A stretch of DNA of 63,695 nucleotides, counting the filler, from Globobulimina sp. (lineage: Eukaryota), in the NCBI GenBank assembly GCA_003354225.1. It is 45 parts of 45 records of this genome, joined end to end, with 100 filler letters (N's around TTAATTAATTAA, not from the genome) between each part and the next. Parts side by side here need not be neighbours in the genome. Positions count along the whole stretch, not along the records: positions 17,023 to 18,340 come from PIVH01018762.1; 44 more parts are not named here. One strand, written 5' to 3'. Positions 1 through 63,695 of this stretch are shown in pieces. The notes beneath the pieces were generated by a model. That model made no database searches. It was not told the DNA's origin and was given only the letters and a program-made list of their open reading frames with translations. The position numbers and the translations under genes were made by a program. Each line of letters starts with the position of its first letter. The stretch's first letter is position 1.

Positions 1-789
1 TTGCTACACGGCTTACCTGTAATAAAACTAAGTTCAGATATTGCACATACCAAAAAAAAATTGGTTAAACGAATATTTCTTTTTAAAAGTGCATATAAGT
101 GGAGAGCATGTAGCTATGTTGAGTATGATATGCGAGGGTTCACGTTTAATTATTGTAAATTGCTTATTGATAAAATGTTTCAATATGCATTCCATGATAA
201 ACAAATTGATACTGTTGAGGCAGCAAAAGAAGCAGTAAATAAAGTCCTCACTCATTATATGCCAGATGATGAAATGCATTGTGATTGTTACATTAATGGT
301 TATAATTGGTGTAAAACTGCATTCGGAAATGCAGAAAACAGATCAGCTGCTCTATCGTCAGCAAAACATAATTTACCTATTGGCACCAGACAATTGTTTA
401 TGCAGTGGTTATATGCGAATCACTTAACTGATTCTGCAATAAATATTTTGCTTAAACCTGGTTGTACCTCTTTAAACGAGTCATGTAATCATATTATTAA
501 TGCATATGCGCATAAAAAGCGTCATTTGGGAGGTTTAGCATATGCTGGATGTGTCGCGCGAGGGATTGAACAATGGAATTATCCTTATAAGCATTTGGTG
601 GATGAATTATTTGCGTTTGGGATCATATTAACAAAAAAACATAATGATTGGATTGACAATTTGATTAAAACTAATAAGAAAATAAATATTGAGAGCAAAT
701 CACATAAATCTAAGTTGAAAGCTCATATTAATAAATATAATATTCCTGATACTGAATATATTGGCAATGGAAATGGTATATTTGGATGA
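1..789 (+). mobile_element. DDE transposase C-terminal part (Mutator-like or Kolobok-related), 5' truncated
   Basis: Motifs DIAHTKKKL (D/C-x2-H-x2-K), H-x6-H-x2-C-x6-WC, and TSLNESCNHIINAYAHK...Y...A...WN (catalytic Glu region). Confidence 0.55.
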
Positions 790-1319
790 TAGTTGTTGTT
801 TGTTTCTGTTATAATGTGTTTGTGTATGATTACTTTTGCACCGTAAACAAAAAGCTATTTTGCTTTGTAAATAAATTTGTTCCGTTGATTAGCTTTGCAG
901 ACGGTTTAATATGTGATGTATGGATGTTATATGCCAATATTAACACACTCACAAATACCAAAATTAGCTGTACCATTGTCAAGCTTCCATTTAAACAGAC
1001 CTAAGTTTTTTGAGCTCACTAGGAATGCCGCCATGATGGCATCCTGTGACAACGCAAGACAAGTTTGAAAGGTTGGATATCATATTACTGGTATCTGTAT
1101 TGGATATTATGAAGAAATGAAATGGATTAAAGACATACAATGGATAGAAAAATCAAGAAACAAAACAGGTAAAACACACAAAAATTAGCGGATCAATATC
1201 CTTAATAATTAAATTGATATTCATGATCAAATTACAAAATTTGCAAAAAAAAAAAATTATTTAGATCATACTGTTTTTATTTACGTGTTTGAATTTTGAT
1301 TTATTTAGATCATGCTGTT

Positions 1320-1419
1320 NNNNNNNNNNNNNNNNNNNNNNNNNNNNNNNNNNNNNNNNNNNNTTAATTAATTAANNNNNNNNNNNNNNNNNNNNNNNNN
1401 NNNNNNNNNNNNNNNNNNN
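1320..1419. other. Artificial contig linker N44-TTAATTAATTAA-N44 (first of 44)
   Basis: Identical 100-bp spacer with stop codons in all six frames recurs every 1417-1419 bp (2739-2838, 4158-4257 ... 62279-62378); contig lengths fall 1319, 1318, 1317. Confidence 0.99.
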
Positions 1420-2226
1420 TTAAACATTTGTATTTGTGTTTGTTGCTGAGAAATCTGTACATGACTTTTCCGTATTTGTTACTGTTGAGTCCGAATGCAC
1501 TGTATCTGCAGAGGTTGAACGTGCTGCTTGTAATTCAATGCCTGCTGTAATCATATTCTCTTCATTGACAATACCACAACATGTTTTGCTACAAATTTTA
1601 TGTATCCTCCCACAATATCTATTATATGTCCTTTCCGTACCTTTCATTGTTAAATAAATACACAAAGAATTTAGAAATACATCGATATTCTGCGCCATGC
1701 CATATAAATTTAAATTTGCTGCACCCATACCTCGCATATCCACGGCAATAATTAAGATCATTAAAAGCCAGAACGCCGTTCCAATGATGCTAAACGATGA
1801 CAATAATACATTTTTCATCATTACTTTTCGTAATTTCTTATCAGATTTACCACTGCTACTCGACTTTTGCAGCACCTTTTTTAATTTCGATACAAATAAC
1901 CAAAATAATGATTGATACACCAATCCAGAACAAAATAAAAACAAGAATATTGACATGAAAAAAAGGACAATTATTCGTCCACGAACTACGCAAATTGCCA
2001 AGAACGTTGCCATAAATAACAAAAAACAGCAACACGATATTGCTTTGTAACAATAAGCTGAACATGCTGAAAATTGATAAGATGTGCCATCGAATGAGAC
2101 CTTTACTCTCGTAAATAACACAATGATTAGTGTACAATAATGGGTTCCATAAACACCATTTTGAAATGCTCCTACAATCAACCAACCCCGTCTTCCAAAT
2201 GGTAACTCCCCAAAACAAAGAAACAA
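1420..2226 (-). CDS. Multi-pass (7TM/GPCR-like) membrane protein; start uncertain
   Basis: Several hydrophobic helices. Motifs RVKVSFDGTSY and DVFLNSLCIYL...Y...C...H..C are shared with the protein at 55459-56610. Confidence 0.6.
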   Translation of the reverse strand: MFLCFGELPFGRRGWLIVGAFQNGVYGTHYCTLIIVLFTRVKVSFDGTSYQFSACSAYCYKAISCCCFLLFMATFLAICVVRGRIIVLFFMSIFLFLFCSGLVYQSLFWLFVSKLKKVLQKSSSSGKSDKKLRKVMMKNVLLSSFSIIGTAFWLLMILIIAVDMRGMGAANLNLYGMAQNIDVFLNSLCIYLTMKGTERTYNRYCGRIHKICSKTCCGIVNEENMITAGIELQAARSTSADTVHSDSTVTNTEKSCTDFSATNTNTNV

Positions 2227-2888
2227 AGTCTGAAATTGAGTACTTTTAGTCTTGTCAAACGAAGTCAGTTTTCACAGAAAAGCTTTAGTTTTCGAAATCA
2301 GAGCCAATGGCTTTTAATGACCTCGTGGTGCTTAAAGGGTTAATAAAGGACGGATTGGATTGGAAGCAAGACATATTTAATAAACGCTTGTGATGGCGGT
2401 AGATCTATGTGGAGATATTATTTGTAATTTACACAACAAAAAATTAACAAACAAAATTAAATGGTCATTAAATCTGGCTCAAATTATCAACAATTAAGAT
2501 TACAATCTGTCAATACATAAGGTATCTTCTTCCCTGTTATATGAATTTGTTGTGATATTTAATGATATTTTAAATTGTGTTTGATTTAATTGATTTAACT
2601 CTTTATTCATTGAAATATATTCATTCCAAATCCAACTACGACGACCTCCATAATGTGTTGCTTTTATTTGTATACTTTTCAATGATTTATGTTTAAATAA
2701 AATATCACCCCAAAATAAACTAAAAAATGATGATAATANNNNNNNNNNNNNNNNNNNNNNNNNNNNNNNNNNNNNNNNNNNNTTAATTAATTAANNNNNN
2801 NNNNNNNNNNNNNNNNNNNNNNNNNNNNNNNNNNNNNNGTTTCTCAGAAACAATAAAAATCTGACGCTGTAAACCGGATGCTCTTATC

Positions 2889-3216
2889 TCAATAGTTGTG
2901 TTTGCTGTGCATTATCCTTTGAATTCCCATAAACGTTGTTGCTAAACACTACTTGTATAAATACTACCATATTAATTTCGAATTGTATGTTTTTGTTGGA
3001 TTTATTCAATTACGTCTGGATTTTATCCCAAACACTGCAGACACAACTATTGAACTAATTTATTCATTTTATTGTGGTGGGCGATTAACTCCAAAAGTTG
3101 AAGTCCGATCACCACAATGAAAATTAGCTCAAGAGTTGAGTGCCACAGCAGGTATATAACTAGTGACTTAATTTATTATGTGATCGATCGACTGCAAAAG
3201 TTGAAATCCGATCACT
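2889..3216. repeat. Interspersed repeat family B (inverted 21-bp arms plus hairpin units)
   Basis: 2889-2909 is the reverse complement of 3033-3053 (2 mismatches). 3033-3110 recurs at about 52023-52090. CAAAAGTTGAARTCCGATCAC occurs twice. Confidence 0.75.
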
Positions 3217-3244
3217 ATTCTCGCTTTTATTTGAAAGGTGAACG

Positions 3245-4157
3245 TCAAGAATATTTGAGCTTGAGTTGCTGTGATATTGCCTCAATTTTCAGTTTCAACT
3301 TATCAACAAATTCCTGTTCATTTAAATCATCACTTGTCATATTAATTAACTTTTCCTTTTTATTTGTATTACCAACATCATCGTCAAACATGCGATCCAA
3401 TGGATATGGTAACAGCAAGAATGCAGTTTGTCGGTATCCCAAATATCCGATACTTTTCATAATGTCCTCCTCATATTCACTCTCAACAACATTCACACTC
3501 TGCAAATACGTATTTTTTGTATTGGTCATTCCGAGTTTATATTGAAATAAATTCAATTTGTTCATCAAAATATGATCAGTATCCATTGTTTTTATCCATT
3601 TATTTATCTCTGTTTTACCGCATAATTTGTCAGACAAATCCTTTAATCGCATTGCTTGAGAAACTAACAATATCTTTGGATATTTGCCACCATCCACTTC
3701 ATTGATAACACAACTGAATGTATAATAAAACAAACATATATATATTGATTATAAAAGTAAATATATTGAATATCATACCTCAACATATCATTTCTATAAA
3801 CATTCATGCAACACATATGTGGATACAATCTCATTTGAATAATATTTGCCAAATTATCGCCCAATTTCATCCGTGTTGAGACTTTGATGAATTTATCATC
3901 GATAATATTATAATGCAATAAAGCCGCAATATTATACAAATCCAAATAATCATTAAATACTCGCAAAGTATCCGTAATTTTATGATGTAAATCTCCGGCA
4001 ATCACAGGGATTTTAGGTTTATTTTTTTTAAACGATAGTCTCGACACAAAATCCAAAGCAGCTTCAAAGCCATACGAAGATATTTCCGTTTTATAATATT
4101 TTTTGCTTAATCCATAAAACAAGCGACCAATATGGATTTGCAGCATTTTGAAAGGAG
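3245..4157 (-). CDS. Hypothetical protein, 5' truncated, intron 3714-3778
   Basis: Removing the 65-nt GTATGA...CAG intron joins ORFs 3664-4146 and 3245-3733 in frame. Confidence 0.65.
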
Positions 4158-4482
4158 NNNNNNNNNNNNNNNNNNNNNNNNNNNNNNNNNNNNNNNNNNN
4201 NTTAATTAATTAANNNNNNNNNNNNNNNNNNNNNNNNNNNNNNNNNNNNNNNNNNNNAAACTCTGTATCATGTAATTCGTCAGTGAGCAATTGAAGCCCG
4301 ATCAGCTTTTCCATGCTGCGAGTAAAGTCACGTAGAACTAAGGAAAGGTTTTGTTGTTATTCTAAATTTCGGACAAAATGTAACACCGCGCAATAAAAAT
4401 AACCACAAATTGTACGAATCACAATGCAACATAAGAAATACAAATAAAAGTAAGTTTTAAGTTTTTTATATCAACGGAAGAT

Positions 4483-5576
4483 TTAAGAAAGATATTGATC
4501 AAAGATCTCATTATTATACTCCACCACATTCAAAATCGATTCAAACGAGACAGATGATCCAATATAAAATGTATTTTTATTTTTGCCCTGCATTTCATCT
4601 TTAACAATCCACGGATATCCCGCATGAATATCATCAATACTCCAAATAGGATGATAATCAAACACTTTCTGAAAAATAATTTTTACTTCTTTTTCACCCC
4701 AATTCTCTAGATCGCCCAATAATATCTCCTTAAAATGTTTCGAATCTGCCTCCTTATCTTCAAGCGGTTCACGAATCTCATATTGATACGTTATCCCACG
4801 ATCTTTCGTCAGTTTTCCACTTTTCACCAATTTATCATACTCTTCGTGATCTAACCAACATTTTAATGAATTCCTCTGTGCGCCCATATGCCCACTCGCT
4901 GCCCACAACACATTCGGCCAGAACTCCACCACTCGTTCATGCAAATTATCCGTATCAGTGGCCGACTCATATAATGTACTGCAGAATGTATGCGGCGAAA
5001 TGGCAGAAAATATCTTCTGTTCTTCAGCCGTCGCATCACTTAAAAACGCCAACGATTTCCGCACACCGCATGCTAAAATTAAATAATCGCATTCAATGTC
5101 GATTACTTTAAACGTCCCACTCTTCTCCTCATCATATTTTATCTCCACATCATCGGCAGCATCAGGATGGTCATCGATTGCCGCAATTTTTTCTACAACA
5201 TAACTAACTGTGGTTTGCTTTGCAGCATCATTCAAATATCGATTGACAGACTGAATCTGCGCATTTTTGATGATATTCATGTCGTGTTTTTTAGCCATGC
5301 GTTCCATGATACTCGTAAAGCCTTTGCGCAGTACCAACACAGCGGGATGCCCCACAATCGTGGTCCAAACCGGCGCCATTACCAATTGCGGGTTATTCCA
5401 ATATACGCCGTAATAAGCGGGGATTTTATCCAATACGCCATAGCCTTGTCCGGTTTGCGAGTATACAAAAAAAGGAATTAAAGCTTCCACACCTTCGTTC
5501 TGAATGAATTTTAAAAACGAACAATTAATTCTTTCCAACAATTCCGCTGTTTTTGGTTTCGGCGGGAAACCATATC
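4483..5576 (-). CDS. FAD-dependent oxidoreductase, polyenoic/linoleate fatty acid isomerase (PAI)-like, 5' truncated
   Basis: QGYGVLDKIPAYY and QGKNKNTFYIGSSVSFESILNVVEY resemble the PAI-family GYG.FD.VPA.Y and QG..NTFYAG...SF.....V..Y segments. Confidence 0.65.
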
Positions 5577-5806
5577 NNNNNNNNNNNNNNNNNNNNNNNN
5601 NNNNNNNNNNNNNNNNNNNNTTAATTAATTAANNNNNNNNNNNNNNNNNNNNNNNNNNNNNNNNNNNNNNNNNNNNCTTGAAAATGATTTTTAGTCTTTG
5701 AGTATTTCAATTTAATTTACATATACTGTATCATCCATATTTTAAATTTACATATATTGAAAATAAAAAACGTTGCTTGAGTGAGTCACACAATCCTGAC
5801 AGCAAA

Positions 5807-6382
5807 ATGGGCAGTATATGTGCAGCAAATCCACCAATAAAGCAAGATGATTTAAATCGTATGGAAAAATCATACTTTTTAACTCGATCGGAAATATTAA
5901 AATTATATAAATTGTGGGAAGAGTTAGGTGGAAATTATTACAATGAGCCAAGGATTGTATTATCAAATAAATTGATTACTTCCATCCCAAATTTGACCGT
6001 AAATCCATGGGCATCACGTATTTGTTTTATATTTTCATCACAAAGAGATCCTTTATCCGGTCTATGTTCATTAAATTTTGATAATTTATTATCAATGGTC
6101 AACGCATTTCATTTTAGAACCCCAATGGAAATAAAAGTATTTTGGATATTTAAATTGTATGATTATGACAATGATAATTTAATTGGACGCACAGATTGCC
6201 ATCACTGCGTTCGATGTATTGTTGGAGCAACAATGTCTGATCATGAAATTAAAGAAATTGTGCAAAGAGTGTTTGCCGAAACTGATTTGGATGGCGACAA
6301 TACATTATCTGCGGGTGAGTTTGCTTCTGTTATGCGACGATTTCATGTCGGCTTTAACCCAAAATTCTCCATAAAAATTTGA
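5807..6382 (+). CDS. Calcium- and integrin-binding (CIB)/calcineurin B-like EF-hand protein
   Basis: N-terminal MG (possible myristoylation), LTRSEILKLYKLW, NPWASRICFIFS, EF loops DYDNDNLIG and DLDGDNTLSAGEF. Confidence 0.85.
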   Translation: MGSICAANPPIKQDDLNRMEKSYFLTRSEILKLYKLWEELGGNYYNEPRIVLSNKLITSIPNLTVNPWASRICFIFSSQRDPLSGLCSLNFDNLLSMVNAFHFRTPMEIKVFWIFKLYDYDNDNLIGRTDCHHCVRCIVGATMSDHEIKEIVQRVFAETDLDGDNTLSAGEFASVMRRFHVGFNPKFSIKI

Positions 6383-6565
6383 TTTCTTTCTTTTTCATTT
6401 TCTTTATTTCTTAATTTATGTATAAAAAATGAGCTTGAATACCAATGTAGTTTTTTATTTAAGGTCAAATTTTATTTAACATGTACACAACACTCAAGTT
6501 TTGAAGAAGGTCGTAACTCTGATCCATCCGAAACAAAAGCACCCATTGCGTGCAGCCATACATAG

Positions 6566-6750
6566 TCTGGATATGTTGGCCTCTCCAATCAGGGCGCCAC
6601 CTGTTATCTCAACTCACTCTTGCAATGCCTATATATGACATCATGATCGTATCATAATTCACAAATTTAGCAATCAATATTCAAAATTCACAACCGAAAT
6701 AGAAACAATTGCATAATTCAGTTCCGAATTTAGAAATAATTACCAATTCA
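6566..6750 (+). pseudogene. Ubiquitin-specific protease (USP7/USP47-like) Cys-box fragment
   Basis: SGYVGLSNQGATCYLNSLLQCLYMTS, then TGA at 6644; the EFRN continuation resumes at 6726. Confidence 0.7.
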
Positions 6751-7158
6751 TACAGCCAAAAACCACTTTCTCTAATTACTAGTAAATCCTGTCATCAATC
6801 CACATATCTGACATTTATCATCTGATCATCACACATGTCTCAATCAATTAATAATTTAAGCATGTCCGGTTCAGAGAATTTGGCAAAACAATTTGAGAAA
6901 AGTTTTATGATATTGACTAATTCCGATTTTTTTTTATCAACAAAACATAAAATTGGATTAAGTGAATACAAGTTTCAAATTTTAAATGAAAGTCANNNNN
7001 NNNNNNNNNNNNNNNNNNNNNNNNNNNNNNNNNNNNNNNTTAATTAATTAANNNNNNNNNNNNNNNNNNNNNNNNNNNNNNNNNNNNNNNNNNNNATTGA
7101 ATTATTAGCATATTTGCCAAACAAATAACAAAGAGCATCAGGTTTTCAGCGTCAGATC

Positions 7159-7871
7159 ATGTTGGGCTATCTTTATTCTCTGGCGGAAGCGCAAATTGGT
7201 GTCAAGCCTGCAGCTGAGCAGCCACGGAACTCAGACTGCAAAAGCGGTCATGATGGTATGGAGAATGACAAACAATTGGCGAAAATGGCTGCGGATCAAA
7301 TGAATGTAGCAAAAGCAGATTATAAAGAAATCTCTAATGTTATTAGCAACTTGCACAAAAAATACAAATCAACCACAGAGGAATGTCACCACGGTAAATA
7401 TGTTATTTCTGAATCAAAGTTTGAACGATGGGCTAAAGCAAAAGCAAAAGAAATATGCCGTATGTTTGTATATATTATTTTTTCTTTCGCAAATTCGCAA
7501 TATATTATTAAAATAAAACAAAAACAGCCACCGATAAGAAATTGCAGGGCGAAGTGGCCGATAAATTGGTTCAACTCTCCTATGTTGACTGTGGATATGA
7601 GACATCAATTAAAGTACAATTAGATTATTCCTATGCTGGTAGACAAAAGACAAAATGTGTATTTTTGTTGGCCAAAGGTTTGCCAAATGATAAAATTGGT
7701 GTTGTGTATGGTTTATATTCGTATGAATGGAATGAAGCGGATAATTATAAATTAAATTGCGAATATTGGGAGACTCCACAGAAAAAGAAAAAATTAAAAA
7801 ATTGGATATTGTATAGAGCTGCCAAACGAGCATATGAGGCAATCACAAATGAATTAGAATTAATGTGTTAA
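7159..7871 (+). CDS. Hypothetical protein, intron 7460-7527
   Basis: A 68-nt GTATG...AAACAG intron joins two ORFs in frame. Confidence 0.7.
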
Positions 7872-8089
7872 GCAGTAATAATTAGTTATGTATATACTGT
7901 TAATTGTATTCTAATTCTAATTTCTAATTCAATTCAAATCATTTCTTAGTGTTTTGAAGATATTCGTAAACAAATCAAATGTCTGTCTTCTTAAAATACA
8001 GCCCGATGAAGCTCGTACTGTATATGATTTCTTTATTTATTTCATTATTAAAGTGAAAACTTGTAAGCCTCAAGTCCAAAGTCCAAACA

Positions 8090-8414
8090 ATGTTTGAGGA
8101 GATAATCTCAGCTGGAATAGTATCAATTATTGTATTAATGTTATTAATAACATTACCCGGTGAAGCTCCATTGAAAAGATTGCTGTCAAAACACGCAATC
8201 TCTAAATTATTCTATTACTATGCAACCTTTTACTTAACCTTTGCAGTTATATTAATATTTTGGACTATTTGCAATTGGGGCTGGAAATCCATCTCATTCC
8301 AAAGCTATACAATCATAGAAAAATTAGAAAGAAGAATTACGAAGTTATTATTATTAATTATATTAGTTATCCCATGTCGATATATATTGCGTTTGATGAT
8401 TATCCCACCATCAA
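8090..8414 (+). CDS. Membrane protein N-terminus (3 TM, possibly BAP31-like), 3' truncated
   Basis: ATG-initiated hydrophobic ORF running into the linker. Confidence 0.4.
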
Positions 8415-8516
8415 NNNNNNNNNNNNNNNNNNNNNNNNNNNNNNNNNNNNNNNNNNNNTTAATTAATTAANNNNNNNNNNNNNNNNNNNNNNNNNNNNNN
8501 NNNNNNNNNNNNNNGT

Positions 8517-9313
8517 AAGACCAATGGCAAAACAAACAGTGCGTTTGCGAACCCACATTCCACCGCCAATGTATTTTCTGCGAGCGGCACATTAGTCCAT
8601 GAAGAAATTGTTGCAAATTGGAAAGTGTATTGTTCGTATAAAAGTATTTTATGTGTGATATTGTTATTATTTTCTATGGCTTCAGTGTCATCGGGAGAGG
8701 CATTTAGAGCATGGGAGAAAAAAAATGATTCAAAAATATGTAGTAATTCACCAATTGGTGCGGATACAAAAGAAACAAATTTATTCGGCAATTTTAGTGT
8801 TGCAGCGTATGTTCAAAGTACATCTAAATGAAAATGCGATTTTGCGATTTATTTTATATATAATATTATATATATTATACATAATAAACACACAGATTAT
8901 TCATCACATTGATTGTATGTATTTGGTGTTTTTTCTCTTATATTAAAATGCGTGCGGTTTATAAAAATCCAAATATAAATGTGACAATTAAAAATATTCA
9001 ACACGAGAAAAAATTAAAGCGAATAGATATAATTGGAATTATCATTGGTTTTATTGTGTTAACTGTCGGTATTTCTATCTTAGGAACAGATATAAGTTCG
9101 GATATTATGAATGTTTCCACTGATTGTGACGATACACAATATTTATTCGATGGAACAAGAGCAATATCCATAGCCAAAGCATTTAATATTCTGCATATCT
9201 GCTATTGGATGGCTATATTACTTGCTATCATTTACATAACAACCACGAAATATTATTGTTTAAGAGGACAAAATAAAGGCAAATGGATTGAGAGAGTAAA
9301 TTCAAAATGTTAA
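8517..9313 (+). CDS. Hypothetical membrane protein, intron 8807-8895
   Basis: An 89-nt GT-AG intron joins two ORFs in frame; several TM segments. Confidence 0.55.
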
Positions 9314-9932
9314 CTGTTGATAAAACTGAATATTTTTTGTTTGTTTGTCAGTTCATTCCGAAAATCTCTTTTAAGTGAACTAGTCACACAGTTGTGAAAA
9401 ACAGCACTGCATAATTTGACCATCTACTTTGAAGTATTTTGAACATACTAGCAATGTGTTTTTAGTACTTTTTACGACAAAAAATGGAAATATCAAATAT
9501 TATGTTATTTATCGATTACCAATGAATGTTTAATCATATTTTCGCGTTTCTTGACAAGAAACTTAATTATTTATTACTCATTCCATTTGTATACATCTGA
9601 CAATATTTTGGATCTTTGTTTCTTCCCACGTACTTTGTCCAATAAATCCGATGTCAATTGGCAATTGCAATCGTAATAATTAACATTTCCCTATCTTTGT
9701 TATCCAATAATATTCCAATTACTTAACAACGGCACTACCATGGTTTTAAAAAAGGAGACATCTTTTTTTAATGAAAAAGGAGACATTGTATTTTTCCATT
9801 TTTTCATTTTCATTTAAACTTTGCCAATTTGCNNNNNNNNNNNNNNNNNNNNNNNNNNNNNNNNNNNNNNNNNNNNTTAATTAATTAANNNNNNNNNNNN
9901 NNNNNNNNNNNNNNNNNNNNNNNNNNNNNNNN

Positions 9933-11250
9933 CTCGTCGACAAATATTAAAATCGATGGTATTGTGTCCACATTCAATGCAATATCAACAAAAGAAATAT
10001 AATAAGAATAATAATAATAATAATAATGACGCACAAATAGTTGATACAGTTTGTGATGAAAAAGAAGGGTTTTCCGCAGGTTGTGATTGGAATGGTGGCT
10101 CTTTGAAGGATTTGATGACAAAACATTTATCAAAATGTGTGACAACATTTAATCCCTTATTTTGTAAAAATATGACAATACAAAAATTAGAAAAAGAAAT
10201 TGATGAAATGAAGCAAGAAAATGATGAATTAAGCAAACAATTAAATGAATCACGCCAAAATAATAAAAAATTAAGTCAACAAATCAAAGAATTACAAAGT
10301 GAATTAAGTGAACAACTTGTGATGAAAATGGTGAATGAAGAGAATAAATTTAATGATAACGAGAGCCAACAAACCAAGAAAGAAAACAATAAATTAAAAC
10401 AAGAAAATATAACATTAAAACAAGAAATAAATAATTTAAAACAAGACAGAAATAAAAAAGCTGCATTAAATGAAGAAACATCGTGGAAACAAAAGTTTTC
10501 ATTTCTGTCCAATTCCAAATATCGATGGTTTTTATGCGAAAATAATGAGGAAAAGAAAGAGAATGAATGTAATCTAAAAATACAATGTGTTAAAATATTA
10601 AAAGAGAATCCAAATTCAATTCAATTTTTAAATGGAGAAATAATTTCAAATATTTCATCCGATTTATTATTCACAACACCTCCAATCAATAATATTTGTG
10701 AAATAATTAATACGTTTACTAAAAATATTCAATTTCTATTTTGCACTCAAATTATTAAAGAAAGGTTTGAATTTGATGTTTATTGCAAAAAATATTGCAA
10801 AGTCATTGAAAATGGAACGCGATGCATATCATTGGGAGCTGGCTATTTTGGAGAGGATCTTTATTACGTTTGTTGTGTGAGCAGTATTGGATGGAATGAA
10901 GGTGTGCATGAATGGAACATTAAATTTACAAAAACAGATTATGCGAGAATTGGATTGGTATCAAATTATAAACCTGCAGTCAAGGCTGATGTACAGATGT
11001 TGAGAGACCTTGGAAGTTTTGCATGTTATTGTGATGGAGGAGCAATCAATGTGAATGGTTGGGAGAGCACTAAATCAGTTTTAAAGTGGAAGTCCGGAGA
11101 TATAATCAGAGTTCGATTGGATTGTAATTTTTGGACAGTTTGTTTTTGGAAAAATGGTGAATTTGTGTTTGAAGCAGAATTGAAAGACAAAAATAAAATC
11201 TATTATCCTGCCGTACAAATAGAGACAAAGAAGTCTGGAGATAATGATTT
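9933..11250 (+). CDS. TRAF-type zinc finger + coiled coil + SPRY/B30.2 protein (partial)
   Basis: CPH...CDWNG..KDL..KHL..C, heptad coiled coil, GWNEGVHEWNIK...IGLVS...GDIIRVRLDC...FWKNG...YYPAV. Confidence 0.75.
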
Positions 11251-11375
11251 NNNNNNNNNNNNNNNNNNNNNNNNNNNNNNNNNNNNNNNNNNNNTTAATT
11301 AATTAANNNNNNNNNNNNNNNNNNNNNNNNNNNNNNNNNNNNNNNNNNNNTTTTGATTTTATTAAATATTTATTC

Positions 11376-12092
11376 CTATCCTTTAATTCTTTTATAATTG
11401 TCATTAAATCTAAAACTTTTTCATTTAAATCATTTAACTGTGCCTCCATAACAATTAATTGCATATCCTTATCATCAAAAGAATAGGTTTTGAGTTTTCC
11501 AATTTTATGATCACAACAATCCTCATCATCTGCGTCAATCTATGCAGTCATTTATATGTTTTTATATTTATAGAATATTTATTTTGTACAAATGTACTGT
11601 GGTTTGCACAACAAATATATCAAATTACTAAACAATATCCTCAGCGGACTGCCTTTGTGCTTGTTTTTCAATCAATATATGTTCGTATGCATCAATACTC
11701 GATGCAGAGGATGTGTCCATGTCTTCTGTTTCCGAGTCTTGCTGATATCCAATGGGAGTGCTTAATGGCGAAATTGGTGATATATCATAATGATATTTAT
11801 GACTGCCATGTTTTGGCGATGGATTTTGTGATTTATATTGACTCTCAGTGGATGTCTATATTTATGTGGAAATGTAGATTGTTATCAGTTATATATTTAT
11901 ATTATTGCATACTTGATGAAACAAAGGGAAATCATAAGTAACGCCATGTGTTGGCTCTATATCCACATACGCCTGAAGTACAAATGTCTATTTTTAGTGA
12001 TATAGTAAATGATATAGATTTATTTTTCCATATATATATACCCTTTGCGCGGTGTGCATATCCAAACAACTGCAATCGAGTGAAGCGGACAT
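11376..12092 (-). CDS. Hypothetical four-exon protein (absent from the ORF track)
   Basis: ATG at 12092. Three phase-0 GT-AG introns splice to one open frame MSASLDCSC...QR/TFVLQAY...HQ/TSTESQY...EDI/IDADDED...IKG, then TAG. Confidence 0.65.
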
Positions 12093-12187
12093 TGAATGTA
12101 TGAATGTGGTAAACTTTTATTTGTTTTCAGTACCGGAGTGTCAAAGTTTGGATCATCACAATTTGTAAGGAGCTAATTTAATTTAAA

Positions 12188-12469
12188 ATGTCTCATAGAT
12201 ACGGTGTACGGCAAGTGTTGCATGAGAATGGATTTGAAGTGCCATACGAATTAGTACCAGATGGTATTCGTGCAATGGTACATGACGTATATCCATGTCC
12301 AGGACTTGATCATATGAAGATAATTACTGGTTTATTGATTGCCGGCACGGGCGTTAGGAAAATTTATAGGACATTGAATGCGAGAGCCATTTATATGCAA
12401 AGACATCCAAATAGGAAGTTCCCATGGAGGAAACCATTTATTCATAGTGGCAAATCAAAATTCTTATAA
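12188..12469 (+). CDS. Hypothetical 93-aa protein
   Basis: ATG ORF with higher GC than its flanks, divergent from the upstream gene. Confidence 0.45.
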   Translation: MSHRYGVRQVLHENGFEVPYELVPDGIRAMVHDVYPCPGLDHMKIITGLLIAGTGVRKIYRTLNARAIYMQRHPNRKFPWRKPFIHSGKSKFL

Positions 12470-12832
12470 AATATATAGATATTGTTCATGTTTCATTTCA
12501 TTCATTTTGTTCATTGCTTATTGCTTATTACTACATATTGACCTCATGTGATTTGCTAACAACAAATGTGACTTATTAGCTCTCGTTATGTCTTGGTTTT
12601 TTCTATCATTTTCTGTTTAAAATTGTGCAAGGATAATTCAGCAAAAACTCTCTGTTGCAAGGATATCTNNNNNNNNNNNNNNNNNNNNNNNNNNNNNNNN
12701 NNNNNNNNNNNNTTAATTAATTAANNNNNNNNNNNNNNNNNNNNNNNNNNNNNNNNNNNNNNNNNNNNAAACAAATTAAAATTAGTCAGTGATTGGACTG
12801 CTATCTGTTCATCTAATAATTACCAACAGATT

Positions 12833-14085
12833 GTGTCTTTTTTCAATAAACACAAAACAGAGATGTTATCATTCAAATCACCGTGGTTTCTTCAAAATGT
12901 AATCGAAAGTGATGATGTGACAACTGTAGAATATATTTTACAGCAAACTAATCCACAAACATATATAAATTTAAAGTGTAATGCTAATACTTCATGTCCT
13001 CTCATATTAGCATGTAGTTATTCAATATTGGAAATGGTTAAATTGATTGTATCAAATGTTGCAACATTGCCAGAAGAATTAATAGGTTCAGGATTAATAT
13101 ACAATATGTTTTGTTTTAACAACAAAATGACAGGAGATGAAATGTATTCATGTGTTGATTATTTGCTCAGTTTTTTATGCTCATTATTATATCATGGCGG
13201 TATTATATGCTCATTATTATATGGCAGTGATTACCGCAGTGACTGTGAGCAGTTACCATTTGATCGTATCAAAATGGCAAATTTAATTAAAAGCAAACGT
13301 CCAAATCTCATGGTTTATGTATCAAGCCACAATTGTTTTGGTGTATTGGATATCAAATATGGCCAATTTCATTTCGAATTTGCAGATTTTTTAGTTGATA
13401 ATGGAGCAAAATTAGATCCTGTATTATTTGCATGCACACCGAGTGATGCTATAATTAAATGGTTACTGAAACACAATGTGAATATAAATGGAAACACTGA
13501 AAATCAACATATAACACCGATATTACGCTGTTGTATATTATGGGAGTCACAAAATAAGAAAATTCAAATTATGGAAGCATTATTAAACAACGGCGCTGAT
13601 ATAAATAAAAAATATGTTTATCAAAACAAAGAAATTACCGCATTACAATATATCAAACAAACATTTCCAAATACATTCTTTGAATATTTTAAAAATTATA
13701 AACCAAAATCTAAGAGTGATAATGTAAGCATTACTGTGCCATCAAAACAGAAACAAATTAGTGAGGATCTGATACAAGTATCAGATGGGCAATCTTCTGA
13801 AGTTAATATGTTTAATGTTTATTTAATATTTTTTGGATGCATACCCTATTAAACAAAAAAAAGAGTGATGAAGAAAAAAAAGAAATGATTTTGACACCAC
13901 TTGGAAGCGTAGAAAATGAATTTTACTTTTTTTTAAAAAGAATTAATATGGAAAAATATTTTGATAAATTTAAAGAAAATGAATGCTGTGATATGGATTG
14001 TTTTGAATTATTTGATGATGATGTTTTACAAAATGACATCGGTATTCAAAGTAAAATTGCTCGAAAAAAGTTTTTAAAACATTGA
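12833..14085 (+). CDS. Ankyrin-repeat protein with C-terminal SAM domain, intron 13802-13863
   Basis: PLILAC, LVDNGA, LLKHNVNIN, TPIL, LLNNGADIN; SAM-like FLKRINMEKYFDKFKENE...DIGIQSKIARKKFL. Confidence 0.75.
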
Positions 14086-14186
14086 GNNNNNNNNNNNNNN
14101 NNNNNNNNNNNNNNNNNNNNNNNNNNNNNNTTAATTAATTAANNNNNNNNNNNNNNNNNNNNNNNNNNNNNNNNNNNNNNNNNNNN

Positions 14187-15504
14187 CCACCACGCAATCA
14201 CTAATAAATGTAATAAATACATTATATACGTTAATTTGCCTAAAGATTGATATATGTCAAATGATAAAAATTCTTTAATTAAAGATATCTGTCCTTGGTT
14301 CATGTACTTTAATGCAAATGTTAATAAAGCTAAACTTACACCCTATTTATATAATATACAAAGAATTTATATAATACACACAAAGAATATATAAATATAT
14401 ATCACTTAACCCATGCTGGTCGACCTAATGCAAAATAAAATTCATTAGATAGCAAACTCCATCGGTCATTTGGTGCATGTTCAACATCTTGATATGGCCA
14501 AACAACAAGAGCTAACATAATAAATGATGCTAATAATATAACTGCAAAATAATGATATTTACGTAATACAAATTTTTTCTTTTTTCCATCTAAAATTAAA
14601 AAAATAAACATCAAAGCTACACCAATGAAATACACACTCATTCTTGCCCATGGTTTGAAAAAGGATTTAGACCATTGGCTTCCACCATGAATGGCAGGCA
14701 CTCCAGGAAATTGTAGAGTTCCAAAATGATAATAAAATGCATAGTAAAATCGGATTACTAAGCAAACAATAATTGGTATCAATGAAGATAACAAACCATA
14801 GAATTTATTATAACAAAATAATAATACCAGAAATGGCAACAGTAAAAACATTTGCATATCACATTGAACATACCATAAATGTCCCATACAACCACCTGCC
14901 TTCTGATCTAAATTTGCATAAAAAAATAATACCTTAACCCAGTTATCATTGCAAATATCAGTATAAGTTGATCTTGATGTTACATGATAACCATATGGTA
15001 TTTGATCAAGTATTTGCCATAGGATAGCTGTTGCATACATCATCATTGGTAATATACGTAATATTCGTATTAGAAAAGCCATAGGAATCCAAATATACCC
15101 ATAAGACACACCTTTCTTACCATATTTTTCTACACTTCTCCAAATAGAAAATGTGGCTAACAAACCACTTAAAAAAAAGAATGAATCCACAGAATAGTCT
15201 GAGTATTGGATAAATATTGTATATAATCTTTGTGTTAAATAATAATAATCAACTCTGTTGCCATTAAATGTGACTCTGTTCGAGCCATTTAAAAAAAATT
15301 TAAATGAATGACCTAAAATAACCCATGTCATTGACCATACACGGATTCCGTCTAAAAAATTCAATGTTGATTTATCTGGCGATCTAACTCTGCCAAAAGC
15401 ACTCCATATATCCTGAATATTAAATGATGCAATAAATGTATTTTGAGAAACAATTTCGAAATTCTTCCGATACTCCATACTATATCGCTTAAATATACTT
15501 GCTG
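14187..15504 (-). CDS. Acyltransferase-3 / NRF-6-like membrane O-acyltransferase (partial), intron 14343-14410
   Basis: LDGIRVWSMTWVILGH, SVDSFFFLSGLL, RILRILP, CMGHLWYVQCDMQMF; after the intron LGKLTYIMYLLH. Confidence 0.88.
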
Positions 15505-15604
15505 NNNNNNNNNNNNNNNNNNNNNNNNNNNNNNNNNNNNNNNNNNNNTTAATTAATTAANNNNNNNNNNNNNNNNNNNNNNNNNNNNNNNNNNNNNNNN
15601 NNNN

Positions 15605-16709
15605 GTACTTTGCCACACAACATCTAGAACATGTATACAATTCCATTTTTAATATTGTTTGATTTCTTCCTACATTTCAAATACACACATTCCATATTTT
15701 TGGCTTTAATCTGCCACACTCTCTTAACGATGCCTTTAATTTTTGGTTTTTTATGAAATCTTTCATTTGATGCTTTCAATAATTTGATACACAATTTTGA
15801 TACAAAATAGTTATGTCTATGATTAACCAATATCGAAAACATTTGTTTTCTCCATTTAATTAGATTTATTTCTTTCTTTATCGCTTTAACATTGTTCTGT
15901 TTTTTATGATAATAAAAACTTAAGGAAATAATCCAAGTCACATTCCATAATGCATTAGTTTGCCGAGGGTAATTTATTCCATTTATTTGATAATGTAACT
16001 CCTTTAATATCCAATCCATTGAAGGTATTGTAATCATTGTCCAATATTTAGATTGTTTCAATAAATATGAATTACGCAATATTTGATTTGAGAATAGCAT
16101 CATCGAAGCATATATACTCAATATGTTATCTTCTACTTTCATTGGATTTTCTTTACGAAGTACAAGTTCTGTATCACAAAGTTTTAAAAATGATTCTATA
16201 ATGCAACTATTAGTACTTATATTTTTAAAATAATAAATAGAAACAGATTGATGTTGTAAGAGTGCTGTCAGTACGCACGATAATGTCTTATTTGCATAGG
16301 GATCGTATATATGATAAGCATGAAACTCAGCAGCAAATACAATCAATACATTTGCTAATATATGAGCACAACATTTACATATTCCATTGCCCACTAAATC
16401 AATGATATGCGAATATTCATCATACTGTGTTTCAGTTAACGCAAAAATTTGTTTCCGCGAGCGTTTGAGTGGGCGGTTTAACATTTTTAGTATAAATGTT
16501 ATGTAACGAAGTGGATCACGGAATTGAGATAAATGATGACCACATCGTTTCGAAATATCTGCCATTCTGCTTTGTTCGCGTTCATATCCGTTATAAATAA
16601 TACTTATTTCAGCATTGTGTTTCCGAAGGTTCATCACTTTCGCACAATGTATCCCATGATACCTCTCGTTATTTTTTATAATGGAACCAAGTGTCACAGT
16701 CCCAAACAT
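15605..16709 (-). CDS. Protein with C-terminal MYND zinc finger (apparent frameshift near 15650)
   Basis: CVYLKC in the long ORF; MELYTCSRCCVAKY in a shifted frame at the contig end. Confidence 0.55.
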
Positions 16710-17022
16710 CGCTAGACTTGCTTTATAAATGGTTTTTGAAAAAACTGTAAAGTGATCTAGTCAGCTTGAGACAACTTTAAATAACAACTAGAACATAATT
16801 AACAAGTGATGCACTATTATCATTAATATGGATCAACATTTTGCTGTTTGAGCAATACGGATGCCCAATATTTCCATGCATTTGCGGCACTATATGTATA
16901 CCCCAAACTGTAATGCAATCCANNNNNNNNNNNNNNNNNNNNNNNNNNNNNNNNNNNNNNNNNNNNTTAATTAATTAANNNNNNNNNNNNNNNNNNNNNN
17001 NNNNNNNNNNNNNNNNNNNNNN

Positions 17023-18340
17023 AGTAGTAGAGAAGGGGACACTTGACACCTTTTTTATATGTAAACAAAAAAAAAATTACTTTTTAAAGTATATTTTATA
17101 AATTTTCAATTTAAAATATTTTGTATTTAGAAAATTTTATTTTTGTATAATACAGACATTTTTTTGAAAATCAGTGACAAACATAAAATTATATTTAAAT
17201 AATATCCTCTTCAAGTGTTTCATCCAGAGGTTCACTGAAGATAAAATTAGGAGGTAACAATTTTCGCTTCACATAAAATGGTTGAAGTCCTGTCCGAGTA
17301 GCGGTGGTGGTATAGATGGCGGTTTTGTTTCTTATAGTGCGGAAGGAAACATTTGTTGCTTGAACTGCAATGCCGTTGTAAAGCGCATCCTTGAAAGTGT
17401 TATATCGTAATATTTCTTTGTTGGTTTTTGCTGACACTCCTTTAGCTGCATGTTTCAATGTATTTTCAGATTCATCCGCCATAATGTAACATTTGGCTGA
17501 TAGACCTATGAACGACTTGGCCTGTTTTTCTACTTTGAAAAGACCAGGTTGTCTCTTAGTATAAGCTTCAGCTTCAGGAGTTCGTTCATCCACTATGAAA
17601 TCATATTTCTTTTCTTCATATTCATCTCGCAAATGAGGCAGAACGAGTGATTCTGGATTGTTACTACCCCAACTAACAATCACACTGTCTGTGTCTGAAC
17701 CACATATAGCCAACTTCTTGTGATCAAAATATTTTAAGATAAAACTGTGAACAAACCGTAACAAATTTAACTTTGCAGCACCAAATACAGCAACAGCAAT
17801 TTGAATTGGTAGATCGTATTTTATAGTTTTAGGTTTTAATTGTACTTCAACATAACCCTGACTCAATTCCAAATGGCTAAGGTAAGATGGACCATTTACA
17901 AACTTTTTGAATCCTTCACCTGTTGTAATTTTATAAGTGTTACGTTTCTGAGGGTTGTATGCAAATTTTCCCCAAGCGCTTGCGCCCATATGTTTTGCCA
18001 AGTTAGTTTTCACAGTATTTTTACTTCTGTCACCTTCTCTGCGCATATCTGCAACGATAGTTTCATATTTTCGAAAGGGAAAGTGATTTCCTTGGAACTG
18101 GATTACCTGGTGAACTTTTATAATATTGACACCTATACTGCAGAGGTATTTCAACAATGGAGTGTATATCAAGATTTTTTTGCCTGACATGCAAGCAACC
18201 AAATTCTTTCTCGGTTTTATGAAATCTAATCCATTTTGTTCACCCACTTTCAATACTTCCTCTGGTATCATTTTTCTATTAATGTTCAGGTGTCGAATAA
18301 TTGGAGGAAACATCTTAAGTTTTTCATAATTCGGATGGAC
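17023..18340. mobile_element. Terminal fragment of a Polinton/Maverick-like element
   Basis: Contig starts with AGTAGTAG, 172 bp beyond the stop of an intronless protein-primed PolB gene. Confidence 0.65.
17195..18340 (-). CDS. Protein-primed family B DNA polymerase, C-terminal half
   Basis: FPPII, motif B KHMGASAWGKF, motif C SDTDS, PGLFKVE, SAKCY (KxY), AKGVS, YVKR. Confidence 0.85.
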   Translation of the reverse strand, partial: VHPNYEKLKMFPPIIRHLNINRKMIPEEVLKVGEQNGLDFIKPRKNLVACMSGKKILIYTPLLKYLCSIGVNIIKVHQVIQFQGNHFPFRKYETIVADMRREGDRSKNTVKTNLAKHMGASAWGKFAYNPQKRNTYKITTGEGFKKFVNGPSYLSHLELSQGYVEVQLKPKTIKYDLPIQIAVAVFGAAKLNLLRFVHSFILKYFDHKKLAICGSDTDSVIVSWGSNNPESLVLPHLRDEYEEKKYDFIVDERTPEAEAYTKRQPGLFKVEKQAKSFIGLSAKCYIMADESENTLKHAAKGVSAKTNKEILRYNTFKDALYNGIAVQATNVSFRTIRNKTAIYTTTATRTGLQPFYVKRKLLPPNFIFSEPLDETLEEDII

Positions 18341-18496
18341 NNNNNNNNNNNNNNNNNNNNNNNNNNNNNNNNNNNNNNNNNNNNTTAATTAATTAANNNN
18401 NNNNNNNNNNNNNNNNNNNNNNNNNNNNNNNNNNNNNNNNAAAGCAAATGCTCTCTGCTCTCAAATTTCAAAACATTAAGATATGGCATATTTGCA

Positions 18497-19603
18497 ATGG
18501 ACAATAGAATCTATGGAATCACTCATTCAAATACGTATCATAATACATTTGAGTCATCATTGCATTCTTATAACAAAAGGCAAGATTCCTGGCATCAAAT
18601 AGAAGCATTTACAATAAATAAAAAAACGGGAAATATTTGCCGGGAACGTATTTTTTATGCGGTGGATTATAAAAAAAAGAATTTATTTGCTTTACATTCT
18701 ACAATTAGTAAATTTAATTTATTGTCGATTTATGATTTTGACAAAATACAAATGAAACAATTGATGCTCGATTTCAAATCTTGTAAATATCACACCATCG
18801 ATAAATGGATAAGTTGTGATTCATTTGATATAATTCCGGATCATTTTGATATTTCCAATACAAGATATATTATTTCGTATTGGTACCGGTATAAAAACTA
18901 TAAATTAAATTCTATTCCAAAAGAAATTATATCATTGACACATAAATTTATTCCTAATTTTTGTCTTTATGCCATTGGTTGGAATATTGCATTGTGCAAA
19001 GTATATAATTTTGAAATAGATTATTGTGATAAGTACTCGTTTAAAATAGTAAACGTCAAAGAATTTACTACTCGCAATTTTCATGATGAACATTTTAGTT
19101 TTTTATCAAAAGATAATCATTTTTATGCCATAAATAATTGCAAATGGGCGAATAATTTAGTTGTTGATGCAAAAGAAATGATGGATAATTTACAAATCAA
19201 TGAAGAGATTCAGATCAAAACGTCCATATTTAAGCAACATTCATTACATCCATTACAACACAAAAATAATGATCGGGATTATGTTCAATATTTTGTGTAC
19301 AATAAACATGATGCATTAAATAAACAAATTGAAGATGTATTTGTTTATATTTATGTTGTTATTAATACTCCAAAAAATAAATATGGTGGAAATTCAAAGG
19401 AATTGGTGAGTGGACATTTATGTTTATTTAATAAAATTAAGAAAACATTTACTAGAATGGATGGTATATCACTGCCAGTTCAAATTACCCCCAACAATTT
19501 CAATGGCCCTACACAACAGAGCCCAACAATTATCTATGACAATAATACCGAACAATTATATTTCTTTTCAAATCAGGATAAGATGTGGACACTAAAGCTT
19601 TAA
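18497..19603 (+). CDS. Hypothetical protein (368 aa)
   Basis: Long ATG ORF in AT-rich DNA; IISYWYR...IPKEIISL segment; no confident domain. Confidence 0.55.
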   Translation: MDNRIYGITHSNTYHNTFESSLHSYNKRQDSWHQIEAFTINKKTGNICRERIFYAVDYKKKNLFALHSTISKFNLLSIYDFDKIQMKQLMLDFKSCKYHTIDKWISCDSFDIIPDHFDISNTRYIISYWYRYKNYKLNSIPKEIISLTHKFIPNFCLYAIGWNIALCKVYNFEIDYCDKYSFKIVNVKEFTTRNFHDEHFSFLSKDNHFYAINNCKWANNLVVDAKEMMDNLQINEEIQIKTSIFKQHSLHPLQHKNNDRDYVQYFVYNKHDALNKQIEDVFVYIYVVINTPKNKYGGNSKELVSGHLCLFNKIKKTFTRMDGISLPVQITPNNFNGPTQQSPTIIYDNNTEQLYFFSNQDKMWTLKL

Positions 19604-19906
19604 AGTTTTTGATAAAAGAACCGTTTGTTGCTACGCTTTTTGTTTGTTTTTATAAGCAGGAAGTGATCTGTTTATTTTACGAAATAATTCGCTTACTACA
19701 TTTTCGCTTAGTATCTTCTCCTCAACCAACATTCTTACCAGAAAATAAAACTTATCAGNNNNNNNNNNNNNNNNNNNNNNNNNNNNNNNNNNNNNNNNNN
19801 NNTTAATTAATTAANNNNNNNNNNNNNNNNNNNNNNNNNNNNNNNNNNNNNNNNNNNNATCTGCTGAGAAAAGTTTTCAAAATAGTCAAATAAACAACTT
19901 TAAATC

Positions 19907-20029
19907 GCAGAGAGACGCATAGCAAAAGATTTGAAGGACTATGTTTATGGAGGTCCTATGACTGGAAACCTATTGACTTGGGAAATTATAATGAAAGGAC
20001 CATCAAAACTCACCATGGTAAATACTTAG
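19907..20029 (+). pseudogene. Ubiquitin-conjugating enzyme (E2) N-terminal fragment
   Basis: AERRIAKDLKD..GGPMTGNLLTWEIIMKGPS, then a frameshift before SP and a stop. Confidence 0.6.
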
Positions 20030-20204
20030 TTTTCTGCACAATTGAAGAAACACTCGTTTCTGAACGAAGAGCGTGAGTGAATTACCGTGAATGTTTTTGT
20101 TTTTGTTAAGTTTGAATGTGTCCTATAAAATCGTATTTATTTAATTTGCTCAAACAAGGACATATTAATATTGCGATTTAATAATTATTCCAATCAAACT
20201 GTAT

Positions 20205-21176
20205 TCATTGTGGAACTATAGGATTTTCAACAATTTGAACTTGGTCATTTGCTGAATACAAATTTGCAATAAACAAAACACCACTTCCTACACTCATATA
20301 TGTTGCTAAATTTAATACATTTTTAACGCGTTGACCATTCTGATGAAACGCCACTGTGGCAGTATTGTCATCTTTTTTGAGTTTAACCAATACACCAATC
20401 CTATCACCATACGTCCACGCTGCACTCCAGCCTTCGCTACCTCCACTTCTGTATAAATGACCGTTTGCGCCATATAACGAGCAGCCTGATACGCCAGCAT
20501 GACCAGGATACGGTCCATGTTTAAATGGTTTGGATTCTGTTACACCAATCATTATATATCTGTTGCCATGTGAACATATATTAAATTCAACATATCTCTG
20601 TGCAGTTCCATGCGTTGGCATTTCCAACACTCCATATACAGGCACCGATACATGTAATGATGGATTGAGTGATAATCTGGTTGCAACAGTTCCATTTCCT
20701 GCTAATTCAATGAGTGGTGAGCCACAATATGGATTAAACCTTGCTTCCAACGATTGCATTATTACGTTATATAACGAATCTATGTTAAAATAAATACAAT
20801 CATCCTTTAATTTTTCTAATTGAATCATTTTAAGTTCATGTAGTGTGCTATTGATGTCATAACCTCGTAAATAATCTAAAATAACACCAAATAAATCAGG
20901 GTTGCGATCAAAATATAATTCGACAATTTGTCTGGATTGTAGTGAGCCAGGCTGTGAGTTTGTTTCTTTGATGTTTTCTTTCTCGTCGTCGTCTTTTGGA
21001 TGCATTTTTGTAAATTGTTCAATAAATAAGGTCATGCCATGTCGCTTTGATAATAATGTAGCAGCAGATGCCATGAATGTTTTGTCAGAAATAACCAATT
21101 TTATTTTAATATTTGCTCCATTATACTCTAATTCTTCTTGTTTTTTTTGTTCTGCCACTACCTTTTCCATTTGTTC
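20205..21176 (-). CDS. KCTD-type BTB/POZ + SPRY/B30.2 protein, 5' truncated
   Basis: YFDRNPDLFGVILDYLRG; IMIGV...YGDRIGVLV...FHQNG. Confidence 0.8.
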   Translation of the reverse strand, partial: EQMEKVVAEQKKQEELEYNGANIKIKLVISDKTFMASAATLLSKRHGMTLFIEQFTKMHPKDDDEKENIKETNSQPGSLQSRQIVELYFDRNPDLFGVILDYLRGYDINSTLHELKMIQLEKLKDDCIYFNIDSLYNVIMQSLEARFNPYCGSPLIELAGNGTVATRLSLNPSLHVSVPVYGVLEMPTHGTAQRYVEFNICSHGNRYIMIGVTESKPFKHGPYPGHAGVSGCSLYGANGHLYRSGGSEGWSAAWTYGDRIGVLVKLKKDDNTATVAFHQNGQRVKNVLNLATYMSVGSGVLFIANLYSANDQVQIVENPIVPQ

Positions 21177-21461
21177 NNNNNNNNNNNNNNNNNNNNNNNN
21201 NNNNNNNNNNNNNNNNNNNNTTAATTAATTAANNNNNNNNNNNNNNNNNNNNNNNNNNNNNNNNNNNNNNNNNNNNAGTGAATTTTCGTTTTATCTGCAA
21301 TAGGCTCAATTATTTATCGATATTTTGATATCATAATATTGTTTTTGGTTTCAGCCAAGCAAATTTATTGAATTGTACTAAACAAAAGCAAACGTTATAG
21401 TTTGTTTTAATATCGGTGTTTTATTCGGATCGGTGTATAACCACAGGAGAGGGTTTCGTGT

Positions 21462-22594
21462 ATGGGTTCAAAAAATCGGGATGACAAAATAACAGCGTCT
21501 GAGATTAAACTGAGGTACTATTATATTGTGGGAATTGTTGCCACAACCATTGGTGTATTGATGGTTGCTTTGCTCAATTTTACAACACCCTTAGATTTAA
21601 TCAGGAACAAAATACTGGGACAAGATGGTGTAATAACTTCGGAAATTATCCTCAGGTTCTTTTTACCGAGACTAGGCTTTGTTTTAGGGATTTCATATCT
21701 GCTGGTTGTCATTGGTATTAATAGAATGCTTAAACCAGTATCCATATGTCTTGGTATTTATAAAAATAAAAAAGTACCCTCTCAGAACCAAATCGAAGCT
21801 GCAAAAATTCGAATTTTAAACATGCACTATAAATTTGTGCCTATGAATGTCTTTATATGGATTTTAATCCCTGTATTTATCGGTTTGTCAATGGTCTTGG
21901 AAGGTGTTTTGGACTATAGAACGGTTATTATTTTATCAGCCAGAGCCAGTATGGTTGGTTTAATTTCTTCTGCCATAGCATCCCAGAGGATCGAATCGAT
22001 ATCAAGAATGCAGTTGATTCCCTTTTTCTTTCCCAAGGGCAATATTAGCCAATTGGCTGGGATAACAATGAATTCCATATCAAAGCGAATTCAATTAGTA
22101 AATCGTTTGAGTGCAGTGGTCCCTGTGACCATATTAATGGTTACATTGCTCACGCTTCAATGGGAGCTTGAAGTAAGTTCTGTTTCAGCAATTCAATATG
22201 GCCGGGGAATGACTTTATTTACGTTTGCATTGCTGGTTTGGACCATAATATTCTCAAAGGAATTAAACCGATTGTTGAGTAAGAATATTGTCGACCCGAT
22301 TAATGATTTGGTGGTCGTACTTAAAAATGTACAAAGTGGACATTTTGATAAAAGAGCACAGGTGGTTTCCAATGATGAAATTGGATATGCCGGCGATGTT
22401 GTGAATGAGATGACTTTGGGTCTTCAAGAAAGAGAATCTATGCAGCAATCACTCAATTTAGCCAGAGAGATTCAACAAAATCTTCTTCCAAAATTCAACC
22501 CAGATCTTCCGGGTATAGATATTGCCGGTAAAAGTGTTTATTGTGATGAAACAGGAGGAGACTATTATGATTTTATCACGCCCAATAAAAATGG
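21462..22594 (+). CDS. Bacterial membrane HAMP + SpoIIE/RsbU (PP2C) phosphatase, 3' truncated
   Basis: Shine-Dalgarno AGGAG upstream, TM helices, HAMP (P...L....V..G.F......DEIG), LAREIQQNLLP, ETGGDYYDF. Confidence 0.9.
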
Positions 22595-22800
22595 NNNNNN
22601 NNNNNNNNNNNNNNNNNNNNNNNNNNNNNNNNNNNNNNTTAATTAATTAANNNNNNNNNNNNNNNNNNNNNNNNNNNNNNNNNNNNNNNNNNNNATTTTC
22701 CGTTACATTTATTTGTATAAACATGAATTAATAATATTTAGCAATAAAAATATCGGCGACAACTGACAATGACGATGATGAGAAAAGTGTTCACTGCAAT

Positions 22801-24012
22801 ATGTCCATCAAAGAATTAAGTAATATTAAAATAAAAAGACTGGACACCTGTTACATAGTCGGTTTACCAAATAATATTTCCATCGAAGCAATATTACGAA
22901 AACCGCAATGGTTTGGCCAATTTGGTAATATTACATATATCGCAGTTAATGGCATTACCGCGTATATTAAATATGACAATCATGCATCGGCAGCAACGGC
23001 AATTACGTTTTGTAACACATTTGTATTCGATGACGGTTCTGGAAGGAAATTAAAAGCTACATTTAGCACTCAATCATACTGCAAAGCGTTTCTACATAAC
23101 ACAAAATGTAGAAAACCTAATTGTTTCCAGAAACATTCTTGGTGTCAGCCACAAGATATCGTCACACAAACCGATATGGACAGATTTAAGGCAATCCCGC
23201 TCAATGTGAACAGACACAAGAAAATGGATATTGTTCAGGAACGAGGCTGGTTAATATATCAAAAGAAATGGTTGGAACAGTCGCAACTGCAGCAAATGGA
23301 TAAAGATTATGGCGCTCGCAACTTACAAACCGCACCGAAAATATTATTCACAGACAATAATGTTGATAATAAAAGGGATACGTATACGAAGCGGCGATAT
23401 AACAATGGAACTGTAAAAATCATTGGTGAGTACGATAGGTCGTATGGCTTTGGAATTGTTGCTGAATTTTATAATGCTTCAATACCAAAATATAATGCAT
23501 TCAGGACATTGATGGATAAGCAATTCAAACCGTTACAGCAACATTTATCAAATGGTTATGATGTAATTGTGGTTCAGCCCACAACTTATGATATTAATAA
23601 AATTGGTAAAAATACGTTTTATGAAAATAATAAACAAATAATATACCACAAAATCGGTGTGCATAGCAAACAATTACCATTTGCATATATTAAATATATT
23701 CAACATAAGATTGATGAATTGAGTGATTACGCGGAAAAAGTAGATACTGTGCCAGTATACACATATGTTCCTAAAAAGAAAAAAGCAAAACATAGGAAAA
23801 ATAAACAGAAAGCAAAAGCTATCAAACAGCAACGACCAAAACCAGAGCAAAAGTATCCAGAGGAAGAAGAAGAAGAAAAAGTGAGAATTAAATTTGATGC
23901 TGATGTGGTGGAACAGTTAGTTTTGTTACATATTGGTGATGAGGATGAATGCAAGCGGGCGTCCGCATTGGTGATAAATTTTCGAGATATTAATGAAGTA
24001 CCGGCTAAAATA
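22801..24012 (+). CDS. NOT4-like RRM + CCCH zinc finger protein (partial)
   Basis: YIVGL...L...WFGQFGNI...AYIKY...GRKLKATFSTQSYCKAFL...C...C...H matches the CNOT4 RRM-C3H1 module. Confidence 0.7.
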
Positions 24013-24843
24013 NNNNNNNNNNNNNNNNNNNNNNNNNNNNNNNNNNNNNNNNNNNNTTAATTAATTAANNNNNNNNNNNNNNNNNNNNNNNNNNNNNNNN
24101 NNNNNNNNNNNNACACAAAATCATTATTAAAAGTTTGAAAGAAAAAGGACAAATCGCTGACATTAAAGAATATATTGAATATTTTTAATGAAAATGGAGA
24201 GTTAAGACAAATCGGCAGATAAATATTTTGAAAACATACAAGAAGGAAAGAGAGAATAATAATAATATAAAGTTGGCAGAAATTTAGAGTAAATGAAATA
24301 CAAATAGATGGAAATTGGGAAATATAATAATTAATGGTTCAAATCACAAAGGAACAGAACAAATATAACATTGATTTCTTAAAGTTTTGAAGACAGTTCT
24401 AAATTCTTAATAGTCCAAACAAACAAACACAAAATATCACATATTAAAATAATAATAATGTTGCCAATATTTGCTTACAGTTAATACAAGCGCAGATTTG
24501 CGTAAATGAGCCATTTTCGATTCAATTCTAAATTCTTTACATTTAACAACCGATGATATGCGACATAGGCAAATGAGTTATTGGAATGGTTCAAAATCGA
24601 TTTGTAAGTTTATGTCCATTTACTCCATTGCCACAGGTCCAAAATATCGTTAATTGACCGCCATGCTCGCTAACTATTAATTTACAGATAAATTACAAAA
24701 GTTTTTTTTTCTTTGATTATCAAAGCGTTCATTGATGAAATGAACTAAAAGCAAAAACTCTAATGCGTCCGAATCGCACTCAAAATAGTGCAAGATTTTG
24801 GAGTTGCTGTGAAATACAGTGACAACATGACATACAGAGTTTA

Positions 24844-25257
24844 TTACTGTGTTGAAACAATATCATTCATATTGTCATTATCTAACAAAGGTGCAAAATC
24901 TTCAAAATTACATTCAATATCCAATATCCTTATAATTGTGACCCATTCACGTGATCCAATTATCCTTTTCTTGCGACATCTTTGTTTCTTTCGAATCCAT
25001 ATTTTTTTCACAATTTGTGTTATTTCCTCAACAATAGCAACCACCCTCGGACCGGGAATTAACGGTCTTCCAATCAATGAATATTCCCGCGATGAGACAC
25101 ACAAAATATTATCAAATATTACCTTTTCACCCACTTTGTACGACATTCCTGTCTCTTTGTTATAATACAATGATAACATAATTCGATCCCCTTTCATCAC
25201 TTTAAATTGCCGATTCCTTTTTTTTTTACTTATAATCAAAGCCACACACAAATTCAA
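24844..25257 (-). CDS. Ribosomal protein bL21 (probably mitochondrial, divergent; start unclear)
   Basis: QFKVMKGDRI...VGEKVIFDNILCV...IGRPLI...VVAIVEE...G.RE..T.IRI..I. Confidence 0.75.
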   Translation of the reverse strand: MNLCVALIISKKKRNRQFKVMKGDRIMLSLYYNKETGMSYKVGEKVIFDNILCVSSREYSLIGRPLIPGPRVVAIVEEITQIVKKIWIRKKQRCRKKRIIGSREWVTIIRILDIECNFEDFAPLLDNDNMNDIVSTQ

Positions 25258-25530
25258 GAAATTTCTAACTGATGGTGGTCGGGAGCAAACATAGCAAATT
25301 TATCAGGCAAATCGCCAAATGATACATGCTTTTCATGTGCTTTTACTAAGTGATTAATAGCAGTGCGGTTTACGCAGTTTTTTGGTGAGGGGAAGCGCGG
25401 ATATTTTAGTTGTGGTGGTATATGATATTCNNNNNNNNNNNNNNNNNNNNNNNNNNNNNNNNNNNNNNNNNNNNTTAATTAATTAANNNNNNNNNNNNNN
25501 NNNNNNNNNNNNNNNNNNNNNNNNNNNNNN

Positions 25531-26270
25531 GTTGGGCTTGCCAGAATGATCCCGGATAATCCACCGATTACAAACAGAATAGAGCTGACAGGTTCAGGAA
25601 CCACCGACAGCGTTCCGGCTCCTAATTTTCCGCCTACAGTGCCTGATGCATCAGCGGTAAATGCACTTCCACTCCCACTCGGTCCTGAGTTAAACGATAA
25701 ATTCATATCCAAATTGAATTGTTCATCAGTTAATTGTAATTCACTAATATATTGTGAGTAAGGAGCAGCTCCATACGTTACATTTGTTAAGGCGCCAAAA
25801 TACAAATTAGTTCCAAAAAAACCATCATCAACCACGAAAGCACCTAATGTTCCGGACAAGAATGTATTTGCTCCGTCTGTAATTGAGAAACTAACATCTC
25901 CACCACCTGCTCCTGCAGTATCATCAAAACTAAGATTATTCGGTGAATCATCATTATATAGAGGGCCGATCTGAAAATATGCATTCGTAATGGCATCAGT
26001 TCCGTCACCGAAGTAAGACCCATCCGCATAATTACCCCCGGTGATGTTAAAACTGGAAAGTGTAAGCTGCCAGTCGTTCACTTCGGTGTTCGACCATGTT
26101 TGACAGCTCCCGTTTCTTTTGTATTTCGTACATACACTATCAGTATGGCTATACATATAATCAAAATCCCCAGTATAGTCTAATAATGGTAAATTTGCAG
26201 CAGTTGCGTTATCTATCTGAAAAGCAAAACTGACAACTAGAATAAATACAACAACCAATATTTTCTTCAT
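25531..26270 (-). CDS. Bacterial PEP-CTERM exosortase-target surface protein
   Basis: AAGGAG Shine-Dalgarno, signal peptide MKKILVVVF...ATA, G/S/T/D-rich body, C-terminal VPEPVSSILFVIGG. Confidence 0.85.
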
Positions 26271-26711
26271 AAAATTTCTCCTTTTAATATTCGACTAATA
26301 ATCTATAACCTATAATGATACTTAATTATGAAATGAGTCCCCTAATTAGCAAACTTCATTTGTGGATGATTTAATAGTACATTACCCAACCGAAATACAC
26401 AATTTAATAATACTTATATACCCCATAAATGCCTTATATATGCGCAGTTGCGCAACAATAGTGAGGTAAAATCATAATTAATCATTCCTATCTCCCTATT
26501 ATGCAACTGATTTTTAACAAGGCCGATAAGTATCTAATATTATTCTATTTTTATGCTCCCAATCATGGATCTGACCTCTAGCATTTTCAGCAATTTATCA
26601 GCAAGCAAATTATTTATTAGGTAAAAAACATAACGTAAACAATATTTACAGAATTAATATTTTATTAAAAATTGTGCCATTTTAGAAATAAAACATAAAT
26701 ATATTATTTTC

Positions 26712-26749
26712 TTGACTTATATATTCTCATATTCTAATATTTGAATATG
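26712..26749 (+). promoter_or_regulatory. Sigma70-type promoter with overlapping palindromic operator
   Basis: TTGACT (26712-17), 17 bp, TAATAT (26735-40); inverted repeat CATATTC-TAATATTT-GAATATG at 26728-26749. Confidence 0.6.
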
Positions 26750-26848
26750 TCAGATTTAGTATCTAAAATTGAAGTATTAAAAACTATTTCTCACCCTGTT
26801 CGAGTAGCTATCCTACAAGAATTATCAAAAGGCGTAAAATGCGTAAGC
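26747..26848 (+). CDS. ArsR/SmtB family regulator N-terminus, 3' truncated
   Basis: MSDLVSKIEVLKTISHPVRVAILQELSKGVKCVS. Confidence 0.85.
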
Positions 26849-27254
26849 NNNNNNNNNNNNNNNNNNNNNNNNNNNNNNNNNNNNNNNNNNNNTTAATTAA
26901 TTAANNNNNNNNNNNNNNNNNNNNNNNNNNNNNNNNNNNNNNNNNNNNATCACTGCCTTTTATGGATGACAAAAAAAATAACTTTTTTCAAACAAAAAAG
27001 TTATATTTAGAATTGTATATGAAATTTCGTACAACTTGTTGTTATAAAAACTGAAAATGTAATAATACAGCAAATAATAATATTTTTTTATGGGGGAATA
27101 ATGATTATAATCAATGTTTATATGTTCATGATGCCAATCCTCGCAATATATTAAGAAACCATTATTATTTAATTCAAATTATTTTGGTAAAGATGAAGAA
27201 ATTCTTGAAATGTATCCTTGATATAATGAGACACGAATAATAATTTGTAAAATT

Positions 27255-27897
27255 TAAATGAAGATCCGTCTGCATTTCTAATTTGTTTATTCCAATGACC
27301 ATCAAAATATTTGTCGCCCAACAATATTTTCAATTCCTTTTGTTGTTGAATATGAAATCTCTGTTAACACTAAAAGGTCCATCATATTCTGGCGATGGGA
27401 ATTCCGCCTCCTTTTGACAGCCAAACGAAGCCAAAAAGATTTTATTCATTCTCGTCATGGAGTTTGCAGATACTTTAGAATAGCAAACGAAGAGTCCCAA
27501 ATTTGGAAGCGATGCCAAACATTTCTGTATCCCCAAATCTTTGGTTTCAAGTTTGCTTTTTCGCTCTTCGCCATTCGCAAAGCTTGCGCCACAATCTGCA
27601 GCACTTTGTAATGTGTATCAGGCCCAGTCCCTTCAGGGTCGAATGCCACGGTCACCAGATCCGGCTGTATTTGCGGCCCAATTTCATCCGCTCTGAACGC
27701 CATTTTGGCTCTCCGTTTTCCCCCACAATCTCCGCTTTCTCCTCTTGTTTAAGCTCGTCGTTCTGCGGCACATCGAGCAATGACTGCAAATAATATTTGA
27801 CATGCTGCGGATTGGACAAATTGACACGTCGCAAAACACTCACAATGTACCGATCTGGGCACGAATTAAAGCCCGAAGTGACATACGTGAAATAGTT
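27255..27897 (-). pseudogene. Glucosamine-6-phosphate deaminase long-form (PIG-L-like C-terminal domain) pseudogene
   Basis: Pieces in different frames: YVTSGFN; QPDLVTVAFDPEGTGPDTHYKVLQ...IWGYRNVWHRF; FGCQKEAEFPSPEYDGPFS; LKILLGDKYF..H...IRNADG. Confidence 0.65.
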
Positions 27898-28366
27898 GGA
27901 AAAGATCTACCACATCATGGAACCAGCGGCAACCGCTGGACCATTTGTAAATAAATTAGTTGTTATTTACATTAAATTTTTATTTTCTTTAATATAAATT
28001 GTGTTAATCACATTCATATTTTACGAACATTTAATTTAATTTTTTTGTATATTTATTTTTATTTAAATACACTTTTTTGTTTAGATTTTGACCACGTCAA
28101 TAAGTGGTGCTATTTATTGTTATTATCAATATATTATCACATATCAAAGACGAGAGAAAGAAAAAAAACAATTTATTCATAAAAATGTTGGTTCAAAATT
28201 ATTGGTTCACAATGTGAGGAATTATGTACATAGCAAAATTATTGAATTTGTTAACAAAAATTACAANNNNNNNNNNNNNNNNNNNNNNNNNNNNNNNNNN
28301 NNNNNNNNNNTTAATTAATTAANNNNNNNNNNNNNNNNNNNNNNNNNNNNNNNNNNNNNNNNNNNN

Positions 28367-28802
28367 AGATGATACTGAGTTGAATATAGAGAGATTGTCG
28401 GTATATTCATCGAGATACACTAGCAAAAAAGTAGAGTTTTTTAGCAGATCAGAATGGCATTTTAAGAAAAGCATTTCGTTGAATGCCTCCTTAGTAATGG
28501 CCTACAATAATTATGGCTGTTTATTGCGTCGATTGGAGAAACATAACGGAGCAAAGGAAATGTTTGCCAAAGCATTGAGCATCGATCCAAAGTTTGTTAT
28601 GGCCAAAAGGAATTTGGATAGAGCACAAATGAAAGAGAAAGGACTAGATCCATACAAACAAGACCATACTCACAATGATAATAATAATAACGGTAAAACA
28701 AAATTTAAAAGAGCAATAAAAGCAAGCGGTAATAATAGGACTATAAACGATGATATGTATGCTAACCAAAAAATGAATGATAGCAATTGTATTGTTATGT
28801 GA
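28367..28802 (+). CDS. TPR protein C-terminus
   Basis: AYNNYGCLL......AKEMFAKALSIDPKFVMAKRNL. Confidence 0.75.
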
Positions 28803-29224
28803 TTATGATAAATATTTAAAGTGTTTCTGTTTTTCCTTTTGTAGCTATTTTTAATATATGACATTAGATGTACAGGTACTTATTATGTAATTTTTGATTT
28901 CATCCTCATTTTTTTTTCCTTTTTGTTTTATTGAATATTATATTGTTTTGATAACTATACATAAATAATCAGTGATGGACACAGAACCTGAACTCACTGA
29001 GTAATTCAGTAAATTCACAAAATTCTTGATTCACTGAGCTCAAAATTCACTAAATTCAGAAAACCTACATTCAGAATTCGGGAGTTCACCCTGCCTACCT
29101 AACATAATACATAAAGTATTAAACAATTATTCAAACACTAATGGGATATCATATATAATTGTTCAACAAAAATGTATATATACAGCCAAAATAAAAATAA
29201 TTTTACAGACACTACACCCATTTT

Positions 29225-29357
29225 TTGGCAAGGTTTTTGGGTTAGCTAGAGTGGTTTTCCAACTTCGAATACTAGGATTACTTAAGTTAAAAACCACTCT
29301 AGCTAACCCAAAAACTTTGCTAATCGTTGAAACGAAACAAAGGCAAAAAAGCTAATT
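29225..29357. repeat. Interspersed repeat family A, inverted pair (34-bp arms, 31-bp spacer)
   Basis: 29225-29258 is the reverse complement of 29290-29323 (2 mismatches); core AAACCACTCTAGCTAACCCAAAAACCTTGCCAA. Confidence 0.9.
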
Positions 29358-29784
29358 ATGGTTGTTCTTATATTGCATCCGTCAGATTTACCATTCAAAA
29401 AGTCGAGCGGAGAATAATTTGATAGATATATCAACTAATATTAAATCAAACACACAAAACAAAGACATTCAAGACAGCACTCGTACAAACACTTAACACG
29501 AATTCACAAAAAACACACACAAAAGGTTCAAAAATGAATTCAACACAATTACAAGGAGCCTACTTACAATTGCAATTATAATGGAAATTGAATCAAAGAC
29601 CTCGGCTCCCAAATATTTGGCCTTAAATTCCAAAACTCAAATAATTGCTCGATTGGTTCGTCATATAACAAGTTAAATTTCTTTNNNNNNNNNNNNNNNN
29701 NNNNNNNNNNNNNNNNNNNNNNNNNNNNTTAATTAATTAANNNNNNNNNNNNNNNNNNNNNNNNNNNNNNNNNNNNNNNNNNNN

Positions 29785-29961
29785 ACGGATATGAGATACA
29801 AGAGAAAAAAAGCCTAAAAGCTAAATCTTTAGTATATTACTAGTTATTTTTATATTAATTCTTATAAATTTCAATAATATTACTGATGTAAAATAGAAAC
29901 AGTTTCTCATATCCCAATCTCATATCCCAATCACAGTTTGTCATATCCCGTGCGAACCTTA
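29785..29961. mobile_element. MITE-like element (left end cut by contig edge)
   Basis: ACGGATATGA at the contig start is inverted to TCATATCCCGT near 29941; TCATATCCC occurs three times. Confidence 0.45.
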
Positions 29962-29995
29962 CCCAGCCCTCGAAACTAAGCAGATATTTTCTAAG

Positions 29996-31102
29996 CAGAT
30001 ATTTTCAATTGGAAAAGGATTTGGAGGTTTATGAATCCGCAATATTTCTAACTTAATCGCGCCAGCATATATTTCTTGTGTCCATAAAATTGTTGTATCG
30101 CTATGGAATGAATTAAAGATTGAATTATTATATAAGACCGACAGTAAAATTAGAAAAAATGTACAGAATGCGATCGAATGGAATAATGCCAACACAACAA
30201 AGAAATTTAACATTGAGATTGATGATGTATTTCATAAATTGGATAAATTAAATTTGAACGCTCACTCTGACGATGAGAGTAAGTGCGACTTAGAGGTTTT
30301 TGAAAGTATGTTGAAAATGGCAAATTTAAGGATCAGTAATGATGAATCAAATATGGATGTTGATGAAGAGAAGGAATACGAAAATTGCGGTGTGTATGAC
30401 ATAAATAGTAAATATAAAATGAATTCGATGACGTACGGTATTGAGAGCAAGATATATCATGAAATATTTAATAAAACAAGTATTACGACAAAAATTATGA
30501 TGAATGCGAGGCGGTCAAACAAAAGTATGGCGTTTTTGAATAATATTATTGGCATTGACTGGTTAAATGAGATGTTTTTAGAGAACAACGATTGGAATTT
30601 ATTGATTCGGATTTTATACGGATTGCCTATTGTTGATATACATAAACAAATAATTTGTAATCAGTGTCATGAACATATTAAACATGAACACGTCATTGAA
30701 CATATCAATAAATGCAGATTTGGGACAAAAGCACATCATTATCGGCATGATAAAATCGCATATTATTTATATAAATTATTTGAGACGGAATGCGGGAACG
30801 TTTCATATGAAACAAAATCGAGAAAAAAGGGAGCAAGCAAACAAAAACCGGATATATGGATACATAACAGTATTGAATATGAGAAGGATAGATTTAGTAA
30901 AGTCATGTTGGACGTTATTATAACCGACATTTTTTGCAATGAAAATAAGTTTAATACGGAAAAAGATAATATCACACATTTTATGGCAGGAAAAATTGGA
31001 GAAAACAGTAAATATTATAAATACAAAGATAGATTCGAATCGGAGTTATTAAATGGATACAAATTCATACCATTGGCTTTTGACAGTTTTGGAGGTATCA
31101 GT
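29996..31102 (+). mobile_element. Non-LTR retrotransposon (restriction-like endonuclease clade, CRE/R2/NeSL-type), degenerate C-terminal part
   Basis: GGL*IR...AY (TGA at 30032 where GGLG is expected), CCHC knuckle CNQC-x9-H-x3-C, RHD, KPDI, DV, KYYKY, FIPLAFDSFGG. Confidence 0.8.
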
Positions 31103-31202
31103 NNNNNNNNNNNNNNNNNNNNNNNNNNNNNNNNNNNNNNNNNNNNTTAATTAATTAANNNNNNNNNNNNNNNNNNNNNNNNNNNNNNNNNNNNNNNNNN
31201 NN

Positions 31203-32520
31203 TGATATTTTGGATGAGTCATCCATGTTATTTGCGAAATGGTTAGTTTTTGCAAAACAGTTTGTTAAAATTTTAACAAATAATGATTGTGATGATGATG
31301 ATGATTATTTATTTGTATTTGATTTATTTTGTGATTTTGGTTTAAAAACATTCATTTCCATGTTATCGACATATCCATTAAAAAGAAAATATATTTTTGA
31401 ATTTATAGATTTATTTTTGAATACGGATGAAGAGAGAATTATATTTTTGAAGAAATTACAAACAGAATTAAGTGGAATGGATGAATTTATTGAGAATATT
31501 GCAATATTCATAGAATGTAACAATAACAATATATCTCAGCAATTATTTGACATTTATACATATTATGCCATCTCCGGATTAACCCACATTTCACCAAAAA
31601 CCAGAGCCGCGGCCTTATGTACATTATCCGCTATTGTTCAAAACTCAAATGCAAATAATGATATCTCCAATATTATAAATACAATGTTTGAGAATATCAT
31701 AATGAATATGACTGATAATAAATGGTGGGAAATTCATGCAAATTTAATAATTTTATGTTGTAATCTATTAACACGATTTAATAAAAGACACCCAATTTCA
31801 CAAAAAGTATATAAAACATTGGACGTTTTATTAAATAATCCCAATGGCGATTTATGTGGTAAAATTATTAAAATCGCATTGTTTTATTTATCGACTTGCA
31901 TCGAAGGACATGAGTCAATGTATGCAATATTTACAAATCTTTTATTAAAATATGACAATGTCCGATGTATATTATTAGGAAATAAACAATTTAACGAATC
32001 TATAAATTTTTCGTTTGGTAAACGAATACAAATTGAATGCATTTGTTGTATTGAAAACTGGCAAGGATGGATTCCCTGTATTTGTATTTCTGATATTGTC
32101 AAACAATCAAATCTGGGCAATTTATTACCAGCTCATTTAGAAATTATATTAGCGATCATTGGCCATTTAAATGAAGGCTTTCCGATGGAACAAAGTATTG
32201 AATGGAAACAAGTTTTTCTCAAATTAAAAGATTATTTATTGGTTGAATTATGCGATCCGTCTTCGTGTATGTCGATATCACAATGTTTATTAAAGTTTAT
32301 TTATGATCGGAATATATCCCAAGAAGCTGCCAAGTTAATATATAGCGATACAGACACTCCTCCATTGTTTGGTGTATTGAAATTAATATTTGATTCGAAT
32401 TCGCCTCCGTTATGTCAACAGATATTATTTGATTTCTTGTCAAAATTATTAAATGACAACCGATTTGAGAAAATTACAAAACAATTATTGAATATGTTTT
32501 ACTTAAAATATCCAATTCAA
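31203..32520 (+). CDS. ARM/HEAT-like helical repeat protein (partial)
   Basis: Open frame across the contig; SPKTRAAALCTLSAI, WWEIHANLIIL. Confidence 0.55.
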
Positions 32521-32621
32521 NNNNNNNNNNNNNNNNNNNNNNNNNNNNNNNNNNNNNNNNNNNNTTAATTAATTAANNNNNNNNNNNNNNNNNNNNNNNN
32601 NNNNNNNNNNNNNNNNNNNNT

Positions 32622-33548
32622 CAGCGAGCGTGGTTACAACAGAACGAATCCGCCCAATCCATATTAATTGTATTAATCTTACAATGTTATATCAGCAGTA
32701 ATTTATATAACTTGGCGCATAAATTCGTGGAGAAAGCGGAATTTCCGTCCGGTTCAGAGTCTCAGTTTTATGCACGATATCATTTTTATCGCGGCTGTAT
32801 TGATTGTGTGCAGTTGAATTATAGCGACTCATTATACCATTTGGAACAAGCGATCCGTAGGGCGCCGCAAACCGGAACTTATGGCTTCAAAATCATCACA
32901 ACGCAGTGGCTCATTGTGATCCAATTGCTAATGGGCGATGTCCCGGATCGCACTATATTTAAACCAAAATTTGATGGAAATTCCACCAAAAATAATCCGC
33001 AATTAAATGAGAAATTATTACCGTTTTTGGAGATTACACAATGTGTAAAAGAAGGGGAGTTAAAAGAGTATGAAATGGTGTTAAATAAATATAATAATTT
33101 GTTCATAGCCTGTGGTTTGAGCAAAATATTACTGCGGTTGAGACATAATGTGATTAAGACGGGTTTAAGGAAAATCAATAAAGCGTACAGTAAGATATCG
33201 CTACCTGATATTGCCAATAAATTAGGACTTAGTTCGGAGAAAAATGCCTATTTTATTGTCTCTAAAGCAATCCGCGATGGTGTGATAAATGCGAAAATTG
33301 ATTATAAAAATAAATTTGTTGAATCTTCGCAAAATATTCATGTTTATAATACATCAGAACCGTATAATAATTATTCACAGCGTATTAAATTTTGTTTGGA
33401 AATAAGGAATAATGCGGTTAAAAATTTAAGATATCCACCAAAGGATGATGAAGAGGAAGAAAATAATAAAGATAGTGATGATGAGTTTGTTTCTCCTGAA
33501 GAAATTGCTGAAATGATTCAAAAACATTTTGAAGAAGACGATGATTAA
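32622..33548 (+). CDS. RPN3: 26S proteasome regulatory subunit Rpn3/PSMD3, 5' truncated
   Basis: ARYHFYRG.I..VQLNY, QAIRRAPQ, QLLMGDVPDR, RLRHNVIKTGLRKINKAYSKISL, KAIRDGVINA, RIKFCL, LRYP. Confidence 0.95.
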   Translation, partial: QRAWLQQNESAQSILIVLILQCYISSNLYNLAHKFVEKAEFPSGSESQFYARYHFYRGCIDCVQLNYSDSLYHLEQAIRRAPQTGTYGFKIITTQWLIVIQLLMGDVPDRTIFKPKFDGNSTKNNPQLNEKLLPFLEITQCVKEGELKEYEMVLNKYNNLFIACGLSKILLRLRHNVIKTGLRKINKAYSKISLPDIANKLGLSSEKNAYFIVSKAIRDGVINAKIDYKNKFVESSQNIHVYNTSEPYNNYSQRIKFCLEIRNNAVKNLRYPPKDDEEEENNKDSDDEFVSPEEIAEMIQKHFEEDDD

Positions 33549-33752
33549 CATATATAACATAATATGTTTTTATTTGATGATTAACATATATAAAATAACA
33601 GTTTCAAACCCAGCAATACAGTCTGACTGTATTCTTCATATTTATAATCCAAATGCAACTCTGTGGTACATTGTTTACTCTGTTACTATCACGTATGCAG
33701 TCAACAAATCCGCGCATTACAGGCACAACACAAACGTTAAACGTAACAAGCT

Positions 33753-33850
33753 AACTTCGAATACTATGTTGAAAACCACTCTAGCTAACCCAAAAACCTT
33801 GCCAATCGTTGAAATGAAATGAAACGAAACTAAGCCAAAAAAGTTAAATA
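33753..33850 (+). repeat. Repeat family A copy
   Basis: AACTTCGAATACTA...AAAACCACTCTAGCTAACCCAAAAACCTTGCCAATCGTTGAAA, shared with 29261-29340. Confidence 0.9.
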
Positions 33851-34040
33851 TAACGAACAAATAATTCGGTAACATGGATGTGGTAACATGTGCGTATGGT
33901 TGATATGATTCATTTGCAATCTATAAATCTCCACTGTGNNNNNNNNNNNNNNNNNNNNNNNNNNNNNNNNNNNNNNNNNNNNTTAATTAATTAANNNNNN
34001 NNNNNNNNNNNNNNNNNNNNNNNNNNNNNNNNNNNNNNCA

Positions 34041-35240
34041 ATGGGAAACGTACCATTTATACCGTCAATATTCAGTCCAGAACGCGGAGAGGGTCGGGCT
34101 CTCCGTCGACTTTCCGCATTAAACAGCAATGTGCCGAGTGCAGGATTGCAGAGACAACGACATCAACAAGTTTTTATCAAAAATCAGATCATTTCCGTAG
34201 ACGATCATTATTTAGAAATCGGAGACTTGTTAGGATGTGGCGGGTTTGCCGATGTTTATGACTGTAAACCAGCATTCACCAAAGATGTCCAACTCACCAC
34301 ACAAACATTATACTTAGCTCGCAAACAATTGACATCGCCCACTAAAACTGGCTATGTCGACAATGAGAACACTGGAATCGCAAAAGCAACGTGTATGGAG
34401 AACCTCTGTTTTATGCTGCAATCTGCCGATATCATTCAATTAGTAGCAAAAGTAGAACGTAATGAGAACATCGAATTTGACAATGAACATCAAATATTGT
34501 TACATTTATCCTCATTGAATGCAGACTTTATGCCTCCAATACTTTGTATGGGGCTGTTTGATGAGCATAGAATTATTGTGATGCAAAGATTGTCCATGGA
34601 CTGTGAGACCTTATTACGTAACGAATTCGGTGGACGAATGTCACCATCAATGGCGTCAGAAATGATTTGTGCAATGCTGTATTGTTTGGAGTCACTGCAT
34701 TCGTGCGGTTACGTACACAATGACATTAAGCCTGAAAACTTTCTATTAAATGGAGAAGGCAAAATATTTCTAATTGATTACGGCTTAGGCACAAAATTTC
34801 TAGATTTTGAGACCAATGAACATATCGAATATGCCCGCTCGAAGTCGTTAAAAGGAACGTTAAGATATGCGTCCATTAACATGCACAACGGAATGTTGCC
34901 ATCGCGCAGAGACGACATTGAATCACTGTTCTATGTTTGGTTGTATTTTATGTTGGGAAGGCTGCCATGGCAAAATATTCACACTCCGCATATCGCTGAT
35001 AAGAAAACTGCAACGTATAAGAGATGGAAAAACGTATTGAAAGTTAAACAAAATTGTAAAATTAGCAACATTTGCAAAGATTTTGAGCCTGGAATGGTTG
35101 GATTAATCCAGCAATTTAAAAACCATTTTACGGGATTAGAATTTGATGAAAAACCAGATTATCAAACTTTATATCGATTATTAAGACGCATCATCGTTAC
35201 TGATGTTACCAGCATGCTTTTGGGTTCCGAAACAATGTAA
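34041..35240 (+). CDS. Casein kinase 1-like Ser/Thr kinase
   Basis: LGCGGFADVY, VAKVE, HNDIKPENFL, IDYGL, GTLRYAS, SRRDDIESL, LPWQ, KPDY. Confidence 0.9.
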   Translation: MGNVPFIPSIFSPERGEGRALRRLSALNSNVPSAGLQRQRHQQVFIKNQIISVDDHYLEIGDLLGCGGFADVYDCKPAFTKDVQLTTQTLYLARKQLTSPTKTGYVDNENTGIAKATCMENLCFMLQSADIIQLVAKVERNENIEFDNEHQILLHLSSLNADFMPPILCMGLFDEHRIIVMQRLSMDCETLLRNEFGGRMSPSMASEMICAMLYCLESLHSCGYVHNDIKPENFLLNGEGKIFLIDYGLGTKFLDFETNEHIEYARSKSLKGTLRYASINMHNGMLPSRRDDIESLFYVWLYFMLGRLPWQNIHTPHIADKKTATYKRWKNVLKVKQNCKISNICKDFEPGMVGLIQQFKNHFTGLEFDEKPDYQTLYRLLRRIIVTDVTSMLLGSETM

Positions 35241-35605
35241 AAAATATATAAAAACTATTTCAACTTCTTGTAGCAAATTAAATTTAAAAAGAAACTAAAA
35301 AAAAACCTTTTTTTTTCAATCCTTTCGTGATGAGATCTGTATTCTTATGTTTAGTNNNNNNNNNNNNNNNNNNNNNNNNNNNNNNNNNNNNNNNNNNNNT
35401 TAATTAATTAANNNNNNNNNNNNNNNNNNNNNNNNNNNNNNNNNNNNNNNNNNNNATGGTGAAGTGAACATTTTCCTATATAACTATGAATAGGAGTTAT
35501 CAAATTTCATTTTTTTTCATATTTTTTGGCAGTTCGAATTTCCGCAGTTCAGTAGTTCAGTAGCTCAGTAGCTCAGAAGTTAGTTTGATCCAATGTGGAC
35601 CTAGA

Positions 35606-36146
35606 GATCAGTGTTTCAGTGTATCAGTGGATCAGTTGGCTTTACCCTATCTATATAATTACGTACATATATAATGGCTCAGTGTCTCACAGTTTCAGTG
35701 GATCAGTTGGCTTTACCCTATCTATATATAATCACGTACGAATATACGACAAGGCAAATGTAACTGATCCACTGATCCACTGATCCACTGATAACGTACA
35801 TAGAGATAATGGCTCAGTGTCTCACAGTTTCAGTGGATCAGTTGGATTTACCCTATCTATATAATAATGTACATATATATATATACATTGGATCAGTGTT
35901 TCAGTGTATCAGTGGTTCAGTTGGATTTACCCTATCTATATAATAACGTACATATATATATTGGATCAGTGTTTCAGTGTTTCAGTGGATCAGTTGGATT
36001 TACCCTATAGATATAATAACGTACATATATACGAGTATCAGTGGATCAGTGTATCAGTGCATCAGTTGGATCCTACCTATGTGTAGTATAGGCCATATGT
36101 ATAGTATAGGCTATGGATCAGTGGATCAGTACATACATGGATCAGT
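35606..36146. repeat. About 70-bp minisatellite built from 8-bp TCAGTGGA-like subunits, about 6 units, with one inverted block
   Basis: Recurrent TCAGTGGATCAGTTGGMTTTACCCTAT...ACGTACATAT; inverted ACTGATCC run at 35763-35792. Confidence 0.9.
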
Positions 36147-36154
36147 ATCTGTGA

Positions 36155-36316
36155 GCTATTTGTAATAGTGATCATATTGTACCTGAATTTATATCCATTA
36201 TAAATCTGTGAAATTCGTAGGTTTTGGTTCCAATTTGGTGCACTTAATTGTTTTATCTCTTTGGTATCACCATCACCAAATTCACCCCACCCATTATATC
36301 CAATGCAATAAAGCAT
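36155..36316 (-). CDS. RCC1-repeat protein N-terminal fragment
   Basis: LYCIGYNGWGEFGDG...ISQIYNG; runs into the satellite. Confidence 0.5.
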
Positions 36317-37249
36317 GTTGTTGAATACGATTGGTTGTGAGAGGCAGGGTGTTGTGGAAAGGAGTTGGAGAGTGAGGAAGATTGAGATAGAGAGTGTGTG
36401 AAAGATTTATTTAGAACAATTAAAACATGGCACCATCTGCTTCCATCCTTACAATATGGACAGCAATGATGTCAACAACCATACATGCGGTTATGGTGAT
36501 TTTCATATCAAGGCCGCGATGATAAACCGATGATAAAATCCATATTACTACTTTTAAAGATGATGTGATGTTGTGACAATTTGTGATTACCAATGATGAC
36601 AATGACAATATGAAATCTGATATGGAAGGCATGTAAAACAGACAAAGGAAAATTATCTGTTGTAAGGATACAAATCATACAATCTGATCTGACAATTTGC
36701 TGGAGAGTACTTTCTGTATCTGAATATTTGTCGATAATAGTAACCGTTTAATTTTGTGTATACCATAATTTCNNNNNNNNNNNNNNNNNNNNNNNNNNNN
36801 NNNNNNNNNNNNNNNNTTAATTAATTAANNNNNNNNNNNNNNNNNNNNNNNNNNNNNNNNNNNNNNNNNNNNGATGATGCGTTCTCATTAGAATGATTTG
36901 ATTTTTTCTATCCACTTATTTGTGTTAATCATGTTTTGATTTATTATGACTTAATATTTCCAAGGGCGTTTTTATAATATTTGATGCATAATATTGCACT
37001 CTGTGATATTATGCAATCTTTGTAAACATTAGTCATCAAGATCAAGAAAGTTATGTTTGACTCGTGCTGCTGTTGGAAACTAGTACTTGGTCATTTCACT
37101 TGTGTATAGCTGTGCATTAATCAACCACCAAAATGGAATCGGTGAAATGTAAATAAATTAAAATACGTATTATATAAAACCCGCCCTCAAAAAACAAAAG
37201 AGATATGAACTGTGAAGAACAATGTTTGTTGTCAATAGTCATTGTCTGT

Positions 37250-38189
37250 TTACGTGTTAGTTGCATGAATGCGATGTGATTTAACCCACTCTGTAAAATC
37301 AGTTTCCTTCGACATCATTTGCACAATTTTTTGTTCCTTGACATGTTGATTTAAAAAACTAGTGCCATCGTCAAATATTATTGATAAATAAATTAATGAT
37401 CTCATCGGTTCTCGATAATATTTATATGCCTCAATTAATATACTTGTAAATTCATTAATATTTTGTTTTAACCATTCAATTGGCGACAACACCACAATCC
37501 GATCAAATATCGACAATGCAGCAAATATTTTGCGTCCTCCATTAATATTATTGCCATTATTATCATTATTTATTTTTATTTCATTTTTTATGATTGGTAA
37601 CAAATATTTTATACATAATTTATGATCGACAATTTTACAAAATTGTGTCACGACATCCAATGCCAACTCGCCGCTTTCCTGCGGTGCACTCGTCCGAAAC
37701 ATATTAATTATACAAACCAATGTTTGTTGAATGTTTTTATTTATACATTTCGGATAAAACCAACAAATCGCTTGCAAGATACGCAATGCATTGCGATGTA
37801 ATATAAATTTGTCACAATTCATAATCTCAATAATATGATATAAAATATCCACACATTTCTCCTCAAAAATTGCTTTATTTCCATTGATTCGATGCGATAA
37901 ATATTTCAACGCATTTTTTGCATCAAAGACGGTCTTGAGATAAGTTTGATTTTTGCTCAATAAAATATCAATTAATTGCTGGTCATTCAACTCATTTAGA
38001 TTTAGACTGTTTAGTGCCTTATTATTGTACTTAAAACTATATTTTTCGCTGATTGGCGCCGGTGTTGTCATGTACATATTTAATGGCGGCGTGGCCATAG
38101 AATCAATCTGCGTCTTTTTAATCGATTTATATCGCTTATTCTGATGCGATGGACTCGTGAATGTCGAACGATTCCTTTTTTTAATATTA
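37250..38189 (-). CDS. HEAT/TOG (CLASP C-terminus-like) protein, partial
   Basis: Ser/Arg/Pro-rich linker followed by helical repeats (LHRNALRILQAI, CIKYLLPII, ILIEAY). Confidence 0.45.
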
Positions 38190-38289
38190 NNNNNNNNNNN
38201 NNNNNNNNNNNNNNNNNNNNNNNNNNNNNNNNNTTAATTAATTAANNNNNNNNNNNNNNNNNNNNNNNNNNNNNNNNNNNNNNNNNNNN

Positions 38290-39349
38290 TGGATTAAATG
38301 CACGAAAACAAGAAATTTTACGAAATGAAAATGTGATTAAAGACGCACGAAACATGAAATCTGATAAAATCATTGAAATCCGCAATGAAAACGAAGATTT
38401 ACGCAAAGAATTAGCAGCAGAGAAGAATAAGAGTGTTAATATGCGATTAATGTACGATGAGGAAAAAGATAAATTATTGCAAGAACAGAAGGCATTGAAT
38501 GGTGTGGTCGATGAAGAACGGCGTAAAATTGATGTTTTAATGAATGAATTTGGAGCAAAGGAAAAGGCTGCGATTAAGACACAAAATAATTTGAGGAATA
38601 TACAGAAAAAACAAGCGAATGAAATTAAAAAATTAAAAGAAATAATCAAAGCAAAAGAGAATCAAATAAATCAACAAATATTACTAATAAACGATTTATT
38701 AAATGAAAATAATAAAAAAGAAGAAGAAAAGAAAGAAAACGAATCTGATTCAAAATCAATATTAAATTCGATAAATATATTTAAAGGGAATAATCACTGT
38801 ATTGTTGATTTAAAAAATTCAATATTTACTACAAAAGGGGTAGATAATTATAAATACACCTATGGAATATTAGAAATTCCGTGGTCAAAAGATGCAAATG
38901 GAGGAATTCATGAGTTTAAATTACAGTGTTTACAAAGTACATTAAATTGTATATCCATTGGCATGGTAACAAATAGCGAGGCAAAAACTGATAGTAATAA
39001 ATGGTTATTTAATGCAAAGGAATGTGGATTATCATATCAATTATTTGTTGGACCTTACACTGCAAACTGCCATCATCAAAATGGCAAACAAGAATATGAA
39101 GAGAGAGATATCAAAAGAAAACCAATATCTGCTGCATGGCAGTATAACAGTTATGGAGTAAATGAGACAATGAGTCTGAGAGTAGATTTTAATAAATTGG
39201 AGTTATCATTTTTTATTAATTCAAATCAAATGGGGAAAACTATTAAAATTAAATCAAAGACATATTATCCTGCTGTTGCATATAGTGTTAATAATAGAAA
39301 TTTTAAGAAATATGGAGCATTACAAATTAAAGTGTTGAGTTTAGATTAA
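38290..39349 (+). CDS. Coiled coil + SPRY/B30.2 protein, 5' truncated
   Basis: Heptad region, then GIHEFKL...ISIGMV...LRVDF...LSFFIN...YYPAV. Confidence 0.75.
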
Positions 39350-39706
39350 ATATGATGAGAATGGGTGTTATCTTAATAATATATGTTACATAATTCTTTT
39401 GCAATTGATCTTCGACTCCATTTTAACTCCATGATTTTAATCGTTTTTAACTCCCCGCAAAGGTGCGCCAAAATGGCACCAACAACAAAGTCTGAAGGAG
39501 CCAATTTTAACTATAAATTTTATGCTGTTCTAATTATCGTTGACTATATGATTAAAACTGAATATATGGAGATTGTAGTCATGAAACTCAGAATTTTTAT
39601 TTCGGANNNNNNNNNNNNNNNNNNNNNNNNNNNNNNNNNNNNNNNNNNNNTTAATTAATTAANNNNNNNNNNNNNNNNNNNNNNNNNNNNNNNNNNNNNN
39701 NNNNNN

Positions 39707-39986
39707 ACTGCAATTTTGAGATTCTGGTGATCCATTCAATGCATCTTCAACTTGTTGCAGTTGGCTTCTTGATAACCACGGTTGAATATATTGCGCATAT
39801 TCTAACGCTAATTCCCTGCATATTTAATTTGTACGTTTGTATCAAATGCGTATCAGTACCATCAATATGGTGTGCGATGAAATATATACACCTCATCGGA
39901 CAATCAAAGTCTTTGGGATATTGTGTTGATGCGCTGACCCATAAACTACATATCAAAAGAACGTATCGCAAAGCCATGGATTGCAT
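39707..39986 (-). CDS. Secreted protein N-terminus, intron 39816-39891
   Basis: Signal peptide; splicing gives DFDCPMR-ELALEYAQYIQPW...DALNGSPE, open to the contig end. Confidence 0.6.
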
Positions 39987-40038
39987 TAACAGTTGGGACT
40001 GACTGCAGGCTTTTCACATAAATGCATCTAGATCAATA

Positions 40039-40404
40039 ATGGACGAATGGAAAGCACAACAAATGAGAGTGAAACGTAAAAGGTTTGTTATTGAAGTTGA
40101 TGGCGATAATATTGCTATGCAGAAAGTTAGTTTATATGCATGGAGAATTGTTCGTTGTTTGGAATCATTGGATATCGATAATTTTATGTTGAAATATTAT
40201 TTCTGTTATGATGAGGACAAAGTTGATATTGAAGCAGCTCATAAATTGGTTGAAACATTTTCAAGTAATTATTCAACATTTGTGGGGAAAGTGTTTGCGG
40301 AAAATGATGAGTCTCATTCAGTTATGATAATATCAAATAAAAATGGTACATTTAATGGATTCAAAGAAAAGTGGATTAACAAAAACTATCGGTGGGAATA
40401 TTGA
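40039..40404 (+). CDS. Hypothetical protein
   Basis: 121-aa ATG ORF. Confidence 0.4.
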   Translation: MDEWKAQQMRVKRKRFVIEVDGDNIAMQKVSLYAWRIVRCLESLDIDNFMLKYYFCYDEDKVDIEAAHKLVETFSSNYSTFVGKVFAENDESHSVMIISNKNGTFNGFKEKWINKNYRWEY

Positions 40405-40661
40405 ATATATTTCGTTTCATTGATTTTATTTTCGTAATATTTATTTTATATATTTAAAAATCTTGTACTGCTGAAAAATACTTTCGATCATGTTTCAGAT
40501 TATCGTTGCACACAATGGAAGATGGGAGATTTTTCGATATCTACCATATTACGAAATGTTTAAAATACACGCAATTCTCCTCAATCTAAATAAGCAAGAA
40601 AAAAACGAATAAAACGTTAAAAAATGTTTACAATGAAGTGAATGAACCAACATTAATTTCA

Positions 40662-41023
40662 TTATTGTTGATTTCTTTGTGATTTAAGTGTTTCAATTTT
40701 GGTGACCGCCACCTGTGGATCCCACTGACTTGCTTCTAGCGCTTGCTTTGATATTTCCATTGGACACTTACAATGATTCGCTACTTTGGTAATCAGATCC
40801 TGTTGCTTTTCATTTTGATTATTTGCTGCATTCATTTGTATCGATATATCACCACTACCAAACAACAAATTTTTGCCATTGCTCCCACCATTCATATTAT
40901 TCCCTTTCTTATTCTGCTTATTCAAATCCGCAATGCTCGACGCTGGCGCATGTTTTACCAATTTACTTTGTGGGATAACACCGCCTAAATGAAGCTACAT
41001 TAATTGTTATATGGTAACATTGT
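40662..41023 (-). CDS. Protein C-terminus with UBA-like domain
   Basis: LITKVANHCKCPMEISKQALEASQWDPQVAV. Confidence 0.5.
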
Positions 41024-41861
41024 NNNNNNNNNNNNNNNNNNNNNNNNNNNNNNNNNNNNNNNNNNNNTTAATTAATTAANNNNNNNNNNNNNNNNNNNNN
41101 NNNNNNNNNNNNNNNNNNNNNNNCGTCATGTTTACCTGTATATAAAAATAGAACATTACGATCCATCGGCATTGACACAAAACCAATCAATATTATAAAT
41201 GCCGAAACTGTTGCAAAAGTTTAGAATATTCTAGAAATTAAAGATTTTTTTTATTTATTTTATTTTATTTTGTACCCCGGCCCAAATACACAGTGTATCA
41301 CCACTCTTATTCACAATACAAACGATCCAAATATTTATAGAATATTGGAAGGTAACGACATCGAACAATATCTATCTCAAGAAAAAGTACCTTTTGATTC
41401 TGCTGATTATGACTATTATAATTATGACGATAATGATAATAATGATAATGAGGAGAATGAGGATGAGGATGAGGATGAGGATCCGGATAATGACAGTAAT
41501 AAAAAAAATAATTATATATCAATTGGATACGATGATAATAATAATAATAATAATAATTGCATTGAATCAGCATCACCATCACCAGACATCAGAGACGAAC
41601 AAGAAAAACCAAATAATAAAATTTTATGAAAACTTGCATTTTAAAAACCGGACTTCACTCTTCATCACCTCATAAACTGCCAAACTCTCTTTTTTGAGGA
41701 ATGTATAAACGAGTAAGCTAGTCAGCGTTTAACTTGCATCCAAATCATCAATAACGCCACAGCGCAGCAGCAGCAGCAGCAGTAACAACCGCATACAGAC
41801 TGAGTGACCATAACTTTCTTGTAACTGAAGTTGTATAAAAACACATTGTCAGTGAGTTGAG

Positions 41862-42440
41862 TTGAGTGAGTGGAGCATGTCGTTTCGGAATCATATTGAA
41901 TCCGAACCATTTGGAAATGATAAGAAAATGAATCAATTAAAGCAAGAACAATTAAATAAAATAAATCGTTCCGCTTTCCCAAAGAAATACACCTATGCGG
42001 GATACTTATTTATCAGAACAGAATCCAATCCACAATGGAGACGAAAATATTTTGTATTGAATAATAATTTTTTGCTATGTGGGGATAATCCATATGCAGA
42101 GCGATTAGCTGCTTGCGTCCCTTTGGAAGGCTCAAATATTGGACAAACCACAAAATCGTCGGATATGACATTTGAATTAACGACGCATTCACAAGACACA
42201 AAAAAAAGCAAACAGAATAAATCAAAAGCACACAGAAAAAGGAAAAAATATTATTTTCGCGCAGATTCACCGAATATGTGTACCCGATGGACGGAGTACA
42301 TCGAACGAGCTTCGACCTTATCCATCAAAGACATTTATAGATTGAGGTACAAACTCGGTAATTCTGACTCGCAGTCCGCCAAAGTCATTGCTGCCAAAAA
42401 CCGGTTCAGCAACGAAGAGTTCGCCATCAAAATCAGCGAC
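41862..42440 (+). CDS. PH domain followed by start of a protein kinase domain (partial)
   Basis: YAGYLF...WRRKYFVL...YYFRADS....RW...I; then IKDIYRL..KLG...KV..A......FAIK. Confidence 0.75.
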
Positions 42441-42543
42441 NNNNNNNNNNNNNNNNNNNNNNNNNNNNNNNNNNNNNNNNNNNNTTAATTAATTAANNNN
42501 NNNNNNNNNNNNNNNNNNNNNNNNNNNNNNNNNNNNNNNNGGA

Positions 42544-42596
42544 CCAAACAGTAAATACACTGTTTGCCAAACAGTATATTTACTGTTTGGCCACTG
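42544..42596. repeat. 47-bp near-perfect palindrome (repeat family C)
   Basis: 23-bp arms, 1 mismatch, 1-nt loop; the right half recurs at 53979-54017. Confidence 0.8.
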
Positions 42597-42884
42597 CTTT
42601 TGTATCTAAACACAGTAGAGCTGAGGATTGCTTTTTTGACAGGCAAAATTTGGTGTACCAAAAATGAGTTAACACGCTTAGATACATCTTTTGCAAATAT
42701 TTAATTTTTTTTGCAAATTTTTTTTTTCTATTTTTTTTTAATTTATCCTAGCTGCAAACACTAAGCAACAACACGTACGATCACAACAAAGAATATATGA
42801 AATATTTTATATTTAATTTACCACTGAATTCGAAGCATTGTAAATAAAAAAAACAAAAAAAAAATGTGAAATTAATTTGTGATA

Positions 42885-43857
42885 TCATTTTTCAGTTTGT
42901 GCTTTTAACCATTTCTCATTTTCTTTTTCATGAATTTCTTTTAATTTTTGTTGCGCAAACAATTGTATTGTGGATGCAATAAACATCAAAATAAAGCCAG
43001 TCACAATTAAACTCCATGCAATTTTAAATAATGGTGTTGATTGTTGCAGCATTGTCTGACTATCGATATTTCCTAAAATAACATTTCTTTGCGTCTCAAA
43101 AAAATCAGTTGCTGCATCCGACAGATATTCGAATCCTAAATGTTCCATATAATCAATAAATTTATTTAACGTTTTCTCATTAAACATAGTAATAAAAAAC
43201 ATTGATTGCATATTAATTTTAATTATCGCCTTTCCGATAAAAGTGGCTCCAAAAAATGTCCAAAACGGCATTTCAAAGTGACCGCAAGCAATACCACACA
43301 TATCGAAGGCCATATTGGGCCATGCCGCAAACGCCAAAACTGCCCAAAAACCATACGCTTCCAAAAAATTGATCATCCATAACTTCATTCGACTAAAAAA
43401 ACGGGAGCCATGCGAGCTTAAATTGTGCTGCAATTCCGCAAATTCATCCTCTTTCCCAGCTCGTGCACGAGCTAAGCTCACCAGATATGGCGGGACCTCA
43501 CCGATTGCCGTGCCAGAGCCCCATAAAAAACCCGCTATGGATACTTTCCAGAATAACCCCCAAAATGTGACAGTTGAGTTTATTTCGTCGTTCTTTTCGA
43601 GGCAAACAAAAGCGTGCTGGCCAAATGTGTTAAATTGCAATGAGTGACAGGTGGCAGCCACCATACAGACTTGGCCTATGAATGGGAATAGGAATAATAA
43701 TCCGGAATGCATTCCAGTGCCTAAACCAATGGAGGACAAAATGCCTAAAATTAGCCACCATAACAACCATTCTATGTAAATATAAAAATATTCAACAAAT
43801 TGAATTTGATACAATGAGGGAATCAGCCAATGACAAGAAATTATAAATAAAATTGGC
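42885..43857 (-). CDS. VMP1: Vacuole membrane protein 1 (VMP1/DedA family), 5' truncated
   Basis: LGILSSIGLGTGMH, WGSGTAIGEVPPY, WPNMAFDMCGIACGHF, FFGATFIGKAIIK. Confidence 0.93.
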
Positions 43858-43957
43858 NNNNNNNNNNNNNNNNNNNNNNNNNNNNNNNNNNNNNNNNNNN
43901 NTTAATTAATTAANNNNNNNNNNNNNNNNNNNNNNNNNNNNNNNNNNNNNNNNNNNN

Positions 43958-44306
43958 AATCGCAAAATAGCATTACTTGATGCATATATGATTGAAACCA
44001 TTGTTGCGCAATTCTTGACGAAAATATCTTTGAGCCACTCGAGGTATAAAGACCAAATCTACTCAAAATAACATTGAATGATTGCTTTAATATGTCAGCC
44101 GGTGGTGCTTTAGAGATCCATTCATCAAAAAATTGATACATGTCTGTATATGTGGCGTGTGGTGCCAAGCCTTCTTTAAATGAGTTATTTATTTCTAAAG
44201 CAAATGTTTCGTTTGTTTCAACATAATTTTGTAATTTGTTAACCATTTCATGATATCCAAATGAAAAAACAAATAATAATGATAATATAAATACTTTCAG
44301 ATTCAT
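43958..44306 (-). CDS. Secreted protein N-terminus, possibly phosphatidylserine decarboxylase-like
   Basis: Signal peptide; helical N-domain ending QQWF..Y.....F.D. Confidence 0.35.
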
Positions 44307-44504
44307 GTTTCAGTAATCTTAAAGGGGTCGTAAAAGTTTATTGGATTTTTAAAAAACGCAGTATTTTCTAACTCGTCGTATTCTAAAGTATTATGATTTG
44401 CGAATTGTGTATTGGGTTTATGGACAGTGCCATGTAAAGCAATTTTATAATTCAACTTTGTCAATCATTAAATACAAACAATTAAGTTCAAGTTAGGCAA
44501 CACA

Positions 44505-45272
44505 TCATTTAATACCAGTACCAGCCCTATAATTTGCTCCCTCAAAAATATTTTTCTTGCTAGCTTTTTTCTCTGCAGATTTTGTAAACACACTTCGCCA
44601 ATATTTTGTATTCATACCATCATTCATTTCAACATCTGGCAACGATACAATTTGTTCATTACCAACATTTTTAACTATGTTTCGTCTCCAAATCGTTAAT
44701 GAATCTCGGAACAATGGCCACCGATATATTTTTTGTTGATAAATTTTATGAAAATGTGTCTGTAATTCAATTTGAAATTGCTTTGAAGTTGTCCTTCCCC
44801 AAACATTTGAGCCAGAATAAGTACATCCAAATAATTCACCAACATGCACGACATAATTTCCTTTATAACATTTCAAACATTCAACCGATGGAAATCCTTC
44901 TTTTCCATCCATTAACTTCCCGAATGTCCGATATCCATCTTCCTGACCCCCATAGTTTCTATTTCTTCGCTGCATAACACCATCATTTATAACCGAAAAA
45001 TCCATCATAAAATCCGGATAAATCATTAACAAAACAAAACGCGAACAATCTTTTAAAATATCATTGATGTTGGCACTGCAATCTTTGTTACAAATATTAA
45101 TCCATTCTTTTGCTTTCTTCATAGACTCACCATCTACGGATGTAACAAAGACAAGACCTTCGTCTTCTATATCTATATCTACTCCTAATTCACCAGTAAT
45201 CTTCTGAATGGTTTCGCCACCCTTACCAATAACAAGGCGGATATCATCTGGGTTGATTTTTATAGTTTCAAT
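44505..45272 (-). CDS. Bacterial PNPase-type KH domain fused in frame to an unrelated hypothetical sequence (probable chimera)
   Basis: IETIKINPDDIRLVIGKGGETIQKITGELGVDIDIEDEGLVFVTSVDGESMKKAKEWIN; no S1 domain follows. Confidence 0.7.
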   Translation of the reverse strand: METIKINPDDIRLVIGKGGETIQKITGELGVDIDIEDEGLVFVTSVDGESMKKAKEWINICNKDCSANINDILKDCSRFVLLMIYPDFMMDFSVINDGVMQRRNRNYGGQEDGYRTFGKLMDGKEGFPSVECLKCYKGNYVVHVGELFGCTYSGSNVWGRTTSKQFQIELQTHFHKIYQQKIYRWPLFRDSLTIWRRNIVKNVGNEQIVSLPDVEMNDGMNTKYWRSVFTKSAEKKASKKNIFEGANYRAGTGIK

Positions 45273-45374
45273 ACNNNNNNNNNNNNNNNNNNNNNNNNNN
45301 NNNNNNNNNNNNNNNNNNTTAATTAATTAANNNNNNNNNNNNNNNNNNNNNNNNNNNNNNNNNNNNNNNNNNNN

Positions 45375-46242
45375 TTGGTTGGTGTTTTGGGTCTGTTTGC
45401 TGTTGAACCAACCATTGATATTATACTATATCTGTCCGTTGCACACATTTTTCTTCTTATTCGTATATACAACGTGGGGCATTGGGTACCAATACAATTC
45501 GTACAAATACGTGAAGGAAATCAAGTTAATTGTGTCTGGATTAGCGTTGTGTTTATTATTTGAAACTCCCATTGTGGTTTTTAATACGTTTTGGTGGCCG
45601 TTGTCTTTTTTGTTAGAGCAACATGGCAGTTTACACGAATGGCGCTTTCGAACCACATTGGATCATTACGCGACATGGCTGGGCATGGTTTTTGCCATTT
45701 ATTTTAATGATATCTATCATTGTTTGACGGTGACATTGAAGAATAGAAAGAAAAGCAAAATACTGATCTGCGTTGGCTGTGTGTTATTGGTTGTGATATG
45801 GTACGAATTTGTGTACAGACATGACAAGTGGACCTATAATAAGATGCATCCGTATACCGAGGCTATACCGATATTTTCATATATTATATTGCGCAATGTA
45901 TGGGACGAATGGCGCCCATATTATTCTCGATTTTTAGCGTGGATGGGACAAATTACGTTGGAATCGTACATATTTCAGTACCATTTGTATATGATAAATG
46001 ATGCAAAATCAATATTGACGGTGATTGATGGCTATCCGTTATGTAATTTTGTTCTCGTGTCTTGTTTTTATGTTTGCATTTCAAGGGTGGCCTTTGATGC
46101 CACAAATACTTTAAGGAATTATTTGTATCCACCAAGATCGAAAAAAGGAAATGTTCAAGTTTTAAAAGAGACGGCTGTCTATATTGCTATTCTAATCTTC
46201 ATGTATATCGTTTCATATATTATGTCACTTTCTATTGAATAA
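45375..46242 (+). CDS. Cas1p/CASD1/RWA-family O-acetyltransferase (not CRISPR Cas1), 5' truncated
   Basis: YYICPLHTFF, HEWRFRTTLDHY, YNKMHPY, YIILRN, GQITLESYIFQYH. Confidence 0.9.
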
Positions 46243-46791
46243 TATTGTTTTTTGACGTTTTTTACATTGCATGCATGGCTATTAGTAGTCGCGGACTTAT
46301 TTACATTTTATTCTTTTCTTTTAGGTAATAAAAGTGAGCGCGACCAGTTTAAAACACAGTTTAAAATTTAAAAATGGTCGCAACCATTCCCTCCAATTTA
46401 CTGTGGTTATGAGATCGCTGTCAAATGATATTACTATATATATGCGAAAAAAGTCTGACGAGGATACGCGATTTCTTGTCATGATGTCATCACTGTGTCA
46501 TGATGACAAGGAAAAAAATAGTGATGACGAGGAAAAAAAAAGTCAGGACAAGAAAGAAAAAAGTTTATGGCAAACGGTCTTGATATCGTGCAAGGAGGAC
46601 ACATGAAAATATTTGAAGGCAGAATTAATCTGTAAATATTGGATATAATACGTTAAAAACACACGCAAACAACAATTAAAACATAAAAAAANNNNNNNNN
46701 NNNNNNNNNNNNNNNNNNNNNNNNNNNNNNNNNNNTTAATTAATTAANNNNNNNNNNNNNNNNNNNNNNNNNNNNNNNNNNNNNNNNNNNN

Positions 46792-46928
46792 AGGTCATTA
46801 TCCATATTACATTTATTATTCTTATTCTCATTGCATTGCATAATCCAGTGATCACCACACAATTTGCAAATATGACAACGGTCATTGGGTGGAGGACGGG
46901 ATGCAGATTCTTTGGCAGTGATTCCCAT
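46792..46928 (-). CDS. Zinc-knuckle fragment (RBBP6-like)
   Basis: PPPNDRCHICKLCGDHWIMQC. Confidence 0.4.
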
Positions 46929-47992
46929 AATGAAAGTTAGTGCTTGTTGCTGACAAAGTTGTTTGAGAAAGGGTTTGTTTAAGCTGTTTATTTATGAGTT
47001 TAAAAACTGCTAAATCAAGGGAAATATATTTAACTTATTTTATACTTTAAAACCTTAAAACGCAACATTTTGGCAACCTCTAATTTAGTAACAAAAACCA
47101 TTAAATTAGCTTTTGAGTTACAAACCAAACACCATGCCAACGTTTCGGAATAAATTAGTCAATAAATTAGCATATCACGCAACACATTGATCAATAACCA
47201 AACCATTGATAGTAATATAACCATCTTATAGATGAATACAATACACCAAACTCTCAAATATTATAATAAGTACAATGTTACCGATGGAAACCATCTCAGC
47301 GACTATATGAGCTATTCATTTTGGGAGAAATAACCGCTGACAATTGAAAATATGGTCTGTTTTTGCCAAATTCAATCGAATTCAAAGCTGGTAACGTTAA
47401 CATTCTGCGGTACCAAACAATAGAGTTTTTGCTTTTAGTTCATTTAATGAATCAACATTTAAATTTTCTATTTTCACTAACATTTGACTGCTTCACTCTG
47501 CAAGTAAGTATGACGAGAATGAACATCGTAAGAGTATATTGTGCATAAAATAGGAATAAAGCATCATTGTGCTGGCAAATGAGTACCTTACATTACGTGC
47601 AATGTGTTTTGTGTTTGCGATTTTGCGCATGCAATTTTGTACAGATATACCTTAATATGATACCAATGCAAAGGCCATACCGCGGTTTGCAAAGGAAACA
47701 ACAGAAAAATGTGCCAATACACATCAATGTGGCTGGAATGGGTAGTAAATGTTGACTCAGTTTAAGGCATTTTCGTAAGCGTCTTTTTTGATAAATATCA
47801 CATTGGCTCTTATCCCAATCAATGTTTTGTGGATTAAATTCCATATTTGGCGCAGATATAATCTCACTGAAAATTCAAAAAATCCAATAAAAAACATTGT
47901 GATATATGCATTAATTTGTGAATCCATCCATTCAACACCTGACATAAGTGACGGCCAATGCATTTTCTTTTAGTTGTTTGTTTGTGTACGTG

Positions 47993-48063
47993 CGGTCGCA
48001 TCAGGATTTGAACCTGAATCTTCTGGATCCATCCATCCAGGGCTCTTCTTGAGCTAAGCGACA
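47993..48063 (-). tRNA. tRNA-like element or pseudo-tRNA with abnormal 8-nt anticodon loop
   Basis: TGTCGCT-TA-GCTC AAGAA GAGC-C-CTGGA TGGATGGA TCCAG-AAGAT-TCAGG TTCAAAT CCTGA-TGCGACC-G. Confidence 0.7.
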
Positions 48064-49835
48064 ATAATATGTTGTTTCCTTTTCTTCTGGACATGGTGGG
48101 ACCTTTTCNNNNNNNNNNNNNNNNNNNNNNNNNNNNNNNNNNNNNNNNNNNNTTAATTAATTAANNNNNNNNNNNNNNNNNNNNNNNNNNNNNNNNNNNN
48201 NNNNNNNNCATGGATCATGGCCAGTCATGGCTTTTGTGTTCGATGAAACAGATTCTGTGTTGAGTCAAAGACGAGCAACGATCAAAATGACATAGATATT
48301 GTAGAAAAAATGGAATTGTAGATATTAAATCATGGATTGAATCGAAAAGATGTTGTGGAAGCAATGGAAAATGATGGTTTGAACTGGCCATCAAAGTGTT
48401 ATAGAAAAAGAAAAAGAAAAATAAATATTGATGTTGAAAAGTTTGACAAAAATAGACAAATTCACAAATGCAAAAAACAAAAATAGACATTCTGATAAAC
48501 AAGAAATGGATTATTGTTCTTCTGATGATGATGAATAACTATATACATCTTGACTTCAATGACTTGCTATTTAATTGTTTGAAACTTGACAAACAAATCC
48601 AATGATATGTAATGATTATCATATCGTATGTAATGCTTTGAGTGCTGCAAAATGAGTACCACATTAATGTTGCCACTGAAGTAACTGAAAAAAAAAACTA
48701 AGTATGAGTTTCACTGACTCTGCATATGGCATGAGATGAAATGCACTTATGGCGTTAAATCCCTAGCTACATATAATTAAACTTTAATGGTATCATTTTT
48801 TTTTGGATCAACACAACAATATAATCTTGTATACCTACATAATCTCTTGCAAGCTGGAATTGACTAAAAAAAAAACTGCAAAGTTTTATTATAACCACTG
48901 GCAGTAACTTTGAATTGATTTTTATTACTTCAAAGGTCTGATTCCTGTGAATTAAATATAACTATGTAGCAATAATACAATTAATATTTTCTATGCATTC
49001 GGGGTTTTCCACCTTGCCATATTTGTTTTCGTTTTTGAGTGTTTTTAGATCGGTCATTTGCTTTCGTAGCATAAGAAACATGTAAATTATCGTTTGCCCG
49101 TAATGGCCGCATGAATTTCCACATGTACGTATACACATAGTCGCCGGCGATATCTTTATTTCTCATTAAACCTCTCCCAACCTTTTTTTTTAGAAATTTC
49201 CAAAAATTAATTGTCAAATTAATATCAAATCCATTCATATTAAATCACATACATTTTTCCTGACACATCCCAAATAGGCAGTTTGTGCATCATTACATGG
49301 ATGCGTTTCATCCACATCCTCCGCTCCATGAATCTTCCAACACCGCAACAATGTGTCCGTCTCCACTTTGCATGCTTTTTCATCCATCTTTATATATTCA
49401 TTCATATTTATATTTCAGTATCAACAAAGCATATAATTAATAATTATAATTTGAATAACTGATCGAGGGATTAACTCTTTGCATCGAGCTATTTCCTTTG
49501 CGTTCAAATGTCGCATAGCACCGGTNNNNNNNNNNNNNNNNNNNNNNNNNNNNNNNNNNNNNNNNNNNNTTAATTAATTAANNNNNNNNNNNNNNNNNNN
49601 NNNNNNNNNNNNNNNNNNNNNNNNNTCTTCAAATTCCACATCATCTCAGGAAAAGATAAAAAAAATTGTTTCCCAGATCGAACATCTTGAACAAAATTTT
49701 TGGAGTCTTAAGTGAATTTTCATGTTCCTCTAAAAGATTAAGTCAGCAGATGACATGGAATGCATGAAAAATTGTTTGTCGTAACTGATTTAGTCCATTT
49801 TCATTCAAAAATCAATAAAAATCTACACAAATGCC

Positions 49836-49978
49836 ATACACGTGTATACACAAAATACACGTGTATGTGTATGACCTCATTAAATTACAAAGTGTGTATG
49901 TGTATGTGTATACACGCCCTAAAAAGGCGCGTGTATACACGTGTATTGTATGCAACGTGTATACACATGCCAACACTA
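49836..49978. repeat. Palindrome-rich TACACGTGTA/GTGTAT repeat
   Basis: Multiple TACACGTGTA and GTGTATACAC palindromes; ends ...GCCAACACTA. Confidence 0.65.
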
Positions 49979-50154
49979 CTAGTATCACACATTCAGCATA
50001 GGTTGAAACACTAGTATCTCCAATATTATTGATATGTATTTGATATGTGTTCAGTTATGTTAGACTAAAAGTAGCACTGGCGTTTTTATTTTTGAAATTC
50101 CACATAAGTACAATAATTTAACATTGTGTTTTTTTCCAGAAATCAAAAACAGAA

Positions 50155-50942
50155 ATGAATCGTAAGCGAAAACTGACAGCTGACGATTTTCGGCCTGAAA
50201 ATCAGCGAAAAGTCGCAAAAGTGGGAAATGAAGCAACTACTTCAATGGAAAATGCACAAAATTGTATACCACCAGAGTCTGCTTCAGTGGAACAAAAAGT
50301 GGGTTGGGCTTATACTCAGGCTAGCCTTGAAGTGGTCATAAATGTCATTCAACTTGTACTTGATGCTGGTCACCTTGGTCTAAAATTTATTGAAAAGGCT
50401 ATGAGAGAGGACAAAGAAAATTTTAGTAATATCGAAAAATTGTCAGGAATTGTGAAAATCTTGCTGCCGATACATAATCATCTTAAACAGTTCAACCGAC
50501 CAAACAGACCCATTCTCTTGGTCACACCATTAAGCAGCTGTATAAAATGTGACAAAGAGCTTCTTTCATATGAAGCAAATTTTCCCAAGCAAAAACTATT
50601 TCTTTTTCAACCCATGCATAAAATGTGGGTGAAGCTTGCTAGGATACTATGTAAGGATTGTAATCTTTCCTATGGACCCTGGTGTACTGATAGAGGAAAG
50701 AGGGCATCAGCAGAGACACTGAGTAGTCAGAACATTGAACCAATGCGGTATTACCATACTTGGAATGATGTAAAATGGGTGGAAGGAAATGAACGGAACT
50801 ATTTTAGTAATGCTTTTTGCGAAGAATTTGCATCATTTTTGTAAGTCTGACACAACAAGATTGACAATTTTCTGACAACCAGTTTTATAGGTGTCATTGT
50901 TGGACCTCAGTACAAAGCTTTTCCGAAGCATTTTCTGAGGCA
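50155..50942 (+). CDS. CxC5-like cysteine cluster protein (KDZ transposon-associated), intron 50841-50890, 3' truncated
   Basis: L.TP..SCIKC...L...CKDC..SY...YFS..FC..F; after splicing CHCWTSVQSFSEAF. Confidence 0.5.
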
Positions 50943-51042
50943 NNNNNNNNNNNNNNNNNNNNNNNNNNNNNNNNNNNNNNNNNNNNTTAATTAATTAANN
51001 NNNNNNNNNNNNNNNNNNNNNNNNNNNNNNNNNNNNNNNNNN

Positions 51043-51934
51043 TGATGACATGCTGTCAGAAACGAGACTGCATTGCCAAGCATGTTACTGTGCTTTGGTC
51101 AAAGCGTATGTTGATAATGGAGATATTGCGCGCGCTTTGTACACTAAATCGAAAGCTGAGAAAAATGCAACAACACTGGCTATCATGGGGTATATACCGT
51201 TGATCGGCTTTTATCTCAAAAACAATGCTCATTGGGATCCGCATAAATCGCTAACTTTGATTGAGGAAACTATGTCGAATTGCAAACATAAACTACTTCC
51301 AACAAATTGGAATACACTTTTGACACTTCGGGGTGCTGCGTATTTACAATTACTGAGAGCTGCATGCGGGGAACTGGCAAAACAAGAATATTTGAGGTTG
51401 ATTAAAGATTTACAGAGTCAACGACAAAAAGTAGGATTAAGTGCATACAGCTTCGAATTTTGTAAGTTGTTGCTGGATACACATCTGACTTATTATGATA
51501 ATGATTTTAATAGCAATGAATTGCAAATATTATTTAAGTTTTTATGCAGTGAGAAGCATATTGCATATTGGAATAATGAACAGGTTACACCGCAGCCTCC
51601 AATGCTCGATTTGCACGGATTTAGCTACGAAACAGTTCATTTTATTTTAGATTACGCGTTTAGATATGATATGGATGAATGGTTAAATCGATACTCTGGA
51701 AACTTGCAAATAATTTGTGGAAAACGGACAGGAACTGATGTTGCTTCAAAAAATGTGTATGTTGGAATCAAAGCACATATATCTAAAATATTACAATCGT
51801 GGAACATATCACATAAAACACACCACCACAATAAAGGAAGGTTAATAGTAAACAGGGCTGACGTTGAAACATATTGTAAAAAGCATCTACTTCAAACACA
51901 GAAAACATACCTGTTTGAAACACTTTTCTTTTGA
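51043..51934 (+). CDS. PPR-like helical repeats + Smr domain protein, 5' truncated
   Basis: YCALVKAYVDNGD...A; LDLHGF...LQIICGK...NKGRL. Confidence 0.7.
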
Positions 51935-52022
51935 AATGTACGTCCATAATTAAATGATAGAGATCCATATTTTGCTGCTTCTTCTTCAGACTCGGTATAC
52001 AATAAAAAATCACGATTTGGTT

Positions 52023-52090
52023 CACTGCAGACACAACTATTGAGCTAATTTATTGTGGTGAACGAACAAGTCCAAAAGTTGAAATCCGAT
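52023..52090 (+). repeat. Repeat family B copy
   Basis: CACTGCAGACACAACTATTGAGCTAATTTATTGTGGTG...TCCAAAAGTTGAAATCCGAT. Confidence 0.8.
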
Positions 52091-52690
52091 TTTTTTGGGC
52101 TATTATTCACAAAGAAGTTTAAAGAAGAGCCAACTAATAATCAATTTAAAGACAAAACCAAAAGAATGACAATCTGAAAAAGCTATTTCATGGAAATCGA
52201 CGGGCATAAAAAATCATGGGACATAACACTCCGTGGAAATCGAATTAAGGCTCATACGGAATTAACAAATTGTCGTTTTCTTCGATAGCAGTAATATTTT
52301 TATAATGTGCATGTGGTATAATTCTACAATGCATGGTCGAAACAAAACAGAGCACAATANNNNNNNNNNNNNNNNNNNNNNNNNNNNNNNNNNNNNNNNN
52401 NNNTTAATTAATTAANNNNNNNNNNNNNNNNNNNNNNNNNNNNNNNNNNNNNNNNNNNNACCACTAAATGTTCTGCAGTTATATTCTTTGTTGGAACGTA
52501 TGGTAATGTTATATTGCATGTTACTCCTCCTTGTTCCGGCGATAGCATTAATGTATTTTGAACTAATGCAGTTATGGTAAAGACAACAGCTATCAATTGG
52601 ATTATTGTTACAAACAGCATTGCCAAGTACGAAGCAAGTACAGTTCAAAAACATTTAAACATTTGCAGATTATGCAGTTGTATAAGTACG

Positions 52691-53662
52691 TTAATTTCCC
52701 TTTTCATCATCTTTTTGATCATCATTTCGTTTCCTTTTGTTGGAAGAAATACCATACTCTGGTATTTCAACACCACAATTTGCCTGTTGTTCAGTCATTT
52801 GATCCATAAATTCAGCAAATTCATTATGATCAATATTGTTATCATCACCAGCAAAATCCTCAAAAGTAGCACCCAATTCTTCAAATTTTAATTTATATCT
52901 TGCAGGCAATGAATATAATAAGTCGTGAAATTCGTCTTTATTTAATCCCTTTTCTCCATCGTGGCCCTCGACCATTCTATATGCTTTATCCAGAATTGCT
53001 TTCTCGTTTTGAATTAGTAATTTGTGATACTGTTGTATTGCTGATCTAAAATCTTTATTAATCATCGATGCATTCTCTGCATTTGTTTTTGTTTCTTCTT
53101 TTATTGTTTTATTCCAAGTTTCGAGTTTTTTAAAATTTTTCCTCAATGCACCATTCGATTCAGATAATTTGCCTTCAATTCCTTCTAATTTATGATGTGC
53201 CTGTTGCAACTTACCAACTTCGTTGCGTATTCTATCTCTTTGTTCCGCCAAATCCTTTGTTGATTCCACTAATAAATTTACTGCGTTTCGCAATGATATT
53301 ACGTCCCGAAAATTAAAAGTGGCATATAATGACATTATTATTGCTAAACAACAACAAAGTATAAATCCATAATTTATGAGACTATCTGTTGAATTTAAAT
53401 ATATTGCATAAAATATTACTGATAGTACAGCAATACAAATCCATCCGATAAATACCAATTTTTTCTTAGAACAATAATCTCCGCCTGACATAAACCATTT
53501 GGCACAACCACATATACCACCATGCTCTTCTACGTTGGAACTATTCTCATCGTTATTATTATTGTCATTTGCGTTGTTATTATTACGAGGATTCGGTAAT
53601 TTGGGTAATCTTGAAGTTGCTGCAGAAGCTGCTATTCCAAGCAATGCAGTTGACTCCGACAT
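52691..53662 (-). CDS. Two-TM, coiled-coil, EF-hand protein
   Basis: Two TM helices, long coiled coil, EF-like loops DGEKGLNKDEF and DDNNIDHNEF. Confidence 0.65.
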   Translation of the reverse strand: MSESTALLGIAASAATSRLPKLPNPRNNNNANDNNNNDENSSNVEEHGGICGCAKWFMSGGDYCSKKKLVFIGWICIAVLSVIFYAIYLNSTDSLINYGFILCCCLAIIMSLYATFNFRDVISLRNAVNLLVESTKDLAEQRDRIRNEVGKLQQAHHKLEGIEGKLSESNGALRKNFKKLETWNKTIKEETKTNAENASMINKDFRSAIQQYHKLLIQNEKAILDKAYRMVEGHDGEKGLNKDEFHDLLYSLPARYKLKFEELGATFEDFAGDDNNIDHNEFAEFMDQMTEQQANCGVEIPEYGISSNKRKRNDDQKDDEKGN

Positions 53663-53895
53663 GATTCTCACAAAAACAAAATAACTTTGTTTTCGATGTT
53701 TTTTTAAACAAAATATATATTCGCGTGCAAGGATAAACAATAAAGGGTTCAAACTAAAACAACATTAATTGTTGATNNNNNNNNNNNNNNNNNNNNNNNN
53801 NNNNNNNNNNNNNNNNNNNNTTAATTAATTAANNNNNNNNNNNNNNNNNNNNNNNNNNNNNNNNNNNNNNNNNNNNTCGGGAACACTACTGTATT

Positions 53896-53971
53896 CAAAC
53901 CACTCTAGCTAACCCAAAAACCTTGCCAATCACAAAAGAAGTGTTTAGAAGCTTAAGCCTAAAAAGTCAAA
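53896..53971 (+). repeat. Repeat family A copy
   Basis: About 75 bp nearly identical to 62517-62591. Confidence 0.9.
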
Positions 53972-54020
53972 TATCCACTATATTTACTGTTTAGCCACTG
54001 CTTTTTGTGTAAACACAAAA

Positions 54021-54506
54021 CATGGGGTACCCAAAAACATTTTGTCACGAAAAGACGGAAAAGTATATCTGCTATACAAGTTGTATGCAAATTTCACGAA
54101 AAGTACTTTTCGTGACTATCCCTAATTTCTGAAAATCCAGATAAAAAGTATACAACTTATCGACTATATATGTATGTTTCCATAAATAGTCGTTCATTTC
54201 CTTCTATAAGAAGAATCCTGCATGTATGACTATTGTCTGAAATAAATAGTAAGTATACCGGTCAAAACAAAACACATTATAAAACAACATAAAACATGAT
54301 AAAACATTGATGAAACAGTGTAAAAAACAATACAAAACACATTGTAAAACATAATAAAACACATTATAAAACACCATAAAACAAATTGTAAAACACACAA
54401 AATAATTTATAAAACACAATAAAACATATTGTAAAACATAGTAAAACATTTGACAAAACACAGCAAAACACATTAAAGGGTGTTGCAAAAGTCTGTGTAC
54501 CCCATA
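54021..54506. mobile_element. MITE-like element with ATGGGGTAC terminal inverted repeats and internal AAAACA-rich simple repeat
   Basis: CATGGGGTACCCA...TGTGTACCCCATA; perfect 22-bp palindrome at 54094-54115; no target-site duplication seen. Confidence 0.5.
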
Positions 54507-54945
54507 ATGGCTCCATAACTTGTCATATATGATATGTACAATATTGATTTTTTGTATGACTGTTTATCTATGATACATGTATAACACTTTAATTGTTCTG
54601 TGACACTTTATTTGATACCATATAATGTTAATGGCGTGATATCCCAATCAAATACAATATACTAGGCAACATTACATTGTATTTTGTATCACAACAGATA
54701 TGTATTTGTGATCATATGTATAAATAAAAATTGCAAAATAACTGCTACTTTCTTCACACTTTCTTTTTATTTCCTTTTGTATGTCCTCCATTCCAATCAT
54801 CCATTCATTCATTCATGTTTCCATTTTCAAATCATTCATAATATCCTCCATAATAATCCTCCATAATTAACTGTATATTATTGAATATGTTTTGCGAATT
54901 TGCGTATCGTGTTTGTTTCTTAACTGATTATATCATCGCATGTCC

Positions 54946-55012
54946 ATTACACGGCAGGAGTCGAACCTGCATATTTGGTAAACCAATGCTCTACCAATTG
55001 AGCTACGTGGAT
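54946..55012 (-). tRNA. tRNA-like element or pseudo-tRNA lacking an anticodon loop
   Basis: ATCCACG-TA-GCTC AATTGGTA GAGC-A-TTGGT TT ACCAA-ATAT-GCAGG TTCGACT CCTGC-CGTGTAA-T; consensus A and B boxes. Confidence 0.75.
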
Positions 55013-55458
55013 ATTGTATAATTAGAGATCTTGCAGTTTGATGTGTGTGTAGACTCAGAAGAATGATGTTAAAGTAAGTTTTTTTCTATTGTCTTGAATT
55101 AACTGCAAATTCCAAAACAAAAAGCAAAACACAATAAAACATTTGTAAAACTGCACAAAACACATTATAAAACGCAATAAAACACAATATAAANNNNNNN
55201 NNNNNNNNNNNNNNNNNNNNNNNNNNNNNNNNNNNNNTTAATTAATTAANNNNNNNNNNNNNNNNNNNNNNNNNNNNNNNNNNNNNNNNNNNNTATATTT
55301 CAAAAACGCGTTACGTCACATATACAAAAAGTGATACGTACCATATTTCCAACTAATGTGACGTATCAAAACAAAATTACACTGCGACGTTTTTGGTCTT
55401 GCTGCTATGTTTGCGGTTTTAATTGTGTATTGAAAAAAAAAGAAAAACTTTTACATAC

Positions 55459-56610
55459 ATGGCTGTGAACATTACAGAGGGTCAGCTTCTTATATTGTTG
55501 ATTATTTCATTAATAATGGCAATAACTGCAATAATAATATCAATTTGGGGTTCAATCAAATCATGTCAAATGCAAAACTTTCCACAAACTCAATTAAATC
55601 CTTTATTTTCCAATCTGTTTAATTGTATATCATGTATTTGTGTTTGTATATATTTTATATGGCTGAAATTAGAACCACTGGATGATGGTGATTTTTTTCT
55701 AAGCCATGACTCAATAAAATTAAGGATAGCAACCACAGGTATTTTTATATTTTTATATTTGTAGATATTGGTTCAATAAAATAGAAACAAAATGTAGTAT
55801 CATGGTATATCAGCAAAATCTTTTTATTTGTAATATTTAATCGGAGATTATATCATTCATTTAAAAAATCAAAATATCGAAGCAATTATACATTATTCAA
55901 ATGTTTAAACATATTTGTTGTGATTCATGCAGCTTTCTCACTTTTTGTTGGTTATTTCGGCGTTTTAGAGCTCGGAAACGAAATTATAGCAAACATTGGA
56001 TTTAATACTTTTCATTTATCTCTAGCCATTTTATTATTTTATTTATCCATACAATTTAATCGGAGACTATTTTATTTATCGACAGCAATCAAAGAAAAAG
56101 AGATTGAATTATCGCGATCTGGACAGACAAATAATAAAACACAAGAAATCATTGTAAGCAATAAAGAATTTTTAAGAATTGTAACCCGTTCAAGCCTTTT
56201 ATTAACAATTATTATTCCTTTCATGTTATCAATATCCGTTACATGGTCATCGCATAGGTTTTTATTTGATGTAAGTCACTATTCAATGTGTATGGCATTA
56301 TTAATAATGGAATTGGACTCATTTATCGATGTAATTTGTGTATTATTGTTGTTTAAATACGCAGATTCATATTATAATGCTTTGTGTAAATGCAAGTATT
56401 CAAATATAGAATGTCAAACATTCGGATTTCATCATTGTTGTAATCATTGTTGTATTGTAATTGCAAAAAAATACATTGTATCAGAATTGACCACATTGAC
56501 AGTGCCCACCGTTATTGCTGAAAGTCCAAAAACAAAACCAAAACCAAAAAATAATGGTGAAAAAGCAATGGACATACAAACTGCGTGTGTAACAACACCG
56601 GATCCGGAAA
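55459..56610 (+). CDS. 7TM/GPCR-like membrane protein, intron 55739-55797, 3' truncated
   Basis: About 7 TM helices after splicing; RLYHSFKKSKY and DSFIDVICVLL..F...Y...C...H.CC. Confidence 0.65.
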
Positions 56611-56925
56611 NNNNNNNNNNNNNNNNNNNNNNNNNNNNNNNNNNNNNNNNNNNNTTAATTAATTAANNNNNNNNNNNNNNNNNNNNNNNNNNNNNNNNNN
56701 NNNNNNNNNNACAAGGAGTATTGTTATTGCATTTGTGATGTCGGAGAATCAACCATAATTATTGCGACACCACGAAACAATTAGTAGCATGACACTTAAT
56801 ATGCAACTGAAGTACTATAAAGATAAAAAACTTAGTTTGAGTAAGGTTACTTGGATACTTTCGAACGGCGAATATCGTGAATTTATTATCCTTCTACATT
56901 GCAATCAAATTTGTAGAGGATCAAG

Positions 56926-57638
56926 ATGACGTCCTACATGCTTCCAAAATGCTTAATAATTGATGCACGCGATCATATTATGGGTCGTTTAGCCTCGACC
57001 ATCGCCAAACACTTAATGATGGGAACCAAAATCATTGTATTACGATGCGAACGTATTGTAATGTCCGGCCATCTCATACGAAATAAATTGAAAATGAAAT
57101 CATTCCGTGGGCATAGAATGAATACGAACCCACGTAAAGGGCCATTTCATTATAATGCGCCGAGCCGAATGTTTTATCGCGTCGTTCGTGGTATGATTCA
57201 ACATAAAACGCCGCGCGGTAGAAAATTGATGTCGTTGTTGCATTGTTACGACGGTATGCCACCGCGTTATATGCATATAAGGAAAATGCGAGTGATTCCC
57301 GCCTACAAAGCATTGCGTATGGACCCAAACAGAGCAATGACATCGTTGGGCCGATTAATGATTGAATTTGGATGGAGGCATTCCAAATTAATTGTGAAAT
57401 TGGGAAAAAAACGAAAAATAAAACAAAAAGTTAAGCGATTTTGCGCGAATTTGTTTTTTTTTTGCTGACAAATAATTGGGTTTTTTGTTTTGTTTTGATG
57501 CGTGTATAGGAGGTCTGGGTGATATCAAAAGAGATTTCTAAATTAAAAAAGCAAGCAATTAAGAATGTGGCTGCTAAGATGACCAAACAATATGAATTTT
57601 TAACTCAATTTGAATGGGATTTGCCTTTAAATGAATAA
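56926..57638 (+). CDS. RPL13A: 60S ribosomal protein uL13 (L13a), divergent, intron 57430-57509
   Basis: IDARDHIMGRLASTIAK, RCE.I.MSG, NTNPRKGPFHY.APSRMFYR.VRGM..HKT.RG, LGRL..EFGW. Confidence 0.92.
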
Positions 57639-58142
57639 ATACACAAAACATTGACAATTTATGTCATCTATAATAATGTTGTATTATCTAATTGATATTT
57701 AGTTGAAATTGTTATAGATTTTATCCTTGCACTCATTTTTTTATCGAATGAGACTGCGTTGCTTCTGAACAGTGATAAATAAGTCATTCTGAACAAAAAA
57801 ACTGCAGTTCCTTCTGGACCATTTTGTTTCGGTTTGCTTTGGTTGCGTCATTTTATATGACGATATATTCAGATAGATAATCACCACTGTATACAGAATA
57901 TATCCCTTTAATACGTTTCCAACAAACGTGAACCGAGATAATGGTATACAAGGCACGTGATACAAGGGTTATATTTTTAATACATCGTGAAAACCCTCTA
58001 TTTTTTGCTGTCAACCATGGAACACATNNNNNNNNNNNNNNNNNNNNNNNNNNNNNNNNNNNNNNNNNNNNTTAATTAATTAANNNNNNNNNNNNNNNNN
58101 NNNNNNNNNNNNNNNNNNNNNNNNNNNTTTCATTTTGATTGC

Positions 58143-58712
58143 ATGATTAAAGGCACAAATATGGAACAAGATGATGTTGCGCATATTGGCAAATATGATT
58201 ATAAGATATTAAATAATTTGATACGATGTAAATTGGATAATTCGATTGCTACGACAATTGATAAATATATTCATGATTGTTTTGCTGCGCTATGCAAACT
58301 TTATACGCAGATTGTATTGAATTTACATGAATTAAATACTTATTTTAATTCATTGAAACGTTTGATAATATATGAAGAGAATAATATATTTAAGGAGTTA
58401 ATATTGGATTTATTTCAGAATGTGGATAATATAATTATTTATACAACAGAACAGGACGGAGGTGAATGTTATGAGGTTGATTTATTGCAATTGTTGGCCT
58501 CATTCGGCGGTATACATCCATATCAATTTACGATCACAATGAAAGCAACCCGACAGGAATGGGAGCAGGAGACAGAGAGTTGGCTATATCAGGCTTTTCA
58601 AGAAAATAAACAAGAGATTGAGACTTATCATAATGTAATTGTAATATTAACAGAAACAAAGGACCATGAAGGAATTATTGAAGATTGTCTTGTCATAAAA
58701 AAAAGTATTTAA
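58143..58712 (+). CDS. Hypothetical protein C-terminus
   Basis: 189-aa open frame. Confidence 0.5.
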   Translation: MIKGTNMEQDDVAHIGKYDYKILNNLIRCKLDNSIATTIDKYIHDCFAALCKLYTQIVLNLHELNTYFNSLKRLIIYEENNIFKELILDLFQNVDNIIIYTTEQDGGECYEVDLLQLLASFGGIHPYQFTITMKATRQEWEQETESWLYQAFQENKQEIETYHNVIVILTETKDHEGIIEDCLVIKKSI

Positions 58713-58764
58713 TTTTTGTTTCCTTTATATCTCTGTGACATTTGTATATCCATAATATTAGTTA

Positions 58765-58870
58765 CTTTAGAATAGGACCTGTTTGAAACACATTGTTTTT
58801 AAAATCCGCAAATTTGCAAGTCGTTTTGTTGGGAGATGGTGAAGACCTCTCCATAGGTCCTATACTAAAG
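58765..58870. mobile_element. 106-bp TA-flanked MITE (Tc1/mariner-type)
   Basis: TA|CTTTAGAATAGGACCT...AGGTCCTATACTAAAG|TA; 16-bp TIR with 1 mismatch. Confidence 0.65.
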
Positions 58871-58898
58871 TATACTGTTTGACCCAAGTAAAAAAAAC

Positions 58899-59444
58899 TT
58901 GTATGAAAAATCTGAGCTTGCAAAAATCCCACCTTGGGAATTTCTAATTTTAACTAAACTTCCGATCGTTTCTACCATGACACAACAAGTCGACACAATA
59001 CTAACACCTTTACCAGATTTCGATAGATGGGAAGGAGATATAATAAATTTCCCACAGACTAAAGCTATATTCAATAGAAAACGCTGGAGAAAATGGATAG
59101 ATCCGCCTGCCAAAAATCATTGGAATGAACGCAATGGAGCATGGATATGTAGAACAGAGGTGCATACAGACTGTGTGCGAGAATTTGAAGCAAGGAAAAC
59201 AAAGAAACACTTAACAAGAAATAAAGAACATAGAAAAGCACATAGTGAATTAAAGAAAAAAGATAAATATATACAAGTCACAGAATTTGTATACCATACT
59301 GAATTTGTGGAAGTTCAACATTTTAATGGTGGCATTGATTTGGAAAAGAAGGTGATATTTATTGGAGAGAAAGATATAAGAAAAAAGGCAGCATCACAAC
59401 CAAGAATATCTGCGTTTTTTAAAGTGAAAGAAACTAAAAATATT
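58899..59444 (+). CDS. Hypothetical basic protein (partial) with PIP-box-like QPRISAFF
   Basis: Open frame to the contig end. Confidence 0.35.
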
Positions 59445-59765
59445 NNNNNNNNNNNNNNNNNNNNNNNNNNNNNNNNNNNNNNNNNNNNTTAATTAATTAA
59501 NNNNNNNNNNNNNNNNNNNNNNNNNNNNNNNNNNNNNNNNNNNNTTTGATCCCAAATCATATCGTTTTAACACAGATACATCATCCATAGAACTAGTACT
59601 ATAAACTACTTCCGATCCATTCTTCTCTTCCAACAATCCTTCCTTCTCTTCCTCACACTCCACAACATCTCTTCTTTTATTCCTACCCTTTTCAAATCTG
59701 CCTTTCATTGTCTTTTCGAAATTAAAACATATTAATATCCAAACAACATATATTCAACGTACTAA

Positions 59766-60740
59766 TTAATACTTAACTGTCCAACATGATACCTTTTCCA
59801 GTTTATCCCCTATAACCATTTCATTATGAAACTTGACTTCAGTGAACGTTTGATTTCTGGCAATGCTCTGAAATTGTCCCAAAACCAGAAAACTGAGAAA
59901 AAATAAGCCCAACACTCCTAATGCTGGCAAAAAAGTGAAAATAAAAAATATAATGCCATTATATTCTATTCCGCCAAATACATTTTGAATCACATTCTGT
60001 TTTGAAAAGGGCGTGCAACATATAAATAATATCCATGCCAATGCACTGTACATCAGAAATTGACAAAAGTACCTCTGATTGTTTGAGCCAACACAATTAT
60101 TTAAAAAAGTGCAATGATGATCGATGCGGGTCACGCAAATATTACATCGTTTACAATGTCCTGTGCGCTGTGGACGAAACATATTACATTTAGAACAATA
60201 TAATTTGCTATTTTTGGTTATAATCATGGAGGTGCCATGCATCAATGTATCAACTGCATAAATAGGATCTGAAGGGCGAGTCATTGGACTGCCGTCCCAC
60301 AGCTTCCATGCCTTTGGAATTGGGCCTGAATTAAGTTTACATATAACAAATTGTGGGGAAATGGAGGTGAGTATATATTGAATACCAGGATGCGAATATT
60401 TTGCTTTGAAATAAGACCAATACCATAGAAAAATCAATATAATGCAGAACGTACACAACAGCGTTCGAAACAATAGCAAGTGTTGTTGGTGTGTGTGATC
60501 TCGCAAAATAACTAGAAAAGGTATGTTGGGAATGATATACATAAAGCTGTAATACACATAAACTGTAAATATCAATGGCACAAAAACAGCACAAAATTTG
60601 CCATAACGGCGTGTTCTGCGGATTTCCTGTTCTTTCATTAGTTGTTCTATATCATTTACTACAGTCTTTGTTGAACATTTTGCGGCTTTACATTCATGAT
60701 TATGTGACGCTTTACGCCGATTTTTAGCATTGTGATTCAC
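59766..60740 (-). CDS. DHHC palmitoyltransferase; probable in-frame intron 60326-60385; 3' end likely spliced
   Basis: CSKC...RPQRTGHCKRCNICVTRIDHHCTFLNNCVGSNNQRYF, NQTFTE. Confidence 0.93.
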   Translation of the reverse strand: MNHNAKNRRKASHNHECKAAKCSTKTVVNDIEQLMKEQEIRRTRRYGKFCAVFVPLIFTVYVYYSFMYIIPNIPFLVILRDHTHQQHLLLFRTLLCTFCIILIFLWYWSYFKAKYSHPGIQYILTSISPQFVICKLNSGPIPKAWKLWDGSPMTRPSDPIYAVDTLMHGTSMIITKNSKLYCSKCNMFRPQRTGHCKRCNICVTRIDHHCTFLNNCVGSNNQRYFCQFLMYSALAWILFICCTPFSKQNVIQNVFGGIEYNGIIFFIFTFLPALGVLGLFFLSFLVLGQFQSIARNQTFTEVKFHNEMVIGDKLEKVSCWTVKY

Positions 60741-60961
60741 CTTTGTTTCGATAAAAGAATTATTTTAAGACAATCAACAACGTAAAAATAACTGTTTACA
60801 TACTCTATATTGACTCGCATAATGATCAATGGGATAACGCACATTACGCACCCCATCATCANNNNNNNNNNNNNNNNNNNNNNNNNNNNNNNNNNNNNNN
60901 NNNNNTTAATTAATTAANNNNNNNNNNNNNNNNNNNNNNNNNNNNNNNNNNNNNNNNNNNN

Positions 60962-62107
60962 ATAGTCTGCCATCTCCTCTCCCAACTTAATGGTTGCCGC
61001 CAACAGTTCTTTTCCTTTCAACCCTTTCAATGCCAATTGGCCGCAGGCACCGTCGACGTCCCTCCCGGATGTAGTCGACTTGCGAATGGTGCAAAAGATG
61101 CCATTCTTAATTACTATCTCTTTAAATGCTTCCAGTTGATTCTGATTTGGTGGTTCAAACTTATGTTCATCCCCAATCTCCGTTGGATTGTATGGTATCA
61201 AATTAATGCATATCTTCTCTTTAATACCATCCCCAGCTTCAACAAACAACTTCGACAACGCAATAGCATGCGCTTTAAATGCATTTACATTTCCAATCAT
61301 AATATATTCAATAAATATTTTATTATTTGTGCTGTTAATATGATAAACAATGGCATTCATGATTTTTTTCATAGTGAATGCATTGGAGGTTGGCACAATT
61401 TGCTTCCTTACAACCTGCGAAGGTGCATGCAAACTAATCGCCAGGTTTGCTTTGGGGAAATCGTGTGTGAATAATCTCATTTTAGTCACCACGCCAACGG
61501 TGGATAACGTGATATGATTCCAAGCTAAATTGAATAGGCATCGATCATGCATTCCATGTATGGCTTGTTTTACCTCTTTATAGTTATCCAATGGCTCGCC
61601 CATTCCCATAAACACAATGTTTCTGATGTTGGAATTAGTCAATTTTGCGTGAACTATTTGCTCCAAAATTTCAGCAGCGGTGAGATGTCCGATCAGGCCC
61701 AAACTGCCAGTCGCACAAAATGTGCACGCCATTTTACATCCAATCTGCGAGGATACACAAACGACATTGTGTCCGCCAGAGCGGGTGTCGCTGTGTCGAA
61801 TTATAACGGCTTCGATCATGTTATCATCTTGTAATTGAATTAATAATTTGCTTGTTTTCTTATCTGATGAGGTTGATACCGTTTTTAATGTGGATGTTAA
61901 TGGAACAAAATTTGCTGATAACACTTTTGCTGCTTTTTTCGGTAAACCTGGAATGTCTGAGAATTGTAATGAGGGATTTTTCATCATTAGTCGCCATATT
62001 GTTTTAGCGTGGAGTTCTTTGATTTCATTCTCTTTAAAAAATGCAAGTAATGATTCTTTATCGAATATTGAGTTAGGTTTTAATTCACGTTTACGAAAGG
62101 AAGGCAT
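60962..62107 (-). CDS. rlmN: RlmN/Cfr-family radical SAM RNA methyltransferase, 3' truncated
   Basis: CVSSQIGCKMACTFCATG, VFMGMGEP, TLSTVG, LAISLHA, INLIPYNP, GACGQL. Confidence 0.9.
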
Positions 62108-62516
62108 GGTCAAAACAAACTGTCTGAAAAAGTGTTTTTTTCAGACTATTATCCAGTTTCAGTTGTTATAAAATGTTTATATCTGATATGTTGATACCAT
62201 TCTTGACAATTTCGTGCAAGGTATATTCACTTTTTTTTAGTTTCATTTTATCCATTTCCTGAATCCACCACTTGACAANNNNNNNNNNNNNNNNNNNNNN
62301 NNNNNNNNNNNNNNNNNNNNNNTTAATTAATTAANNNNNNNNNNNNNNNNNNNNNNNNNNNNNNNNNNNNNNNNNNNNTTGATATACTGTACAATTAATT
62401 TAATTTAATTAATGTTGTTAGAGTTATTAAAAGTTTAACCAACTGTCCAAAAATAACAACCCCTTTGTATACCGAAAATTCAATTATAAATTTGTTTTGA
62501 CTTTGTTCTGGATTTG

Positions 62517-62591
62517 CAAACCACTCTAGCTAACCCAAAAACCTTGCCAATCACAAAAGAAGTGTTTAGAAGTTTAAGCCTAAAAAGTCAA
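62517..62591 (+). repeat. Repeat family A copy
   Basis: CAAACCACTCTAGCTAACCCAAAAACCTTGCCAATCACAAAAGAAGTGTTTAGAAG. Confidence 0.9.
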
Positions 62592-62940
62592 GTATAGCAA
62601 ACAGTTTCTCAGATAATTGAATAAAATGTATACAACGTTTAACGATGAGTTCCGATAATCAGAAGTATATCACGTTATTCCGTACAGGCTCACAGCTGAC
62701 AGCTGTGTCGTGACTTTTTTTCTTTAATGCCGTAACATTAAGGTCGAGGAAAAATGTCGGAATTTATAACGAATATTTGAAAACCCTGCAGCTTTGAGAA
62801 AAAAGAAAGTATAAAATGAAAATTATATATGTATAATTATGGAAACTAGTTTATTGTATAATGCATGTACATATATTGTTTACTGTATAGTGAATACATT
62901 ATACAAAGAAAGTATATAACCATTAACCATATTGATGATA

Positions 62941-63695
62941 TTATGTTGTTGTTCTATGTTTAAAATATATTGGTATTACAGGATGGATCCCTCTGTTTAT
63001 ACCCCAGGTTCTTTTAATATTCTGTGGCAAATTATGATTATATATCACATATTTGCTGATCAGCAATGCAAACACAGCGTACATAATTTGCATTGCAATG
63101 CCCTTCCCAACACAGCAATTGTTACAATATCCAAACACCAAAAACGATTTCATTTTATTTCTATTGAATTTACGATCTTTATCTAACCACCGATTTATAT
63201 TAAATTTGGACCCATTTTTCTGATGATAATGCATCGAGAGATGGTTAATTATCACTGTCGATCCTTTATAAATTGTATAACCATTAATATCGACATCATT
63301 CACACATTTATGTGGCAGGCCAAATGGTAAAATAACACCAAATCGTAATATTTCATGAACAAATGCTCGCAAAAAATGTAGTTCATTTTGTAATAGCGAT
63401 GGTTTATACTTATCATATTGCGCCAATTCATTATGTATTTTCCTCTCAAGTTTCGGATATTTGCATAACATAACAAGTCCAAATTCAATGTGTTTTGCGG
63501 TGGTCTCCATCCCCGCACCCAATAAGGCATAAACATCCATTGCTATTTGTTCAATGTCCATATCATTGATCAGTATTTTATTCAGCATCGCCGATTTATT
63601 TTTAATCTCTTTATTCCATTCTGTGGTTTTGCCATAATTCGAGACGCGAACTATTTCATGTTTCGACAAATAATATTTCAAATGCTAAAAAGCAA
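62941..63695 (-). CDS. Cytochrome P450 C-terminal half
   Basis: AGMETT (I-helix), EILR (ExxR), GLPH, FNINRW, heme region FGYCNNCCVG. Confidence 0.85.

Follow-up and report, generated by a model that had tools for sequence, protein, structure and literature searches.

The contig at positions 17023-18340 is probably one end, the one nearest the polymerase, of a self-synthesizing element of the Polinton/Maverick type (polintovirus-like) in a foraminifera-like protist. The window, that is, the whole stretch of 63,695 nucleotides that was analysed, is not one locus but a series of 45 separate contigs of 1,317-1,319 bp each, ordered by size and joined by spacers of the form N44-TTAATTAATTAA-N44. 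The contig concerned (1,318 bp) is the thirteenth of the series and nothing to the left of position 17023 belongs with it; an earlier note, made from the same DNA, was literally right in stating that a contig begins at 17023, as a contig boundary lies exactly there. Scans for tRNA genes and Rfam families found one tRNA gene on another contig of the window and nothing else, and the presence of this gene argued that the window is genomic DNA and not a transcriptome. A Pfam scan of the 76 ORFs of at least 100 aa in the window showed ordinary eukaryotic domains and a few bacterial-looking ones but no hallmark gene of viruses, the domains on other contigs including EF-hand, ankyrin, protein kinase, DHHC, cytochrome P450 and a proteasome lid subunit.

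The origin of the window was assessed from the host-like ORFs. The result showed that the proteasome-subunit fragment has identities of 77% and 71% to protist transcriptome proteins, while no protein of any other eukaryote exceeds 45%, which makes the foraminifera-like host that had been proposed plausible. One of the protist matches of this fragment bears the label MMETSP1385, which we take to denote a foraminiferan. The polymerase ORF of the contig at 17023-18340 has a GC3 of 0.307, compared with 0.29 ± 0.06 in 19 long ORFs, and its RSCU correlation is 0.60, the leave-one-out range being 0.46-0.91. As both GC3 and codon usage lie within the range of the host-like ORFs, the polymerase probably belongs to the same genome as these ORFs, judging from base and codon composition.

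The first bases of the contig are AGTAGTAGAGAAGGGG. They begin with the motif AGTAGTAG, that is, (AGT)2 followed by AG, which occupies positions 17023-17030 on the plus strand and is a candidate 5′ end of the element. The motif opens a non-coding terminal region of 172 bp (17023-17194), which contains no ORF, also forms the 3′ flank of the polymerase gene and is a candidate terminal inverted repeat (TIR) or replication origin. The GC content of this region is 18%, with 50% in the first 28 nt and 11.8% in the remaining 144 nt. A TAA stop on the minus strand follows at 17195-17197 and terminates an ORF directed towards the contig end, so that the earlier description of about 170 bp of AT-rich DNA followed by a stop codon was accurate. 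According to PMC8097293, a phylogenomic study that credits Kapitonov and Jurka 2006 on the end motif, 5′-(AGT)2//(ACT)2-3′ is the commonest end motif of vertebrate Mavericks and (AG)3//(CT)3 is the other common form, while the TIRs of these elements measure 46-1,447 bp and their target duplications 6 bp. The AGTAGT terminus that had been noticed at the contig start was therefore confirmed, the first six bases being the published 5′-(AGT)2 motif, and this identity makes it reasonable to regard 17023 as an element terminus. The position of the motif is good evidence, though not proof, that 17023 would be the outermost base of the element.

To what extent such a position could arise by chance was estimated from the window. 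AGTAGT occurs 12 times, counting either strand, in the 59,295 bp of the window, or about 1e-4 per oriented position, and the chance of finding it at either end of this contig is about 2e-4, or about 5e-4 when (AG)3 is added. Among the 90 contig ends the motif was present at one only, and the contig that bears it is also the only one with a family B DNA polymerase of the protein-primed type (pPolB). An explanation by coincidence, in which the assembly broke at AGTAGTAG at a place that is not a terminus, for example in an internal (ACT)n or at a rearrangement junction, is accordingly considered unlikely: all contigs of the window are short and breaks are frequent, but the break must fall on the first base of the motif, for which the chance is about 2e-4 to 5e-4. 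A break caused by a microsatellite at 17023 was also considered and rejected, the repeat of only 8 nt being in our judgement too short. To our knowledge, the contig start has no likeness to common adapters or primers.

The window was also searched for other parts of an element. No inverted copy of the terminus was found in the window (first 16 nt, up to three mismatches), and the contig did not match any of the other 44 contigs by blastn; its internal repeats are AT-rich low-complexity pairs only, with nothing specific to the terminus. None of the 76 window ORFs of at least 100 aa matched integrase, capsid, ATPase or protease families in Pfam, a database that covers Polinton capsid proteins poorly, as the capsid-region ORFs of a related locus (L004, described below) were without a match too. 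The check that had been proposed earlier, a search for the inverted copy and for linked capsid, ATPase, protease and integrase genes, thus came out empty in the window, which with 59 kb of a fragmented assembly carries no weight.

The gene at 17195-18340 (minus strand; 381 codons, open at 18340) is a protein-primed PolB of the Polinton/adintovirus kind and covers the C-terminal part of the enzyme. Its assignment was based on Pfam, PHROG, relatives and a structural model. The ORF matched PF03175 (DNA_pol_B_2, 'organellar and viral') with an E-value of 3.9e-08 and a score of 33.1 bits (cut-off 25.8), and PHROG 1907 ('DNA polymerase') with an E-value of 9.8e-11. Polymerase motif B is present at 17969-17995 (minus strand, residues 116-124) as the variant KHMGASAWG of the family consensus K..GNS.YG; K116, G119 and G124 do not vary in alignment A1, two of them (K116 and G124) reach a conservation of at least 90% in alignment A2 (n = 60), and the A/W variant is common to the closest relatives P0002-P0004. 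The catalytic motif C, DTDS, lies at 17684-17695 (minus strand, residues 216-219; codons checked), with D216, T217 and S219 invariant and D218 at least 90% conserved among the 60 sequences of alignment A2. In the same 60 sequences K283 and Y285 of the KxY motif, which reads KCY and lies at 17486-17494 (minus strand, residues 283-285; codons checked), are at least 90% conserved. The designation as a protein-primed PolB in the earlier note was therefore upheld by the PF03175 match above cut-off, by the presence of DTDS and KxY, and by a fold that matches viral PolBs. The fragment comprises motifs B, C and KxY together with the C-terminal region past them, or about 26% of the gene. The contig stops at 18340, short of the exonuclease domain, polymerase motif A, TPR1 and the N-terminal priming and vOTU domains.

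The closest full-length relatives are proteins of 1,480, 1,482 and 1,376 aa, at 75, 73 and 70% identity, respectively, followed by one of 1,166 aa at 42%. The relatives at 70-75% identity aligned with the fragment from about residue 1,100 onwards and stopped no more than 4-5 residues before their C-termini, and two of the relatives (P0002 and P0003) aligned gap-free over 377 residues, indicating that the 3′ end of the gene is genuine and that the part seen is uninterrupted. The gene had been called intact and intronless. The first term does not apply, as the ORF is open at 18340 and its 381 codons compare with 1,166-1,482 aa in the full-length relatives; the second holds for the part that is colinear with P0002 and P0003 but does not extend to the whole gene. 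Motif A was found in the A1 consensus of the full-length relatives, in which an OTU-like Cys...His motif was seen by eye, although an OTU domain was not called by Pfam in these proteins. The family profile of the full-length relatives also showed a Vsr-like nuclease insertion, a feature already published for a marine-nematode Polinton polymerase in passages of PMC10748475.

The polymerase family as a whole is large, with 2,457 representatives at E ≤ 1e-3, of which 809 remained at E ≤ 1e-10 and 103 at E ≤ 1e-30. In the ESM Atlas the nearest clusters were eukaryotic, and PF03175 was present on 17-20% of the members in two of the three clusters. A tblastn search of the window with 13 relatives matched only the contig at 17023-18340. 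A sequence search of the PDB with the fragment gave no matches, and a search of a phage collection in protein mode found no relative among 50,697 records.

The fold of the fragment was predicted with AlphaFold (AF2) on a 60-row alignment, giving a pLDDT of 93.0 and a pTM of 0.86. Comparison of the model with the predicted viral structures of BFVD showed 23 matches at E ≤ 1e-3, of which 18 are named DNA polymerase or PolB, three are named 'structural protein' (densovirus/parvovirus-like records) and two are nameless. The top match was a bidnavirus-like 'parvoviridae sp.' polymerase (9.1e-17), followed by a MELD virus PolB (9.5e-15), adintovirus PolBs (3.0e-11 and 3.8e-11) and then adenovirus, tectivirus and phi29-like polymerases. 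The polymerases of adintoviruses, the MELD virus and bidnaviruses are thus the best structural matches (E-values from 9e-17 to 4e-11, query TM-scores of 0.63-0.70), whereas their identity to the fragment in the structural alignments is only 14-21% and they are animal-associated. Comparison of the model with the PDB gave no match at E ≤ 1e-3; phi29 polymerase was the best match by probability (0.99; E = 0.04, TM = 0.38). This match is weak, and by sequence the fragment is nearer to Polinton-type enzymes.

A search of prokaryotic genome and MAG contigs with the family profile recovered seven loci whose polymerases are 26-31% identical to the fragment and which presumably stem from eukaryotes or viruses, their DNA having been binned into MAGs. 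In L004 (27% identity, E = 8e-42) the pPolB is followed by an Adeno_IVa2/A32-like ATPase, then by an rve integrase that carries a chromodomain (E = 3.5e-13), and further on by several ORFs without a Pfam match and a weak adenovirus-type protease match; this is the canonical, textbook Polinton gene set. L002 has a weak rve-like ORF after pPolB, L005 a weak A32-like ATPase, and L006 the capsid/protease module of L004 in convergent orientation. These neighbours show that the wider polymerase family is tied to Polintons, which is evidence at the level of the family and not about the element at 17023. Translated comparison (tblastx) of all seven loci with the 45 contigs matched only the contig at 17023-18340, the integrases of L004 and L002 remaining without a match.

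The arrangement around the polymerase stop differs between these loci and the contig under study. In four of the seven loci (L002, L004, L005 and L006) the pPolB stop is followed by further element genes, whereas in the contig at 17023-18340 it is followed by 172 bp only. None of the seven loci starts with AGTAGT or ends with ACTACT, and 13 of the 14 locus ends are true contig ends. In L004, ACTACT occurs 736 nt after the protease ORF, on the far side of direct repeats of 130 nt and with 76 nt left to the end of the contig, and looks like a true right terminus. ACTACTACT occurs downstream of the pPolB stop in L004 (330 nt) and L006 (148 nt), and both contigs run on into element genes, implying that the motif past pPolB is not always an outer boundary. 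By a hand calculation with equal base frequencies, the chance per occurrence is about once in a thousand. That ACTACTACT is followed in L004 and L006 by ATPase or protease/capsid genes favours the explanation by coincidence or internal motif outlined above; against it, ACTACTACT sits exactly where the arrangements of the two loci diverge, which is what a boundary or junction would look like. In these two loci ACTACTACT could be a junction mark or a cis element.

The preferred reading remains that of a Polinton/Maverick-type terminus, and the contig shares several features with such elements: a protein-primed PolB, 5′-(AGT)2 exactly at the sequence end, distant polymerase relatives embedded in ATPase-integrase-capsid-protease sets, and a non-coding end of 172 bp, which falls within the TIR sizes published in PMC8097293. 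It differs in that an integrase, capsid genes, a second TIR and the 6-bp target duplication were unseen in the window. The proposal that this is the end of a Polinton-like virus or transposon is supported by the pPolB type and the end motif. Polintons/Mavericks are recognized by a length of 13-25 kb and a 6-bp duplication; the contig measures 1,318 bp and has no flank beyond 17023. Polintoviruses are defined by pPolB and a retrovirus-like integrase in PMC5499653. One defining Polinton gene was seen here, and only about 26% of it, which speaks against the Polinton reading, as does the fact that the published (AGT)2 motif comes from vertebrate elements. The pPolB module faces inward in the majority of vertebrate Mavericks, with the cane toad as the published exception (PMC8097293). 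In contrast to vertebrate Mavericks, the pPolB described here is outermost and points outward, and the host is a rhizarian protist and not an animal.

This outermost, outward-pointing position of pPolB also bears on another explanation, namely a different kind of pPolB replicon: a small linear element, plasmid-like or with a polymerase only, of an organelle or the cytoplasm, which has the same end chemistry and lacks integrase and capsid genes. In linear plasmids, pPolB is often the outermost gene and points outward. Linear pPolB plasmids are small, have TIRs and often an RNA polymerase gene, and are without integrase or capsid genes, and neither an integrase nor a capsid gene was seen in the window. 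The close full-length relatives, with genes of 3.5-4.4 kb, lie on contigs of 5,914, 7,435, 6,787 and 8,225 bp, as small replicons would; however, contigs of this length are to be expected in assemblies of the kind and are no proof. The distant relatives with visible neighbours (L004, L002 and L006) are Polinton-like, the end motif is the Maverick one and the 50,697 phage records held no match. Taken together, such a replicon is very unlikely to be the source of the contig.

If the contig is the end of a Polinton-type element, the element would replicate as a linear duplex, and its polymerase would carry an N-terminal terminal-protein domain, which would lie outside the contig. In Polinton polymerases, as described in passages of PMC11071308, an N-terminal terminal-protein domain is followed by a vOTU-like protease that perhaps releases the terminal protein. 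With the terminal-protein domain as primer, synthesis would begin at the 3′ terminus of the template strand, which would read 3′-TCATCATC. With a tandem trinucleotide at this end, protein-AGT could be made on the internal (second) repeat and then jump back to the extreme end, and jumping back would keep the terminus intact through rounds of replication. In the 'jumping back' of adenovirus and the 'sliding back' of phi29, short terminal direct repeats let the protein-linked first nucleotides shift. The contig resembles the protein-primed origins of adenovirus and phi29 in having a short direct repeat at the extreme end, where its function may be the same, and differs from them in the sequence of the repeat. 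The origin would lie within the 172-bp terminal region, which would also be the TIR in case the other end carries a copy of it.

The stop of the assembly at 17023 could reflect either a physical DNA end or branching of the assembly graph at the boundary of an element inserted at several sites, and the two would be equally good answers. The former is the basis of an explanation by a free linear virus or episome, in which 17023 is the physical end of an actively replicating polintovirus- or adintovirus-like genome with covalently bound terminal protein. This explanation is rather unlikely. It accords with a contig that stops exactly at the end motif, with an ORF part in which no stop or frameshift occurs and the catalytic residues are retained, and with a fold closest to that of polymerases from viruses (MELD virus and adintovirus) that were recovered as free genomes; however, a repeat boundary would give the same data, and no virion genes are present in the window. 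A well-covered single-copy episome would also not be expected to break inside a gene, an argument that is weak in a fragmented assembly. The terms 'active Polinton-like virus' and 'free linear replicon' used in the earlier note were overstated, as a free end and a repeat boundary fit the data alike. We lean towards an integrated, multi-copy element, which is a prior drawn from the commoner state of such elements and not a result. The break of the contig inside the gene fits either a diverged multi-copy family or low coverage, and the contigs with host genes are equally short.

A broader form of the same idea is that the DNA really ends at the contig end, the genome being free, linear and protein-capped and replicating in a foraminifer, be it an extrachromosomal polintovirus or a compact polymerase-centred element of 6-8 kb, with the polymerase as the gene that lies outermost and points outward. 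We regard this as decidedly improbable. The short contigs of the relatives at 70-75% identity would allow an element of 6-8 kb. Such a genome, if real, would give initial access to a protein-primed replicon outside the chromosomes of Foraminifera.

Polintons occur widely, those of Rhizaria having been recorded before, so the Polinton/Maverick-type terminus preferred here is no new kind of biology. Passages of a 2019 preprint (10.1101/809541) place Polinton polymerases of the foraminiferan Reticulomyxa filosa in a 'rhizarian-type' group with Paulinella micropora, and PMC7826189 discusses the same claim. A literature search combining Polinton/Maverick with foraminifera, Reticulomyxa or Rhizaria showed, among the matches listed, Polinton paired with Reticulomyxa and none with 'foraminifera'. 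That such elements would be poorly described in this kind of host is hence only partly true, rhizarian Polintons including those of R. filosa being already present in the passages of 10.1101/809541. The 'rhizarian-type' Polintons resemble the element described here in coming from Rhizaria, a foraminiferan included, and so probably from the same host supergroup; the passages of 10.1101/809541 describe no termini.

For recovering complete copies, counting insertions and assessing mobility in this genome, the terminal block of 28 nt and the fragment of the polymerase serve well as probes. Should the Polinton reading hold, the contig provides a foraminifera-like protist's example of a Polinton-type element with its exact terminus, and the (AGT)2 end signature, described for vertebrate Mavericks in PMC8097293, would extend to a very distant host. 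Such an extension would suggest that protein priming relies on a conserved end chemistry throughout the group.

L004 is a prokaryotic genome or MAG contig encoding pPolB, an ATPase and an rve integrase. At 11457-11693, two direct repeats of 85 nt each, spaced by 130 nt and 95% identical, are followed by ...CACTACT, with 76 nt left to the contig end. This is a candidate for the true right terminus of a canonical Polinton, bearing the (ACT)2 motif published for vertebrate Maverick ends (PMC8097293); the left end of the element is absent from the L004 contig. In L001, another AT-rich relative, 247 nt (11087-11333) separate the pPolB stop from a contig end and a G/C palindrome occurs shortly past the stop, but there is no AGT/ACT end motif.

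The motif ACTACTACT follows the pPolB stop at a distance of 330 nt in L004 (4562-4570) and of 148 nt in L006 (982-990), a locus with an L004-like capsid/protease module. The two gene arrangements part exactly at ACTACTACT, beyond which L004 carries the ATPase on the same strand whereas L006 carries the protease/capsid module in convergent orientation. Since both contigs have ACTACTACT in an internal position, it could represent a junction or a cis element instead of an outer end.

The full-length relatives of the pPolB fragment (P0002-P0005), all outside the window, contain a Vsr-like endonuclease insertion, which matched PDB 1vsr, 1odg and 1cw0 at E about 7e-5 in a profile search against PDB, and an OTU-like Cys...His motif read by eye. 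Two earlier papers already describe these features for Polinton polymerases (PMC10748475 and PMC11071308, respectively).

Within the window, the tRNA calls were discordant: Rfam placed one at 54946-55012 (-), whereas the ARAGORN call lay at 47992-48063 (-) and was an odd tRNA whose anticodon has four bases. ORFs with bacterial-looking domains (HAMP, Ribosomal_L21p and radical SAM) at 21441-22592 (+), 24847-25299 (-) and 60962-62140 (-) were interspersed with the eukaryotic contigs. DNA of bacterial or organellar origin may be part of the assembly. Four otherwise unrelated contigs (28367-29684, 32621-33938, 53877-55193 and 62379-63695) have in common a short interspersed repeat, possibly MITE-like or else a small repeat of the host; the shared stretches measure 33-92 nt at 79-100% identity, and some of them are inverted.
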